From NCBI RefSeq assembly GCF_000010625.1, contig NC_010296.1, positions 390,001 to 422,000 of the forward strand: 32,000 nucleotides of DNA. The letters run 5' to 3'. This document shows, in pieces, positions 1 to 32,000 of this stretch (positions within the stretch are counted from its first letter, which is position 1; each line of letters opens with the position of its first letter). The translations under genes were made by a program, and so were the position numbers. Under the pieces are notes generated by a model, which did not search any database, had not been told where the DNA came from, and saw nothing but the letters and a program-made list of their open reading frames with translations. This DNA comes from Microcystis aeruginosa NIES-843 (GTDB lineage Bacteria > Cyanobacteriota > Cyanobacteriia > Cyanobacteriales > Microcystaceae).

Positions 1-78
1 CGTACTAAAAATATTTTCATGTTAATTGGTGAAGGTATTGAGATTGAAATTAAACCTAATGGACAATGGATAAAATGA
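1..78 (+). CDS. 3' end of a small ORF entering from the left edge (partial), hypothetical
   Basis: Frame 1 is open from base 1 (...RTKNIFMLIGEGIEIEIKPNGQWIK) to TGA at 76-78. It overlaps the ATG of the next small ORF at 66, which suggests a coupled pair of small genes. Confidence 0.3.
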   Translation, partial: RTKNIFMLIGEGIEIEIKPNGQWIK

Positions 79-311
79 ATCAAAAACCTAATTTTAAAAC
101 TATGACATCTCAAGAATTAAAAAGTTATGTATTATCTCATCGTGAGGATGACGAGGCTTTTTATGCTTATGTAGATAAGGTAAATGAAAGAAAAGATCGA
201 GTAGTTTATCCACCTTTAAACTCATTAGAAGAACTGGAAAAATATCCCGAAGTTATTGAACAAATGCGTCAAGATTCCCGTCATAATTTTCAGCAAAATG
301 AGTTAACTTAG
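66..311 (+). CDS. small hypothetical protein (81 aa), hydrophilic
   Basis: ATG-initiated ORF from the track. The composition looks protein-like (SQELKSYVLSHREDDEAFYAYVDKV). I recognise no family with certainty. Confidence 0.45.
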   Translation: MDKMNQKPNFKTMTSQELKSYVLSHREDDEAFYAYVDKVNERKDRVVYPPLNSLEELEKYPEVIEQMRQDSRHNFQQNELT

Positions 312-477
312 ATACAGTGCGATCGCACTCTCTCGCAGTCAGGTCAAGCAATAGCCCAACCCAAGACAGAAGGAGGACAGTGAAAAATACACATTTTTTA
401 CTCTAAGACTGTAGCCTAAGCTACAATTTAATAAATATTTACATTCCTCCTTTCTCCTGTCGATCCTAGACATCATT

Positions 478-1842
478 CTAAAAGTCGGCACTTAAAGGGG
501 TACGGGGGAAAGGAATCACATCGCGAATATTGGTCATTCCGGTCATGAATTGTACCAGACGCTCGAATCCTAAACCAAAACCAGCGTGGGGAACGGAACC
601 GTAGCGACGCAGATCTAAATACCACCACAAATCATCGGGATTCATTCCCTGTTCCTGCATTCTTTGGATTAATACATCTAATCGTTCTTCCCGTTGGGAA
701 CCGCCGATAATTTCGCCGATCTTGGGTGCTAAAATATCCATAGCGGAAACGGTTTTATTATTGTCATCTAGACGCATATAAAAAGCTTTGATTGTCTTGG
801 GATAATTGGTGACAATCACGGGTTTTTTAAATAGTTCCTCCGCTAGATAACGTTCGTGTTCTGACTGTAAATCTACGCCCCATTCTACCGGAAACTCGAA
901 CTGACGATCGGCTTTTTCTAATAACTCGATCGCTTCACTGTAGGTAATCCGGCCAAACTCACTATTAACGATATTCTCGGCCGTACTTAACACCGTTTTA
1001 TCGATACGTTCGTTAAAAAACTGCAAATCTTCGGGACAATTTTCTAAGACGAATTTAAAGATATATTTCAGAAAAGCTTCCGCTAAATCCTGATCTCCTT
1101 CCAGATCACAAAAAGCCATTTCCGGTTCCACCATCCAAAACTCGGCCAGATGACGGGAAGTATTAGAATTTTCGGCGCGAAAAGTCGGGCCAAAAGTGTA
1201 AACATTAGATAAAGCCATGGCCATTACTTCCGCTTGTAATTGTCCACTGACGGTTAAATAGGCCCGTTTACCAAAGAAATCCTCGGCAAAATTGGCGGGT
1301 TTTTTTAAATCTAAACTGGTGACAGTAAATAATTCCCCCGCACCTTCGCAGTCGTTAGCGGTAATAATGGGAGTATGTACCCAAATAAAGCCCTTTTCTT
1401 GGAAAAAACTGTGGATAGCGGTGGCGCAAGCGTTTCTAACCCGCATTACTGCCCCTAGGGTGTTGGTTCTTGCTCGCAGATGGGCAATAGTTCTTAGGAA
1501 TTCAAAGGAATGACGTTTCTTTTGTAGGGGATAATCCGGGGGACAGTCACCATAAAGGGTGATTTCGGCCGCTTTTAACTCGATATTTTGCCCTTTACCC
1601 GGGGAAGGAACCAAATTTCCCGAAACAGCGATCGCTGCTCCTGTACTAATTGTTTTTAGTACATTTTCATAATCGGGTAAAGTCGGTTCGAGGATAACTT
1701 GTAAGTTGGCTAGGGATGAGCCATCATTAACTTCCAGGAAAGTAAATTCTTTTAATTCTCGTTTTGTTCTCACCCAACCCTGCACGGTGACGGATTGATC
1801 GGGTTGTCCTGTTTGAAAGATTTCCTTGATTCTGGTAGTCAT
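478..1842 (-). CDS. asnS: asparagine--tRNA ligase
   Basis: 454 aa class II aaRS. It has an N-terminal OB anticodon-binding region ([12 protein letters not shown]...FLEVNDGS) and class II motifs ([21 protein letters not shown]; GSQREER; GFGLGFERL). Size and motifs fit AsnRS. Confidence 0.93.
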
Positions 1843-1984
1843 CGCTTATCCCTATGTTAGAACCAAAGAGTATTTTAACTGAATGTCAGCAAAAGTCCCT
1901 CGCTTTTATGGACTTCTGCTGACTTTGTATATAGACAATTCTCGAAAACCATGTTATCATAGTTATAGTTTCTTGATAACTCTT

Positions 1985-3220
1985 ATGTACAAAGCGTACA
2001 AATTCAGACTTAAGCCTAATACCGAGCAAGAAATAGCCTTAGCAAAAAGCTTTGGCTGTTGTCGTTGGTTTTGGAATTATTCCCTGAATTTATGCCAAGA
2101 AACCTATAAAACCACAGGAAAAGGACTGACACGAAACTATATTCAGGGACTATTGCCTAGTCTCAAAAAAGAATATGAGTGGTTGACAGATGCTTATTCC
2201 CAGTGCTTACAGGTTGTCGCTTTGAACTTATCCCAAGCTTATCAAAATTTCTTTGAGAAACGGGCGAGATTACCAAGATTCAAATCTAAACATGGTAAAC
2301 AATCAATTAGCTATCCAGCTAATGTCAAATTTGAAGGTGACTACCTCAAATTACCGGGTAAAGTTGGATTAGTTTATTGTGTTCGTCATCGGGAATTTGC
2401 AGGAACAATTAAAACCGTTACTATCTCAAAAAACCCAGACGGTAAATACTACGCTTCTATTTTAGTTGATGACGGACAATCCCCCCTGCCCCCCTTGATA
2501 AGGGGGGTGCCGAAGGCGGGGGGATCTACCCTTGATAAGGGGGATGACGAAGGCGGGGGGATAGATGGAAAAGCCATAGGAATTGATTTAGGACTTAATC
2601 ATTTTGCTATTACCAGTAATGGTAGTAAATATGATAATCCTAGACATTTAGCCAAACATCAACGTAATCTAAAAAGGAAACAACAAAAGTTATCGCGTAA
2701 AAAGAAAGGCAGTAACAACCGTCAAAAAGCTAGATGTAAAGTAGCTAAAGTTCACTCTAAAATCTCAAGATGTCGTGAGGATTTTCTCCACAAGCTATCC
2801 CGTAAGATAGTTAACGAAAACCAAGTTATTGCGGTAGAAAATCTCAATGTCAAAGGCATGGTACGCAATCATAATTTAGCTAAGGCTATTAGTGATTGTA
2901 GTTGGGGAATGTTTTGTACAATGCTCAAATACAAGGCAGAATGGGAAGGAAAAACTTATATCGAAGTTGATAGGTTTTTCCCTAGTTCTAAAACTTGTCA
3001 TGTCTGTCTGAATCAAGTGGGTAGTTTATCCCTTGATGTTAGAATATGGACTTGTGTGCATTGCAAAACAATCCATGATCGTGACATAAATGCGGCAATA
3101 AATATTCGAGATGAAAGCTTACGGATATTGTCGTTAGGAACTAGCGATACTGCCTATAGAGGGGATATAAGACCAAAAGCTGGGCGTAAGTCCGTCTTGA
3201 GGCAATCCCCTGTGAAATAG
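1985..3220 (+). CDS. tnpB: TnpB (OrfB) RNA-guided endonuclease of IS200/IS605 family
   Basis: Typical N-terminus MYKAYKFRLKPNTEQ, so I start at ATG 1985 rather than the track start 1883. RuvC-I GIDLGLNH, RuvC-II VIAVENLNVKGM, zinc finger CHVC...CVHC and RuvC-III HDRDINAAINI are all present. It carries an 84-nt in-frame repeat insertion (see 2479-2562). Confidence 0.9.
   Translation: MYKAYKFRLKPNTEQEIALAKSFGCCRWFWNYSLNLCQETYKTTGKGLTRNYIQGLLPSLKKEYEWLTDAYSQCLQVVALNLSQAYQNFFEKRARLPRFKSKHGKQSISYPANVKFEGDYLKLPGKVGLVYCVRHREFAGTIKTVTISKNPDGKYYASILVDDGQSPLPPLIRGVPKAGGSTLDKGDDEGGGIDGKAIGIDLGLNHFAITSNGSKYDNPRHLAKHQRNLKRKQQKLSRKKKGSNNRQKARCKVAKVHSKISRCREDFLHKLSRKIVNENQVIAVENLNVKGMVRNHNLAKAISDCSWGMFCTMLKYKAEWEGKTYIEVDRFFPSSKTCHVCLNQVGSLSLDVRIWTCVHCKTIHDRDINAAINIRDESLRILSLGTSDTAYRGDIRPKAGRKSVLRQSPVK
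2479..2562. repeat. G/C-rich palindromic module (1.7 units) inserted in frame in tnpB
   Basis: atCCCCCCTGCCCCCCTTGATAAGGGGGGTGCCGAAGGCGGGGGGAT followed by a partial second unit. The same module occurs at 14205-14253 and, as reverse complement, at 27571-27620. It is 84 nt (28 codons), translated as QSPLPPLIRGVPKAGGSTLDKGDDEGGG. Confidence 0.8.
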
Positions 3221-3255
3221 GAAGCTCTCAAAGACCTTGAGAGTAGTTCACGATA
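3100..3255 (+). ncRNA. putative omega-RNA (reRNA) scaffold overlapping the tnpB 3' end and right end
   Basis: Placed only by analogy with characterised TnpB systems, where the guide RNA is transcribed from the tnpB 3' end through the right end. The one sequence feature I can point to is the right-end hairpin at 3225-3243. Boundaries are not determined. Confidence 0.3.
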
Positions 3256-3296
3256 GAAGGTTCAGATCAGGCTAAAATCAATCTCGAACAGGTGTC

Positions 3297-3692
3297 ATGC
3301 TTCTGGTGGAAAAATTATTAAGTAAGCCCAAAAGCCGTAAATTAGCGATTTTTTTGGCTTTTATCGGCAGCATTCTCGCTTTACCCTTTCCTATCGCTGG
3401 TATTCATAAATTCTATCTCGGTCAACCTCTCTGGGGAATTATTTATCTTCTCCTCTGGCAAACTCCGATTCCCCGGGTGGCTTGCGCGATCGATGCAGTG
3501 TGGTATTTAATCCAAGATAACCAATTTTTCGCTAACTATTTTCCCACTGCCACCGCTGCTGCCACTGTCCCCAGTTTAGAGCCTAAACAAGTAGAGGCGA
3601 TCGGGGCAGCTTTAAGAGAATTAGAGCGCCTCCGGCAAGAAGGATTAATTTCTGAGTACGAATTTGAAGAAAAACGGCGACAATTACTATAA
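3297..3692 (+). CDS. TM2-domain membrane protein with C-terminal SHOCT-like motif
   Basis: 131 aa with two hydrophobic helices (LAIFLAFIGSILALPFPIAGIHKFYLGQPLWGIIYLLLW). The C-terminal LRQEGLISEYEFEEKRRQLL resembles a SHOCT short oligomerisation motif. The stop overlaps the next ATG (TAATG at 3689-3694). Confidence 0.65.
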   Translation: MLLVEKLLSKPKSRKLAIFLAFIGSILALPFPIAGIHKFYLGQPLWGIIYLLLWQTPIPRVACAIDAVWYLIQDNQFFANYFPTATAAATVPSLEPKQVEAIGAALRELERLRQEGLISEYEFEEKRRQLL

Positions 3693-4222
3693 TGACACCG
3701 CAAAACTGGTTAGGGCGCACTTTTAACCCTTTAAAAGCCAAAATTAGCAATGATCCCTATTATCGCTTTCGTTCCCTTGATGAGATCGCTATGGCGGCGC
3801 AATTGGGCATTAAAATTAATGTCAGTCAAGCGGGTGTGGATGATTGGCTGCGATTGCCGGGGATATCCATCCATCAAGCGCGAATGTTGGTGGAATTGTC
3901 GGGTATGGGGGTAGAATTGCTTTGTCTCGAAGATCTAGCGGCTGCTTTGAGTGTTCCTGTGGCTAGATTGAAAGCTTGGGAGCCGATTCTAGAATTTGCC
4001 TATTATAGTCGGGAAAGTCACCTCGCACCCCCTAAAATCAATCCTAACACCGCTTCGATCGAGCAGTTAACCACCTTACCCCTAATCAGCGATAATTTGG
4101 CAGCTGCCATTATTAAAAATAGAGAAGAACAGGGATTATTTAAGAATATTGTGGATTTTAAAGGGCGTTTATCCCTAGACGCTCAGGAAATCTCCCAATT
4201 AATGCACTTTTTCCAGTTTTAA
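3692..4222 (+). CDS. ComEA-like helix-hairpin-helix DNA-binding protein
   Basis: 176 aa with two HhH-type units (WLRLPGISIHQARMLVE; INPNTASIEQLTTLPLISDNLAAAIIKNREEQGLF). Translationally coupled to the upstream ORF. Confidence 0.65.
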   Translation: MTPQNWLGRTFNPLKAKISNDPYYRFRSLDEIAMAAQLGIKINVSQAGVDDWLRLPGISIHQARMLVELSGMGVELLCLEDLAAALSVPVARLKAWEPILEFAYYSRESHLAPPKINPNTASIEQLTTLPLISDNLAAAIIKNREEQGLFKNIVDFKGRLSLDAQEISQLMHFFQF

Positions 4223-4235
4223 TCCCAAATACTCA

Positions 4236-4406
<171 letters not shown>

Positions 4407-4423
4407 TTATTTTTATTTATTCT

Positions 4424-4546
4424 CCCCATTTCCCCACTTCCCCAATTCCCCACTTCCCCAATTCCCCACTTCCCCACTTCCCCACTTCCCCACTTCCCCA
4501 CTTCCCCATTTCCCCACTTCCCCACACTCCACTTCCCCACTTCCCA
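4424..4546. repeat. octamer tandem array CCCCACTT / CCCCAATT / CCCCATTT (G-rich on the gyrA sense strand)
   Basis: About 15 consecutive 8-nt units, each starting with CCCC. It ends 7 nt before the gyrA stop codon (4553-4555). A short related fragment occurs at 19077-19100 in inverse orientation. Confidence 0.9.
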
Positions 4547-4552
4547 GCAAAT

Positions 4553-7105
4553 CTAAATGTCTTCAGATTCCTCCGCATCACTAGGGGGAACTAGGGCTAC
4601 CGCAGCGATCGCATCGTCCTCATCGAGTTTTTGTACCCGGATGCCTCCGGCCGATCGCGATTGGGGAGTAATAGCATCGACGGATTGACGGATGATAATG
4701 CCCCGTTCGGTGATAATCATAAATTCCTCGTGGGGGTTAACAACGTGCAGAGCCGCTAATTTATCGTTCTTTTTGCGGAATTTAATCACTCTGACTCCTA
4801 ATCCCGCCCGATTTTGCAGACGTAGGAGGGTAACGGGAACCCGTTTTCCCAGTCCTGCCATGGTAATCGCTAACACCCAGGGGCCATTATTAGCCACTTC
4901 GGGGTTAATTTCTTCGCTTTCGTCCTCGGTTTCTTCTTCGTTAGATTCAGCGATTTGGGCGACAATTTGACTAGGCAGGATGTCCATACTAATTAATTCG
5001 TCACCTGAGCGCAATTTCATCGATTTTACGCCTTTAGTTGCCCTTCCCAAGGAGCGCAATTGTTGACTATCGGCCTTAAAATGAATGGCCATCCCCTGAC
5101 GAGAACCGATAATGACGCTGTCTTCCTCTTTGGCCAAGCGAACCCAACGTAGTTGATCACCGTCTTCGAGAGAAATGGCGATTAAACCGTTCGATCGAAT
5201 ATTACTAAAGGCAGCGAGGGCGGTTTTCTTGATAAATCCCTTTTGTGTGAGCATAATCAGGTAATTATCCTCGCTGAACTCGCTGACTGCCACCACCGAG
5301 GTAATTTTCTCCCCTTTGGGAATCTCTAACAGTTGCACGATGGGAACGCCGCGAGCGGTACGGGAACCGGTGGGGATATGATAGGCATTGAGACTATAGA
5401 CAACCCCGCGATCGGTGAAAAAGAGGACGCTATCGTGATCGCGGCAGGTGATAAAGTGATCGATGCCGTCGTCTTCTTTCATTTTTGCGCCTGCTTTGCC
5501 CCTTGTTGCCCGATTTTGGGACTCAAAGGTATTAACGGGCATTCTTTTGATGTAACCCTGTTCGGTGACGAGAATTAAGGCTTGTTCGTTGGCAATCAGG
5601 TCAGTTTCGGCGATTTCTCCTTCCCGTTGTTCAATATGAGTGCGACGGGGGGTAGCGTGAATCGTTTTGATCTGTTGCAGTTCTTCCTCGATAATGCTGT
5701 CGATCCGTTCTTTTTTGGCTAAAATATCCTGAAGATCGCCGATTTTTGCCAATAATTCCCCGTGTTCTTGCTGAATTTTCTCCGATTCTAGGGCGGTTAA
5801 ACGCCGCAGCTGCATTTGTAGGATTGCGTCCGCTTGCACCTCTGAAAGACCAAAATTCTGCACTAATCCCTCTTTTGCACTAGCTGTGTCGGCAGCACTG
5901 CGAATCAGGGCAATGACTGCATCGAGACTAGCGAGGGCAATTAGTAAACCCTGAAGGATATGATCCCTTTCCTCGGCCTTGCGGAGTTCATAACGGGTAC
6001 GACGGGTGATCACTTCTACCCGAAAATCGAGGAAAACGCGGAGAAACTCCCTTAAAGTCAGTAATCTCGGTTCGTTATCGACTAATGCCAACATATTCGC
6101 CCCAAAATTCGACTGGAGGGGCGTTTGTTTATAAAGATTGTTGAGGACGACGCGGGGATAGGCATCTCGTTTCAGTTCGATCACTACCCGGATGCCGTCG
6201 CGATCGCTTTCGTCCCGCACATCGGAAATACCGTCTATTTTGCGATCATTGACCAAATCGGCGATTTTTTCGATTAATGCCGCTTTATTGGTTTGATAGG
6301 GCAGTTCGGTGATGATAATAGCATCTCGATCGGGTCTTCCCCTTTGTTCGATAGTTTCAATGGTAGCCACTCCCCGCAGGGTAATGGAACCGCGGCCGGT
6401 GGTGTAAGCTTCCTGAATGCCGTCTCTACCAAGGATATGCCCCCCGGTGGGAAAGTCTGGCCCCGGGATATAACGCTGTAATTCCGTATCGGTGAGATCG
6501 GGGTTATGGATGAGGGCAACGGTTCCATCGATAATCTCGGCCAGGTTGTGGGGGGGGATATTGGTGGCCATACCGACGGCGATCCCCGATGAGCCATTAA
6601 TTAGCAGTTGTGGGACTCTAGAGGGTAAAACCACGGGTTCCTGTTGGGAACCATCGAAGTTATCGGCAAAATCGACGGTTTCTGACTCGATATCCTGTAG
6701 TAGGGCGTTGGTGGCCAGGGTGTGCAGACGACACTCGGTATAACGCATGGCTGCCGGGGGATCGTTATCGATCGATCCGAAGTTACCATGACCGTTAATC
6801 AGGGGATCGCGCATGGAGAAATCCTGGGCCATGCGGACGAGAGCATCGTAAACAGCAGTATCCCCGTGGGGATGGTATTTTCCTAATACTTCCCCGACGA
6901 CTCTAGCGCATTTCCGGAAGGGGCGATCGGGGGTTAATCCTAGTTCGTACATCGCATAAAGAATGCGCCGGTGTACGGGTTTCAGTCCGTCCCTAGCGTC
7001 GGGCAAGGCGCGCCCAACGATGACGCTCATGGCGTATTCTAGATAGGAACGGGACATTTCATTGCTTAAGTCTGTGGGGACGACATGATCCTGGGCGGCG
7101 GTCAT
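4553..7105 (-). CDS. gyrA: DNA gyrase subunit A
   Basis: 850 aa. It has [28 protein letters not shown] and the active-site region AAMRYTE, followed by C-terminal beta-pinwheel repeats and an acidic tail. Confidence 0.97.
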
Positions 7106-7360
7106 AGGGGGGTTAACTCCAATAACAAGGCAAAAAAAGCGTTTTTGTGAGTAAATTCGCTAAAATTCGGGTTTTTACCCTTTTGATGTGCAGAATATGC
7201 CCATTTGTACGACTATTTTACCATAAAATCCCTCTTTTTTGGGGTTTGAGGCGGCACTCAAACTTTTGCCGAAAGTCTCTTCCCTCATTCCAGCCCGATC
7301 TTGACACTCTGTGGACTATCTGTCACAATATTGTCATGTAGGCCATTTGTTCTTAAAGTA

Positions 7361-8524
7361 ATGGATTTGCAATTGTCATTATTTCCAGATAATCAACCAA
7401 GTCAGGCGGTAAGCAAACAGAAAAAAGCCAAGTTAGGTCGTTACGAAAGAATTCAGCGCGAACTAGCAACGGTAAAGCGTGATCCCTATCAAGTCCTGGT
7501 CGATGTTAACGTTCCGCTTCAGCCTCTCAATAGCTATAATTTTATCGATCTATTCTCCGGTGCGGGCGGTATCACCCAAGGTTTATTGCAAGCAGGTTTT
7601 AACCCTGTAGCCAGTGCAGAAATTAGCCCGATCGCCTCAGCAACCCATCAAAAGAATTTTCCCAATTGTCATCATTTTTGTGGTGATATACATGATTTTA
7701 ATACTCAAGAATGGTTGGCCAAAATTGGCAATCCATTCATTCATCTTGTGGTGGGCGGACCACCATGTCAAGGATTTTCTGTTGCTGGAAAACGAGATGC
7801 TAATGATCCGAGGAATCATCTCTTTCAAGAATTTATCCGCCTTGTTTCTGAAATACAGCCTTGGTACGTTGTCATGGAGAATGTACCCGGTATTCTAACA
7901 ATAAAAAAAGGAGAAATTAAGCAAAATATTCTGGAAGCTTTTCAAAGTATTGGCTATGGAAATATTTCAATAGCAATTCTTGAATCTGCCGCCTATGGCG
8001 TTCCTCAAATAAGACCAAGAGCTATTTTCATAGCTAATAGATTTGGGCTGCCAAATCCTTATCCAAGTCCTCAATTAGTACCGGAGAAATACCAACCGAT
8101 TGAAGCCGCTATCTGCGATTTACCTGCTTATGAACCTCTTCCCAGTATCAATCACGAATGGACTCGTCACTCCCCCGAATATATGGCCAGAATAGCTCAA
8201 GTTCCTCCCGGGGGTTCCTTATATGAAAGTTATGTTGATGCCTTCAAACGACAGTATCGGGGTAAGCCAAGTATGACAATTAAAGAAAATCATGGCGGTA
8301 CTCATATCCATCCCTATTTAAATCGGGTTATTTCAGCCAGAGAAATGGCTAGATTACAAACTTTTCCCGATTCCTTTATTTTTGAAGGAACAATGAAAAA
8401 AGCGATGTGGCAAATTGGAAACGCCGTACCTCCACGTTTGGCAGAGTGTATTGGCTATGCTCTTATTCCCTACTTAAATCTCATAGCTACAGGTAATAAA
8501 AATATTGGAGAGGTGGCAAGATAA
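7361..8524 (+). CDS. DNA (cytosine-5)-methyltransferase (R-M system M subunit)
   Basis: m5C MTase motifs: I FIDLFSGAGGITQG, IV GGPPCQGFS, VI ENVPG, VIII QIRPRAIFIA, IX REMARLQTFPD, X QIGNAVPP. I start at ATG 7361 (MDLQLSLF) rather than TTG 7301. Confidence 0.93.
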   Translation: MDLQLSLFPDNQPSQAVSKQKKAKLGRYERIQRELATVKRDPYQVLVDVNVPLQPLNSYNFIDLFSGAGGITQGLLQAGFNPVASAEISPIASATHQKNFPNCHHFCGDIHDFNTQEWLAKIGNPFIHLVVGGPPCQGFSVAGKRDANDPRNHLFQEFIRLVSEIQPWYVVMENVPGILTIKKGEIKQNILEAFQSIGYGNISIAILESAAYGVPQIRPRAIFIANRFGLPNPYPSPQLVPEKYQPIEAAICDLPAYEPLPSINHEWTRHSPEYMARIAQVPPGGSLYESYVDAFKRQYRGKPSMTIKENHGGTHIHPYLNRVISAREMARLQTFPDSFIFEGTMKKAMWQIGNAVPPRLAECIGYALIPYLNLIATGNKNIGEVAR

Positions 8525-8525
8525 A

Positions 8526-9251
8526 TCACCGCTCTTCAGTCAATTTGATATTAAGAGAATTACGCCATGTTTCCAAATCATACCAACCGCAACCTACACA
8601 GCCCTGTTCTGCTTCTGCTCCAGATTGAGGAATATTTTCCGGCCAGTTCTCTCCACTGGAATACCAAAATCTGATATCCATTGGTGTTCCTCGCTTACCA
8701 GTTTTAATACATTTTTCACAACTTCTTGACTTTAATAAATTATGATTTCCCGCACTATCTTTTTTGAGAAGCTGAAACTTGTTTCTCATCTCAGCTACAC
8801 TCATATTGACATCATGACTTGGTTCACTTATCCCCCAACGTTCCATAGGAAAACGATGGTCAATAACCAGTTCATGTGACTGTCTGATTCTGTTTTCAAT
8901 CACATCTTTATATCGATAAAACTCCAAAATTCTAGCCACTAATTGAGGCGGTATGTTGGCAGAGGCATTCGCCGCTCGCATCTCTCCAGTCCATCGATCC
9001 CAAGTTGTTGTTTTCTGACAAATTGGACAGTATTCTCGTTTTGTTTCTATTACTAGCCCCTGGCGACCGCTCCTATTTCCGCGCTCTAATCCTTGGATAC
9101 CACCGCCACCGGCATATTGCTCCGATGCTATTTTTTTCCCTTCACAGGTACGACAATGCCAAGCTCGATCTGATAATAACTCGAAGACTTTGTACTGTGA
9201 TGAACCCTGTTTAAACTTTGCTTTTATAGCTTCTACTAAATCAGAACTCAT
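8526..9251 (-). CDS. putative type II restriction endonuclease, HNH / beta-beta-alpha-Me type with Cys pairs
   Basis: 241 aa. Position: downstream of and overlapping a C-protein gene, and convergent with the MTase. Motifs: CRTC, CPIC, IDHRFPMERWG, NHNLLKSRSCEKC, CVGC, consistent with a zinc-stabilised HNH nuclease. Specificity unknown. Confidence 0.65.
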   Translation of the reverse strand: MSSDLVEAIKAKFKQGSSQYKVFELLSDRAWHCRTCEGKKIASEQYAGGGGIQGLERGNRSGRQGLVIETKREYCPICQKTTTWDRWTGEMRAANASANIPPQLVARILEFYRYKDVIENRIRQSHELVIDHRFPMERWGISEPSHDVNMSVAEMRNKFQLLKKDSAGNHNLLKSRSCEKCIKTGKRGTPMDIRFWYSSGENWPENIPQSGAEAEQGCVGCGWYDLETWRNSLNIKLTEER

Positions 9252-9496
9252 TCCGGTTTCTCTATTTCTATCTCTAAATTTTCCAGTAATTGGGATACAG
9301 TTATGTTTAATCCCTTCGCCAGAGTGACAAGAGCGGTAAGAGAAGGATTTCTTACTCCTCGCTCTAGTCCAGATATATAGGTACGATCAAGATGGCAACG
9401 TAGCCCTAGTTCTTCTTGTGATATGCCTAAAGCTGCTCTATGCTCTCGGATCATTAACCCCAATGCCCTTAAAATTACTGCTTTTGATTTTTCCAT
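9248..9496 (-). CDS. C (controller) protein, XRE-family helix-turn-helix regulator of the R-M system
   Basis: The HTH region LGISQEELGLRCHLDRTYISGLERGVRNPSLTALVTLAKGL is typical of R-M controller proteins. The stop overlaps the REase ATG by 4 nt (ATGA). I prefer the internal ATG at 9496 (82 aa, MEKSKAV...) because the track's extra 17 codons consist of inverted repeats that look like the operator. Confidence 0.8.
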   Translation of the reverse strand: MEKSKAVILRALGLMIREHRAALGISQEELGLRCHLDRTYISGLERGVRNPSLTALVTLAKGLNITVSQLLENLEIEIEKPE

Positions 9497-9498
9497 AA

Positions 9499-9538
9499 AG
9501 TCTATAATCGTCCTTAGTGGACGATAAGTCCACGGACT
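9499..9538 (-). promoter_or_regulatory. putative C-box operator upstream of the controller gene
   Basis: In coding sense: AGTCC-GT-GGACT (9538-9527), GTCC-ACTAA-GGAC (9522-9510), then AGACT (9503-9499), ending 2 nt before ATG 9496. GACT/AGTC-type inverted repeats directly upstream of C genes are the known C-box architecture. Confidence 0.5.
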
Positions 9539-9809
9539 ATATGTCACAGGAATAATTTTCCTCTCCTCCCGTCAACCAAACAGCCTCTTAATCAGAATCA
9601 AAAGATCGTCAAGGCAGCTCACAGGGGGACAAAATCGGATTTTTTAGCAGTTTTTCCCTCGATAATTTAGGATAAAATAAAAATGCGATCGAGAGTTAAT
9701 ACCATGGCCCGATCAGCAGCTCAAGAATCGATGATAATTGAGATTAATGATCCCTTAACTCCAGCGAAGACTATTAACCTGATTTTCCCAGCGCAAAAAT
9801 TCCCCCAAA

Positions 9810-10334
9810 ATGCTTACTCCTCTCCTCTGGCAAAGTGCCAATCCCCACCCCGATAATCTGGAGAATTTCCAAATTATTAGCCAATGGTGGCAAGATTTAA
9901 ATCTTAAGGAAGTCTTCTGGCAACAGCGTTTAATTCCCGATACTGGCTCTCTGGAAGATATTAATTGGGAGCGGCAAGGTTTTGATGAAAAATTTAGCAT
10001 CCAAATGCCTCAAATTCGGGGGATTACCCTCTATTGGCATAAATCTACTTTTGCTGACGAAAGAAGCATGACACCTAAACAATTAATTTTAGATCGGGAA
10101 CGGGAGCAATTAGACATTTATCCCCAATCCCAAGCTAGTTTAGTTATTCGGGTGACGAAACCCCGTCTGGTTTACCAAAAATTCGAGCTAAAAAACCCTC
10201 TCATGGTCGGCAAAAAAGCGGAAAGTGAATATATTTTACTGATCAGGGATAAAGAACAGCAAATAGAAGTTAAAATTAATCTCAGTCCCGAAAATTATCG
10301 CCAATTTCTAGAAACCATGACCGAGGATCAATAA
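9810..10334 (+). CDS. hypothetical protein (174 aa), translationally coupled to ureD
   Basis: ATG ORF whose TAA overlaps the ureD ATG (TAATG). No family recognised. See the finding on a possible upstream frameshift. Confidence 0.5.
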   Translation: MLTPLLWQSANPHPDNLENFQIISQWWQDLNLKEVFWQQRLIPDTGSLEDINWERQGFDEKFSIQMPQIRGITLYWHKSTFADERSMTPKQLILDREREQLDIYPQSQASLVIRVTKPRLVYQKFELKNPLMVGKKAESEYILLIRDKEQQIEVKINLSPENYRQFLETMTEDQ

Positions 10335-11146
10335 TGTGGCAGGGAAACCTAGAACTAATTTACAAGCAAAAAAATCTCGCAACCGAGATTAATCACGTCT
10401 ATGCTACCGCCCCTTTAAAAGTACAAAGACCTTTTTATCCCGAAGGAAAAAACCTTTGTCATACGGTGATTTTACACACGGCGGGGGGAATAGTTGGTGG
10501 TGATGTTCTTCAACAAAAAATTCATCTCCAAGCCGCTACTAATGCCCTGATTACCACTGCTTCTGCCGGAAAAGTTTACCAGAGTAATGGTCAGATGGCA
10601 CAGCAATTAATCGAGATTAAAATCGATGACAATGCCAGTTTAGAATGGCTACCCCAAGAAACAATTATCTTTAATGGGGCGGCATTTCGCCAACATTTAC
10701 GAGTGGATTTAGGGGAAAATAGCAGTTGGTTGGGATGGGAAATTACCCGTTTTGGTCGCAGTGCGCGAGGGGAGAAATTTTTAGCGGGAGAATGGCATTC
10801 TAATTGGGAAATTTGGCGATCTGGACAACCTTTATGGCTCGATCGATCCTGCCTGTTAGGTGGTAAAATGATCGAGGGATTTTCTGGTTTAAATGATAGC
10901 GCCCTGATCGGTACTTTAGTTTATATCGGTCAACCGGTGGGCAGAAATTTAATCGAGAAAGTGAGAGATTTTTCCCTAGAAGGAGAGAGGGGAGTTACTA
11001 ACACTTTAGGAGATGGTCTTTTGTGTCGTTATCGGGGTAATTCTAGCGGTGAAGTGCGACAATGGTTTCAGCAGGTTTGGCAAATTTTAAGGCGAGAAAT
11101 GAGCGATCAAGAGGCAATTATTCCGCGAGTTTGGTTATCTTGGTAA
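10334..11146 (+). CDS. ureD: urease accessory protein UreD
   Basis: 270 aa. The N-terminus GNLELIYKQK...YATAPLKVQRPFYPEG...VILHTAGGIVGGD is the characteristic UreD/UreH pattern. Confidence 0.88.
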   Translation: MWQGNLELIYKQKNLATEINHVYATAPLKVQRPFYPEGKNLCHTVILHTAGGIVGGDVLQQKIHLQAATNALITTASAGKVYQSNGQMAQQLIEIKIDDNASLEWLPQETIIFNGAAFRQHLRVDLGENSSWLGWEITRFGRSARGEKFLAGEWHSNWEIWRSGQPLWLDRSCLLGGKMIEGFSGLNDSALIGTLVYIGQPVGRNLIEKVRDFSLEGERGVTNTLGDGLLCRYRGNSSGEVRQWFQQVWQILRREMSDQEAIIPRVWLSW

Positions 11147-11153
11147 AGGCGGT

Positions 11154-11341
11154 CAATTAAACCTCTTGCATAATTAATTTTTGAGGGTTCAAAAACGTCA
11201 AAAATAGGGATTAAATCGCATAAAATCTGTAAATAGACCATTTAACTGATTATCATTCATTCTTAATTCTCCTGACTACTGACTACTGGCTACTGACTCC
11301 TAACCCTAACAACAATTTTTGATTTTTACAAGAGGTTAATT
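11154..11341. repeat. inverted-repeat-bounded intergenic segment (possible MITE) containing a CTGACTA heptamer STRR
   Basis: AATTAAACCTCTTGCA (11154-11169) against the reverse complement of 11327-11341 (AATTAACCTCTTGTA). An internal heptamer array sits at 11270-11310. Single copy in this window, so mobility is unproven. Confidence 0.3.
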
Positions 11342-11350
11342 ATCATTTTT

Positions 11351-12292
11351 TCAAGTCACTTGAATGCCTGTATCGGTGATTGGGGCTATCCAAAATTGTA
11401 GATCGGGAGCGACGAGAATTTCCCGGGCCTCTTTAACAATAGTTTCCGCCACTTCCTGAGATGAACAGAGAGTAAAAACCGTCGGGCCAGAGCCTGACAT
11501 CATCGTTCCCAAGCCGCCTAAATCGCCCAGAACCTGTCTTAACTCGGCTACGAGGGGAAATTCGGGTAAAACCACCTTTTCGAGGTCATTGTGGATAAAT
11601 TTGCCGATAGCGGCTGGTTTTTTCTGGGCGATCGCTTGTACCAAAGCCCCGGAACTCACCTGCTGACGGCGGTGATGAAAGTCCTCTGGAGAAGACAGAT
11701 AGGTATCCTGAAATTTTTGTCGATAGCTTTGGTAGGCCCAGGGTGTAGAAACGGATAAATGATCGTATTTGGCTAAAATCACCCATAATCCAGTGAGAGG
11801 AGCGATAGGATCGAGAATTTCTCCCCTTCCCGTACAGATAACCGTTCCTCCTGTCACACAAAAGGAAGTATCGGACCCCAATCTTGCCGCTAAAGTTTCT
11901 AATTCCGGACGGGTTAAGCCTAATTCCCAGATTAAATCGATACCGACTAACACCGCCGCCGCGTTGGTGGAACCCCCCGCTAAACCGGCAGCCACGGGAA
12001 TATATTTCTCGATGGTGATATCGATGCCGCCGTAATTGGCAAAGAGGCGGGGGAATTCCTTCGCCATCAAAGTGGCGGCCCGATGGGCGAGATTACTGCT
12101 ATCTTGGGGGACGAGGGGATGATGGCAAAAGAGACGGAATTCCTGCAATCCGTTCGGCCGGAGAGTGATGCGATCGCATAATGCCACCGTCTGCATCACC
12201 ATGACTAACTCGTGGAAACCATCAGGGCGATCGCCAACGATTTCTAGATATAAATTAATTTTAGCGGGGGCTAGAAGGGTATAACTGTGCAT
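11351..12292 (-). CDS. ispE: 4-diphosphocytidyl-2-C-methyl-D-erythritol kinase
   Basis: 313 aa. LLAPAKINLYLEIVGDRPDGFHELVMVMQTV and the GHMP kinase motif PVAAGLAGGSTNAAA. Confidence 0.93.
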   Translation of the reverse strand: MHSYTLLAPAKINLYLEIVGDRPDGFHELVMVMQTVALCDRITLRPNGLQEFRLFCHHPLVPQDSSNLAHRAATLMAKEFPRLFANYGGIDITIEKYIPVAAGLAGGSTNAAAVLVGIDLIWELGLTRPELETLAARLGSDTSFCVTGGTVICTGRGEILDPIAPLTGLWVILAKYDHLSVSTPWAYQSYRQKFQDTYLSSPEDFHHRRQQVSSGALVQAIAQKKPAAIGKFIHNDLEKVVLPEFPLVAELRQVLGDLGGLGTMMSGSGPTVFTLCSSQEVAETIVKEAREILVAPDLQFWIAPITDTGIQVT

Positions 12293-12309
12293 TTGTCAAG
12301 AAAAAAAAT

Positions 12310-13116
12310 CTAAAATTTTGGCAATTGACCTAATTTTTCCGCCAAGTCAATCCATTGCGATAAACTGAGATCTTCGGCACGAGCGAGGGGATTAATTTCT
12401 AATTGTGTCAGGATTTGGCTTAATCGATCGCTATCTAGACAATTTTTTAGATTATTGCGTAACATTTTGCGCCGGTTGGCAAAACCCCAGCTAATTAAAG
12501 TGGACAAAAAGGCAGCATTACTGACATTATTCGGCAAAACACGGGGTAAAAGCTGAATTACCGCCGAATCCACCCGGGGAGGTGGGGAAAAGGCTCGCCA
12601 GGGGACATCACAAATCCATTGACAATCGGCAAGGTATTGAATGCGGACGCTGAGAGCGCTGTAAGCTTTGGTGGAGGGGACAGCGACTAATCTTTCGGCG
12701 ACTTCTTTCTGGACCAAAAGGGTAATACTCTGGTAAGGGGGGGTGAAGGGATGGGCGATCGAACCGAGCAGCTTTTCGAGAATCGGACCGGTGATATTAT
12801 AGGGAATATTAGCCACTACTTTATTAACTGGCGGCAGTTGCTCCGGTTTAAGGCTAAGAAAGTCGCCCGGGATGAGATGAAAGTTATCTTGTTGGCCAAA
12901 TTTTTTGTTTAAAATTGTCCATAGATCTCGATCGATTTCTACAGCGACAACCAATTGAGCGCCATCGAGAAGACGACGGGTTAAAATGCCTGTACCCGGT
13001 CCGATTTCTAATACCCGATCCTCTGATTGTAAATTAGCAGCGCCGATGATGCGATCGAGTATCGATTCATCTTTTAACCAATGTTGTCCAAAACGTTTAC
13101 GCGGTTGAATTTTCAT
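12310..13116 (-). CDS. rsmA: 16S rRNA (adenine1518/1519-N6)-dimethyltransferase
   Basis: 268 aa. PRKRFGQHWLKD, SAM motif VLEIGPGTGILT, and NIPYNIT. The classic ksgA-ispE adjacency is present. Confidence 0.93.
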   Translation of the reverse strand: MKIQPRKRFGQHWLKDESILDRIIGAANLQSEDRVLEIGPGTGILTRRLLDGAQLVVAVEIDRDLWTILNKKFGQQDNFHLIPGDFLSLKPEQLPPVNKVVANIPYNITGPILEKLLGSIAHPFTPPYQSITLLVQKEVAERLVAVPSTKAYSALSVRIQYLADCQWICDVPWRAFSPPPRVDSAVIQLLPRVLPNNVSNAAFLSTLISWGFANRRKMLRNNLKNCLDSDRLSQILTQLEINPLARAEDLSLSQWIDLAEKLGQLPKF

Positions 13117-13240
13117 CCCTTTATTTTAAAGTCAGAGGGTTGTCCTCAACAATAACACCCCTGAAAATATGGGCCATGCGATCGATAACCGCATCAATTA
13201 TGATAGAGCCTAGGCAAAGATAGCAAAAAAATTAGAGACA

Positions 13241-13630
13241 ATGTCAGATTTGAACGATGTTTTCGCAATTGTAGCCGGAGCGGTTCCGGGGGCGTTATCT
13301 CGTTATCATATTACCGAATGGACAAAAGCAAAATTCGGCTTGCGCTTTCCCTATGGAACCTTTATTATTAATTTAACTGGCTGTCTAGCTATCGGCTTTT
13401 TTTGGGCTATTTTACCCAGTTTTACCTTTTATTCCCACCAACTAGATTTAATGGTGAGAACGGGATTTTTAGGAGCTTATACCACCTTTTCTACCTATAG
13501 TTTAGATATCCTGATCCTCTGGCGCAATCAACAAAATTTTCTCAGTCTTTTTTTTGCCTTTGCTAGTATAATTTTCGGATTGATTGCCGTGAGAATCGGG
13601 GCAGCTATTGCCCAAGTTTTTCTAGGTTAA
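13241..13630 (+). CDS. crcB: fluoride channel CrcB/FluC, paralog 1
   Basis: 129 aa, four TM segments, with the signature GFLGAYTTFSTYSLD. Confidence 0.9.
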   Translation: MSDLNDVFAIVAGAVPGALSRYHITEWTKAKFGLRFPYGTFIINLTGCLAIGFFWAILPSFTFYSHQLDLMVRTGFLGAYTTFSTYSLDILILWRNQQNFLSLFFAFASIIFGLIAVRIGAAIAQVFLG

Positions 13631-13735
13631 GTAGGTAGGCGTTAAAAACTATCAGATGCCCCCCTTATCAAGGGGGGATTAAGGGGGGATCGAACCTAAA
13701 ATCCATTTTTAATTTAATTATAACCAGCTACTTAA
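13627..13735. mobile_element. TTAAGT-ended MITE, short variant (copy A)
   Basis: TTAAGTAGGTAGGCGTTAAAAACTATCAGATGCCCCCCTTATCAAGGGGGG...AACCAGCTACTTAA. Both arms match copy B (21432-21575) in inverse orientation. It starts inside the crcB stop codon. Confidence 0.75.
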
Positions 13736-13775
13736 TTCTCCAATTTATTGACTATTGAAGGGCAGGAGAGACAGC

Positions 13776-14180
13776 ATGAACTTCTTCAGGGGACGTTATA
13801 GTTTATCCGTGGCGATTGGGGCTATTTTTGGGGCTTTGAGTCGTTTTTATATTGCGAAATTAGTTGAAAGTATTTTCGGTCAAGAATGGCAATTTTTGGG
13901 GACATTTTTTGTCAATATTTCTGGCTGTTTAATTATTGCTTATATCTTTACTATAGTTAGGGAAAATATTCGCATAATTGCCCCAGAATTAGGATTGATG
14001 ATTGCCACGGGTTTTTGTGGTTCCTATACAACTTTTTCCACCTATAGTTTGGAGGTTAACAAGTTTTTAGAGCAGGGAAACATGACTTTCGGTTTAATTT
14101 ACTGGTTGGGCAGTGTTCTTGGGGGGATGATGGCGCTTAAAATTGGAGTTATTTTAGCAAGAACGGGTTTTCCTAGATGA
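13776..14180 (+). CDS. crcB: fluoride channel CrcB/FluC, paralog 2
   Basis: Signature GFCGSYTTFSTYSLE. I start at ATG 13776 (GGAG at 13765-13768 upstream) rather than TTG 13755. Confidence 0.9.
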   Translation: MNFFRGRYSLSVAIGAIFGALSRFYIAKLVESIFGQEWQFLGTFFVNISGCLIIAYIFTIVRENIRIIAPELGLMIATGFCGSYTTFSTYSLEVNKFLEQGNMTFGLIYWLGSVLGGMMALKIGVILARTGFPR

Positions 14181-14313
14181 ATTATTCAATAGATTTTGCG
14201 TCTGATCCCCCCTGCCCCCTTAATAAGGTGGGTGCCGATAGGCGGGGGGATCCCCCCTTAATCCCCCCTTGATAAGGGGGGCATCTGACAACTTTTAACA
14301 CCTAACTACTTAA
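14181..14313. mobile_element. TTAAGT-ended MITE with full palindromic module (copy C, left arm truncated)
   Basis: GATCCCCCCTGCCCCCTTAATAAGGTGGGTGCCGATAGGCGGGGGGATC, then CCCCCCTTGATAAGGGGGG...AACACCTAACTACTTAA. It begins immediately after the crcB paralog 2 stop. Confidence 0.7.
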
Positions 14314-14359
14314 GCATCTCAGCACAATTGAGACTATCTTTTTCCTTTCCTACTCAGTC

Positions 14360-14579
14360 TTAATAGGTAATGTCTCCATGGGTTTGAAACCAATCGATGG
14401 CATCGGCTAAAGCTTGTCTAATCGGCGATTGCGGTAAGCCCAGTTTCTTGCACTGCCTTCGAGGAATCTTAGTATATGGACTGTTTTGACATTTTCAGGC
14501 CATCAAGGGGTATAGAGGGCGATTTTCCCGAGATTATCGCCCCGATCAAACCCGTTCCACCCGTCACAAAAGCACCCAT
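14360..14579 (-). pseudogene. remnant of an NAD-dependent epimerase/dehydratase (N-terminus fused to C-terminal tail by internal deletion)
   Basis: The minus strand from ATG 14579 reads MGAFVTGGTGLIGAIISGKS... (Rossmann GxxGxxG start) and then hits a stop. The 3' part, in another frame, reads ...LGLPQSPIRQALADAIDWFQTHGDITY*, typical of the C-terminus of such enzymes. Roughly 250 codons are missing in between. Confidence 0.5.
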
Positions 14580-15045
14580 TATTCAAACTTTCCCCTGTTT
14601 TCGCTTCCTATCAGTAACTGAAATTTAATCACCTTAACTTTATTATTACTATACCTTAATCTTAGTCAATATTTAAGCTTTTCTTGATACAATTTGGGGT
14701 CGGGTTATTTTAGACTAAGAGCAGTAAATCTTCAGTAAAAATGCTCCTATGAATCCATCTCCAGAGTCAACTTTTGTTTGTCCGATTATCATCGAAGACG
14801 ACAGAACAGGATTAGACACAGAAACTATCCGACGGGCTTTAAGGGATAATTTACTCTATATTCAAGGTAAATTACCGGAATTAGCCAGCAAAAACGATCT
14901 TTATATGGCCCTAGCCTATACAATCCGCGATCGTTTATTGCAGCGTTGGTTAACCACCCAACAAACCTATCTAAAAAAAGATGTCAGAACCGTTTGTTAT
15001 CTCTCGGCCGAATTTTTAGTCGGTCCCCATTTGGCTAATAATTTA

Positions 15046-15232
15046 GGCTCTTCGGTAATTGTTATGCAATGGACGGGGGTTATAAGGGATGGAACCCTTA
15101 TATAGAAAGGCGTTTAGCGATTTTTGTCAATTGTTTTTGATCTAAAGCGAACTCATCAATTAAGTCTTTTGCCAGATAAGGATTTAGTCAATTTATGCCC
15201 CCCTATCGAACCATACCAAGTAACGAAGAGCC
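15046..15232 (+). mobile_element. 187-bp MITE with ISL3-like terminal inverted repeats (copy 1)
   Basis: TIRs are GGCTCTTCGGTAA... and ...TAACGAAGAGCC. The 8-bp TSD ATAATTTA lies at 15038-15045 and 15233-15240. No ORF. About 85% identical to the inverted copy at 30617-30802. Confidence 0.88.
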
Positions 15233-16350
15233 ATAATTTAATTAATCTCGGTATCTACGAACAGGTCGAGAAAGCTGTCAGCGAATCGGGATTAAAACTA
15301 GAAGAATTAATTGCCCAGGAAGAAGAACCGGGGTTAGGAAATGGTGGTTTAGGTCGTTTAGCTGCCTGTTATCTCGATTCCCTTTCTACCCTAGAAATTC
15401 CGGCTATTGGTTACGGTATTCGCTACGAATTTGGTATCTTTGATCAAGAAATTCACGACGGTTGGCAGGTGGAAATAACCGATAAGTGGTTACAGTATGG
15501 AAATCCCTGGGAAATTGCCCGACCGGAAGCGGGAGTAGAGGTAAAATTTGGCGGTTATACCGAATCCTATACCGACGAAAATGGTAATTATCGCAGTCGT
15601 TGGATTCCCGATTATGTAGTCAAAGGAATTCCCTACGATACCCCAATTCTCGGCTATCGAGTTAACACCGCTAATACCATGCGTCTATGGAAGTCAGAAG
15701 CTTGTGAATCTTTTGATTTTGGACGCTTTAATCGCGGCGATTATTATGGTGCGGTGGATAATAAAGTTCACTCGGAAAATATCAGTAAAGTTCTCTATCC
15801 TAACGATGAACCAATTCAAGGCAAAGAACTGCGTTTAGAACAGCAATATTTCTTTGTTTCCTGTTCCCTACAGGATCTGATTCGTATTCACTTACATGAG
15901 AACCCCAGTCTCGATAATTTTCATCAAAAATGGTCAGTACAATTGAATGATACTCACCCTTCCGTCGGGGTAGCCGAGTTAATGCGCTTGTTAATTGACG
16001 TGCATCATTTCGATTGGGATAAAGCTTGGTTTATTACTCAAAATACCTTCGCCTATACTAATCATACTCTTTTGCCAGAAGCTTTAGAAAAATGGCCTTT
16101 GAGTATTTTTGGTCGTCTTTTACCGCGATTAATGGAAATTATCTACGAAATTAACCATCGTTTCTTGGATAAAATTCGCATTATTTATCCCCATGATGAC
16201 GGCAAAATGTCCCGTTTGTCTATAATCGATGAAAGTGGCGAAAAATACGTCCGTATGGCTCACCTCGCCTGTGTGGGTTCCCAGGCAATTAACGGGGTGG
16301 CAGCCCTGCATACAGAATTACTGAAAAAAGATGTTCTGCGCGATTTCTAT

Positions 16351-17713
16351 TGGGACTTAAACAAATTTCAAGCCCAAACAAAGCCTAAACTGGCTTTGTA
16401 AGCGGCAAACACATCCCGATTCTCGGTCAGCCACTCAAAGAAACGGAAAGACATCGCTGTCCGAAAAGCTTCCAAGGCTTCCACAAAAGTGTTTAAAGGT
16501 CGATTCGCCCACTGCCTTTGCAATCCCCCAGTTAACTTATGCCACAGGATAAATGTATAGGCACAAAACACCAGGATAAAATGACGAAGTAAGCTTCGTT
16601 TATCCCTGACTTGATATTCCCTTAACCCTAACCATCCTTTGGCTTCTCGGTAGAATACTTCCACCCAATTTCTTTCGGTGTAAGTCCTCACTATCCACGA
16701 AGCTGTTACTGTATCTGCCTCAACTACATTGGTGATGAAATAGTCCACCTCTGTGGCTTTTTCCATTGAACTTGCATTCATGACGATCGCCAAGTTCCTT
16801 TCTCCTTCTAGTTGAGATATTTTCGCTCTGAATACCGCTACCCAAACCGTTTTTTCTTTATCTAGATTTAGGGTGATTTTCTCCCAATCCTTTTCTGATA
16901 GGCTTTTTGCTAGTTGCTCAAGCTGGATTGTTTCTTCCACACCCCCTTCTTTTTCAATAATTACTTTTCGATTTTTTGCCAATCCTCCTAAGTATTTTAG
17001 CTTTCTTTCTTCCAGGGCTTTGAGAAAATTTGTGTTGTTGCCATAACCAGCATCTATTAAGACGATTTTCGGTCGATAGCCTCTGGTTAAGCTCCGGTCA
17101 ATTAAATCTATCGCTATCTCTGGTTTCTTCTTAAATTCTTTGTCTTCTTTCCCCTCGGCTAAGGAACTAGCCGGTTGATAAATTTCAATGTCTAGGGGGA
17201 CACTTTTTTTGCCGTCGTAGAGATGGGTAGTGACGGCGACTATTCCGTTGTCTGTCTTGCCAATTTCTCCTAGGTACTGCCTGCCAACTCCGGCGGTCAG
17301 ATTGCCACTTTTTCGATGTCCTGAGTCATCGACAATCAGGGAAAATCCTCGGGGGATTTGCGTCTGGCGGCATTGGTTCATCACTTGCAACCGACATTCA
17401 TTCACCTGACGGTCTGACCAGGGAGATTCGGTCAAAAAGTGATGTAATCGGTTATAAACTACTCCGACGGCATTATTGGCAATTTGAGTGAGGTTTTTCC
17501 TCTCACTTTCCCCTAATAATCCTCCTAAATATTGTCTGAAGCCGTTTTTTTGCGCTTCGTTTTTGAAGCAATTGTCAAACCGCCGACACCATCGGTCAAA
17601 GCATGGGGGCATCGCGGCTGGGGTTGTCTCTTTCATCGCTGATCTTTCAACGTAAAGTGCTTACTCTTTAACGATTATACTCGATTTGATCTTTATTTGG
17701 CGTTTAAGTCCCA
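16351..17713 (-). mobile_element. IS701-family-like insertion sequence (1363 bp), complete
   Basis: TIRs are TGGGACTTAAAC (16351-16362) and its complement (17702-17713). The 4-bp TSD CTAT lies at 16347-16350 and 17714-17717. It holds a single transposase ORF. Confidence 0.9.
16368..17636 (-). CDS. DDE transposase (IS701-like, IS4 superfamily)
   Basis: 422 aa. The N-terminus F..W..RF...F......GFRQYLGGLLGESERKNLTQIA is typical of IS701-family transposases as I remember them. DDE candidates: VDDSGHRK, VLIDAGYGN, YTERNWVEVFYREAK. Confidence 0.85.
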   Translation of the reverse strand: MKETTPAAMPPCFDRWCRRFDNCFKNEAQKNGFRQYLGGLLGESERKNLTQIANNAVGVVYNRLHHFLTESPWSDRQVNECRLQVMNQCRQTQIPRGFSLIVDDSGHRKSGNLTAGVGRQYLGEIGKTDNGIVAVTTHLYDGKKSVPLDIEIYQPASSLAEGKEDKEFKKKPEIAIDLIDRSLTRGYRPKIVLIDAGYGNNTNFLKALEERKLKYLGGLAKNRKVIIEKEGGVEETIQLEQLAKSLSEKDWEKITLNLDKEKTVWVAVFRAKISQLEGERNLAIVMNASSMEKATEVDYFITNVVEADTVTASWIVRTYTERNWVEVFYREAKGWLGLREYQVRDKRSLLRHFILVFCAYTFILWHKLTGGLQRQWANRPLNTFVEALEAFRTAMSFRFFEWLTENRDVFAAYKASLGFVWA

Positions 17714-18855
17714 CTATGAACTCTTTCCCGAAAAGTTTAGCAACAAAACCAATGGGGTTACTCCCCGGCGCTGGATAGTTTCTAGTAATCCCCGCTTAAC
17801 TTTTGCAATTACCGAAAAAATCGGCGAAAATTGGATTAAACATCTGGAGGATTTACGCGGTTTAGAAAACTATGTGGATGATGGAGTATTTCGGGACTAT
17901 TGGCGACGAATTAAATACGATATTAAGGCAGATTTAGCCAATTATATCGATAAAAAAGTCGGCATTAAAGTTGATCCTAGTACCCTCTTTGATGTGCAGG
18001 TAAAACGCATTCATGAATATAAACGACAACACCTCAACGTTTTACACATCGTTACTCTCTATCATCGTCTCAAAAATAACCCCAATCTCGATATTACCCC
18101 CCGTACCTTTATTTTTGGTGGTAAGGCAGCCCCGGGTTATTTTATGGCGAAATTAATCATTAAATTGATTAATTCTGTGGCGGAAGTGATTGATAATGAT
18201 CCGACGATTGGAGGACGTTTAAAAGTGGTTTTCCTCCCCGATTATAATGTCACCTTCGGTCAACGGGTTTATCCAGCTGCCGACTTGTCCGAACAAATTT
18301 CCACCGCCGGGAAAGAAGCTTCGGGAACTGGTAATATGAAATTCTCTATGAATGGGGCCTTAACTATCGGTACTCTCGATGGGGCAAATATCGAAATTCG
18401 TGAAGAGGTGGGGGCGGAAAATTTCTTTCTTTTTGGCTTGACAACCGAGGAGGTTTATGCTAAGAAAGCCGCCGGTTATAATCCCCAAGAATACTATTAC
18501 CATAACGAAGAATTGCGGGCAGTATTAGACCTCATTGGTTCGGGATTTTTTAGCCGGGGTGATAGTAGTTTATTCCGCCCGCTTGTGGATAATCTTATCT
18601 ACAATGATCCCTATATGTTACTGGCCGATTATCAATCCTATATCGACTGTCAGGAAGGAGTCGGTCACGCTTATAAAGATCAAGAACATTGGAGTCGTTT
18701 AGCGATTCTTAATGTGGCCCGCATGGGAAAATTCTCTAGCGATCGCTCGATTCGGGAATACTGCGAGAAAATCTGGCGGGTACAACCGGTAAAGATTGAA
18801 TTACCCGATTATACTCAAGCTAATGCCGGTTTATCGGTAAATTAGAACCAATCTA

Positions 18856-18888
18856 GGCAGTAGGATCCTGTTCATTTATCCTACTGCC
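18856..18888 (+). terminator. stem-loop downstream of glgP (possible terminator, no U-tract)
   Basis: GGCAGTAGGAT (18856-18866) pairs perfectly with ATCCTACTGCC (18878-18888) across an 11-nt loop, 11 nt after the glgP stop. Confidence 0.35.
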
Positions 18889-18930
18889 CACAGGTTAACT
18901 GGCCCTGGGCGACTCTAACCTAAATTTCTA

Positions 18931-19004
18931 CGGGATTGACGGGGCTCGAACCCGCAACTTCCGCCGTGACAGGGCGGTGCTCTAACCAATTGAACTACAA
19001 TCCC
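18931..19004 (-). tRNA. tRNA-Asp (anticodon GUC)
   Basis: Folded manually as a cloverleaf. Acceptor GGGATTG/CAATCCC, D arm GTTC/GAGC, anticodon stem CCGCC/GGCGG with loop CUGUCAC, T arm GCGGG-TTCGAGC-CCCGT, discriminator G. CCA is not encoded. Confidence 0.92.
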
Positions 19005-19225
19005 ATTTTTGCCACATTTCTGATTGTAACTTCATCATTAGGGTTATGTCAAGCACCTCTGGGAAAATTTTTTTGAGGGAGTGGGGAAGTGGGGAGAAAC
19101 AATTGATAACTGGGTTTTTAAAGTTGGATTGGTATCAATACTGAATTAAAGCCAAAAAATCCCCAATTAGGGACCGGACCCTCTTTACAATGGGATTGTA
19201 ATTAAGCTTGTTGGGAGCCTGAGCT

Positions 19226-19441
19226 ATGACTAACCCGAATTCGATCGAACAGCTATCGCAGGAATTACTCGATCTAGACCAAGTAGATGCCGATACTGGG
19301 GCAGATTTGCGGCAAAAAGCCCAAGAAATCCTCGCTGAAACCACTATTGACCTGCCGATTCGAGAAGCGATCGCCGATAGTCTCAGTCAAGGCAATCAAC
19401 TACTTACCCTCAAAACCGTCGGCAGGGAAGAAAGTTACTAG
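19226..19441 (+). CDS. small acidic hypothetical protein (71 aa)
   Basis: ATG ORF with GGAG 8 nt upstream. Plausible composition, no family recognised. Confidence 0.45.
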   Translation: MTNPNSIEQLSQELLDLDQVDADTGADLRQKAQEILAETTIDLPIREAIADSLSQGNQLLTLKTVGREESY

Positions 19442-19464
19442 CACATTTGGGGTCAAAAGTCAAG

Positions 19465-19977
19465 ATGAAAGAAAAAAATTTTTTTGTCTGGCTGGGGCGA
19501 TTTTTGGCCTCTTTTGGGCTGTTATCGGGGATAAGTGGCTGTAATTCTCCTCTTTTGATTACTCCTCAAGTTCCCGCCGGTGGTTTAAATAGTTTTGCTC
19601 CCGATCAATTCCCCAGTTATAGTGCTGATGGTCGCTATTTAGCCTTCGCTTCCGATCGCTCCGGTCGTCGTAGTATATATTTATTCGATCTGCAAGAAAA
19701 GCGCTTAGTTAATCTTCCTAACCTAAATCGTGGCGATTCTAGCCAAGATCAGCCATCTCTGAATGCTGACGGTCGTTTAATTGCTTATATCTCCAGCGAA
19801 CGCGGCAAGAGTGATGTCATGGTTTATGATCGTTCCCAGTCCCGTGCAACCCTATTAACCGCTAACCTGCGGGGAAGCGTCCGTAATCCCACCATTAGCG
19901 GTGATGGTCGCCAAATTGCCTTTGAAACCAACCAAGACGGTCAATGGAATATTGCGATCGTTAACGGCCAATTTTAA
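19465..19977 (+). CDS. lipoprotein with TolB-like (PD40/WD40-like) beta-propeller repeats
   Basis: Signal peptide with lipobox LLSGISGC. Repeated motifs PSYSADGRYLAFASDRSG, PSLNADGRLIAYISSERG, PTISGDGRQIAFETNQDG. I start at ATG 19465 rather than TTG 19447. Confidence 0.7.
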   Translation: MKEKNFFVWLGRFLASFGLLSGISGCNSPLLITPQVPAGGLNSFAPDQFPSYSADGRYLAFASDRSGRRSIYLFDLQEKRLVNLPNLNRGDSSQDQPSLNADGRLIAYISSERGKSDVMVYDRSQSRATLLTANLRGSVRNPTISGDGRQIAFETNQDGQWNIAIVNGQF

Positions 19978-19984
19978 ACTTGTT

Positions 19985-21328
19985 CTACTCGGTCTTAATC
20001 GTTAAAACTTGCGGAGGAGTTGCATCGGGTGGATATAAAAAATTTACCTGTACTATATGCCAATCCCCGGGAGGAATAGTCAGAGTCACTAAAGGTTGCC
20101 CCTCTTGTCCGCGTCTTTGGACGAGATGGAAAAATCTGCTTTGTGCCTGTCCCTGGTCATCGCTATAATTGACGGCTACTGTTCCCCGAAAAAACACTTG
20201 TGGGGCAGCCGGATCGAGAAAACGCAAACCCTGCCCAATAATATCCTCTTTAATCGGTGTTTCTAGCGCAATAGTCACCGTTTTTGCCTCATTACTTCGA
20301 TTAAATAGAGGTAAACTTAACCTATATTCCACACCGTAATTACCATGAGCTTGATAGGCCGTATCGGGATAGCGAACTAACATACTAGCACTTTGATTTT
20401 GTTCCGTTCCCAGTTTGCCCCCGGGTAGGGTGCTAATCCCATAGGCTATAGATTGACCAGAATCAGGAATATTTAACCATAAAGAAGCTCGATCGACCAA
20501 TCGGGCTGGCCAAGCTGAACCTTGGGACACCCCCGCTACCCGTCCATAAATTATCTGTCCTTGACTATGGGGAGGAGTGGGCGCTCGATCCCGCGGAGTC
20601 GATAAATCGCCTTTTTCTAGCAAATTTTGCCACTCTGTAAGATTTGGTGGTCTTTCCTGTCCATTTTCATCTAGGGGTGCATAAAGAGCTAAACTAGCAG
20701 CGTAGAGAAGACCGTCACTTTCCAGACGGAGATAAGTGGACCTACCGTTTAAAGGGGGAGTCAAATCGCGCACGGGAATCGCCGCATTTAAGACCATAAA
20801 ACTCTCCCCCGCCGGAATAATAATCCTATCGGGAAAAATATCCTGACGCTGCCCCATTAAAATATCCCCCATTACCCGACTTCCCGGCCCGGCAAAAACC
20901 GTCCCCTGATTATTTTCCACTTGTGCAGGTAAATCGATAAAAGCTGCATCGGGTTGACTCAAATAACTGGCCCCTTGCAGAATTTTAACGGTCACGGGAT
21001 TAGAACTAGGATTGTGGAGTAATATACCCAGATAAAGGCTGCGTAAATTATCGGGAAAACTCCCCCTCGCTACATGGTGGGCAAAAATATCAAAGCGTCC
21101 CTGAAAAGCATAATTTAAATGGGCCGAGGGAAAACTTTTCTCTTGGGGGGGAAAAGTCGAAAGTAAAATCCCTTCTCCTAGCAATAATTCGGGACTATTG
21201 CTATTAAAAACGGGAACTTGATCTAGTTGATTCGGTAAAGGACGCACCTGCACCGGTCGAATTATTTCTACAATAGGAGGAGTTTGGGCAATGGGTAGTA
21301 AAAAAGGTAACATCACACAAATTACCAT
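19985..21328 (-). CDS. conserved hypothetical secreted protein (447 aa)
   Basis: Long ORF with a hydrophobic N-terminus (MVICVMLPFLLPIAQ). No motif I can name with confidence; possibly a cyanobacterial DUF family. Convergent with the upstream lipoprotein gene, 7 nt apart. Confidence 0.6.
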   Translation of the reverse strand: MVICVMLPFLLPIAQTPPIVEIIRPVQVRPLPNQLDQVPVFNSNSPELLLGEGILLSTFPPQEKSFPSAHLNYAFQGRFDIFAHHVARGSFPDNLRSLYLGILLHNPSSNPVTVKILQGASYLSQPDAAFIDLPAQVENNQGTVFAGPGSRVMGDILMGQRQDIFPDRIIIPAGESFMVLNAAIPVRDLTPPLNGRSTYLRLESDGLLYAASLALYAPLDENGQERPPNLTEWQNLLEKGDLSTPRDRAPTPPHSQGQIIYGRVAGVSQGSAWPARLVDRASLWLNIPDSGQSIAYGISTLPGGKLGTEQNQSASMLVRYPDTAYQAHGNYGVEYRLSLPLFNRSNEAKTVTIALETPIKEDIIGQGLRFLDPAAPQVFFRGTVAVNYSDDQGQAQSRFFHLVQRRGQEGQPLVTLTIPPGDWHIVQVNFLYPPDATPPQVLTIKTE

Positions 21329-21431
21329 CTCAAGATAATTATTTTTTGATCATAGCATTACTGGCTCGCTCAATTTAGATAGTATTCTGTTTGTCTATAT
21401 CTAGAGGATTGGTTAATATTTCTTGCCGGTG

Positions 21432-21575
21432 TTAAGTAGCTGGTTATAATTAAATTAAAAATCGATTTTAGGTTCGATCCCCCCTGCCCCCCTTGATAAG
21501 GTAGGGTTGATTCATGAATCAACCCTACCCTTGATAAGGGGGGTGTCTGATAATTTTTAACGCCTACCTACTTAA
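21432..21575. mobile_element. TTAAGT-ended MITE (copy B) with a nested 28-nt perfect palindrome
   Basis: TTAAGTAGCTGGTTATAATTAAATT...GATCCCCCCTGCCCCCCTTGATAAG, then GTAGGGTTGATTCATGAATCAACCCTAC, then CCTTGATAAGGGGGGTGTCTGATAA...CCTACCTACTTAA. Confidence 0.8.
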
Positions 21576-21746
21576 GTACAATCAAGAAAAATTATCAAAT
21601 TTCCCAATCGTTATTTGCCCTTGCCATTGATCAAATCTATTGTCATCATAGACTAAAATCTAGATGTAGCCGATGTCTAGATATCGATCGAGCCAGAATT
21701 GTTATGATAAATTCATGAAGTTTTATAACGGTATTTCCCCGTGAAC

Positions 21747-22736
21747 ATGAACCAAATCGACTATCTCAGGATTAGTTTAATCGATCGCTGTAACTTTCGC
21801 TGTCAGTATTGTCTGCCTGAAGATGCAGAATTGGCCTATGTTCGACCGCAAGATTTACTCACCCGGGAGGAAATTCTTACTTTAGTCAAAAATGTCTTTA
21901 TTCCCCTCGGTTTCCGCAAATTTCGCCTTACTGGTGGGGAACCTCTCTTACATCCCGAAGTAGTGGAGATTGTGCGCGATATCGCCTCTTTATCTGCCAC
22001 TAGCGATTTAGCCTTGACCACTAATGGCTATTTACTTGACAATTTAGCCGAAATGTTGTATGAAGCCGGACTAAGACGGATTAATATCAGTTTAGACTCC
22101 CTCGACCCCGACACTTTCGATAAGATTATCGGTAATCGCGGCCGGAGTCGTTGGCAAAAAACTTGGGCAGGTATTCAAGCGGCCCAGAGGGTGGGTTTTG
22201 ACCCCTTAAAATTGAATGTGGTGGTGATTCCGGGGATAAATGAGGCAGAAGTGGAAGATTTAGCGGCTTTGACCATTGAGAAGCGTTGGCACGTCCGTTT
22301 TATCGAGTTTATGCCCATCGGTAACGGTGATTTATTTCAAGAAAAAGCTTGGATTGCGAACGAGGAATTAAGGGGGCGAATTCGGGCAAAATGGGGCTTA
22401 AATGAGGGTCAAGTGCGGGGAAATGGTCCAGCCGATGTTTTTCAAATTCCGGGGGCTAAGGGTACAATTGGCTTTATTAGTCAGATGTCGGAATGTTTTT
22501 GCGATCGCTGTAACCGACTACGTCTCTCGGCCGATGGTTGGTTGCGTCCCTGTCTCCTCAACGAAACCGGACAAATTGACCTAAAAACTGCCCTCCGTCA
22601 AGGAATTTCGCCGGCAGAAATCAGGGAAAGAGTGCGGGAATTAATAGAACTGAAAGCAGAAATAAACTTTAAACTGCGTGATTCTGGCACATCAAGCGGC
22701 ATTTATACCCGTACTATGTCCCAAATTGGCGGCTAA
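21747..22736 (+). CDS. moaA: GTP 3',8-cyclase (molybdenum cofactor biosynthesis protein A)
   Basis: Radical SAM motif [18 protein letters not shown], and a C-terminal Cys cluster [16 protein letters not shown] take ATG 21747; GTG 21741 is also possible. Confidence 0.92.
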
Positions 22737-22740
22737 AAAT

Positions 22741-22926
22741 CTACTGTCCGAATTCTATTCTAGCCTGTTCTACCATTTCCACGGTAACTCGATCGGAACC
22801 GGCATGACGAGCTAATTCTTCTATCCTTTGACGCGCTTGGGAACGAACAAAATAGGGAATATTTTTCAGTTTTGCTTTTGCTTCTGCGGTCCATTGTAGT
22901 TGATCGGAAAAATCTAGAGCTTCCAT
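22741..22926 (-). CDS. small PCP-reductase-family protein (similar to the C-terminal domain of protochlorophyllide reductase subunit B)
   Basis: 61 aa. [30 protein letters not shown] matches my recollection of that small domain family. Confidence 0.65.
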
Positions 22927-23752
22927 AGATTTAACATATAGTAGTCCGTCTATTATACCAAAAAAGATTAGCTATTTATTAAAAAGCTGATTAAATGATG
23001 AGTTTCTTGATAGCGACCTTTTCCTGCTCAATTCCGTTCTCAATCTCTTTCACCTTTCTTTTAATTTTAGGTTTCTGCTAGGTCGAAATTGACTCTTTGA
23101 TATAAATCTTGAAAAGAAATCTGCCAATCCACCGACACCAATTGTAAAACCGCATTTTCCCCCGTGACGAAATCAATTAACCATTGATCATCCTTTTGTT
23201 TATAGTAAAGTTCCACACTATAACTAGATTGTTCGATCAGAATATATTCCTGAAAAGTTGGCAAGGAACGATAGAATTTAAACTTATCCCCTCGGTCATA
23301 AGCTTGGGTAGAATTAGAGAGAACTTCGACAATAATTAAAGGATTGATCACGTTAGATTGACTATTCCCTTGATAGAGAGGTTGACCTTTAATCACCATC
23401 ACATCGGGATAGGTGTAAATACTATAATCTGACAGCCATAAACGCACCGTTTCCATGTAGGTATAATAATCTTGATTATTGATAGTCAGAGGAAATCTTC
23501 GATAGAAGTTTCCAGCAATCTGATTGTGATTAGTGGTAGCTCCTACCATTGGGATAATTTCTCCTTGACGATATTCATTTTTATCTTCGGACGTTTCCTC
23601 CAGAGCTAGATATTCTTCGGGAGTATAATATTTAGTTTCGGTAGCGCTTAACATTTTTGACTCTCCTTCCTATTCTATTTTCTAGGATACAGCATTTCCC
23701 TAAAAAGAGACAAAGTTATCCTTGAGGAAGGTTATCAATTGAGTGGCTCGGA
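22829..23752. repeat. tandem segmental duplication, unit 1 (924 bp)
   Basis: Collinear with 23784-24674. Covers the 5' third of the PCP-reductase-like gene, the intergenic region, an Uma2 gene and its upstream region. Confidence 0.9.
23067..23654 (-). CDS. Uma2-family (DUF820) putative endonuclease, copy 1
   Basis: 195 aa. YTPEEYLALEETSEDKNEYRQGEIIPM and DVMVI...PLIIVEVLSNST...D...K...Y fit the PD-(D/E)xK-like Uma2 pattern common in cyanobacteria. Confidence 0.85.
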   Translation of the reverse strand: MLSATETKYYTPEEYLALEETSEDKNEYRQGEIIPMVGATTNHNQIAGNFYRRFPLTINNQDYYTYMETVRLWLSDYSIYTYPDVMVIKGQPLYQGNSQSNVINPLIIVEVLSNSTQAYDRGDKFKFYRSLPTFQEYILIEQSSYSVELYYKQKDDQWLIDFVTGENAVLQLVSVDWQISFQDLYQRVNFDLAET

Positions 23753-23783
23753 AAAGTGTATCTTAAATATCTCAGTAATCCGC

Positions 23784-23875
23784 TGACGCGCTTAGGAACG
23801 AACAAAATAGGGAATATTTTTTAGTTTTGCTTTTGCGGTCCATTGTAGTTGATCGGAAAAATCTAGAGCGTCCGT
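23784..23875 (-). pseudogene. duplicated 5' fragment of the PCP-reductase-like gene, start codon lost
   Basis: Matches 22829-22926 but carries a 6-nt deletion, and ATG has become ACG (CAT at 22924-22926 against CGT at 23873-23875). Confidence 0.7.
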
Positions 23876-23988
23876 AGATTTAACAATAGTAGTCCGTCTA
23901 TTATACCAAAAAAGATTAGCTATTTATTGCCAAGCTAATTAAATGATGAGTTTCTTGATAGCGACTCTTTTTCACCTTTCTTTTAATT

Positions 23989-24576
23989 TTAGGTTTCTGC
24001 TAGGTCGAAATTTACTCTTTGATATAAATCTTGAAAAGAAATCTGCCAATCTACCGACACCAATTGTAAAACCGCATTTTCCCCCGTGACGAAATCAATT
24101 AACCATTGATCATCCTTTTGTTTATAGTAACGTTCCACACTATAACTAGATTGTTCGATCAGAATATATTCCTGAAAAGTTGGCAAGGAACGATAGAATT
24201 TAAACTTATCCCCTCGATCATAAGCTTGGGTAGAATTGGAGAGAATTTCGACAATAATTAAAGGATTGATCACGTTAGATTGACTATTGCCTTGATAGAG
24301 AGGTTGACCTTGAATCACCATCACATCGGGATAGGTGTAAATGCTATAATCTGATAGCCATAAACGCACCGTTTCCATATAGGTATAATAATCTTGATTA
24401 TTGATATTTAAGGGAAAATTACGGCAAAAATTTAGACAAATCTGATTGTGATTAGTGGTGGCTCCTACCATTGGGATAATTTCTCCTTGACGATATTCAT
24501 TTTTATCTTCGGATGTTTCCTCCAGAGCTAGATATTCTTCGGGAGTATAATATTTAGTTTCAGTAGCGCTTAACAT
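23989..24576 (-). CDS. Uma2-family (DUF820) putative endonuclease, copy 2
   Basis: 195 aa, with 10 substitutions relative to copy 1. Six of them cluster at residues 47-58 (IAGNFYRRFPLTIN versus ICLNFCRNFPLNIN). Confidence 0.85.
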   Translation of the reverse strand: MLSATETKYYTPEEYLALEETSEDKNEYRQGEIIPMVGATTNHNQICLNFCRNFPLNINNQDYYTYMETVRLWLSDYSIYTYPDVMVIQGQPLYQGNSQSNVINPLIIVEILSNSTQAYDRGDKFKFYRSLPTFQEYILIEQSSYSVERYYKQKDDQWLIDFVTGENAVLQLVSVDWQISFQDLYQRVNFDLAET

Positions 24577-24801
24577 TTTTGACTCTCCTTCCTATTCTAT
24601 TTTCTAGGATACAGCATTTCCCTAAAAAGAGATAAAGTTATCCTTGAGCAAGGTTATCAATTGAGTTACTCGGATCATATTTTTTCCTTAATCTCTGGCA
24701 AAAAATGCGGAGAAATCCATAATTAAAAATCTAAGTATCAAAATTGCTCACTTCAAGGGTTAAGATAAACTAGATAAATAGTTTTATGTTTAGTTTCTCC
24801 T

Positions 24802-26157
24802 ATGTTTAACTGGTTCCGTCGTCAGAAAGTCCAACCCGAACAAGAACAAACACCCCCCGCACCCGTAGAGGACACCCCCAGCGAGGCAACCCCGACGACT
24901 AGCGAGGCAACCAGTCAGGAAGAGTATTTAGATTGGGCCAAAAAAGCCTTTAAAAATATTCAAGAGAAAAAAGCCACGGCCGAGGCCGTCGTGAGCGAAA
25001 CCCCTGAAACATCCATTGCTGAAACGGAACCTCCGCAAGAGCAAGAACCAGTTAAAGAAGAAGAAACCGAGGATAATACCCCCGCATGGCTGAAAAAATC
25101 TGATCGCCTCGAAATTCTTAAAGAAACCGCCATCGAAACCCCCACAGAACCAGATGAAGATTTTATCTGGTCGGCCAAAGTTTTAGCCAATCAGGGACGA
25201 CAAGCAGAGGACGTTTCGGAAGAAGAAATCACCTGGTTAAAAAAATTGCGTCAGGGTTTGGGCAAAACGCGCCGCAGCTTGGTTAATCAGCTTAAGGCCG
25301 TGGTCGGTCAGGGTCCCCTCAATCAAGACGCGGTGGAGGAAATCGAAGCTTTATTGCTTCAGGCCGATGTGGGGGTAGATGCCACCGATTATATTATCAC
25401 TACCCTCCAAAATAAGCTAAAACAGGAAGCTCTGCCCCCCGAAAAAGCGATCGAATATCTCAAAGAAATTATCCGCGAGATTTTAGATGCACCTTTAGCC
25501 AATTATAGCAACCCCGGTTTTGAGCCAGAAAAAGGCAAATTAAATATCTGGATGCTCACAGGAGTTAACGGAGTGGGTAAAACGACGACTATCGGCAAAT
25601 TAGCCCATTTATCTAAACAATCTGGCTATAGCTGTATGATCGCCGCTGCCGACACCTTTCGCGCTGCTGCCGTGGAACAGGTGAAAGTTTGGGGAGAGCG
25701 ATCGCAAGTCGAAGTAATTGCCAACCCGGGCAAAAATACCGACCCGGCCGCCGTGGTGTACGATGGCATCGAAGCCGCTAAATCCAGGGAGATAGAATTA
25801 CTCTTAGTAGATACGGCGGGAAGATTGCAGAATAAAAAGAACTTAATGGCAGAATTAAGCAAAATTCGCCGCATTATCGACAAAAAAGCCGAGAGTGCTG
25901 TGGTGGAATCGCTTCTAGTTCTCGATGCCACTTTAGGACAAAACGGGCTGCGACAGGCAGAGGTTTTCTCGGAAGCTGCCCAATTAAGCGGCGTGATCCT
26001 GACTAAAATCGATGGTACAGCTAAAGGGGGTGTTGCCCTTGCCGTAGCGCGTCAGCTTAACCTACCGATTCGCTTTGTTGGCGCTGGGGAAGGAATCGAG
26101 GATCTGCGGCCCTTTTCCAGTTACGAATTCGTGGAAGCTTTACTGAGTGGCGATTAA
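24802..26157 (+). CDS. ftsY: signal recognition particle receptor FtsY
   Basis: Acidic N-terminal region followed by the NG domain: GVNGVGKTTTIGKLA, DTAGRLQNK, TKIDGTAKGG. Confidence 0.95.
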   Translation: MFNWFRRQKVQPEQEQTPPAPVEDTPSEATPTTSEATSQEEYLDWAKKAFKNIQEKKATAEAVVSETPETSIAETEPPQEQEPVKEEETEDNTPAWLKKSDRLEILKETAIETPTEPDEDFIWSAKVLANQGRQAEDVSEEEITWLKKLRQGLGKTRRSLVNQLKAVVGQGPLNQDAVEEIEALLLQADVGVDATDYIITTLQNKLKQEALPPEKAIEYLKEIIREILDAPLANYSNPGFEPEKGKLNIWMLTGVNGVGKTTTIGKLAHLSKQSGYSCMIAAADTFRAAAVEQVKVWGERSQVEVIANPGKNTDPAAVVYDGIEAAKSREIELLLVDTAGRLQNKKNLMAELSKIRRIIDKKAESAVVESLLVLDATLGQNGLRQAEVFSEAAQLSGVILTKIDGTAKGGVALAVARQLNLPIRFVGAGEGIEDLRPFSSYEFVEALLSGD

Positions 26158-26251
26158 TCTCACCCTAGCTATCTTTCATAATCTTTTCATGGTTGCTTCA
26201 TAATTGTCTCATTTTTAGTTATGCTAGAAATGGAGACTCAGGGTAACAACT

Positions 26252-27052
26252 ATGCAAACGACAATTACAGTTAGTCATCTAGGAGTATATTATCGCGGCG
26301 TGGAAGCCCTACGGGATATCACCCTGAAAATTCATCCAGGACGATTAACCGGTATTATCGGTCCCAACGGTGCGGGCAAAAGTACCCTGATCAAAGCCAT
26401 GCTAGGATTAATTCCCGTACAACAGGGAACCGTTAACTATCAAGGGCAATCTCTACAGCAACAACTGGATAAAGTCGCTTATGTTCCCCAAAGATCTCAA
26501 ATCGACTGGACCTATCCCGTCACCGCTTGGGATGTGGTAATGATGGGGAGAGTCAGAAAAACGGGTTGGTTTCGTCCTTTTTCCCATATTAGTCGTCAAC
26601 AGGCTTTAAATGCCCTAGAACGGGTGGAAATGGCTGATTTACGCCATCGTCCCCTCGGTCAGCTGTCGGGGGGACAACAGCAAAGAGTCTTTTTAGCCAG
26701 ATCTTTGGCCCAAGAAGCGGAGATTTTCTGTTTTGATGAACCTTTCGTTGGGGTAGATCAAAAAACCGAGGGGGTTCTTTTTAATATCTTTGGTGAGTTA
26801 GCCCAAGAAAATAAAATTGTCATGGTGGTTAACCATGATTTAGGCGAATCTATCAGCCATTTTGCTGATTTAATCCTCTTAAATAAAGAATTGATCCTCG
26901 CCGATCAACGATCTAAGGTCTTAACTGATTTTAATCTCCGGCGTGCCTATGGGGGTAAAGTCTCCTTCTACGATGCCATGACACCACCAGATCATCGCCG
27001 ATCGAGTCTCGATTATCTCGATCGCTTCTCGAAAAACAATGCGATAAACTAG
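26252..27052 (+). CDS. metal (Mn/Zn-type) ABC transporter ATP-binding protein
   Basis: Walker A GPNGAGKST, signature LSGGQQQR, Walker B IFCFDEP. The IDWTYPVTAWDVVMMG region is typical of ZnuC/MntA-like ATPases. No adjacent permease or binding protein in the window. Confidence 0.85.
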   Translation: MQTTITVSHLGVYYRGVEALRDITLKIHPGRLTGIIGPNGAGKSTLIKAMLGLIPVQQGTVNYQGQSLQQQLDKVAYVPQRSQIDWTYPVTAWDVVMMGRVRKTGWFRPFSHISRQQALNALERVEMADLRHRPLGQLSGGQQQRVFLARSLAQEAEIFCFDEPFVGVDQKTEGVLFNIFGELAQENKIVMVVNHDLGESISHFADLILLNKELILADQRSKVLTDFNLRRAYGGKVSFYDAMTPPDHRRSSLDYLDRFSKNNAIN

Positions 27053-27091
27053 AAGCGAAGATATTTTGGCTGACTGCCGATAGGGACACCA

Positions 27092-27508
27092 ATGACAACT
27101 ATTTCCCCGCAAGAAGTAACAGGAACGATCGAACTGGCTCCTAACTATCGAATTCCCCTGTTTTTGGTAATTTTATCGCTGCCTTTACTCTTTTTACAGG
27201 TCTGGCTCGGAATAATTTTCTCCCTGTTAGGGCTATTCTTGATGTTCCAGACTACCCGCATTCGTCTCCAGTTTACCCCCACTTCCTTAGATGTCTATCT
27301 GTCCGGGCAACAAATTCGCTCCTTTCCCTACCAAGAATGGCAAAATTGGCGTATTTTCTCGAATAAAGTCCCGATCCTATTTTATTTCAAAGAAATTAAC
27401 AGCATTCATTTTTTGCCCATTATCTTTGACAGCGCAACCCTGAGACTCTGCCTCGAAAAATACTATCCTTTAGCAGCATCGCAAGCGATCGACTCAGAAG
27501 CGAACTAA
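27092..27508 (+). CDS. hypothetical membrane protein (138 aa)
   Basis: Two adjacent hydrophobic helices (IPLFLVILSLPLLFLQVWLGIIFSLLGLFLMF). Probably a conserved cyanobacterial DUF; name not verified. Confidence 0.55.
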   Translation: MTTISPQEVTGTIELAPNYRIPLFLVILSLPLLFLQVWLGIIFSLLGLFLMFQTTRIRLQFTPTSLDVYLSGQQIRSFPYQEWQNWRIFSNKVPILFYFKEINSIHFLPIIFDSATLRLCLEKYYPLAASQAIDSEAN

Positions 27509-27542
27509 GATTGAGATAAAATAAAATCTGGCTAATAGCGTT

Positions 27543-27663
27543 TTAAGTGGGTAGGTGTTAAAAATTGTCAGATCCCCCCGCCTATCGGCACCCCCCTTAT
27601 CAAGGGGGGCAGGGGGGATCAAAGGCAAGATATATCGTCTATTAATTAGAACCACTTACTTAA
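27543..27663. mobile_element. TTAAGT-ended MITE with full palindromic module (copy D)
   Basis: TTAAGTGGGTAGGTGTTAAAAATTGTCAGATCCCCCCGCCTATCGGCACCCCCCTTATCAAGGGGGGCAGGGGGGATC...GAACCACTTACTTAA. The module is the near-exact reverse complement of 14205-14253 (two small differences in copy C). Confidence 0.75.
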
Positions 27664-27706
27664 TTGCCTGCCTTGGCCCTTTGTTCGCTCTGCATTTCTA
27701 AAGCCG

Positions 27707-28987
27707 ATGAATTCAGAAGATTTTAATGTTTTACCCCTTGACAAAATGACAGACTTACCCAATGAATCTGTCGAAGAATTTAGTTTTGACGATCTCTGGA
27801 ACGATCGCCCAGTAGAGAATCCGCTGCCATCGGCAATCGCCCCCGAAGGCGAATTAGTTCCCGCAGCGCAGGCGCAACCCCTGCGGGCAGAAATCGAGGC
27901 TCTAGAACGGCAAAAACAGAGCCTAGCGGCAGAAATATCGGCGTTAAAAGCGGAAAAAGAACGCTTGATCGCCGAGGAACTAGGAGATATCAAAGCTCAA
28001 ATCGAAAGAATGCTCAAGGAAGGCGTAAAAGACCTAGAACAACGCAAACAGGCTTTAGAATTGGCGATCGAACAGTTAGAACGCCGTCGTGAGCGTATTC
28101 GGCAGGAAATGCGGAGTAATTTCGCCGGAGTCTCCCAGGACATAGCCGTGCGGGTTCAGGGATTTAAAGACTATCTGGTGGGCAGTTTACAGGATTTGGC
28201 TGCGGCTGCCGAACAGTTGGAATTACCCCGTTTTGAAACCCCCGAAAAATCCCCCCGCTCCGTGGAACCTCCCCTGCGGACCGAACGGGAGGAAAACCCG
28301 CGCCCATCCCGTGGCAGTCAAGGCCGGGATGATCGCGAAGAAAGTCCCCGTCCTTCCCGCACCAGTAACCAAGGCCGGGATAATTGGCAAGAACCCCGTC
28401 GTTCTAACCGTTCCGGTTATGAATCGGAACCGGTGGGGCAATCCACCCCTAGACAGGGCTTTTCTGACCAAAATCAGCGCATCCAAGCTCTTTTAGACCG
28501 TTATCGCAGTCGTCCTGATTATTACGGTCCCCCTTGGCAACTACGGCGCACTTTTGAACCAATTCACGCCGAACGGGTGCAACAGTGGTTCTTTAAACAG
28601 GGAGGCCGGGGTACTGTTCGCGGTATGGGCAGCCGTCTCCAGAATATTCTGGTCGCTTCGGCAATTATCTCGATTATGGCGGAATTACAGGGCGATCGCT
28701 TCCGTTCTCTAGTTCTGGCTAATAGTCCCGAACGTTTAGGCGAATGGCGGCGCGGCCTCCAAGATTGTCTCGGCATTTCCCGCGCCGATTTTGGACCAGA
28801 CCGCGGCATCGTTCTCTTTGAGTCTCCCGAAGCTTTAATTCAAAAAGCGGAACGTTTAATCGAGGATAAGTATTCACCGCTCATTATCATCGATGATACC
28901 GAAGAACGGCTCAATTTCGCTCTTTTACAATTCCCCTACTGGTTAGCTTTTGCCCCTGAACCCCAACAAAGTTCTAGTTATTGGTAA
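27707..28987 (+). CDS. coiled-coil protein with Arg/Pro-rich internal repeat and conserved C-terminal domain (hypothetical)
   Basis: 426 aa. Heptad-like region AEIEALERQKQSLAAEISALKAEKERL...; repeat EENPRPSRGSQGRDDR / EESPRPSRTSNQGRDN; globular C-terminus. Family name not verified. Confidence 0.6.
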   Translation: MNSEDFNVLPLDKMTDLPNESVEEFSFDDLWNDRPVENPLPSAIAPEGELVPAAQAQPLRAEIEALERQKQSLAAEISALKAEKERLIAEELGDIKAQIERMLKEGVKDLEQRKQALELAIEQLERRRERIRQEMRSNFAGVSQDIAVRVQGFKDYLVGSLQDLAAAAEQLELPRFETPEKSPRSVEPPLRTEREENPRPSRGSQGRDDREESPRPSRTSNQGRDNWQEPRRSNRSGYESEPVGQSTPRQGFSDQNQRIQALLDRYRSRPDYYGPPWQLRRTFEPIHAERVQQWFFKQGGRGTVRGMGSRLQNILVASAIISIMAELQGDRFRSLVLANSPERLGEWRRGLQDCLGISRADFGPDRGIVLFESPEALIQKAERLIEDKYSPLIIIDDTEERLNFALLQFPYWLAFAPEPQQSSSYW

Positions 28988-29087
28988 GTACCTAAGCAAA
29001 ATTAATTACACATCTAAGCCACTACTCCGTCAGACTTCTGGTGTGAGGAAACAGTGAACTGAAAACTCAAATCCGATCCCTAATAGC

Positions 29088-29139
29088 TGTCTCCCGTCTC
29101 CCGTCTCGGAGTCTCCTGTCTCGGAGTCTCCTGTCTCGA
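29088..29139. repeat. short tandem repeats (GTCTCCC / GTCTCGGAGTCTCCT units)
   Basis: tgtctcccgtctcccgtctcggagtctcctgtctcggagtctcctgtctcg. Related, in reverse complement, to the AGGAGAC units at 4236-4406. Confidence 0.85.
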
Positions 29140-29232
29140 CTAGGAAATTAATTTTGCACGACTACTTATTAACTAATTAGGGTCTGCGGCAAAAAGTTTT
29201 TCCTGGGGGCAGGGTGTAGGGTGTAGGGTGTG

Positions 29233-30106
29233 GTGCGATTCGTTGGCTAGAAACTAGACAGTAAGACGTTTAGAGGATTAGCCGCTTGGTAAATGTAGTA
29301 CCTTGATAACTTTATAACCCTACAGGTGCGGGTTAGTAATAACCTTAGTCCTGTCCTCTAGATGCCTAGAGTGACGGCATTTCCTGCTGCTTTAGACTTG
29401 GTACATCTGAGGTAGTGAGCGAGGAAAAAAAAGCGGTATCTGATAGCCTAAATCAGAAACCCGTTGAGCCAGAACCTATGGATAGCCCTGGGGCGAAGAT
29501 ACGAATTAACCATCGTCAACACCCACGAGCCAAAAGGCTGACAGGCTCGAAACAAAAGTTAACAGAGTTGGGGCTGATAGCTCATACCACTATCAGTAAG
29601 GCATTCCCGTTACTCTGTTGTGGACAGTATCATCCTAAGGGTTCAACCAATGGTTATAGGGAACGAAGTAACCCTGATTGACTCTGCCCGTTCGGGGCAG
29701 TAGGAAACCATCCGCAAGTCAATAGAGGGAGAGGATGTCCTTAAAAGCCAAGGCTTTGAGTAATATCAAAGATATGCTGACAAAGGACGGGTAACTAGGA
29801 AGTCTAAGCAACAATCAACGGTCATAAGCTAAACGGCGCTTAACCTGCATGATCCAATAGCTATAACTCTTTTGGAGTCTATATCGGTGATCCGAAGTAA
29901 AAGCCGTTTAGCTTATACGCCCTAAAACCAACAATCTTGTCTGGTGGGGATACAGCCAAGAGGGTTGAATAGACAAGGAAATAATAATTCCCATTATTAT
30001 TCTACTAATGACAGTAGCCTAGTTACTCAGGAGCCGGATACGGCGAAAGTCGTAAGTCCGGTTTTGAAGCAGGGGGTGGGAAGGCGACTTCCTGCTCTAC
30101 TGTAAC
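29233..30106 (+). ncRNA. ORF-less group II intron ribozyme (copy 1, complete)
   Basis: 5' GUGCG at 29233. Domain V at 30031-30064 (GAGCCGGAUACGGC-GAAA-GUCGUAAGUCCGGUUU: AGC triad, 9 bp, AA bulge, 5 bp, GNRA loop). Domain VI at 30070-30102 with bulged A 30099, 7 nt from the ...AC 3' end at 30106. Tetraloop receptor halves UAUGG 29477-29481 and CCUAAG 29634-29639, closed by GAACC/GGUUC. No RT ORF. Confidence 0.8.
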
Positions 30107-30616
30107 GGGTTTTACCGATTTTGAGGTGGTCAATTACCTAATTTTCAGGGAAAAAGTACCTGAATTTTCCCCCCGATCACTCCCATGCCAGGCACTTTTT
30201 GATTTCAAAAAAGCCTAAAGATATTATCCAACAAGGTTTTTAGATTTATTCAGCAAACCCTAAATATTTTACACAATTCATACCAGGTAAGCAAGAGGGC
30301 TACACCACTACTACCGAATCATTACCCGCCCTCTTTGAACAACTTCTGCTGCTCACCATAAGTGAGAGAAAATCACAAATAGGAGATGCACCCGGTTATG
30401 CCTGCTACGAATAAAGAAAAATGGTATTAGTTTTCCTTACGGGGGGGATATAGCTTAAAACGGGTGATTTCTCGGTTATCCAAGCGGTAAACTTTGATTG
30501 AGGATCAATTGGGGACGTAAGCGACGGAGTTTGCGTCTCTTTGTTATAATTCAAAGGCTAGGCTATAATAAATCTTCATAAACACCGATAATTTTAGTCA
30601 AAGATGTAAAAAAAGG

Positions 30617-30802
30617 GGTTCTTCGTTACTTGGTATGGTTCAATAGGGGGGCATAAATCGACTAAATCCTTATCTGGCAAGAGACTTAATTGATTAGTTC
30701 GCTCTAGATCGAAAACAATTGACATAAATCCCCGAATGTCTTTCTATATAAGAGTTTCATTCCTTGTAACCCTGTCCGTTGCATAAGACAAACCGAAGAA
30801 CC
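30617..30802 (-). mobile_element. 186-bp MITE with ISL3-like TIRs (copy 2, inverted relative to copy 1)
   Basis: GGTTCTTCGTTAC...CCGAAGAACC. The 8-bp TSD AAAAAAGG lies at 30609-30616 and 30803-30810. About 85% identical to the reverse complement of 15046-15232. Confidence 0.88.
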
Positions 30803-30854
30803 AAAAAAGGAAGATCATGATTGTGAGAGCGTGTAATTAGTATAATTAAAGTAA

Positions 30855-31052
30855 AAATCATTGGGAGCATCTCACCTTTGCAATGAGCATAAATACTTAG
30901 TGGAAAAATAGGCTTTTCGAGGGTAATTCTTGTTTTAATTCTCCATGTACGCAGTCTTTAAAAGCCTCTATTTCGTTCCAAGACACGATTAAGAGTGGCT
31001 TTTAGGCTAAGTATAATTACTTATCGCGTAAGTGAGATGCTCCCAAATCATT
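30855..31052. repeat. inverted-repeat-bounded segment upstream of the antitoxin gene
   Basis: TGGGAGCATCTCAC (30862-30875) is a perfect inverted repeat of GTGAGATGCTCCCA (31032-31045), with partial extension to about 20 nt. The interior holds only a short minus-strand ORF fragment (...SWNEIEAFKDCVHGELKQELPSKSLFFH*). Confidence 0.35.
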
Positions 31053-31063
31053 CCAAGGTAGCC

Positions 31064-31264
31064 ATGATTAAAAACATTAATGTAACTGGACTTAAACCTG
31101 AACAAATTCAGCAGATACAAGCAATTATTGCCGCATTTAAAGCTCAAAATCAACTCAATAAAAGTGAAACTGAAATTGATATGATTGAATACCTGTTGGA
31201 AAATCCTATAGAGGTTGATAATTTAGAATTTATGAAACGAGAAGAAATTTATGACAGAACTTAA
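31064..31264 (+). CDS. putative antitoxin of a PIN-toxin pair
   Basis: 66 aa from ATG 31064; the track ORF extends upstream through non-ATG codons. It overlaps the PIN gene by 14 nt, the typical type II TA arrangement. Confidence 0.55.
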   Translation: MIKNINVTGLKPEQIQQIQAIIAAFKAQNQLNKSETEIDMIEYLLENPIEVDNLEFMKREEIYDRT

Positions 31265-31613
31265 AAATCATAGTTGTTTTGTTGATTCTAATATTTGGCT
31301 TTATGCTTTTTCCACTGATAAAAGAGAAGAAAGTAAAAGAATATTGGCAAAACAATTAATTAAAGAAAAGTCCATCATTATTAGTACCCAAATAATTAAT
31401 GAGGTTTCTTGTAATTTACTTAAAAAGCATAAGCTTGATGAAAAACAACTGTTTAAATTAATTGTTTCCTTTTATAGCAAATATCAAGTTATCTCATTTA
31501 ATCTTGATATTTTTGAATCTGCATATAATCTGAGAACTCAATATCATCTATCATTTTGGGATAGTTTAGTGATTGCTTGCGCTTCATTTTCTGATGCAAA
31601 TATTGGGACTTAA
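31251..31613 (+). pseudogene. vapC: PIN-domain toxin (VapC-like), 3'-truncated by IS insertion at 31604
   Basis: PIN acidic residues occur in FVDSNIWLYA, IINEVS and FWDSLVIA. The region that normally carries the last acidic residue is missing. The final codons and the stop (..I GT*) are supplied by the IS terminal repeat TGGGACTTAAAC. Confidence 0.7.
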
Positions 31614-31793
31614 ACGATCAACAAGAGTATAATAGAGTATAATTGTTATAGAATAAGCACTTTACGTTGAAAGAGCGGCGATGAAAGAGACAACCCCAGC
31701 TGCGATGCCTCCCTGCTTTGACCGATGGTGTCGGCGGTTTGACAATTGCTTCAAAAACGAAGCGCAAAAAAACGGCTTCAGACAATATTTAGG
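31604..31793 (+). mobile_element. IS701-family-like IS, second copy, 5' 190 bp only
   Basis: It starts with the same TIR TGGGACTTAAAC. ATG at 31681 encodes MKETTPAAMPPCFDRWCRRFDNCFKNEAQKNGFRQYLG, identical to the first 38 aa of the 16368-17636 transposase. Homology stops abruptly at 31793/31794. Confidence 0.88.
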
Positions 31794-31843
31794 GTCTGCT
31801 GAAAAAGTTTTTCCTAGGGGCAGGGTGTAGGGTGTGGGGTGTG

Positions 31844-32000
31844 GTGCGATTCGTTGGCTAGAAACTAGACAGTAAGACGTTTAGAGGATTAGCCGCTTGG
31901 TAAATGTAGTACCTTGATAACTTTATAACCCTACAGGTGCGGGTTAGTAATAACCTTAGTCCTGTCCTCTAGATGCCTAGAGTGACGGCATTTCCTGCTG
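31844..32000 (+). ncRNA. ORF-less group II intron, copy 2 (5' 157 nt; runs off the window)
   Basis: 31844-32000 is identical base for base to 29233-29389, and is preceded by the same 50-52 nt leader with 4 differences. Confidence 0.8.

Follow-up and report, generated by a model that had tools for sequence, protein, structure and literature searches.

Variable G/C-rich hairpin units inside a TA-duplicating MITE of Microcystis, with apparent relatives in other genomes

Results

The crcB locus and the sites of the core unit

The stretch of the Microcystis aeruginosa NIES-843 genome analyzed here (contig NC_010296.1, positions 390,001 to 422,000; 32,000 nt, hereafter the window) contains two tandem crcB genes, a TnpB-only insertion sequence and, in total, four copies of one MITE family, which we call copies A to D (Table 1; loci from other genomes carry L numbers). 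A first-pass annotation had named five sites of a G/C-rich palindromic core in the window, and all five are present, with coordinates shifted by 1 nt. The interval 13627-14313 that it flagged proved to be more than one element: it holds two inverted MITE copies flanking the second of the two tandem crcB genes, with arms (13627-13691 and 14249-14313) that are 92% complementary. The body of copy A spans 13630-13732 (AGTAGGTAGG...CAGCTACT) and lies between duplicated TA dinucleotides at 13628-13629 and 13733-13734. The left arm of copy B terminates in ...AACTACT-TA (14311-14312), and its far arm is degenerate and abuts the stop codon of crcB2 (14178-14180).

Table 1. Coordinates of the repeats and neighboring genes in the window
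Feature	Position	Strand	Basis
TnpB-only IS200/IS605-family element, 1335 bp, host of the arm-less block	1917-3251	+	Limits of similarity to L125-L128
tnpB ORF	1985-3220	+	Pfam domains; 100% identity to M. viridis NIES-102
Arm-less block, two tandem 37-nt units, 84 nt (28 codons)	2479-2562	+	Inside ORF 1883-3220
Two tandem crcB genes (fluoride channel family)	13241-13630, 13776-14180	+	Pfam CRCB PF02537, E = 1e-25, 1e-26
MITE copy A, between the two crcB genes, one hairpin unit	13628-13734	+	Sequence, orthologous loci, family alignment
Copy A core: hairpin CCCCCCTTATCAAGGGGGG (13659-13677), spacer ATTAA, third run GGGGGGATC (13683-13691)	13659-13691	+	Sequence
MITE copy B, inverted orientation	14181-14312	-	Sequence and inverted-repeat comparison
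Closed unit, degenerate, 49 nt: GATCCCCCCTG-CCCCCTTAATAAGGTGGG-TGCCGATAGGC-GGGGGGATC	14204-14252	+	Sequence; predicted three-way fold
Second hairpin of copy B, CCCCCCTTGATAAGGGGGG, with CCCCCCTTAAT just before it	14263-14281	+	Sequence and centre search
MITE copy C, TA-flanked, 144 nt including outer T and A	21433-21574	-	Inverted-repeat comparison, 98% and 94% to copy A; sequence; family alignment
Nested 28-nt palindrome GTAGGGTTGATTCATGAATCAACCCTAC, splitting the copy C hairpin	21501-21528	.	Sequence
MITE copy D, TA-flanked, right arm divergent	27544-27662	+	Inverted-repeat comparison
Exact 50-nt closed unit GATCCCCCCTG-CCCCCCTTGATAAGGGGGG-TGCCGATAGGC-GGGGGGATC	27571-27620	-	Exact match, 0 expected

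With at most three mismatches, the 19-nt centre CCCCCCTTGATAAGGGGGG has 12 matches in the whole window against 0.02 expected, and these fall at 2489, 2526, 13659, 14214, 14263, 21487, 21525 and 27591. The 50-mer at 27571-27620 had zero matches in shuffles, and the 49-nt unit of copy B differs from it by two substitutions and one deletion. The unit may be described as an 8-bp-stem hairpin (CCCCCCTT-NNN-AAGGGGGG) with extra C6/G6 runs that end in GATC. At the modified site of copy C (21476-21543), the nested palindrome is surrounded by a 10-nt duplication, CTTGATAAGG standing on either side of it. The same palindrome module also occurs in L004 and L052, and in the orthologous copy B of other strains. 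Its ends are GTAG...CTAC, a 'double foot' form that is known for cyanobacterial REPs (PMC6006769).

The MITE shell

We obtained 14 orthologous crcB loci by a metagenome scan and found the copy A insertion filled in six and empty in eight. The empty site reads GGT-TA-ATTC and the filled site GGT-TA-[AGTAGG...CTACT]-TA-ATTC, which indicates duplication of a TA target. Copy B is missing from L208, L209 and L213. The shell is mobile, since its presence or absence varies at one orthologous site. Exact matches to the crcB1 and crcB2 proteins came only from near-identical strains or from contigs broken at the MITE.

In the sampled Microcystis loci (about 277 kb, each locus picked for containing the core, so that counts do not amount to a genome census), MITE copies were found in at least 10 genomes, with TA on both flanks of 22 of the 25 complete copies. 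Truncated copies occur as well. The family is non-coding, with lengths of 97-181 nt and outliers of 395 and 554 nt, and its terminal inverted repeats are imperfect and about 9-12 nt long (AGTAGGTAGG... against ...CCAGCTACT). The first-pass annotation had the arms varying independently; instead they proved conserved, with BLAST identities between copies typically at about 70-93%. The shell is short and multi-copy, has terminal inverted repeats, and duplicates its target site as seen from both filled and empty sites. It is a genuine MITE, a non-autonomous DNA transposon of Microcystis that measures about 100 nt without the core.

Insertion at TA with duplication of the dinucleotide is found in IS630/Tc1-mariner-type elements, and a transposase of this type would have driven the insertion of the shell. 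The parent IS would then have AGTAGGTAGGCGTTAAAA ends, inverted, with TA flanks. The sampled Microcystis loci yielded no full-length IS whose ends match these terminal repeats, which leaves the TA duplication as the one feature on which the IS630-type assignment draws; the sample is small, and the parent may lie elsewhere in the genome. Solo left arms in these loci lead into unrelated genes. A 'double foot' REP spanning the entire MITE (TTAA-GTAG...CTAC-TTAA) was also considered. It was ruled out for the shell, where the variable outer base and the comparison of filled with empty sites give a TA duplication with AGTAG...CTACT ends; the REP reading is kept for the nested 28-nt palindrome.

Catalogued Microcystis MITEs include the MaeMITEs of M. 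aeruginosa NIES-843, which are elements of 150-435 bp (Kaneko et al. 2007, PMC2779907), and a 187-nt ISL3-derived MITE with 8-bp duplications and GGCTCTTCG ends (PMC11448079). The shell resembles these elements in being multi-copy, non-coding and polymorphic in insertion, with inverted repeats, but differs from them in its size (97-181 nt, rarely to 554), in its duplication of TA and in its AGTAGGTAGG ends.

Core units inside the shell

Each shell holds between one and about 13 units, which are 34-46 nt long and based on CCCCCCTTATCAAGGGGGG plus a further GGGGGGATC run. Copies with 1, 2, 3 or about 13 units are seen, with periods of 34, 37 and 46 nt, and runs with an 11-12-nt period occur in L016 and L082. 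A CRISPR array was considered and rejected, as the units stand head to tail at 34-37-nt periods and lack spacers. At least one arm lies near 55 of the 58 exact cores in the sampled Microcystis loci, and in all 50 hairpin loops of the 25 complete copies the loop has the same direction relative to the arms. These observations suggest that the core is mostly inherited with the shell, and in Microcystis it looks like the MITE's own central domain, locally reshaped.

Units are nonetheless gained, lost or swapped within a shell that has not moved. In L207, the insertion shared with copy A has an extra 46-nt unit after GGGGGGATC, itself bounded by GGGGGGATC, and the interior of copy B is, depending on the strain, either the closed unit or the GTAG...CTAC palindrome. 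Such turnover would proceed by slippage or unequal pairing between direct repeats (the 9-nt GGGGGGATC and the C6/G6 runs), and may also involve gene conversion among the many dispersed copies, for which the conserved arms would serve as homology; the interior changes fit gene conversion and unit insertion inside shells equally well. The suggestion that the core can move or recombine separately from its shell is partly supported: modules are exchanged between constant arms, but independent transposition was not borne out, and a core so regularly accompanied by arms is no free rider.

The regular association with arms and the single loop orientation, along with the 34- and 37-nt tandem periods of the arrays, would also be expected of one fixed MITE with an internal minisatellite that changes by slippage only, the copy in TnpB being an accident of illegitimate recombination multiplied by the IS. 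There is a precedent in BrickBuilt, which Klein et al. in 2015 reportedly described as a MITE of Porphyromonas gingivalis holding a minisatellite, with a variable-number tandem repeat for its centre. The Microcystis shell shares this arrangement of the centre. BrickBuilt differs from the Microcystis unit in organism and sequence, however, and its repeat, with no known occurrence outside the MITE, does not take the form of a nested hairpin. We consider a fixed MITE unlikely. The unit of copy B has been replaced by a different palindrome, and slippage cannot produce a replacement; the copies in other genomes described below, which include complete units without these arms and hairpins with the third run in frame within unrelated genes across phyla, also argue against it.

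The arm-less block in TnpB

Among the sampled Microcystis loci, the linker of one TnpB protein provides the only arm-less context, a scarcity that again agrees with a fixed MITE. The block is read in frame as SPLPPLIRGVPKAGGSTLDKGDDEGGGI, directly upstream of the GIDLGL (RuvC-I) motif. TnpB relatives with 87-90% identity have an 8-residue linker in its place, and one relative has a single unit, such that close relatives contain 0, 1 or 2 units. The linker is too variable for exact insertion boundaries. By inspection only, the block closely resembles the interior of the MITE in L119. Either direction of transfer between MITE and TnpB element is compatible with this resemblance. A piece of the unit stack would on rare occasions be copied into arm-free DNA, as shown once here, and we can only guess at the route: template switching at stalled hairpins, or an HUH-type ssDNA enzyme acting in trans.

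TTGAT in the loop was considered as a possible target or TAM of an ISDra2-like IS200/IS605 element. This role was rejected, as neither in the window nor in L127 is the TnpB IS flanked by TTGAT. The 1335-bp element may correspond to ISMae10, for which a length of 1330 bp and 49 copies are listed (Kaneko 2007, PMC2779907).

The hairpin unit in other genomes

The exact 19-mer is found in more than 120 genome stretches, against about 4 expected by our own estimate (596 Gb, uniform composition, both strands). A third run lies within a few nucleotides in 147 of 154 hairpin instances, and in 72 of 92 instances in viral contigs. The hairpin with its adjacent third run occurs in other cyanobacteria, in viral contigs and in other phyla, where some 'non-cyanobacterial' MAG contigs are possibly mis-binned (L068 has a 70% DNA match to the tRNA-synthetase gene of the window). 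Complete units that have the small side hairpin and lack these arms are present in Elainellaceae, in a Microcystaceae MAG and in a viral contig. The unit of Prochloron is missing its leading C-run. These sequence comparisons suggest that the hairpin unit is one member of a family extending well beyond Microcystis. The first-pass annotation was right that the module is separable from the shell, in view of the arm-less copy in the tnpB gene and the full units without these arms in other cyanobacterial genera.

Many of these copies lie within genes. In-frame copies were found in genes that encode NRPS, ABC ATPase, Ser/Thr kinase and apocarotenoid oxygenase. In the oxygenase, comparison with 2BIW places it as a loop insertion of seven additional residues, and in the kinase the stretch from DFG to APE is longer by about 28 residues, a loop insertion relative to a solved structure. 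Orthologous oxygenase genes occur both with and without the element. Insertion in frame at loops of conserved proteins, as in Rickettsia palindromic elements (RPEs), is thus observed. Members of the family survive within genes because five out of six frames stay open and code for loops rich in Pro and Gly. When 31 instances in ORFs of at least 323 aa were translated, four of the five open frames were found in use. Among the neighbors of non-Microcystis copies, only kinases, NRPS and phage/Microviridae genes recur, and no candidate mobilizing enzyme was found among them.

A further possibility is that the copies outside Microcystis have no common descent, C-run/G-run hairpins arising convergently by template switching and slippage. 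Outside Microcystis both loop orientations occur at similar frequency, local duplication, inverted and direct, could account for the perfect nested palindromes and the 8-12-nt tandem periods, and in orthologous oxygenase and Microcoleus genes units have locally multiplied and decayed, all of which is in keeping with convergence. Yet conservation of the TT...AA beside the runs, and of the AT(C) ends, goes far beyond the needs of hairpin growth, and a full unit with a small GCC-loop-GGC side hairpin is common to different genera and a viral contig. We therefore regard convergence as very unlikely.

Predicted fold and tests for function

The very stable hairpin proposed in the first-pass annotation is supported by a predicted fold of -20.9 kcal/mol for the unit as DNA (z = -5.0). 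Its remark that the unit is not a recognized named family also agrees with our searches: Rfam gave nothing at gathering score in the window and nothing at E <= 1 in 13600-14330, and none of the papers searched names the unit or contains its core sequence or the encoded peptides. An intrinsic terminator was rejected, as the hairpin lacks a T-run. The terminator scan of 13200-14500 gave no site and no T-run at the units, and what comes after the hairpins is a G-run or arm sequence.

A functional structured RNA or DNA under selection (a terminator, mRNA stabilizer, protein-binding site or G-quadruplex switch) could explain the very stable predicted fold, the pairing of 95.8% of cells in 12 units from several genera, and the location of the window copies, which are intergenic and adjoin gene ends. 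This reading is extremely improbable in our view. It has to account for the lack of an Rfam match and a T-tail, for window copies lying in both orientations relative to neighboring genes, and for differences in presence and unit number between close strains at the same locus, while insertions in coding loops better fit tolerated junk. Covariation in the three helices is not above that of shuffles, with one compensatory pair that 127 of 500 shuffles equal; being this weak, it provides no argument for or against selection on the fold. We see no sign of a functional RNA role.

Discussion

The reading that we favor, and think probable, is a composite of two selfish repeats, in which a MITE shell carries a stack of hairpin units that rarely escape and that belong to a wider family. 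A bolder version is possible but doubtful. It would make the C6-TT-NNN-AA-G6 hairpin with its C6/G6 runs (ends ATCCCCCC...GGGGGGAT) a pan-bacterial, self-nesting palindromic mobile element of 20-50 nt in its own right, one that colonizes MITEs, IS, phage genomes and the surface loops of ordinary proteins across phyla. It would then be a bacterial counterpart, far wider in reach, of the small dispersed repeats of Elhai et al., the RPEs and the GC clusters of yeast mitochondrial DNA.

Small dispersed repeats (SDRs) offer a close parallel to the unit. Elhai et al. in 2008 are said to have described SDR1-8 from Nostocaceae, with SDR5 lying inside HIP1 (GCG^ATCGC). Both the SDRs and the Microcystis unit are tiny hairpin repeats that nest in MITEs, in tandem repeats and in themselves, and both are tied to GATC-containing sites. 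SDRs measure 21-27 nt and are reported from Nostocaceae only (PMC5861425; PMC4390886). In contrast, going by description, the Microcystis unit is 34-50 nt long and based on C6/G6, and its family also occurs in many cyanobacteria besides Microcystis, in further phyla and in viral contigs.

REP/REPIN sequences with their RAYTs, including subclass 2.4 (PMC6006769; PMC3733652), are similarly short, G/C-rich and palindromic, have high copy numbers, and form clusters, dimers and in-frame gene copies. This likeness raises the alternative of a REP-like unit that depends for its movement on an ssDNA HUH/Y1 enzyme, either a RAYT or an IS200/IS605 TnpA. The enzyme would recognize the hairpin, with the adjacent C6/G6 run as the fixed target or cleavage sequence. 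A stable hairpin beside a conserved flanking run is what such an enzyme would call for, and RAYT subclass 2.4 is associated with in-frame REP insertions and GTAG...CTAC REPs (PMC6006769). Just such a GTAG...CTAC palindrome lies nested within these MITEs, and the hairpin motif with its C6/G6 run is also present, once per genome, in Microviridae-like ssDNA contigs. We nevertheless rate this alternative as distinctly unlikely. The C6/G6 hairpin, unlike a REP, has no GT[AG]G foot (or CGTC tag), its flanks being GGCA, TG, TTAAT, CA or ATTAA and never GTAG. It rides in a TA-duplicating MITE, and it is often intragenic, unlike classical REPs. No adjacent RAYT was found, and a motif scan of about 870 kb of flanking loci, a weak test that used the regular expression HUH...Y(x)2-3[NQ][PQ], gave no RAYT-like HUH...Y ORF. 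The IS of the window encodes only TnpB, and its flanks do not form a conserved target.

Two further groups of palindromic selfish DNA invite comparison with the composite proposed here. RPEs are 100-150 bp long and known only from Rickettsia, and the GC clusters of yeast mitochondria are mobile G/C-rich islands in AT-rich DNA. Like the Microcystis unit, both stand in frame within genes and are tolerated as surface loops; unlike it, neither is known to be based on C6-TT-NNN-AA-G6 or located in a MITE. Membership in the RPE family is excluded by size and sequence.

Microcystis genomes are plastic and their small repeats have barely been catalogued. Here, single orthologous loci record both the insertion polymorphism of a MITE and a faster change of its interior. 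The hairpin unit would represent an apparently widespread class of tiny palindromes that add Pro/Gly-rich loops to NRPS adenylation domains, kinases, oxygenases and TnpB. Should a dedicated mechanism move the unit, it would rank with the smallest known mobile elements, and the old question of the spread of repeats below 50 nt would become directly testable. On the practical side, the units produce spurious 'hypothetical proteins' of the PPLxKGG type and length variation in conserved genes. They also break short-read assemblies, as in L121, where the contig with crcB1 ends at copy A.

Most C6/G6 units of the window lie in a transposing shell

The roughly 50-nt palindromic module described in the first-pass annotation, GATCCCCCCTGCCCCCCTTGATAAGGGGGGTGCCGATAGGCGGGGGGATC, is present exactly at 27571-27620 on the minus strand with 0 matches in shuffles of the window, and its 19-nt center recurs with at most three mismatches at eight places in the window against 0.02 expected. 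The other settings proposed for it are also recovered. The near-complete unit placed near 14205 lies at 14204-14252 with two substitutions and one deletion, the half unit near 13658 is a hairpin followed by ATTAA-GGGGGGATC (13659-13691), and the modified unit near 21477 is a hairpin split by another palindrome (21476-21543). The site without arms at 2479-2562 consists of two tandem 37-nt units. The arms at 13627-13691 and 14249-14313, from the repeat copies that flank crcB2, are 92% complementary.

Coordinates of features in the window
Feature	Coordinates	Remarks
Flagged interval	13627-14313	encloses crcB2; one repeat copy on either side, in inverted orientation
Tandem crcB genes (crcB1, crcB2; fluoride channel family)	13241-13630 and 13776-14180	Pfam CRCB
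MITE copy A	13628-13734 (+)	
MITE copy B	14181-14312 (-)	
MITE copy C	21433-21574 (-)	
MITE copy D	27544-27662 (+)	
TnpB-only IS	1917-3251	1335 bp; hosts the arm-less block 2479-2562; tnpB gene at 1985-3220
Heptamer AGGAGTC array	4212-4419	adjoins the octamer array
Octamer TCCCCACT array	4407-4550	
Inverse heptamer run	11268-11304	
Glycogen phosphorylase ORF	15124-16401	Pfam match limited to profile positions 2-368 of 713
DDE_5 transposase gene	16368-17636	strand opposite to the glycogen phosphorylase ORF
Duplication of ~920 nt	22823-24576	segments 93-98% identical
Tandem Uma2-family genes	23067-23654 and 23989-24576	putative restriction endonucleases
Group II intron catalytic domain	30029-30106	Rfam, 55 bits
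Inverted repeat pair	15077-15232 / 30617-30772	156 nt, 89%
Inverted repeat pair	17524-17717 / 31600-31793	194 nt, 90%
Direct repeat pair	29191-29389 / 31802-32000	199 nt, 99%

The window, together with 35 Microcystis loci brought in by a genome scan, yielded 25 complete copies of the MITE. These copies start with AGTAGGTAGGCGTTAAAA, finish with AATTATAACCAGCTACT, are 97-181 nt long apart from two long outliers, and have TA on both flanks in 22 cases. A metagenome scan with CrcB2 as the query added 13 crcB2-orthologous loci from other Microcystis genotypes. Copy A is filled in the window and five of these loci (...CTAGGT-TA-[AGTAGG...CTACT]-TA-ATTCTCC) and empty in eight (...CTAGGT-TA-ATTCTCC). 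The AT-rich shell is a real MITE that transposes, as seen in this insertion polymorphism and the TA target duplication. Such a duplication is a signature of IS630/Tc1-mariner-type transposition and, because no full-length parent element was found in the sampled DNA, it is the duplication by itself that points to this type.

Unit grammar and predicted fold

From left arm to right arm, the interior of the MITE is a series of units of the form [GGCA]-CCCCCCTTATCAAGGGGGG-(CA, ATTAA or ACTAA)-GGGGGGATC, with periods of 34 or 37 nt. In a closed version of 46 nt, which begins CCCCCC-GCCTATCGGC-A and corresponds to the 50-mer, the main hairpin and a small GCC-loop-GGC hairpin both lie inside an outer C6/G6 stem. 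The complete copies have one hairpin (12 copies), two (10), three (2) or about 13 (L001, 554 nt). A CRISPR reading of the unit arrays is ruled out, since there are no spacers between the units.

The very stable folding suggested for the module agrees with prediction, in which the 50-mer as single-stranded DNA forms a three-way junction at -20.9 kcal/mol (z = -5.0 against shuffles). Across 12 closed units, 95.8% of cells pair, compared with 56-73% in slid controls. A compensatory change occurs in only one pair among these units, which 127 of 500 shuffles equal, so covariation gives no evidence that the fold is under selection. The Rfam search gave no family at gathering score anywhere in the window, nor any at E <= 1 within the flagged interval, and a terminator scan of 13200-14500 found no T-run after the hairpins.

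The core is probably mostly inherited with its shell, while the interior turns over

Among 58 exact cores in the Microcystis sample, whose loci were each picked for containing the core, both arms are close by for 42 and one arm for 13, the latter being MITE copies cut short or at locus edges. Only three are without arms: the copy in TnpB and a tandem pair where a contig ends. All 50 loops of the complete copies point in the same direction relative to the arms (43 TTATCAA, 7 TTATTAA), which is in keeping with descent from a master copy but not with independent entry time after time. We infer that the core in Microcystis is mostly inherited with its shell and owes its spread chiefly to the MITE.

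At fixed insertions, the interior nevertheless varies in how many units it has and in which modules. At the exact insertion site of copy A, one locus (L207) has an extra 46-nt closed unit with GGGGGGATC on both sides; the other five filled loci have one hairpin each. In most strains the orthologous copy B has the palindrome GTAGGGTTGATTCATGAATCAACCCTAC inside its hairpin, as one or two copies or part-copies, where the window strain has a closed unit and CCCCCCTTAAT, and in three orthologous loci copy B is missing altogether. In copy C, too, the hairpin is split by this GTAG...CTAC palindrome (21501-21528). Different small modules are thus exchanged within an unmoved shell, either by gene conversion between dispersed copies, to which the arms would lend 30-45 nt of homology, or because modules insert and excise. 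Units would change where GGGGGGATC and the C6/G6 repeats slip or pair unequally, and conversion between copies would also reshape the core. The earlier proposal that the core seems able to move or recombine apart from its shell stands in part: the interior changes alone at fixed insertions and an arm-less block is present in tnpB, but 55 of the 58 Microcystis cores are near arms.

The GTAGGGTTGATTCATGAATCAACCCTAC palindrome is a second small module, REP-like in form, that nests in the C6/G6 hairpin with a 10-nt duplication and stands in place of the closed unit at copy B in most strains. Besides copy C, it is found at L004:2663-2800, in L052 and downstream of crcB2 in L207, L211, L212, L214, L216 and L217, and L004 has tandem part-copies (TAGGGTTGATTCATAG)n. 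A 'double foot' GTAG...CTAC form has been described for cyanobacterial REPs (PMC6006769).

An arm-less block in a TnpB gene

The arm-less block is present in a gene whose TnpB product is 100% identical to a Microcystis viridis NIES-102 protein. It is 84 nt long and is read in frame as SPLPPLIRGVPKAGGSTLDKGDDEGGGI, directly ahead of the GIDLGL motif. TnpB relatives at 87-90% identity have an 8-residue linker in its place (e.g. VDDGLELPSQSSDGK); just one unit is present in one relative (VDDGQSPPALLDKAGAEGGGIDGK) and two are present in the closest ones. By eye and without alignment, two interior units of another MITE (L119) are very like the block. This likeness and the series of zero, one and two units indicate that a stretch of MITE interior, or of a common source, was copied into the gene without arms; the linker is too variable for the junctions of the block to be fixed. 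As candidate routes, a bare unit may enter new DNA by template switching at hairpin-stalled forks or, alternatively, via a trans-acting single-strand-DNA (HUH) enzyme. A weak scan of the collected loci found no RAYT-like ORFs.

Some TnpB relatives (L127:1501-2784, L128) have a further 48-nt in-frame insert, GTTGACCCTTCGGCTTCGCTCAGGGTTAACGTCGAGCGGAGCCGAGAC (read VDPSASLRVNVERSRD), which is hairpin-capable and lies right after ATTTTA, a few codons upstream of the C6/G6 block.

The hairpin family beyond Microcystis

In a one-genome-per-species collection, the exact 19-mer is found in more than 120 stretches as a minimum, with a chance expectation of about 4 by our own estimate (596 Gb, uniform composition, both strands). 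Hosts among the matches listed include many cyanobacterial genera, Nitrospirae, Poribacteria, Planctomycetes, Chloroflexi, Patescibacteria and others. Some of the MAG contigs may be mis-binned; against general mis-binning, several lineages have multiple matches with their own conserved flanks, and some matches lie in high-G+C planctomycete genes. Of the 154 instances among the matches listed, 147 have an extra run only a few nucleotides away, of five or more C on the upstream side or five or more G on the downstream side, where we estimate a chance level of a few per cent. In cyanobacteria GATC mostly closes these outer runs. The loops of other hairpins in these loci differ, but their form is nearly always C5-8-TT-NNN-AA-G5-8.

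Full closed units without the Microcystis arms are found in Elainellaceae, a Microcystaceae MAG and another cyanobacterial MAG, and Prochloron has a unit without the leading C-run. The small side hairpin of closed units outside Microcystis varies (GCC/GGC, GGC/GCC, GTCC/GGAC). The hairpin lies within conserved flanks GAGCGGATTTATTTTGCCGATA...GAGGCAAAATACCTCGGAG in Nitrospirae MAGs (L002, L024, L049, L084) and CAGGACTTACGCATT...TTAAAAGTCGTTATTT in Poribacteria MAGs (L048, L057, L077, L104). Given these lineage-specific flanks, the hairpin appears to ride different shells in different phyla.

IMG/VR contigs hold 92 instances of the general pattern CCCCCCTTNNNAAGGGGGG; a third run accompanies 72 of these, and one viral contig has the full closed unit. 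Thirteen Microviridae-like contigs of ~4.5 kb have a single hairpin copy each. These loci (L130, L133, L136-L138, L150, L158, L163, L164, L173-L175, L190) have capsid and replication-initiator ORFs, and their hairpin is CCCCCCTT-NNN-AAGGGGGG, mostly with a G-run after it. Rather than being a selfish insert, this hairpin may act as a functional signal in ssDNA genomes.

The motif of hairpin plus run occurs widely and is tolerated in coding loops. Stop-free frames of at least 120 residues hold 53 of the 154 instances among the matches listed. In 31 translated instances, each in an ORF of at least 323 residues, the readings PLDKGG, PPLIRG, PPLSRG and PPYQGG represent four of the five stop-free frames. 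The hosts are ordinary genes, such as those for NRPS adenylation domains, an ABC ATPase, a Ser/Thr kinase and an apocarotenoid oxygenase. Compared with solved structures, the element is a loop insertion: it makes the oxygenase seven residues longer than 2BIW there and gives the kinase ~28 residues more than PknB has from DFG to APE. That oxygenase loop in the Nostocales orthologues has either a short NPKQKG or, in different lineages, one to three units, which vary by loop (PLDKGG, PLNKGG, PLTKGG, PLEKGG, PPYKGG). The DNA of the Fischerella PCC 9605 oxygenase has the full nested form GATCCCCCC-TCAAAT-CCCCCCTTAATAAGGGGGG-AAAAAC-GGAGG, which is decaying in relatives and absent in Chlorogloeopsis. 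Orthologous Microcoleus genes differ by tandem gain of a ~66-nt unit containing the hairpin.

The oxygenase surface loop is a hot spot for hairpin units, and many orthologues have only the short NPKQKG (L020:6131, L220-L222, P0121-P0240). The Microcoleus gene (L013, L051, L059) has its hairpin array in the N-terminal region, read as repeats of PPLTPPYQGGGQEG, with a difference of one unit between species.

Comparison with known elements

The element in Microcystis is an ordinary MITE, unusual in its modular center. Its nearest described counterparts include MITEs with an internal minisatellite, and the published Microcystis MITE families, as far as their descriptions go, have another size, other ends and another target duplication. 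Elhai's small dispersed repeats, compared by description, behave in the same way as the C6/G6 units but are smaller and, in that description, reported only in Nostocaceae. REP/REPIN-RAYT systems are also among the nearest described, but the GTAG tag that defines them is missing from the C6/G6 unit and present only on the 28-nt palindrome nested in the MITEs. Two further near counterparts, both of them palindromes inserted in frame, are the Rickettsia palindromic elements and the GC clusters of yeast mitochondria. Neither the core sequence nor its encoded peptides were found in the literature searched. The cross-phylum, in-frame hairpin family is what merits follow-up.

Other features of the window

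The adjoining heptamer and octamer arrays resemble cyanobacterial STRR repeats. The 160 nt after the group II intron domain (to 30266) are a repeat with 85-91% identity to several other Microcystis loci. The glycogen phosphorylase ORF runs into the DDE_5 transposase gene, and the gene looks split by an IS. The two tandem Uma2-family genes result from the ~920-nt duplication. All three repeat pairs are unrelated to the C6/G6 units, and the 156-nt pair also matches other Microcystis loci, so the window has more MITE-like families.

Follow-up and report, generated by a model that had tools for sequence, protein, structure and literature searches.

An ORF-less group II intron of Microcystis aeruginosa NIES-843 whose guide sequences match a tandem GGGTGTR repeat

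The locus and the borders of the intron

The stretch of DNA analysed here (the window) comprises 32,000 nt of the M. aeruginosa NIES-843 genome (NC_010296.1, positions 390,001 to 422,000 of the forward strand). Towards its right end, a gene for a DUF3086 protein (27707-28987) is followed by a MITE with an array of three heptamer units, and this array is interrupted by a group II intron of 874 nt (copy 1, Table 1). Further downstream, a second copy of the MITE, starting at about 31792, interrupts an IS701-type transposase gene and holds the beginning of a second intron copy (copy 2), which is cut by the window end. Copy 2 and its 5' flank form a 199-nt direct repeat with copy 1 (31802-32000 versus 29191-29389, 99% identical). 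Domain IV (DIV) of copy 1 carries an 87-nt palindromic mini-element. The elements of the window are thus nested: the intron lies in a MITE, the MITE in a transposase gene, and a mini-element within the intron. Several further tandem heptamer arrays are present in the window.

The borders of the intron were set by intron-free alleles, which were found by looking up the flanking DUF3086 protein in other assemblies. In six other Microcystis assemblies (L128-L130, L132, L134 and L135), among them the M. viridis NIES-102 chromosome, position 29232 is joined straight to 30107 and the array runs on uninterrupted; the junction reads …GGGTGTAGGGTGTAGGGTGTG|GGGTTTTACC…. The protein flanking the intron is identical to one encoded on AP019314.1 (M. 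viridis NIES-102), and a metagenome contig (L131) carries the occupied allele, as the window does. Because all six alleles make the same join, the intron runs from 29233 to 30106, and the second GUGCG (29326) falls within D1. At these borders it has the 5' GUGYG and 3' AY of group II introns, beginning with GUGCG directly after GGTGTG at 29227-32 and finishing with AAC at 30106. Its usual length elsewhere is 784-785 nt.

A sequence-only reading of the window had preferred 29233 over 29326 as the 5' splice site and had suggested seeking empty arrays in related strains. The six intron-free alleles, with their intact arrays, agree with both points; moreover, the first 20 nt from 29233 (GTGCGATTCGTTGGCTAGAA) recur exactly, as the 5' end of introns, at at least 120 places in cyanobacterial genomes. 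There is practically no chance that the true 5' splice site is the GUGCG at 29326 and that the upstream 93 nt and the heptamers are merely exon. The pentamer does exist there, and one fragment (L013) is without a 47-nt stretch containing it. Nevertheless, the segment missing from the empty alleles begins at 29233, which refutes the downstream site; across the family, 29233-29252 is conserved as the 5' end, and ~96 nt at the start of the intron can be aligned with D1 in relatives.

Table 1. Features of the two intron copies and their surroundings (positions in the window)
Feature	Position	Strand	Basis or remark
MITE hosting the array	29180-30260		left arm 29180-29232 including the array, right arm 30107-30260
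5' exon of copy 1, units GGGTGTA GGGTGTA GGGTGTG	29212-29232	+	array intact in six intron-free alleles
IBS2, GGGUGU	29219-29224	+	six Watson-Crick pairs with ACACCC 29519-24
IBS1, GGUGUG	29227-29232	+	five Watson-Crick pairs and one G-U with CAUACC 29583-88
Intron copy 1	29233-30106	+	six intron-free alleles
Tetraloop receptor (11-nt), 5' half UAUGG	29477-29481	+	sequence; pairs across the D1 d stem in the MFE fold
EBS2, ACACCC	29519-29524	+	just 5' of covarying hairpin CGAGCC 29526-31 / GGCUCG 29544-49
EBS1 hairpin, stem CUGAUAG/CUAUCAG, 9-nt loop 29581-89 with EBS1 CAUACC 29583-29588	29574-29596	+	MFE fold, covariation
EBS3, C	29625	+	pairs with G30107; complementary to 3'-exon +1 in relatives
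Tetraloop receptor, 3' half CCUAAG	29634-29639	+	sequence
Domain IV	29789-30028	+	no ORF; MFE fold
87-nt palindromic mini-element in DIV	29827-29913	+	TA duplicated at 29825-26 and 29914-15
Domain V, GAAA loop	30031-30064	+	RF00029 and MFE fold
Domain VI, bulged branch-point A (predicted) at 30099	30069-30103	+	Rfam alignment and MFE fold
IBS3, G, first base of the 3' exon	30107	+	complementary to C29625
5' exon array of copy 2, IBS2 31830-35, IBS1 31838-43	31823-31843	+	within the second MITE copy
Intron copy 2, first 157 nt	31844-32000	+	direct repeat of copy 1; cut by the window end

Copy 1 was classified as an ORF-less group II intron of the IIB type. Rfam model RF00029 (DV+DVI) matched 30029-30106 at 55 bits (gathering score 40, E = 2.3e-8), and in both the Rfam alignment and the MFE fold the DVI helix leaves A30099 unpaired, 7 nt 5' of the 3' splice site. 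The unconstrained MFE fold predicted a D1-D6-like layout, the comparative check of which covered the D1 d''/d''' region and DV/DVI. The longest ORF within the intron has 88 aa and no RT similarity; copy 1 encodes no RT/maturase of its own.

Pairing of the guide sequences with the heptamer units

The sequence-only reading had paired ACACCC (EBS2) and CAUACC (EBS1) with GGGUGU and GGUGUG just upstream of the intron, had expected both guides between the two halves of the tetraloop receptor, and had seen the same IBS2-2nt-IBS1 arrangement before copy 2. All four hexamers were found in the sequence where it placed them, the receptor halves UAUGG and CCUAAG bracket both EBS elements, and in copy 2 the series GGGTGT, GG, GGTGTG again leads up to a GTGCG at 31844. 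The reading had also cautioned that 6-nt matches may arise by chance, rightly so. When the 152 nt between the receptor halves were shuffled 20,000 times, an EBS1-like match appeared in 27% of the shuffles and an EBS2-like one in 4.6%; the two occurred together in the correct order in 0.5%. Taken by itself, the window would thus suggest the EBS assignment rather than settle it. Chance matches are non-negligible, and it was the comparative data that turned this suggestion into a result.

For the comparison, 76 non-redundant members of the family, from other cyanobacteria, were aligned over their initial 520 nt. The hexamer in the EBS1 columns pairs at five or six of its six positions with the six bases that end the relative's own 5' exon in 31 of 61 relatives, compared with 6% for mismatched exons, and 29 distinct EBS1/IBS1 combinations were observed. 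The hexamer in the EBS2 columns does so with the own upstream exon in 37 of 76 relatives, compared with 12% for mismatched exons, and a spacer of 2 nt between IBS2 and IBS1 gives the best fit in most relatives. As predicted by RNAalifold from 47 relatives, EBS1 lies in a terminal hairpin loop, and EBS2 just 5' of another hairpin within an enclosing helix. The EBS1 stem covaries in these 47 relatives, with 4-22 double changes per pair. Pairing in the helices flanking EBS1 and EBS2 amounts to 96.5% and drops to 21-47% once the partners are shifted by 1-3 columns; double changes occur in 16 of their 19 pairs, and the observed values were reached by none of 500 shuffles. Hence, the columns homologous to the proposed EBS1 and EBS2 covary with each relative's own 5' exon, and their placement holds.

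D1 was also scanned column by column for a base complementary to +1, the position at which the 3' exon starts. Only the column of C29625 was 100% Watson-Crick to the +1 base (19 of 19 relatives), and this base varied among the 20 sequences compared, window included (G in 8, A in 7 and C in 5). C29625 sits in the context GGA[C]AG, downstream of the EBS1 hairpin, and by its covariation it is EBS3 in the coordination loop, separate from EBS1, as is typical of subgroup IIB (chloroplast-like lineage). Inside the Microcystis subfamily, covariation was uninformative, as the variants of the spurious 88-aa ORF all keep the codons of EBS1 and EBS2 with one exception. This is an H-to-Y change, UAUACC in place of CAUACC, which would pair with A and stands in a truncated copy (L147) whose 5' exon is absent from the contig.

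The GGGTGTR target and the routes of spread

Junctions were collected with the spurious 88-aa intron ORF as a handle, together with one metagenome scan and two protein look-ups. The resulting set of 23 distinct 5' and 14 distinct 3' junctions is a biased sample, since only intron-bearing loci were retrieved; flanks of different copies may have been joined in metagenome contigs, every single junction nevertheless being real. GGGTGT stands at -14 to -9 in 23 of 23 5' junctions. It is followed by G (15), A (7) or T (1) at -8, G at -7 (22 of 23), GGTGT from -6 to -2 (21 of 23) and G (14) or A (9) at -1. The A at these nine sites makes a C.A mismatch with EBS1, the 5' base of which is C in every full copy seen. 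On the other side, +1 is G in all 14 junctions, +1 to +3 is GGG in 13 of the 14, and GGGTGT goes on in 7 of them. The 23 5' junctions with GGGTGTR and the seven 3' continuations thus place the intron inside arrays, at a unit boundary. Its orientation is always the same, with 2-6 units upstream and 0-3 downstream.

The claim that the target is a tandem heptamer array is therefore upheld by every 5' junction, and the proposed unit GGGTGTA has to be widened to GGGTGT[A/G], G being the commoner base at -8 and -1. The repeats had also been called STRR-like. STRRs are short tandemly repeated repetitive heptamers of heterocystous cyanobacteria, and the two kinds of array are alike in consisting of tandem 7-nt units in cyanobacterial non-coding DNA. 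The term is apt as such a description, but not as a statement of membership, since Microcystis is unicellular and GGGTGTR, although tandem and heptameric in its arrays, is not known among the classical units STRR1-3.

The array of copy 1 belongs to a MITE with the ends GGGTCTGCGG and CAGCAAACCC and TA at both flanks. In consensus these terminal inverted repeats read GGGTCTGCKG and CAGCMARCCC, with TA as the target duplication, and both window sites qualify as MITEs. Without the intron the element is about 215 nt long and non-coding; at least 10 copies were seen, and it occurs intron-free in L128-L130 as well as at another site in L129. The copy 2 site, too, is empty in L129/M. viridis NIES-102, where four units are followed by GGGTTTTACC. 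The ~50 nt shared upstream of both window copies had been considered as part of the target; this was rejected, as they represent the MITE left arm carrying the array.

Such an arrangement raises the question of how the copies spread. They might have been copied as DNA, either carried along by the MITE or through recombination between arrays, and the match of EBS to IBS would then go back to one ancestral insertion. Indeed, 12 of 23 5' junctions, namely the two in the window and 10 out of 21 elsewhere, have the MITE left arm in common and share ~30-35 nt upstream of the array (TAGGGTYTGCTGAAAAAGTTTTTC…); copy 1 has the right arm too, and L125-L127 and L138 combine one single 3' flank with different 5' flanks. 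We nonetheless regard spread as DNA as quite unlikely to be the explanation. The remaining 11 of 23 5' junctions have no MITE arm and lie in unrelated upstream DNA, which hitch-hiking as the sole route cannot explain. One of them (L043) is protein-coding: a methyltransferase ORF is split by the intron immediately ahead of its G-x-G motif, and the coding site AGGGTGT-TA-GATGTA mimics the repeat. These unrelated contexts, together with the look-alike site, favour RNA-guided insertion over mere DNA hitch-hiking. In addition, two loci have the MITE with and without the intron, differing exactly at the predicted splice junctions, and the insertion point within the arrays varies in its number of units on either side. 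Hitch-hiking probably adds to the spread.

The family might also be a decayed one that neither splices nor moves, its similarity being maintained by gene conversion and the presence or absence of copies reflecting old events or deletions. Signs of damage exist. L013, L033 and L147 are degraded; L147 and L148 show an altered receptor or deletions, the 3' half of the receptor being changed to CAAAUACG in both. The C.A mismatches at -1 point in the same direction, as does the fact that the cognate IEP was not found in the searches made. The window variant reads ACUCUGUUGUGGAC, with UGUUG replacing CGGUG opposite CAUCG, and the pairing of CGGUG with CAUCG is both the family consensus and the state of another common variant. 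This conserved D1 helix is thus weakened in the window variant, and copy 1 may be weakened by the 87-nt DIV insertion as well. The mini-element was seen in copy 1 alone and is absent from L121-L127, L138, L139 and L148; a 99% identical copy of it lies elsewhere in L128, on the other strand. On balance we consider a dead relic unlikely. Most copies retain an intact DV, DVI, EBS1-3 and receptor, the variants of the spurious ORF preserve the EBS1/EBS2 codons save the one mentioned, and the sites at which closely related strains differ have exact junctions. Furthermore, seven copies from different samples, selected because their 88-aa internal ORF is the same, match the window copy at 99.7-100% identity over the rest of the intron as well, and one MAG contains at least nine junction contigs. 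Near-identity of the copies and the many junctions in one MAG fit a recent spread. Of the hallmarks of a mobile intron, this one shows presence/absence polymorphism exactly at splice junctions and multiple EBS-matching sites, though not an RT of its own.

Relatives, proposed mechanism and known systems

Genera with the exact 20-nt intron start include Nostoc, Moorena, Scytonema, Acaryochloris and Microcystis, while the subfamily identical to the window (…AAACTAGACAGT) is confined to Microcystis records. Most relatives are 2.3-2.8 kb long, with a DIV ORF of about 570-610 aa. Homologues of one relative's IEP carry RVT_1, RVT_N, GIIM and HNH domains, and L066, another relative, has an IEP whose best match is the TeI4h maturase/RT of Thermosynechococcus (PDB 6ME0, E = 2.5e-101). 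The intron is thus a member of a large cyanobacterial family whose ORF-bearing members encode RT-maturase-HNH proteins.

Neither a helper protein nor an ORF-containing parent intron was found by protein, tblastn and plasmid searches. The tblastn search with the IEPs of four relatives gave no RT in 161 kb of Microcystis DNA. Among the best 120 matches of a protein search with a relative's IEP, which was dominated by close relatives, no named match came from Microcystis, most being unnamed. A 53-aa ORF overlapping DV-DVI covers the stretch that in relatives codes for the C-terminal IEP tail; a search with this ORF gave two small Microcystis ORFs and no long IEP with a tail encoded by DV-DVI, and its exact look-up gave no match. 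The plasmid search returned no Microcystis copy of the intron. In a tblastn search for IEP remnants in DIV, the sole, weak match was the stretch encoded by DV, and the metagenome scan with the intron 3' end yielded nine loci, all of the ORF-less form. Having no protein of its own, the intron could be mobile in trans only, by means of a maturase/RT from elsewhere. Seven group II RTs are reported for M. aeruginosa NIES-843 (PMC8934634).

We think it quite probable that this is an ORF-less IIB intron whose three EBS elements all read one tandem repeat and which homes between GGGTGTR units with the help of an RT acting in trans. EBS2 reads the GGGUGU of a first unit, EBS1 the GGUGUR 2 nt further down in the second, and EBS3 (C29625) the G that opens the third. 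From these three pairings, any two GGGTGTR units and then a G would make up a homing site, and the intron would insert exactly between units in one orientation. It would be transcribed by read-through and spliced to a lariat, to which the RT/maturase of another group II intron in the genome would bind in trans. The RNP would then reverse-splice into GGGTGTR arrays, mostly in intergenic DNA and within the MITE. Insertion into an array would cost the host nothing, and transposition of the MITE would widen the spread. A bolder version, which we find doubtful, sees in the intron an orphan ribozyme-only lineage without a cognate RT in current collections. It would spread in Microcystis through a heterologous RT and be specialised on (GGGTGTR)n, one unit of which serves as IBS1, IBS2 and IBS3 and four or more units of which fit a G-quadruplex motif; intron and repeats might co-evolve, the arrays being renewable landing pads that are partly MITE-borne.

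Group II introns are usually portrayed as homing to a single unique site. Here, the canonical pairing rules are turned on a microsatellite: one unit satisfies all three recognition elements, and every array of at least two units could be a landing pad. This would be a natural answer to how a protein-less intron can reach a high copy number and leave the host unharmed. The intron represents an overlooked part of the highly plastic Microcystis mobilome, and it breaks Microcystis short-read assemblies at predictable points. Since occupied and empty alleles coexist in natural strains, a ready test system for the EBS/IBS rules is at hand.

The sequence-only reading had called the aiming of a ribozyme-only intron at a dispersed repeat an unusual spreading strategy. 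This is fair, but precedents exist, both in ORF-less introns driven in trans and in introns targeting IS elements, attC sites or terminators. RmInt1 homes to ISRm2011-2, introns of E. coli insert into IS elements, and IIC introns are found after terminators or in attC sites. They resemble the Microcystis intron in aiming at multi-copy, non-essential sequences, which offer many sites and leave the host unharmed. Their targets, however, are unique sequences in longer elements or structural motifs with short IBS1/IBS3, whereas the Microcystis intron is ORF-less and has a 7-nt microsatellite read by the full set of EBS1, EBS2 and EBS3. In our literature searches no description of the Microcystis intron or of its heptamer target was found; the mechanism is canonical IIB recognition, and the niche, a 7-nt tandem repeat as target, is undescribed. 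Adaptation of a IIB lineage to one genetic niche is also seen in EcKTE56.groEL, a specialised IIB1 intron at the groEL stop codon (Gomes et al. 2025, PMC12584367). That intron differs in having a single-copy target, its own RT and a mobility shown experimentally (PMC12584367).

The closest parallel is provided by the ORF-less TeI3 introns (CL/IIB1) of Thermosynechococcus elongatus, which are mobilised by TeI4 'driver' IEPs (Mohr, Ghanem & Lambowitz 2010, PMC2882425). Like the Microcystis intron, they are cyanobacterial, multi-copy, ORF-less and of the IIB type, with good EBS/IBS pairing and sites mostly outside genes (PMC2882425), and it is the TeI4h maturase/RT that came out as the closest match to the IEP of a relative of the Microcystis intron. 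T. elongatus has ORF-containing parents in the same genome and visible ORF remnants (PMC2882425), whereas for the Microcystis intron the searches gave no parent and the single IEP-like remnant is weak and overlaps DV. The two systems also part ways in how they address their sites. The EBS of TeI3 have diversified into six families with different unique targets (PMC2882425), whereas the Microcystis intron keeps a single EBS set and the tandem repeat itself supplies IBS1, IBS2 and IBS3.

The MITE that hosts the heptamer array

At both intron sites in the window, the (GGGTGTR)n array targeted by the group II intron is carried by a miniature element bounded by GGGTCTGCKG and CAGCAAACCC, with TA flanking each side. 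Its second copy breaks the transposase ORF starting near 31683. Both copies were observed in M. viridis NIES-102 (L129), each without the intron. At four units or more, the array matches the G-quadruplex motif G3N4G3N4G3N4G3 (for example, at 4441-4482 of locus L070). Three other long short-unit arrays in the window, listed below, contain no intron. Such short-unit repeats are abundant in Microcystis intergenic DNA.

Features of the window and variant intron copies (L-numbers denote loci of other assemblies or contigs)
Feature	Position	Details
Array-bearing MITE, ~215 nt	29180-29232 + 30107-30260	contains GGGTGTR array
Array-bearing MITE, second copy	from ~31792	within IS701/DDE_5-type transposase ORF
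Palindromic mini-element, 87 nt	29827-29913	AGCTAAACGGC…GCCGTTTAGCT; TA duplication
MITE, 182 nt	30863-31044	terminal inverted repeats GGGAGCATCTCAC
AGGAGTC array	4247-4405	x22.7
TCCCCACT array	4423-4545	x15.5
GTCTCCTGTCTCGGA array	29096-29138	x2.9
Dispersed palindromic repeats	2479-2573, 14188-14314, 21460-21576	ATCCCCCCTGCCCCC…CCCTTGATAAGGGGGG
Tandem duplication, ~0.5 kb	22823-23343 vs 23778-24265	93-98% identity
Variant intron copy	L147 1-420	EBS1 UAUACC; D2-D4 and DV deleted
Variant intron copy	L148 ~1400-2270	receptor half altered

Other mobile and repeated DNA

Among the intron copies, only copy 1 carries the 87-nt mini-element, which is inserted in its domain IV; a 99% identical copy of the mini-element was found on the opposite strand at a different locus of another Microcystis genome (L128, 6261-6352). 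The 182-nt MITE is flanked by an 8-bp target duplication, AAATCATT, at 30855-62 and 31045-52, and is missing from the corresponding NIES-102 locus (L129). The tandem duplication overlaps two 195-aa ORFs (23067-23654 and 23989-24576). It should be further mentioned that the 3' flank of the L141 intron copy is a C-rich sequence resembling the dispersed palindromic repeats.

Intron variants and the targets of relatives

In both variant copies, the receptor half CCUAAGG is changed to CAAAUACG. The sole intragenic copy among those seen, L043 (minus strand), lies within a SAM-methyltransferase-like ORF with the 5' junction …GMNARVLDV/ (slash, insertion point), and its insertion-site sequence, AGGGTGTTAGATGTA, mimics the heptamer repeat.

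Relatives in heterocystous genera use a further repeated target, the common 5' exon …TCTCGCATCGAGACTTGTAAAGTGTAAC.TGTA/, which recurred in the 5' flanks of L007, L008, L048, L056, L058, L063, L073, L099, L108, L110 and L119, with G-rich DNA upstream in several of them. Many relatives across Nostocales (L002, L028, L030, L032, L035-L038, L071, L081, L083, L097, L102, L109 and L116) occupy a single conserved protein-coding site, …GLMMDLAMMGC/GTGA…, and this is classic homing, in which the target is a conserved gene.

Follow-up and report, generated by a model that had tools for sequence, protein, structure and literature searches.

An ORF-less group II intron family of Microcystis and its probable homing into heptanucleotide tandem repeats

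Results

An intron splits a dispersed, heptamer-bearing repeat

We analysed a 32,000-nt window of the Microcystis aeruginosa NIES-843 genome (NC_010296.1, positions 390,001 to 422,000), in which an ORF-less group II (IIB-like) intron occupies 29233–30106 on the + strand, the strand of every feature below unless otherwise noted. Its 874 nt comprise a canonical 785-nt element and an 89-nt nested insertion, and it is recognised by a match to the Rfam model RF00029, by empty sites and by identical copies elsewhere. The intron lies within a dispersed Microcystis repeat (29170–30262), which it divides into 29170–29232 and 30107–30262, and the left part ends in an array of heptamers, GGGTGTA GGGTGTA GGGTGTG (29212–29232), that can be read directly. 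A second array at 31823–31843 is followed by a second intron copy that starts at 31844, 1.7 kb downstream of the first, and continues past the window end at 32000. Neither the heptamer target nor this second copy had been remarked on in the earlier note, which described the first intron from its letters. The insertion point lies 246 nt downstream of a DUF3086 gene.

The intron begins with GUGCG (29233–29237; read directly), which fits the 5' splice-site consensus GUGYG, and ends in UAAC at 30106, which fits the group II AY consensus; its first 22 nt are kept in 73 metagenome loci. The RF00029 model (Intron_gpII), which represents domains V and VI, matches 30029–30106 at 55 bits (gathering score 40; E 2e-8), and the match terminates exactly at 30106, the 3' end that the earlier note had given. 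The domain V pattern occurs once in the 32,000-nt window and in none of 100 shuffles. Independent proof of both ends comes from M. viridis NIES-102, where L123 matches window positions 28901–29233 and 30107–30862 at 100%; since these two blocks abut in L123, the inserted length is exactly 874 nt, with a 1-nt G ambiguity at the junction. The intron termini coincide with this empty-site junction. The same locus is precisely empty in L124, L125, L127, L129 and L130 as well, and occupied in L126. We conclude that 29233–30106 is a genuine group II intron whose ends lie exactly where the earlier note had put them, an assignment supported by the RF00029 match, the empty site, multiple identical copies, covariation and EBS/IBS pairing alike.

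Predicted domain structure and its covariation

Domain assignments combined MFE folds, run on a 786-nt canonical form whose one extra domain IV base leaves them unaffected, with Rfam models and comparison among relatives. Domain I is assigned to 29233–29670 by the MFE fold and by covariation of its arm at 29472–29644; the earlier note had also proposed the Rfam models of domains I to IV, and these contributed a weak match only, to RF01999 at 29379–29446. Domains II (29672–29729) and III (29737–29788) appear in the MFE fold and, with compensatory pairs, in RNAalifold, and domain IV (29789–30028; MFE fold only) spans 240 nt here against 151 nt in canonical copies. Domain V (30031–30064), which lies inside the RF00029 alignment and shows compensatory changes in L176 and L162, contains the AGC triad and is capped by a GAAA loop; its 9-bp lower helix, in which some pairs are G-U, is separated from the 5-bp upper helix by an AA bulge. 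Domain VI (30069/70–30102/3), predicted by the MFE fold and RF00029 and backed by compensatory changes in relatives, has a GCGA loop and, in the MFE fold, a single bulged branch-point adenosine, A30099, which lies 7 nt from the 3' terminus.

Both halves of an 11-nt tetraloop receptor are present in domain I, namely UAUGG (29477–29481) preceded by the helix strand GAACC (29472–76), which together form the 5' half and candidate zeta site at 29472–29481, and CCUAAG (29634–29639) followed by GGUUC (29640–44), which form the 3' half at 29634–29644. The GAACC/GGUUC helix covaries (C-G to U-A), and the helices flanking the receptor (helices 1 and 2) covary across 54 family members. At the receptor internal loop the family consensus reads CAU/UAAA, a variant form of the motif, and because a 98.5% subfamily (L164) and L166 have altered versions of the canonical 11-nt receptor, its zeta role is assigned from position only. 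The components of domains V and VI and of the receptor had all been placed correctly in the earlier note.

The earlier note had further asked whether other copies conserve these pairings through compensatory change, and they do. A covariance model for the domain I arm retrieved 54 family members, and these show strong covariation: 93.2% of arm cells are paired, compared with 68.6% in shuffles, and 39 of 42 pairs have double-sided changes; these statistics come from the covariance-model alignment, since a sequence-only MAFFT alignment of 47 domain I sequences (1060 columns) was too gappy. Compensatory pairs number 11 of 34 in domains II and III (RNAalifold) and 9 of 29 in domains V and VI, and in the 5' part of domain I (IA–IC) covariation is anecdotal only. 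Two truncated or degenerate sequences, L002 (Nostoc plasmid) and L181, were excluded from the structure work. The architecture of the domain I arm and the position of EBS2 fit subclass IIB, and domain V resembles the domain 5 of plastid ndhA/ndhB at 41.7 bits, which is under the gathering score. We class the intron as IIB-like, probably of the chloroplast-like/cyanobacterial type.

A MITE nested in domain IV

An 87-nt MITE-like element, not assigned to a strand, occupies 29827–29913 within domain IV; the earlier note had missed it. It is non-coding and bounded by 12–13-bp terminal inverted repeats (AGCTAAACGGCG/CGCCGTTTAGCT), and the dinucleotide TA is duplicated at 29825–26 and 29914–15. The MITE is missing from every other intron copy, and further copies of the MITE itself, 98.9% identical, occur in L124 and L158 (two). 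Removing 29827–29915 gives back the canonical 785-nt sequence exactly. The intron had been called structurally intact, which holds for the untouched catalytic core and not for a domain IV carrying an 87-nt foreign insert; likewise, the description of domain IV as short was right in that it holds no RT ORF, and its 240 nt include the MITE and exceed the canonical 151 nt. Such an insert in domain IV could impair IEP binding for the copy at 29233.

EBS1 and EBS2 read successive heptamers

The exon-binding sites of the intron pair with two successive units of (GGGTGTR)n. EBS1 (CAUACC, 29583–29588), located in a terminal hairpin loop (29581–29589) of the consensus structure, is complementary to IBS1 (GGTGTG, 29227–29232; GGUGUG at exon positions −6 to −1), and EBS2 (ACACCC, 29519–29524), in a single-stranded junction of the same structure, is complementary to IBS2 (GGGTGT, 29219–29224; GGGUGU at −14 to −9). 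The 3' exon starts with GGG (30107–30109), of which G30107 is the IBS3 candidate; on the intron side, EBS3 was not located. The predicted ligated-exon junction is ...GGGTGTAGGGTGTG^GGGTTTTACCG (GGGTGTG^GGGTTTT), and the predicted lariat joins G29233 by a 2'-5' bond to A30099.

Both pairings were found at every copy examined. Each of the 23 5' flanks finishes with GGGTGTRGGGTGT(G/A), and GGG follows in 14 of 14 complete copies. Farther out the flanks differ between copies, giving 16 distinct contexts on the 5' side and 9 on the 3' side. The geometry of an EBS1 loop and an EBS2 junction that pair with the 5' exon recurs in most of the 54 family members. Diverged ORF-less relatives (67–70% identity) occupy other heptamer arrays, with EBS1 and EBS2 altered to match: CAUUAC and AUUAC against (GAGTAAT)n in L176, and UGUUCC and AUUCC against (GGGAATA)n in L166. 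Across hosts, the heptamer units are GGGTGTR, GAGTAAT, GGGAATA and possibly GGTAATA.

Near-identical copies and insertion polymorphism

Copies of the intron that are 99.7–100% identical occur in seven contigs (six at 100%), representing at least five other Microcystis loci, and further copies occur in metagenomes. The NIES-102 chromosome carries two tandem copies, and in L145 two copies stand 21 nt apart. The site in L123 (~13074) that is orthologous to the second copy in our window is empty. The dispersed repeat around the intron at 29233 matches L123 13016–13235 and L124 17170–17399 at 86–92%, and its context, ...AAAAAGTTTTTCCTGGGGGCA(GGGTGTR)nGGGGTTTTACCGATTTTGAGG..., recurs at several other insertion sites; in L123, the repeat lies immediately upstream of a DDE transposase gene. 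At two L123 sites the repeat lacks the intron and shows a precise empty junction, and in L133, L135, L137–L139 and L145 the intron sits in plain heptamer arrays with unrelated flanks. With empty and occupied alleles at a sequence-specific target and near-identical copies, the intron is recently mobile, and the copy at 29233 is a recent insertion.

Coding content and the search for a helper RT

The longest ORFs inside the intron encode 88 and 53 aa, and an RT or maturase ORF is absent, as the earlier note had said of domain IV. A tblastn search with a related IEP detected a weak 28-aa C-terminal remnant overlapping domain V (E 0.002); a protein search with the 53-aa frame of domains IV and V returned only spurious ORFs of other intron copies, and otherwise no protein with the C-terminal remnant. 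Spurious hypothetical proteins overlie pieces of the intron in public Microcystis genomes (P0128, P0007, P0006), so that gene callers do not leave the stretch blank, as the earlier note had expected them to.

RT-encoding relatives share the 5' end of the intron. In a BLAST search of plasmids, only the first ~90 nt matched, in Nostocales plasmids, which yielded an RT-encoding relative and no close homologue. The IEP of the RT-encoding relative L001 has its closest counterpart in the TeI4h RT of T. elongatus (IIB1 intron, PDB 6ME0), to which it is similar over its full length (E 1.8e-108). None of the best 120 of 8000 protein matches to this IEP came from Microcystis, all being from other cyanobacteria. 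There was no RT gene in ~160 kb of Microcystis sequence examined, no Microcystis repeat in the RT-bearing metagenome loci, none of which was Microcystis-like, and no match in viral contigs to the intron 5' 22-mer or to the IEP. A scan of genome contigs with the pattern GAGCCGGATN5GAAAN5AAGTCCGGTT found no full-length relative among the matches listed; the domain V lower helix is too widely conserved, and the pattern matched at least 120 loci from many phyla. The full-length, RT-encoding relative that the earlier note had suggested seeking in the genome was not recovered from Microcystis. Its view that a trans-acting protein is needed draws support from the identical copies and the polymorphism, and we infer mobilisation in trans by another intron's RT. 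Such mobilisation of ORF-less introns has precedent (PMC2882425), and M. aeruginosa NIES-843 has been reported to carry seven group II RTs (PMC8934634).

Discussion

Probable retrohoming into heptamer arrays and its alternatives

We regard it as very probable that a 785-nt ORF-less group II intron family resides in Microcystis and retrohomes into (GGGTGTR)n by means of an RT acting in trans. The intron RNA would fold into the six standard domains, with EBS1 CAUACC and EBS2 ACACCC pairing to GGUGUG and GGGUGU in successive units of the repeat. Because EBS1 and EBS2 pair with two successive heptamers, the excised intron would reverse-splice at a unit boundary (...GGGTGTR/GGG...), and an RT from another intron would then copy the inserted intron into DNA. 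Since the target repeat is scattered in intergenic DNA, each genome would offer many homing sites, and insertion into them would leave genes undisrupted. The 87-nt MITE would have landed later in domain IV of the copy at 29233. Domain IV is an insertion-tolerant domain that naturally holds ~1.8 kb (ORF). Splicing of the intron is a prediction of this model, as is the part played by a helper protein, and the MITE-bearing copy may still be active.

The copy at 29233 might instead be a dead relic, inactivated by the MITE or lacking a helper protein, and now inert intergenic DNA, a reading that we consider rather unlikely. The 87-nt foreign insert sits in domain IV, the IEP-binding site in studied introns; MITEs and IS elements are visibly eroding other copies (L145 copy A, L147, L158); searches of Microcystis sequence, proteins and metagenomes did not find a helper RT; and, because the intron lies in non-coding DNA, there would be no selection for splicing. 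Outside the MITE, however, the copy is 100% identical to those at other loci, so any inactivation must be very recent, and nothing has disturbed the catalytic domains, the EBS sites or the branch site. Domain IV accommodates insertions of ~1.8 kb, and the inverted repeats of the MITE would form a self-contained hairpin. For the family as a whole, the earlier note's alternative of a relic is unlikely because different loci carry 100% identical copies.

A full catalytic core with a canonical tetraloop receptor, together with protein searches in which a cognate IEP was not found, would suit an autonomous ribozyme that splices without protein, like C.te.I1 of Clostridium tetani. We reject this improbable reading: many identical copies and insertion polymorphism between strains require a DNA-copying step and hence an RT, group II RTs have been reported in Microcystis genomes (PMC8934634), and a splicing-only role between non-coding exons would bring no obvious benefit. 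Still less probable is passive spread, either within a larger dispersed repeat of MITE- or IS-end-like kind or by homologous recombination between heptamer arrays, for which one could cite the larger context common to several insertion sites and the DDE transposase gene that the repeat adjoins in L123. It was rejected on the two precisely empty L123 repeats, on the unrelated flanks around plain arrays, on a constant insertion phase that matches EBS1 and EBS2, and on the EBS changes of diverged relatives in different heptamers, which passive spread would not yield. That the motifs resemble an intron by chance has a negligible probability; beyond the general caution that the eye finds short motifs, nothing favours it, and it is refuted by an RF00029 match above the gathering score, the precise empty site and covariation in 54 homologues. 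Retrohoming with a borrowed RT stays our preferred account.

Significance of the target

To our knowledge, the function of cyanobacterial heptamer tandem repeats is unexplained; here they act as intron landing sites, with the EBS retuned across hosts, which provides a clean natural example of a change in group II intron specificity in which harm to the host is avoided. The broader proposal, that the Microcystis intron is one of a lineage of IIB introns, all lacking an ORF, for which heptanucleotide (STRR-like) arrays of cyanobacteria have become the specialised homing site and whose EBS have been retuned in different hosts, we hold to be evenly balanced. If it is true, the arrays would be a renewable, multi-copy and harmless landing pad, and the lineage could persist and spread without an RT of its own by borrowing one from an intron that is distant or unrelated. 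We found no description of heptamer-array specialisation of ORF-less introns in the searchable literature. The findings raise the question of which RT mobilises an intron family without an evident cognate IEP. They also have value for annotation, as public Microcystis genomes mislabel pieces of the intron as hypothetical proteins, and the polymorphism, tandem copies and nested MITEs and IS elements document very recent mobilome activity in bloom-forming Microcystis.

Comparison with known systems

The element is of an ordinary kind, and the interesting part is its target specialisation. RT-borrowing ORF-less group II introns that proliferate in cyanobacteria are already known from T. elongatus and Arthrospira; the Microcystis one is picked up by a standard Rfam scan. 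In T. elongatus, ORF-less TeI3 introns (subclass IIB1) move with the help of 'driver' IEPs that belong to TeI4 introns (Mohr, Ghanem & Lambowitz 2010, PMC2882425). Like TeI3, the Microcystis intron is a ribozyme of cyanobacteria, probably of IIB type, whose domain IV has lost the ORF, some of its copies are IS-interrupted or nested, and the IEP of its relatives is homologous to the TeI4h RT over the full length. Unlike TeI3, it comes without a related IEP-encoding intron recovered from the same host, its target is a short tandem repeat in which EBS1 and EBS2 read the same heptamer unit, and the ORF-less state and heptamer targeting appear to be common to diverged relatives in other hosts. Of the roughly 150 introns in Arthrospira platensis NIES-39, 79 are ORF-less group II introns (PMC2853384); there too, ORF-less copies proliferate in a cyanobacterial genome, and RF00029 detects both, a general likeness, the paper giving no analysis of target sites.

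Two further systems resemble the Microcystis intron in their choice of target. Class C (IIC) introns insert at attC sites or downstream of terminator stem-loops (PMC4424553), and so likewise target a non-coding motif that recurs in the genome and can be occupied without harm to the host, but they belong to a different RNA class and recognise DNA structure with a very short EBS1 and no EBS2, whereas the Microcystis intron relies on conventional EBS1 and EBS2 base pairing (6+6 nt). In Methanosarcina acetivorans, nested group II introns home into other introns (PMC4424553), and with these the Microcystis intron shares self-renewing non-coding homing sites and tandem and nested copies; the target of the archaeal introns is intron sequence, while that of the Microcystis intron is a tandem repeat of its host.

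Identity and anatomy of the intron

The stretch at 29233-30106 (+) is a group II intron of 874 nt; the earlier note, read from sequence alone, had found a real element, interpreted it correctly and placed it exactly. GUGCG stands at 29233 as its 5' end, a textbook domain V (DV) lies at the very position given for it, 30031-30064, and the domain VI (DVI) hairpin carries the described GCGA loop and single bulged A30099, 7 nt before the end. We ran the proposed Rfam check and obtained a match to RF00029 (Intron_gpII, domains V-VI) at 30029-30106 (+) with 55 bits (E 2e-8; gathering score 40), which stops on the base claimed as the 3' end, 30106. A permissive threshold added two matches that fall short of their gathering scores: RF01999 (the D1-D4 model) within domain I at 26.7 bits, and a model of the plastid ndhA/ndhB domain V at 41.7 bits. 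The DV pattern has a single occurrence in the window and none in 100 shuffles. MFE folding placed the domains at 29233-29670 (DI), 29672-29729 (DII), 29737-29788 (DIII), 29789-30028 (DIV), 30031-30064 (DV) and 30069-30103 (DVI). DIV is the place where intact introns bear their ORF. The longest ORFs within the element encode 88 and 53 aa, in line with the claim that it holds no reverse transcriptase (RT) or maturase. This anatomy fits a conventional IIB-type intron with its ORF lost, and the intron is a new member of the known ORF-less group II kind, an ordinary class of element.

The expectation that annotation would leave the stretch blank proved wrong, as public Microcystis genomes instead mis-annotate the intron as proteins. 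Its spurious ORFs at 29415-29681 (88 aa) and 29944-30105 (53 aa) are labelled hypothetical or conserved hypothetical proteins (P0007 in NIES-102, P0128 in PCC 9443, P0006 and P0129 in a MAG). The window also holds an unrelated tRNA gene at 18931-19004 (−) (RF00005, 67 bits).

An empty site and polymorphism among strains

Just upstream of the intron, 27707-28987 encodes a 426-aa DUF3086 protein that is identical in M. viridis NIES-102 (AP019314.1), M. aeruginosa assembly HE973759.1 and several metagenome contigs. Aligned to the NIES-102 locus L123, window 28901-29233 and 30107-30862 match at 100% in abutting blocks, so that the window is longer by exactly 874 bases, the junction being ambiguous by 1 nt (G). 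The boundaries are thereby proved independently, at the level of sequence. L124, L125, L127, L129 and L130 have this empty junction too, and the site is occupied at L126; judged from these loci, the intron is an insertion polymorphic among strains. We found no terminator-like site between the DUF3086 gene and the intron, so read-through transcription from that gene into the intron is possible. Short tandem repeats lie just upstream, at 29084-29139 (CTCCCGT twice, then CTCGGAGTCTCCTGT-type units).

Identical copies and a nested MITE

An exact-sequence look-up of the spurious 88-aa ORF located it on seven further contigs, where the neighbouring genes differ. BLAST revealed a complete intron on each, which agrees at every base with the window copy over nt 1-594 and 682-874 and lacks the segment between nt 594 and 682. 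Deleting window 29827-29915 reproduces this canonical sequence exactly; the canonical element measures 785 nt (784 nt in a 98.5% Microcystis subfamily). The additional segment is an 87-nt element at 29827-29913 in DIV; its terminal inverted repeats, AGCTAAACGGCG...CGCCGTTTAGCT, are 12-13 bp long, and a TA is duplicated at 29825-26 and 29914-15. Copies 98.9% identical to it occur in Microcystis DNA at L124:12263-12350 and L158:6097-6184, and from these features together we identify it as a MITE nested in the intron. The description of the intron as structurally intact therefore stands for the catalytic core, which is untouched, but not for DIV.

A second intron copy, which matches the first over nt 1-157 without a difference, starts at 31844 in a second (GGGTGTR)n array (array and copy together 31823-32000) and runs off the window end at 32000; its orthologous site in NIES-102 is empty. 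At L145:4730-7838 on the NIES-102 chromosome, one heptamer array contains two tandem copies separated by 21 nt. The upstream one is broken after nt 171 by a different ~87-nt MITE (ends AGCTTAGACGCA.../...TGCGTCTAAGCT, TA duplication) and also by an IS that carries a DDE_Tnp_1 transposase. Together these make nested mobile-element activity in Microcystis plain to see. Large insertions interrupt the copies starting at L147:12471 and L158:3296 as well, one after nt 140 with a 400-aa ORF, the other of ~1.1 kb after nt 115. Intron orientation relative to neighbouring genes is inconsistent across copies.

Insertion into heptamer arrays

All 23 of the 5' junctions examined end in ...GGGTGTRGGGTGT(G/A) and all 14 of the 3' junctions start with GGG, whereas further out the flanks differ (16 distinct 5' and nine distinct 3' contexts). 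The intron thus enters (GGGTGTR)n heptamer tandem arrays at the point where two units meet. Both such arrays in the window are occupied, and ~160 kb of Microcystis DNA, a sample biased toward intron-bearing contigs, contains 34 arrays, with 16 positions occupied and 50 target positions free; in the 42 kb of L123 and L124, selected on grounds other than introns, there are five arrays and 11 free positions. Some arrays, including both in the window, belong to a larger dispersed repeat of ~220 nt (window 29170-29232 plus 30107-30262; L123:13016-13235). In NIES-102 this repeat lies directly upstream of a DDE_5/DDE_Tnp_1 transposase gene, and it may therefore be an IS end or derive from one. Microcystis intergenic DNA is rich in short tandem arrays, and further heptamers (CTGATCA, GGCTGTG, GGAATTA, ATAACTG) form arrays at intron flanks elsewhere.

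The intron sites that pair with the 5' exon, EBS1 and EBS2, match two successive repeat units. EBS1 (CAUACC, 29583-29588), in the terminal loop of the DI distal hairpin, complements the last six exon bases, GGUGUG, and EBS2 (ACACCC, 29519-29524), in a single-stranded junction, complements GGGUGU at −14 to −9.

Relatives matched to other heptamers

Over its first ~90 nt, from intron nt 1 onward, the element matches RT-encoding introns of Nostocales plasmids, and scanning metagenomes for the conserved 5' 22-mer gave 73 loci. These comprise further Microcystis copies in (GGGTGTR)n arrays; RT-encoding relatives with ORFs of 580-650 aa, whose targets are unique and gene-like; and relatives, ORF-less or fragmentary, whose sites are likewise heptamer arrays but with other repeat sequences. 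Among the last, L176 (67% identity over its full length, RF00029 51.7 bits) follows ...AGTAATG; L150 (two copies), L163 and L207 follow (GAGTAAT)n; L166 (70% identity, DV disrupted) follows (GGGAATA)n; and L181, a 26-nt fragment, follows (GGTAATA)n. On metagenome contigs L150 and L163, which come from another organism, a conserved palindromic motif, TAGACTTCTTRCAGAAGTG, precedes the (GAGTAAT)n arrays, which suggests that these arrays likewise lie in a dispersed repeat. When aligned, the EBS sequences change with the repeat unit, each complementary to its own heptamer: the EBS1 loop and EBS2 read CAUACC and ACACCC in the window copy, for (GGGTGTR)n, CAUUAC and AUUAC in L176, for (GAGTAAT)n, and UGUUCC and AUUCC in L166, for (GGGAATA)n.

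Covariation and the tetraloop receptor

Homologous copies keep the DI-arm and DV/DVI pairings through compensatory changes, as the earlier note had proposed to check. RNAalifold on four sequences of the DI arm found such changes in 14 of 42 pairs, and a covariance model built from this alignment had 54 full-length matches among the loci collected. Standard pairs fill 93.2% of cells in the 54-sequence alignment, compared with 68.6% in column shuffles and 28-42% with partners slid, and 39 of the 42 pairs change on both sides. In most of the 54 introns the loop homologous to EBS1 pairs with the final 5-7 bases of the exon, and the EBS2-homologous junction with about −9 to −13, in the geometry of the window copy. 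Compensatory changes also occur in DII/DIII (11/34 pairs) and DV/DVI (9/29).

The 11-nt tetraloop receptor is present in the window copy as described, with UAUGG at 29477-81, CCUAAG at 29634-39 and the GAACC/GGUUC clamp. It lies in an asymmetric internal loop flanked by two covarying helices. Its sequence varies: UAUGG/CCUAAG, the canonical form, stands in the window copy, the family consensus is CAU.../...UAAA, and the 3' half is altered in the 98.5% subfamily and in L166. This loop is accordingly a candidate zeta receptor, by its position. Differences in the subfamily (L164, L140, L142) cluster at the equivalent of 29615-29640, the receptor 3' half, where CCUAAGG has become CAAAUACGG and the canonical receptor is thus lost; the segment beside it keeps the state of distant relatives.

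Mobilization and comparison with known systems

The presence of identical copies at many loci and the polymorphism among strains require a DNA-copying step, and an intron without its own RT must use one supplied in trans. On these grounds we agree with the suggestion that the element depends on a trans-acting intron-encoded protein (IEP), through whose RT the ORF-less intron would be copied. The intron presumably splices, and the MITE-bearing copy may still be active. Helper searches found no RT gene in the ~160 kb of Microcystis DNA, no Microcystis label among the best 120 of 8000 homologues of the IEP of L001, an RT-encoding relative, and no database protein that shares, as a parent IEP would, the C-terminal remnant found in DIV/DV. 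Viral contigs scanned with the 5' 22-mer and the IEP gave nothing, and none of the RT-bearing metagenome loci contained the Microcystis repeats. Seven group II RTs are reported from M. aeruginosa NIES-843 (PMC8934634), and these are the obvious helper candidates.

Mobilization of ORF-less TeI3 introns by 'driver' IEPs is established in T. elongatus (PMC2882425). The L001 IEP (RT, maturase and HNH) can be aligned from end to end with that system's TeI4h RT (PDB 6ME0, E 1.8e-108). Some cyanobacteria carry many ORF-less introns, T. elongatus 17 and A. platensis 79 (PMC2882425, PMC2853384). Such introns nearly always occur alongside related IEP-encoding ones (PMC4424553). A literature search, mostly without subscription-journal papers and hence weak evidence of absence, returned no group II lineage whose homing sites are heptanucleotide tandem repeats and whose EBS1 and EBS2 are both tuned to the repeat unit; this target specialization is interesting and possibly undescribed. 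Class C introns likewise home to a repeated, harmless motif (terminators, attC sites), but they belong to another RNA class and their recognition is structure-based.

Follow-up and report, generated by a model that had tools for sequence, protein, structure and literature searches.

Nested mobile-element insertions at a truncated vapC gene of Microcystis, with a recently inserted ORF-less group II intron inside a MITE

At the right-hand end of the window (the whole 32,000-nt stretch of DNA analysed here) a toxin gene breaks off in an insertion sequence (IS), the IS breaks off in a short leader, and the leader is followed by the beginning of a group II intron; the same leader and intron stand 2.6 kb upstream. 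The question raised by this locus is whether leader and intron arrived as one unit or by separate events. An earlier note had described a three-level nested insertion, in which an IS entered vapC and a leader plus intron entered the IS. The order of vapC, IS and insert in that description stands, but its single unit and its three levels do not: the leader is a part of a MITE, and because intron-free copies of this MITE exist at both sites, four levels are present, namely vapC, IS, MITE and intron. Very probably, the region is a pile of mobile elements that inserted independently of one another into a Microcystis chromosome. The upstream and downstream intron positions are referred to below as site A and site B.

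The lowest layer shares with type II toxin-antitoxin modules of the VapBC kind a small upstream ORF that overlaps a PIN-domain ORF. The intact-looking vapB-like antitoxin ORF (31064..31264, + strand; 66 aa) overlaps the start of vapC by 14 nt, and in Microcystis contigs L130-L135 an identical protein is encoded upstream of intact PIN genes of 142 aa. Pfam and NCBIfam profile searches gave no family match for this ORF, in which the module differs from the known ones. In the window strain only, a 182-bp MITE lies 19 nt upstream of the antitoxin start. The native part of vapC extends from 31251 to 31603 on the + strand, and its ORF runs on to 31613 via IS-derived codons (G-T-stop). The resulting 120-aa product matches Pfam PF01850 with 44 bits (cutoff 23.6) over profile positions 2-101 of 120. 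DNA homology to intact vapC (loci L126 and L127; protein P0001) ends exactly at 31604, in agreement with the earlier reading that the PIN ORF loses its C-terminus where the IS terminal repeat begins. The closest VapC homologue, P0001, is 96% identical; intact VapC has 142 aa, and most other full-length homologues have 140-145 aa. The truncation thus removes the last ~25 codons, from codon ~117. Beyond the break the native protein would read ...ANI|LYSEDMQDG..., and the segment LYSEDMQDGLIINKKFTIINPFKQ of intact P0001 is absent. The PIN fold has four conserved acidic residues, and the missing segment is taken here, from general knowledge of PIN domains, to hold the last of them. Lacking the C-terminal ~25 residues with the SED acidic motif, in contrast to VapBC toxins, the vapC of this locus is a truncated member of its family and probably inactive; the identity of the 66-aa ORF with the partners of intact PIN genes fits the earlier picture of an inactivated toxin beside an intact-looking antitoxin. 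Weak Rfam matches at 31242-31537 (mir-963, TEG147) were at chance level and were discarded.

The sequence that cuts vapC is the left-end fragment of an IS701-family element (31604..31791, + strand), which comprises the 12-bp terminal repeat TGGGACTTAAAC from 31604 onwards, a 5' UTR and, from an ATG at 31681, transposase codons 1 to ~37-38. A complete reference copy (16351..17713, - strand; 1363 bp, 422-aa transposase) is inserted in glgP with a 4-bp duplication, ATAG, and carries the 12-bp repeat TGGGACTTAAAC at both ends; L006 and L007 have the glgP gene, interrupted in the window, in intact form (844 aa). The IS transposase scores 343.5 bits with NCBIfam NF033540, the IS701 equivalog model (cutoff 150), and 148 bits with Pfam DDE_5. 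Members of the IS701 family are expected to have terminal inverted repeats, a 4-bp target duplication and a length of ~1.4 kb (ISfinder). The element, with a DDE transposase, terminal inverted repeats, the 4-bp duplication of the glgP copy and a corresponding length, belongs to this family, and the earlier proposal that an IS701-like element cuts vapC is borne out by the transposase score and by the left-end repeat starting at 31604. Between 31600 and 31793 the sequence shows 90% identity to the left end of the complete IS (17524-17717, reverse complement), which confirms that the IS is itself broken after about 190 bp and retains transposase codons 1 to ~38. MITE sequence takes over after 188-190 bp, at 31792-31794; IS homology is readable to 31793 because a GG is common to the IS and the MITE end.

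The continuation of this IS can be followed in the complete chromosome of M. viridis NIES-102 (L006). There IS positions 1-190 and 183-1363 flank the MITE, so that the IS is complete with 8 nt duplicated; its first 190 nt are 91% identical to the glgP copy and its remainder 99.6%. The right end of the IS adjoins a truncated IS630-like transposase gene, with no 4-bp duplication. The 3' end of vapC was not found within the next 8 kb past the right end, which points to an IS-associated deletion. Since the vapC-IS junction in NIES-102 is one-sided, either the event was no simple insertion or a later deletion or recombination followed. For the earlier note, a downstream sequence continuing neither the IS nor vapC would have meant rearrangement or deletion; in NIES-102 the IS resumes and is complete, and the vapC 3' end does not.

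The leader at site B (31792..31843, + strand) corresponds to the first 52 nt of a MITE of ~212 bp, which L006 carries uninterrupted (13022-13233). It contains the terminal repeat GGGTCTGCTG..., a hairpin-like A5GT5 segment and three GGGTGTR heptamers. At site A the leader (29180..29232, + strand) is the left 53 nt of another copy, contiguous in intron-free loci with 30107..30260 (+ strand), the right 154 nt of the MITE, which form the 3' exon of the complete intron and end in ...CAGCAAACCC. The switch out of the IS at 31792-31794 and the beginning of its twin at 29180 agree closely with the positions proposed before (31793/31794 and 29181). Copies of the MITE measure 207-212 bp, with the ends GGGTCTGCTG... 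and ...CAGCMARCCC; three loci have it in full with terminal inverted repeats, and at least 12 loci have full or partial copies. At site B in L006 the IS sequence TATTTA(GG) is duplicated on either side of the MITE, and a copy in L007 is flanked by a TAATTA duplication. The duplication is clear at site B and imperfect in the flanks at site A and in L128. With a length below 600 bp, no transposase, inverted ends, target duplication and many copies, the source of the leader is a MITE. No autonomous partner IS of the MITE was found; where L025 matches the terminal repeats, it holds a truncated MITE next to unrelated ORFs. At both sites the left junction is TTAGG|G with unrelated left flanks, as noticed earlier and reproduced in the alignment; this common junction is the terminal GGG of the MITE adjoining a target that ends in TA.

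The intron of site A is complete (29233..30106, + strand; 874 nt), with bounds taken from the empty sites, and reads GTGCG...CTGTAAC. Copy B (31844..32000, + strand) consists of the first 157 nt up to the window end, likewise starts with GTGCG and is identical to 29233-29389 at 157/157 positions. Rfam RF00029 (domains V-VI) matches at 30029-30106 over the full model (positions 1-77), scoring 55 bits where the gathering threshold is 40 (E = 2e-8). Characteristic of group II introns are a domain V helix and, after it, a domain VI with a bulged branch-point A close to the 3' terminus, a GUGYG start and an AY end; the mobile form encodes an RT/maturase in domain IV. A domain V-VI near the 3' end together with GTGCG and GTAAC ends at exact boundaries define a group II intron, the first 22 nt of which are common to 110 cyanobacterial loci. 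A tblastn search with the 578-aa intron-encoded protein of a related full-length intron (L050) revealed no RT-like ORF or remnant in the intron (best E = 1.8), and the element, though ORF-less, still is a group II intron. An RT/maturase from another intron in the genome would then have to act in trans. The 578-aa protein itself has thousands of cyanobacterial homologues, with none named Microcystis among the best 120. Copy A carries inside it an 88-bp mini-MITE (29826..29913, + strand) with the terminal repeats AGCTAAACGGC and GCCGTTTAGCT and a duplicated TA, for which a strong hairpin is predicted (z = -4.4). This mini-MITE is precisely missing from the intron copy in L128 and occurs alone, flanked by TA, in L007 (12261-12352, 98.9% identical). 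Three Microcystis loci considered as further intron copies (L025, L039, L120) were rejected; the 5' end is present in them, but they are internally deleted remnants without domain V.

Comparison with homologous loci shows that the intron is a late arrival at both sites. At site A, position 29232 is joined straight to 30107 in L006, L007, L008, L010, L012 and L013, with flanks 98.9-100% identical; beyond NIES-102 these are the Microcystis genome record HE973759.1 and four metagenome contigs. NIES-102 holds both MITE copies without intron, in flanks more than 99.7% identical. Among the loci compared, the site A intron is present only in the window and in its own population (L009). The site A and site B copies of the MITE, the latter taken from L006, are 85.8% identical, i.e. 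~14% diverged, and 3 substitutions plus 1 indel (4/53 positions) separate the leaders of 52 and 53 nt, whereas the 157 nt of intron are identical. Had the introns shared the age of the MITE copies, ~22 mismatches would be expected in 157 nt, and 0 are observed; the intron therefore entered the two sites recently and in separate events. The four leader differences reported before were thus reproduced, and the suggested recent arrival of an intron in an older repeat, with separate histories for leader and intron, agrees with both the divergence contrast and the empty sites. One Microcystis MAG has contigs that end ~100 nt into 99%-identical intron copies at nine different sites, which argues for ongoing spread.

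The same empty sites might be explained if both sites had the intron ancestrally and other strains lost it precisely, for instance by recombination with cDNA of a spliced transcript. Precise intron loss is a known process, and the empty sites are indeed exact exon junctions. Such a history would nevertheless have to account for six independent loci, from various strains and metagenomes, that are empty at site A against the window and L009 as the only occupied ones, for identical introns in MITE copies that are 14% apart, and for the near-identical copies at nine sites in the MAG. Ancestral presence is accordingly very unlikely, and recent gain remains the preferred reading.

Slightly less credible still is the view that the assembly produced these junctions artificially, by repeat-induced chimeric joins. 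IS, MITE and intron each have many copies, they are places where short-read contigs of the same populations break off, and the end of the window itself falls within the intron. On the other side, the NIES-102 chromosome has the vapC-IS-MITE junctions with 99.75% identity, and they recur in the independent contigs L002-L005; L004, a metagenome contig, is 100% identical to window positions 31159-31817, and its 3' end spans the vapC-IS-leader junctions. The MITE-intron junctions are repeated as well, at site A by metagenome contig L009 with 100% identity and at site B by metagenome contig L001, which crosses the leader-intron junction 43 nt into the intron (noisy). Moreover, the intron bounds at both sites follow the target rule of other genomes. 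A metagenome scan for the expected junction between intron 3' end and site B matched a different MITE site (L128) and not site B, and two viral-contig scans gave no match extending the window. Exact matches of the truncated VapC, of VapB and of a DUF3086 protein were confined to short contigs of the window strain and the NIES-102 chromosome. Past 32000 the intron, of ~874 or ~784 nt in all, would be expected to continue and to be followed by GGGTGTGGGGTTTTACC..., ~160 nt of MITE, TATTTAGG and IS positions ~183/191-1363, as in NIES-102 plus the intron.

Leader and intron could also form one composite mobile unit, be it a 5'-extended intron, an intron carrying its exon, or an element like IS200/IS605. 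The identical TTAGG|G start of both window copies in unrelated left flanks and the hairpin-like A5GT5 segment of the leader speak for such a unit. However, the leader occurs without the intron, joined to the 154-160-nt right part of the MITE, at both sites of NIES-102 and at site A of five other loci, so that the search for an intron-free leader, suggested earlier, had a clear outcome; conversely, about half of the inspected Microcystis sites have the intron but no leader. The element that entered the IS ends in inverted repeats and duplicated its target, and leaders have diverged where introns are identical. A composite unit is hardly credible on these grounds. Two further readings, an IS200/IS605-type element inserted without duplication 3' of TTAGG and a class C intron behind a hairpin, are ruled out by the empty sites, which display a MITE with inverted ends and duplication.

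Separate insertion of MITE and intron is further supported by the sites that the intron occupies. Fifteen Microcystis intron copies are preceded by GGGTGTRGGGTGTR-like sequence, either in the MITE or in plain heptamer tracts. GGGTGT stands at -14..-9 in 15/15 target sites and at -7..-2 in 13/15. About half of the 15 copies lie in the MITE, the others in plain (GGGTGTR)n tracts or elsewhere (flanks inspected by eye). Within the window GGGTGTRGGGTGTR occurs 4 times, always in the two leaders, versus 0.02 occurrences expected by chance, and the only two target sites of the window are both occupied by the intron. At site A the intron follows a different heptamer than at site B and in L128, where the 3' exon keeps one heptamer.

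A predicted EBS1, CATACC (29583..29588, intron 351-356, + strand), lies in the 9-nt loop of a predicted 8-bp hairpin and complements GGTGTG at -6..-1. Its position is supported by 50 related introns, 44% of which have the complement of their own exon hexamer within 325-392, compared with 6.5% for foreign exons (p ~1e-13). An A at -1, found in about half of the target sites, is a mismatch to the predicted EBS1 C. The putative EBS2, ACACCC (29519..29524, intron 287-292, + strand), complements GGGTGT at -14..-9 and lies in a predicted single-stranded stretch; a covariation test of EBS2 across related introns was not significant. In this model the EBS1 loop CAUACC would pair with one heptamer (GGUGUG, -6..-1) and EBS2 with its neighbour (GGGUGU, -14..-9). 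Since each would read one heptamer, two tandem GGGTGTR heptamers plus GGG would constitute the homing site, in the MITE or elsewhere.

That the intron is passive cargo, moved by DNA transposition of a MITE-plus-intron composite instead of by retrohoming, is equally hard to credit: about half of the inspected intron copies do lie in this MITE family, whose terminal repeats a transposase could use, but the MITE copies preceded the intron at both sites (empty in L006), they are 14% apart with identical introns, the heptamer before the intron differs between site A on the one hand and site B and L128 on the other, and about half of the copies lie outside any MITE.

The element boundaries and the empty sites show the following course of events. 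As the oldest step, the vapBC operon was struck by the IS701-family IS, the left end of which abuts vapC codon ~117. A non-autonomous MITE of ~210 bp then entered the 5' part of the IS, 188 bp from its end, duplicating TATTTA(GG). Finally, the 874-nt ORF-less intron entered the internal (GGGTGTR)n tract of the MITE, presumably by reverse splicing followed by reverse transcription (retrohoming), and the same intron separately entered the ~14%-diverged MITE copy 2.6 kb upstream, at site A.

The four-level pile-up is in itself an ordinary event of a known kind, with no new kind of element or mechanism; it does capture an intron of very recent spread, polymorphic between strains that are more than 99.7% identical in the flanks. 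We give an even chance to the reading that the intron is a currently active, ORF-less element specialised on a simple-sequence repeat, and it may still be mobile with the 88-bp MITE inside it. If this reading is true, the intron would find dozens of places per genome to insert without harm and would have a way of riding on MITEs; it would have expanded of late in some lineages of Microcystis, near-identical strains being without it at these two sites. The target rule, two GGGTGTR heptamers, is simple and testable. The intron could be used to mark strains in Microcystis populations and could exemplify the use of repeats as safe havens. In annotation, the leader belongs to the MITE and not to the intron, vapC is a dead remnant, and the IS is doubly disrupted. 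The locus offers a dated series of mobile-element events in a bloom-forming cyanobacterium, the genome plasticity of which is ascribed to such elements.

Among known elements, ISMae34 of the IS701 family (1368 bp, 32 copies in strain NIES-843; PMC2779907) resembles the IS described here (1363 bp) in size, family and multi-copy state, and is likened to it by size and family only; the vapC-linked copy differs in that NIES-102 shows no matching duplication around it. The MaeMITE families of Microcystis, such as MaeMITEa with 219 bp and MaeMITEe with 212 bp (PMC2779907), are likewise short, non-coding and multi-copy with inverted ends, and the present MITE is set beside these named families by length only; special to it is the internal heptamer tract that acts as an intron homing site.

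Reverse transcriptases of group II introns have been noted in Microcystis genomes (PMC11448079). ORF-less introns mobilised in trans are on record for another cyanobacterium, Thermosynechococcus elongatus, in the TeI3 families (Mohr, Ghanem & Lambowitz 2010, PMC2882425), which share with the present intron the cyanobacterial host, the multi-copy state, the loss of the intron-encoded protein and an RT presumably supplied in trans. They home to the ORF of another intron or to a unique intergenic site, whereas the target here is a tandem (GGGTGTR)n tract, MITE-borne or free. The Microcystis intron also differs in having no detectable ORF remnant and in the 88-bp MITE carried by copy A.

Homing of an intron into mobile DNA is exemplified by RmInt1 in ISRm2011-2. 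Bacterial group II introns often sit among other mobile DNAs, and ORF-less ones are regarded as rare in bacteria (PMC4424553). The present case is like introns homing into mobile DNA (PMC4424553) in that the intron lies in an element within an IS, at no cost to the host. It differs in that the target is a simple-sequence repeat and not a unique IS sequence, so that one intron can use a MITE family and unrelated repeat tracts alike.

The PIN domain of the VapC toxin lies in a 120-aa open reading frame (ORF; 31251-31613), while its closest full-length homologue (96% identical) and most others comprise 140-145 aa. Homology to the intact vapC loci L126 and L127 stops at 31604, beyond which the native protein would read ...ANI|LYSEDMQDGLIINKKFTIINPFKQ; as the earlier note had stated, the C-terminus is lost there at the terminal repeat of an insertion sequence (IS). 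The DNA from 31604 onward corresponds to the left end of an IS that is present complete (1363 bp) elsewhere in the window (16351-17713, minus strand; terminal repeat TGGGACTTAAAC). Its transposase reaches 343 bits in the NCBIfam IS701 equivalog model (cutoff 150), and in family and size the IS agrees with ISMae34 (IS701 family, 1368 bp, 32 copies in NIES-843; PMC2779907). This complete copy, with a duplicated ATAG, splits glgP (glycogen phosphorylase, 15124-18842). As glgP is intact (844 aa) in the chromosome of M. viridis NIES-102 (AP019314.1, L006) and in another Microcystis genome (HE973759.1, L007), the window's strain probably has no glycogen phosphorylase.

The IS in vapC runs for only about 190 bp, its homology ending at 31791-31793, and is followed by the same sequence as at 29180. 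The junctions were seen again in three independent metagenome contigs (vapC-IS-leader in L004, leader-intron in L001, the site at 29180 in L009) and are thus not artefacts of this assembly. Over its first 190 nt (31604-31793 versus 17524-17713) the vapC-linked IS is 91% identical to the glgP copy, and 99.6% over the other 1181 nt, read in NIES-102 (L006 12834-14414), which suggests a mosaic or recombinant element or a fast-evolving 5' untranslated region.

The leader, the 52 or 53 nt directly before the intron, recurs at two sites, A (from 29180, intron 29233-30106) and B (from 31792, intron from 31844). Six loci of other Microcystis strains and metagenomes carry the leader of site A without the intron and join 29232 straight to 30107. 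The 874 nt between (GTGCG...CTGTAAC) are therefore a precise insertion, and the 154 nt 3' of the intron are the continuation of the leader. Together the two parts make up an element of 207-212 bp whose inverted ends read GGGTCTGCTG... and ...CAGCMARCCC; it was found again at other loci and is thus a MITE. Site B is likewise free of the intron in NIES-102, where the order is IS 1-190, 212-bp MITE, IS 183-1363, with the IS complete and TATTTA(GG) duplicated on both sides of the MITE. The sequence TTAGG|G noted at both left joins is explained by the terminal GGG of the MITE beside a target ending in TA; TTTAGG at site B is IS sequence. The observation of the earlier note is confirmed and its interpretation partly supported: the insertions are nested, but site B has four levels (vapC, IS, MITE, intron) rather than three.

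Only one side of the IS insertion in vapC could be matched to intact loci. The left junction is real. In NIES-102 the IS resumes downstream, but the vapC 3' end does not: the right end of the IS (...GTTTAAGTCCCA) abuts TTAAG, after which comes an IS630-like transposase gene truncated at its 5' end. Neither a 4-bp duplication nor the vapC 3' end adjoins the IS there, and the next 8 kb contain no vapC 3' sequence or downstream neighbour. At intact loci other genes come after vapC. From this arrangement, the sequence right of the IS must have been removed by deletion or by recombination between IS copies. Since the vapC-IS-MITE junctions are common to NIES-102 and the window, which itself ends at 32000, the same loss is likely in the window's strain.

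The window is Microcystis DNA, closely related to NIES-102, with 99.75-100% identity between 27000-31844 and L006 apart from three insertions present only in the window; a DUF3086 protein of 426 aa (27707-28987) is encoded in identical copies in L006 and L007. The two leaders differ by 3 substitutions and 1 indel, and the 157 nt of intron visible in both copies are identical; over the whole MITE the copies share 85.8% identity. Both sites are empty in NIES-102, with flanks more than 99.7% identical, and the window's two GGGTGTRGGGTGTR sites, the only ones it has, both hold the intron. In one Microcystis MAG nine contigs, at different sites, break off some 100 nt inside 99%-identical copies of the intron. 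Together, these sequence comparisons indicate that the intron reached A and B recently and separately, in agreement with the earlier idea of an older repeat that recently gained an intron.

Domains V-VI of the group II intron (30029-30106) were recognized by Rfam with 55 bits (gathering score 40), and its first 22 nt are common to 110 cyanobacterial loci in species-representative genomes. Some relatives are full-length; that of the cyanobacterial locus L050 codes for a 578-aa protein, homologues of which have reverse-transcriptase, maturase and HNH domains. Neither such an ORF nor a remnant of one was found in the Microcystis intron, which is thus ORF-less. As judged from their exons and the ORFs upstream, the related full-length introns of other cyanobacteria (L050 516-4289; also L033, L088, L098, L100 and L107) appear to disrupt TnpB-like (IS605 OrfB) genes at their 3' ends. 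Intron copy A contains an 88-bp mini-MITE (29826-29913; terminal repeats AGCTAAACGGC / GCCGTTTAGCT, TA duplicated, strong hairpin) that is missing from the intron of L128, a metagenome locus with the intron in another MITE site, and stands alone in L007 (12261-12352). Internally deleted remnants occur in other Microcystis genomes (L025 4695-4850, L039 514-906, L120 6285-6676) at heptamer-type sites; their 5' parts are 94-99% identical to the intron and domain V is absent, which shows older and decayed invasions.

Targets were compared for 15 Microcystis-type copies (two in the window, L128, the nine MAG contig ends and the three remnants). GGGTGT occupies exon positions -14 to -9 in all 15 and -7 to -2 in 13; about half of the copies lie in the leader's MITE family, the others in plain heptamer tracts or elsewhere. 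Two intron segments are predicted to pair with the 5' exon as EBS1 and EBS2: CATACC (intron 351-356), in the 9-nt loop of an 8-bp hairpin, is complementary to GGTGTG at -6 to -1, and ACACCC (287-292) to GGGTGT at -14 to -9. Among 50 related introns with differing exons, 44% have the complement of their own exon hexamer within intron 325-392, whereas foreign exons give 6.5% (p about 1e-13). EBS1 is thereby located in this stretch; EBS2 found no support in the corresponding test, and its assignment accordingly stays putative. The best explanation is that two GGGTGTR units in tandem, wherever they occur, would serve the intron as a site for retrohoming, with the reverse transcriptase acting in trans. 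ORF-less introns of Thermosynechococcus have been shown to move by this mechanism (PMC2882425), and Microcystis genomes reportedly encode reverse transcriptases of group II introns (PMC11448079). A search with the L050 protein identified none for the window's strain; of its 120 best matches, none is named Microcystis. Long intergenic arrays of 7-mers (GGAGTCA, GGAGATA) and 8-mers (TCCCCACT and variants) at 4212-4550 differ in heptamer from the intron target and contain no intron.

IS elements and MITEs make up about 12% of Microcystis genomes (PMC2779907), and further repeats occur in the window. A 182-bp MITE (30863-31044; ends GGGAGCATCTCAC / GTGAGATGCTCCC), flanked by the 8-bp duplication AAATCATT (30855-30862 and 31045-31052), precedes the vapB start by 19 nt, is absent from NIES-102 and could alter the vapBC promoter; it has the length of MaeMITEc (182 bp, PMC2779907). 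Repeats of about 156-186 nt, 87-90% identical and in inverted orientation, upstream of glgP (15077-15232) and vapB (30617-30772), also present in L006 (15495-15680) and L007 (9462-9647), probably represent another MITE family. G+C-rich palindromic repeats (ATCCCCCCTGCCCCCCTTGATAAGGGGGG...GGCGGGGGGAT) occupy intergenic positions in both orientations (2479-2573, 13627-13735, 14188-14314, 21432-21576, 27543-27635). A Uma2-family gene is tandemly duplicated with its upstream region (22823-23343 and 23778-24265, 93-98% identical; ORFs of 195 aa each, 23067-23654 and 23989-24576), also in L006.

All components belong to known classes: an IS701-family IS, a Microcystis MITE, an ORF-less group II intron and a decayed VapBC module. 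Modestly new are the intron itself, of which a full-text literature search found no description, and its apparent specialisation on the heptamer repeat. Bacterial group II introns typically sit among other mobile DNAs (PMC4424553). At site A the intron itself holds a mini-MITE. The Microcystis intron is like the ORF-less introns of T. elongatus, which proliferated in that organism.
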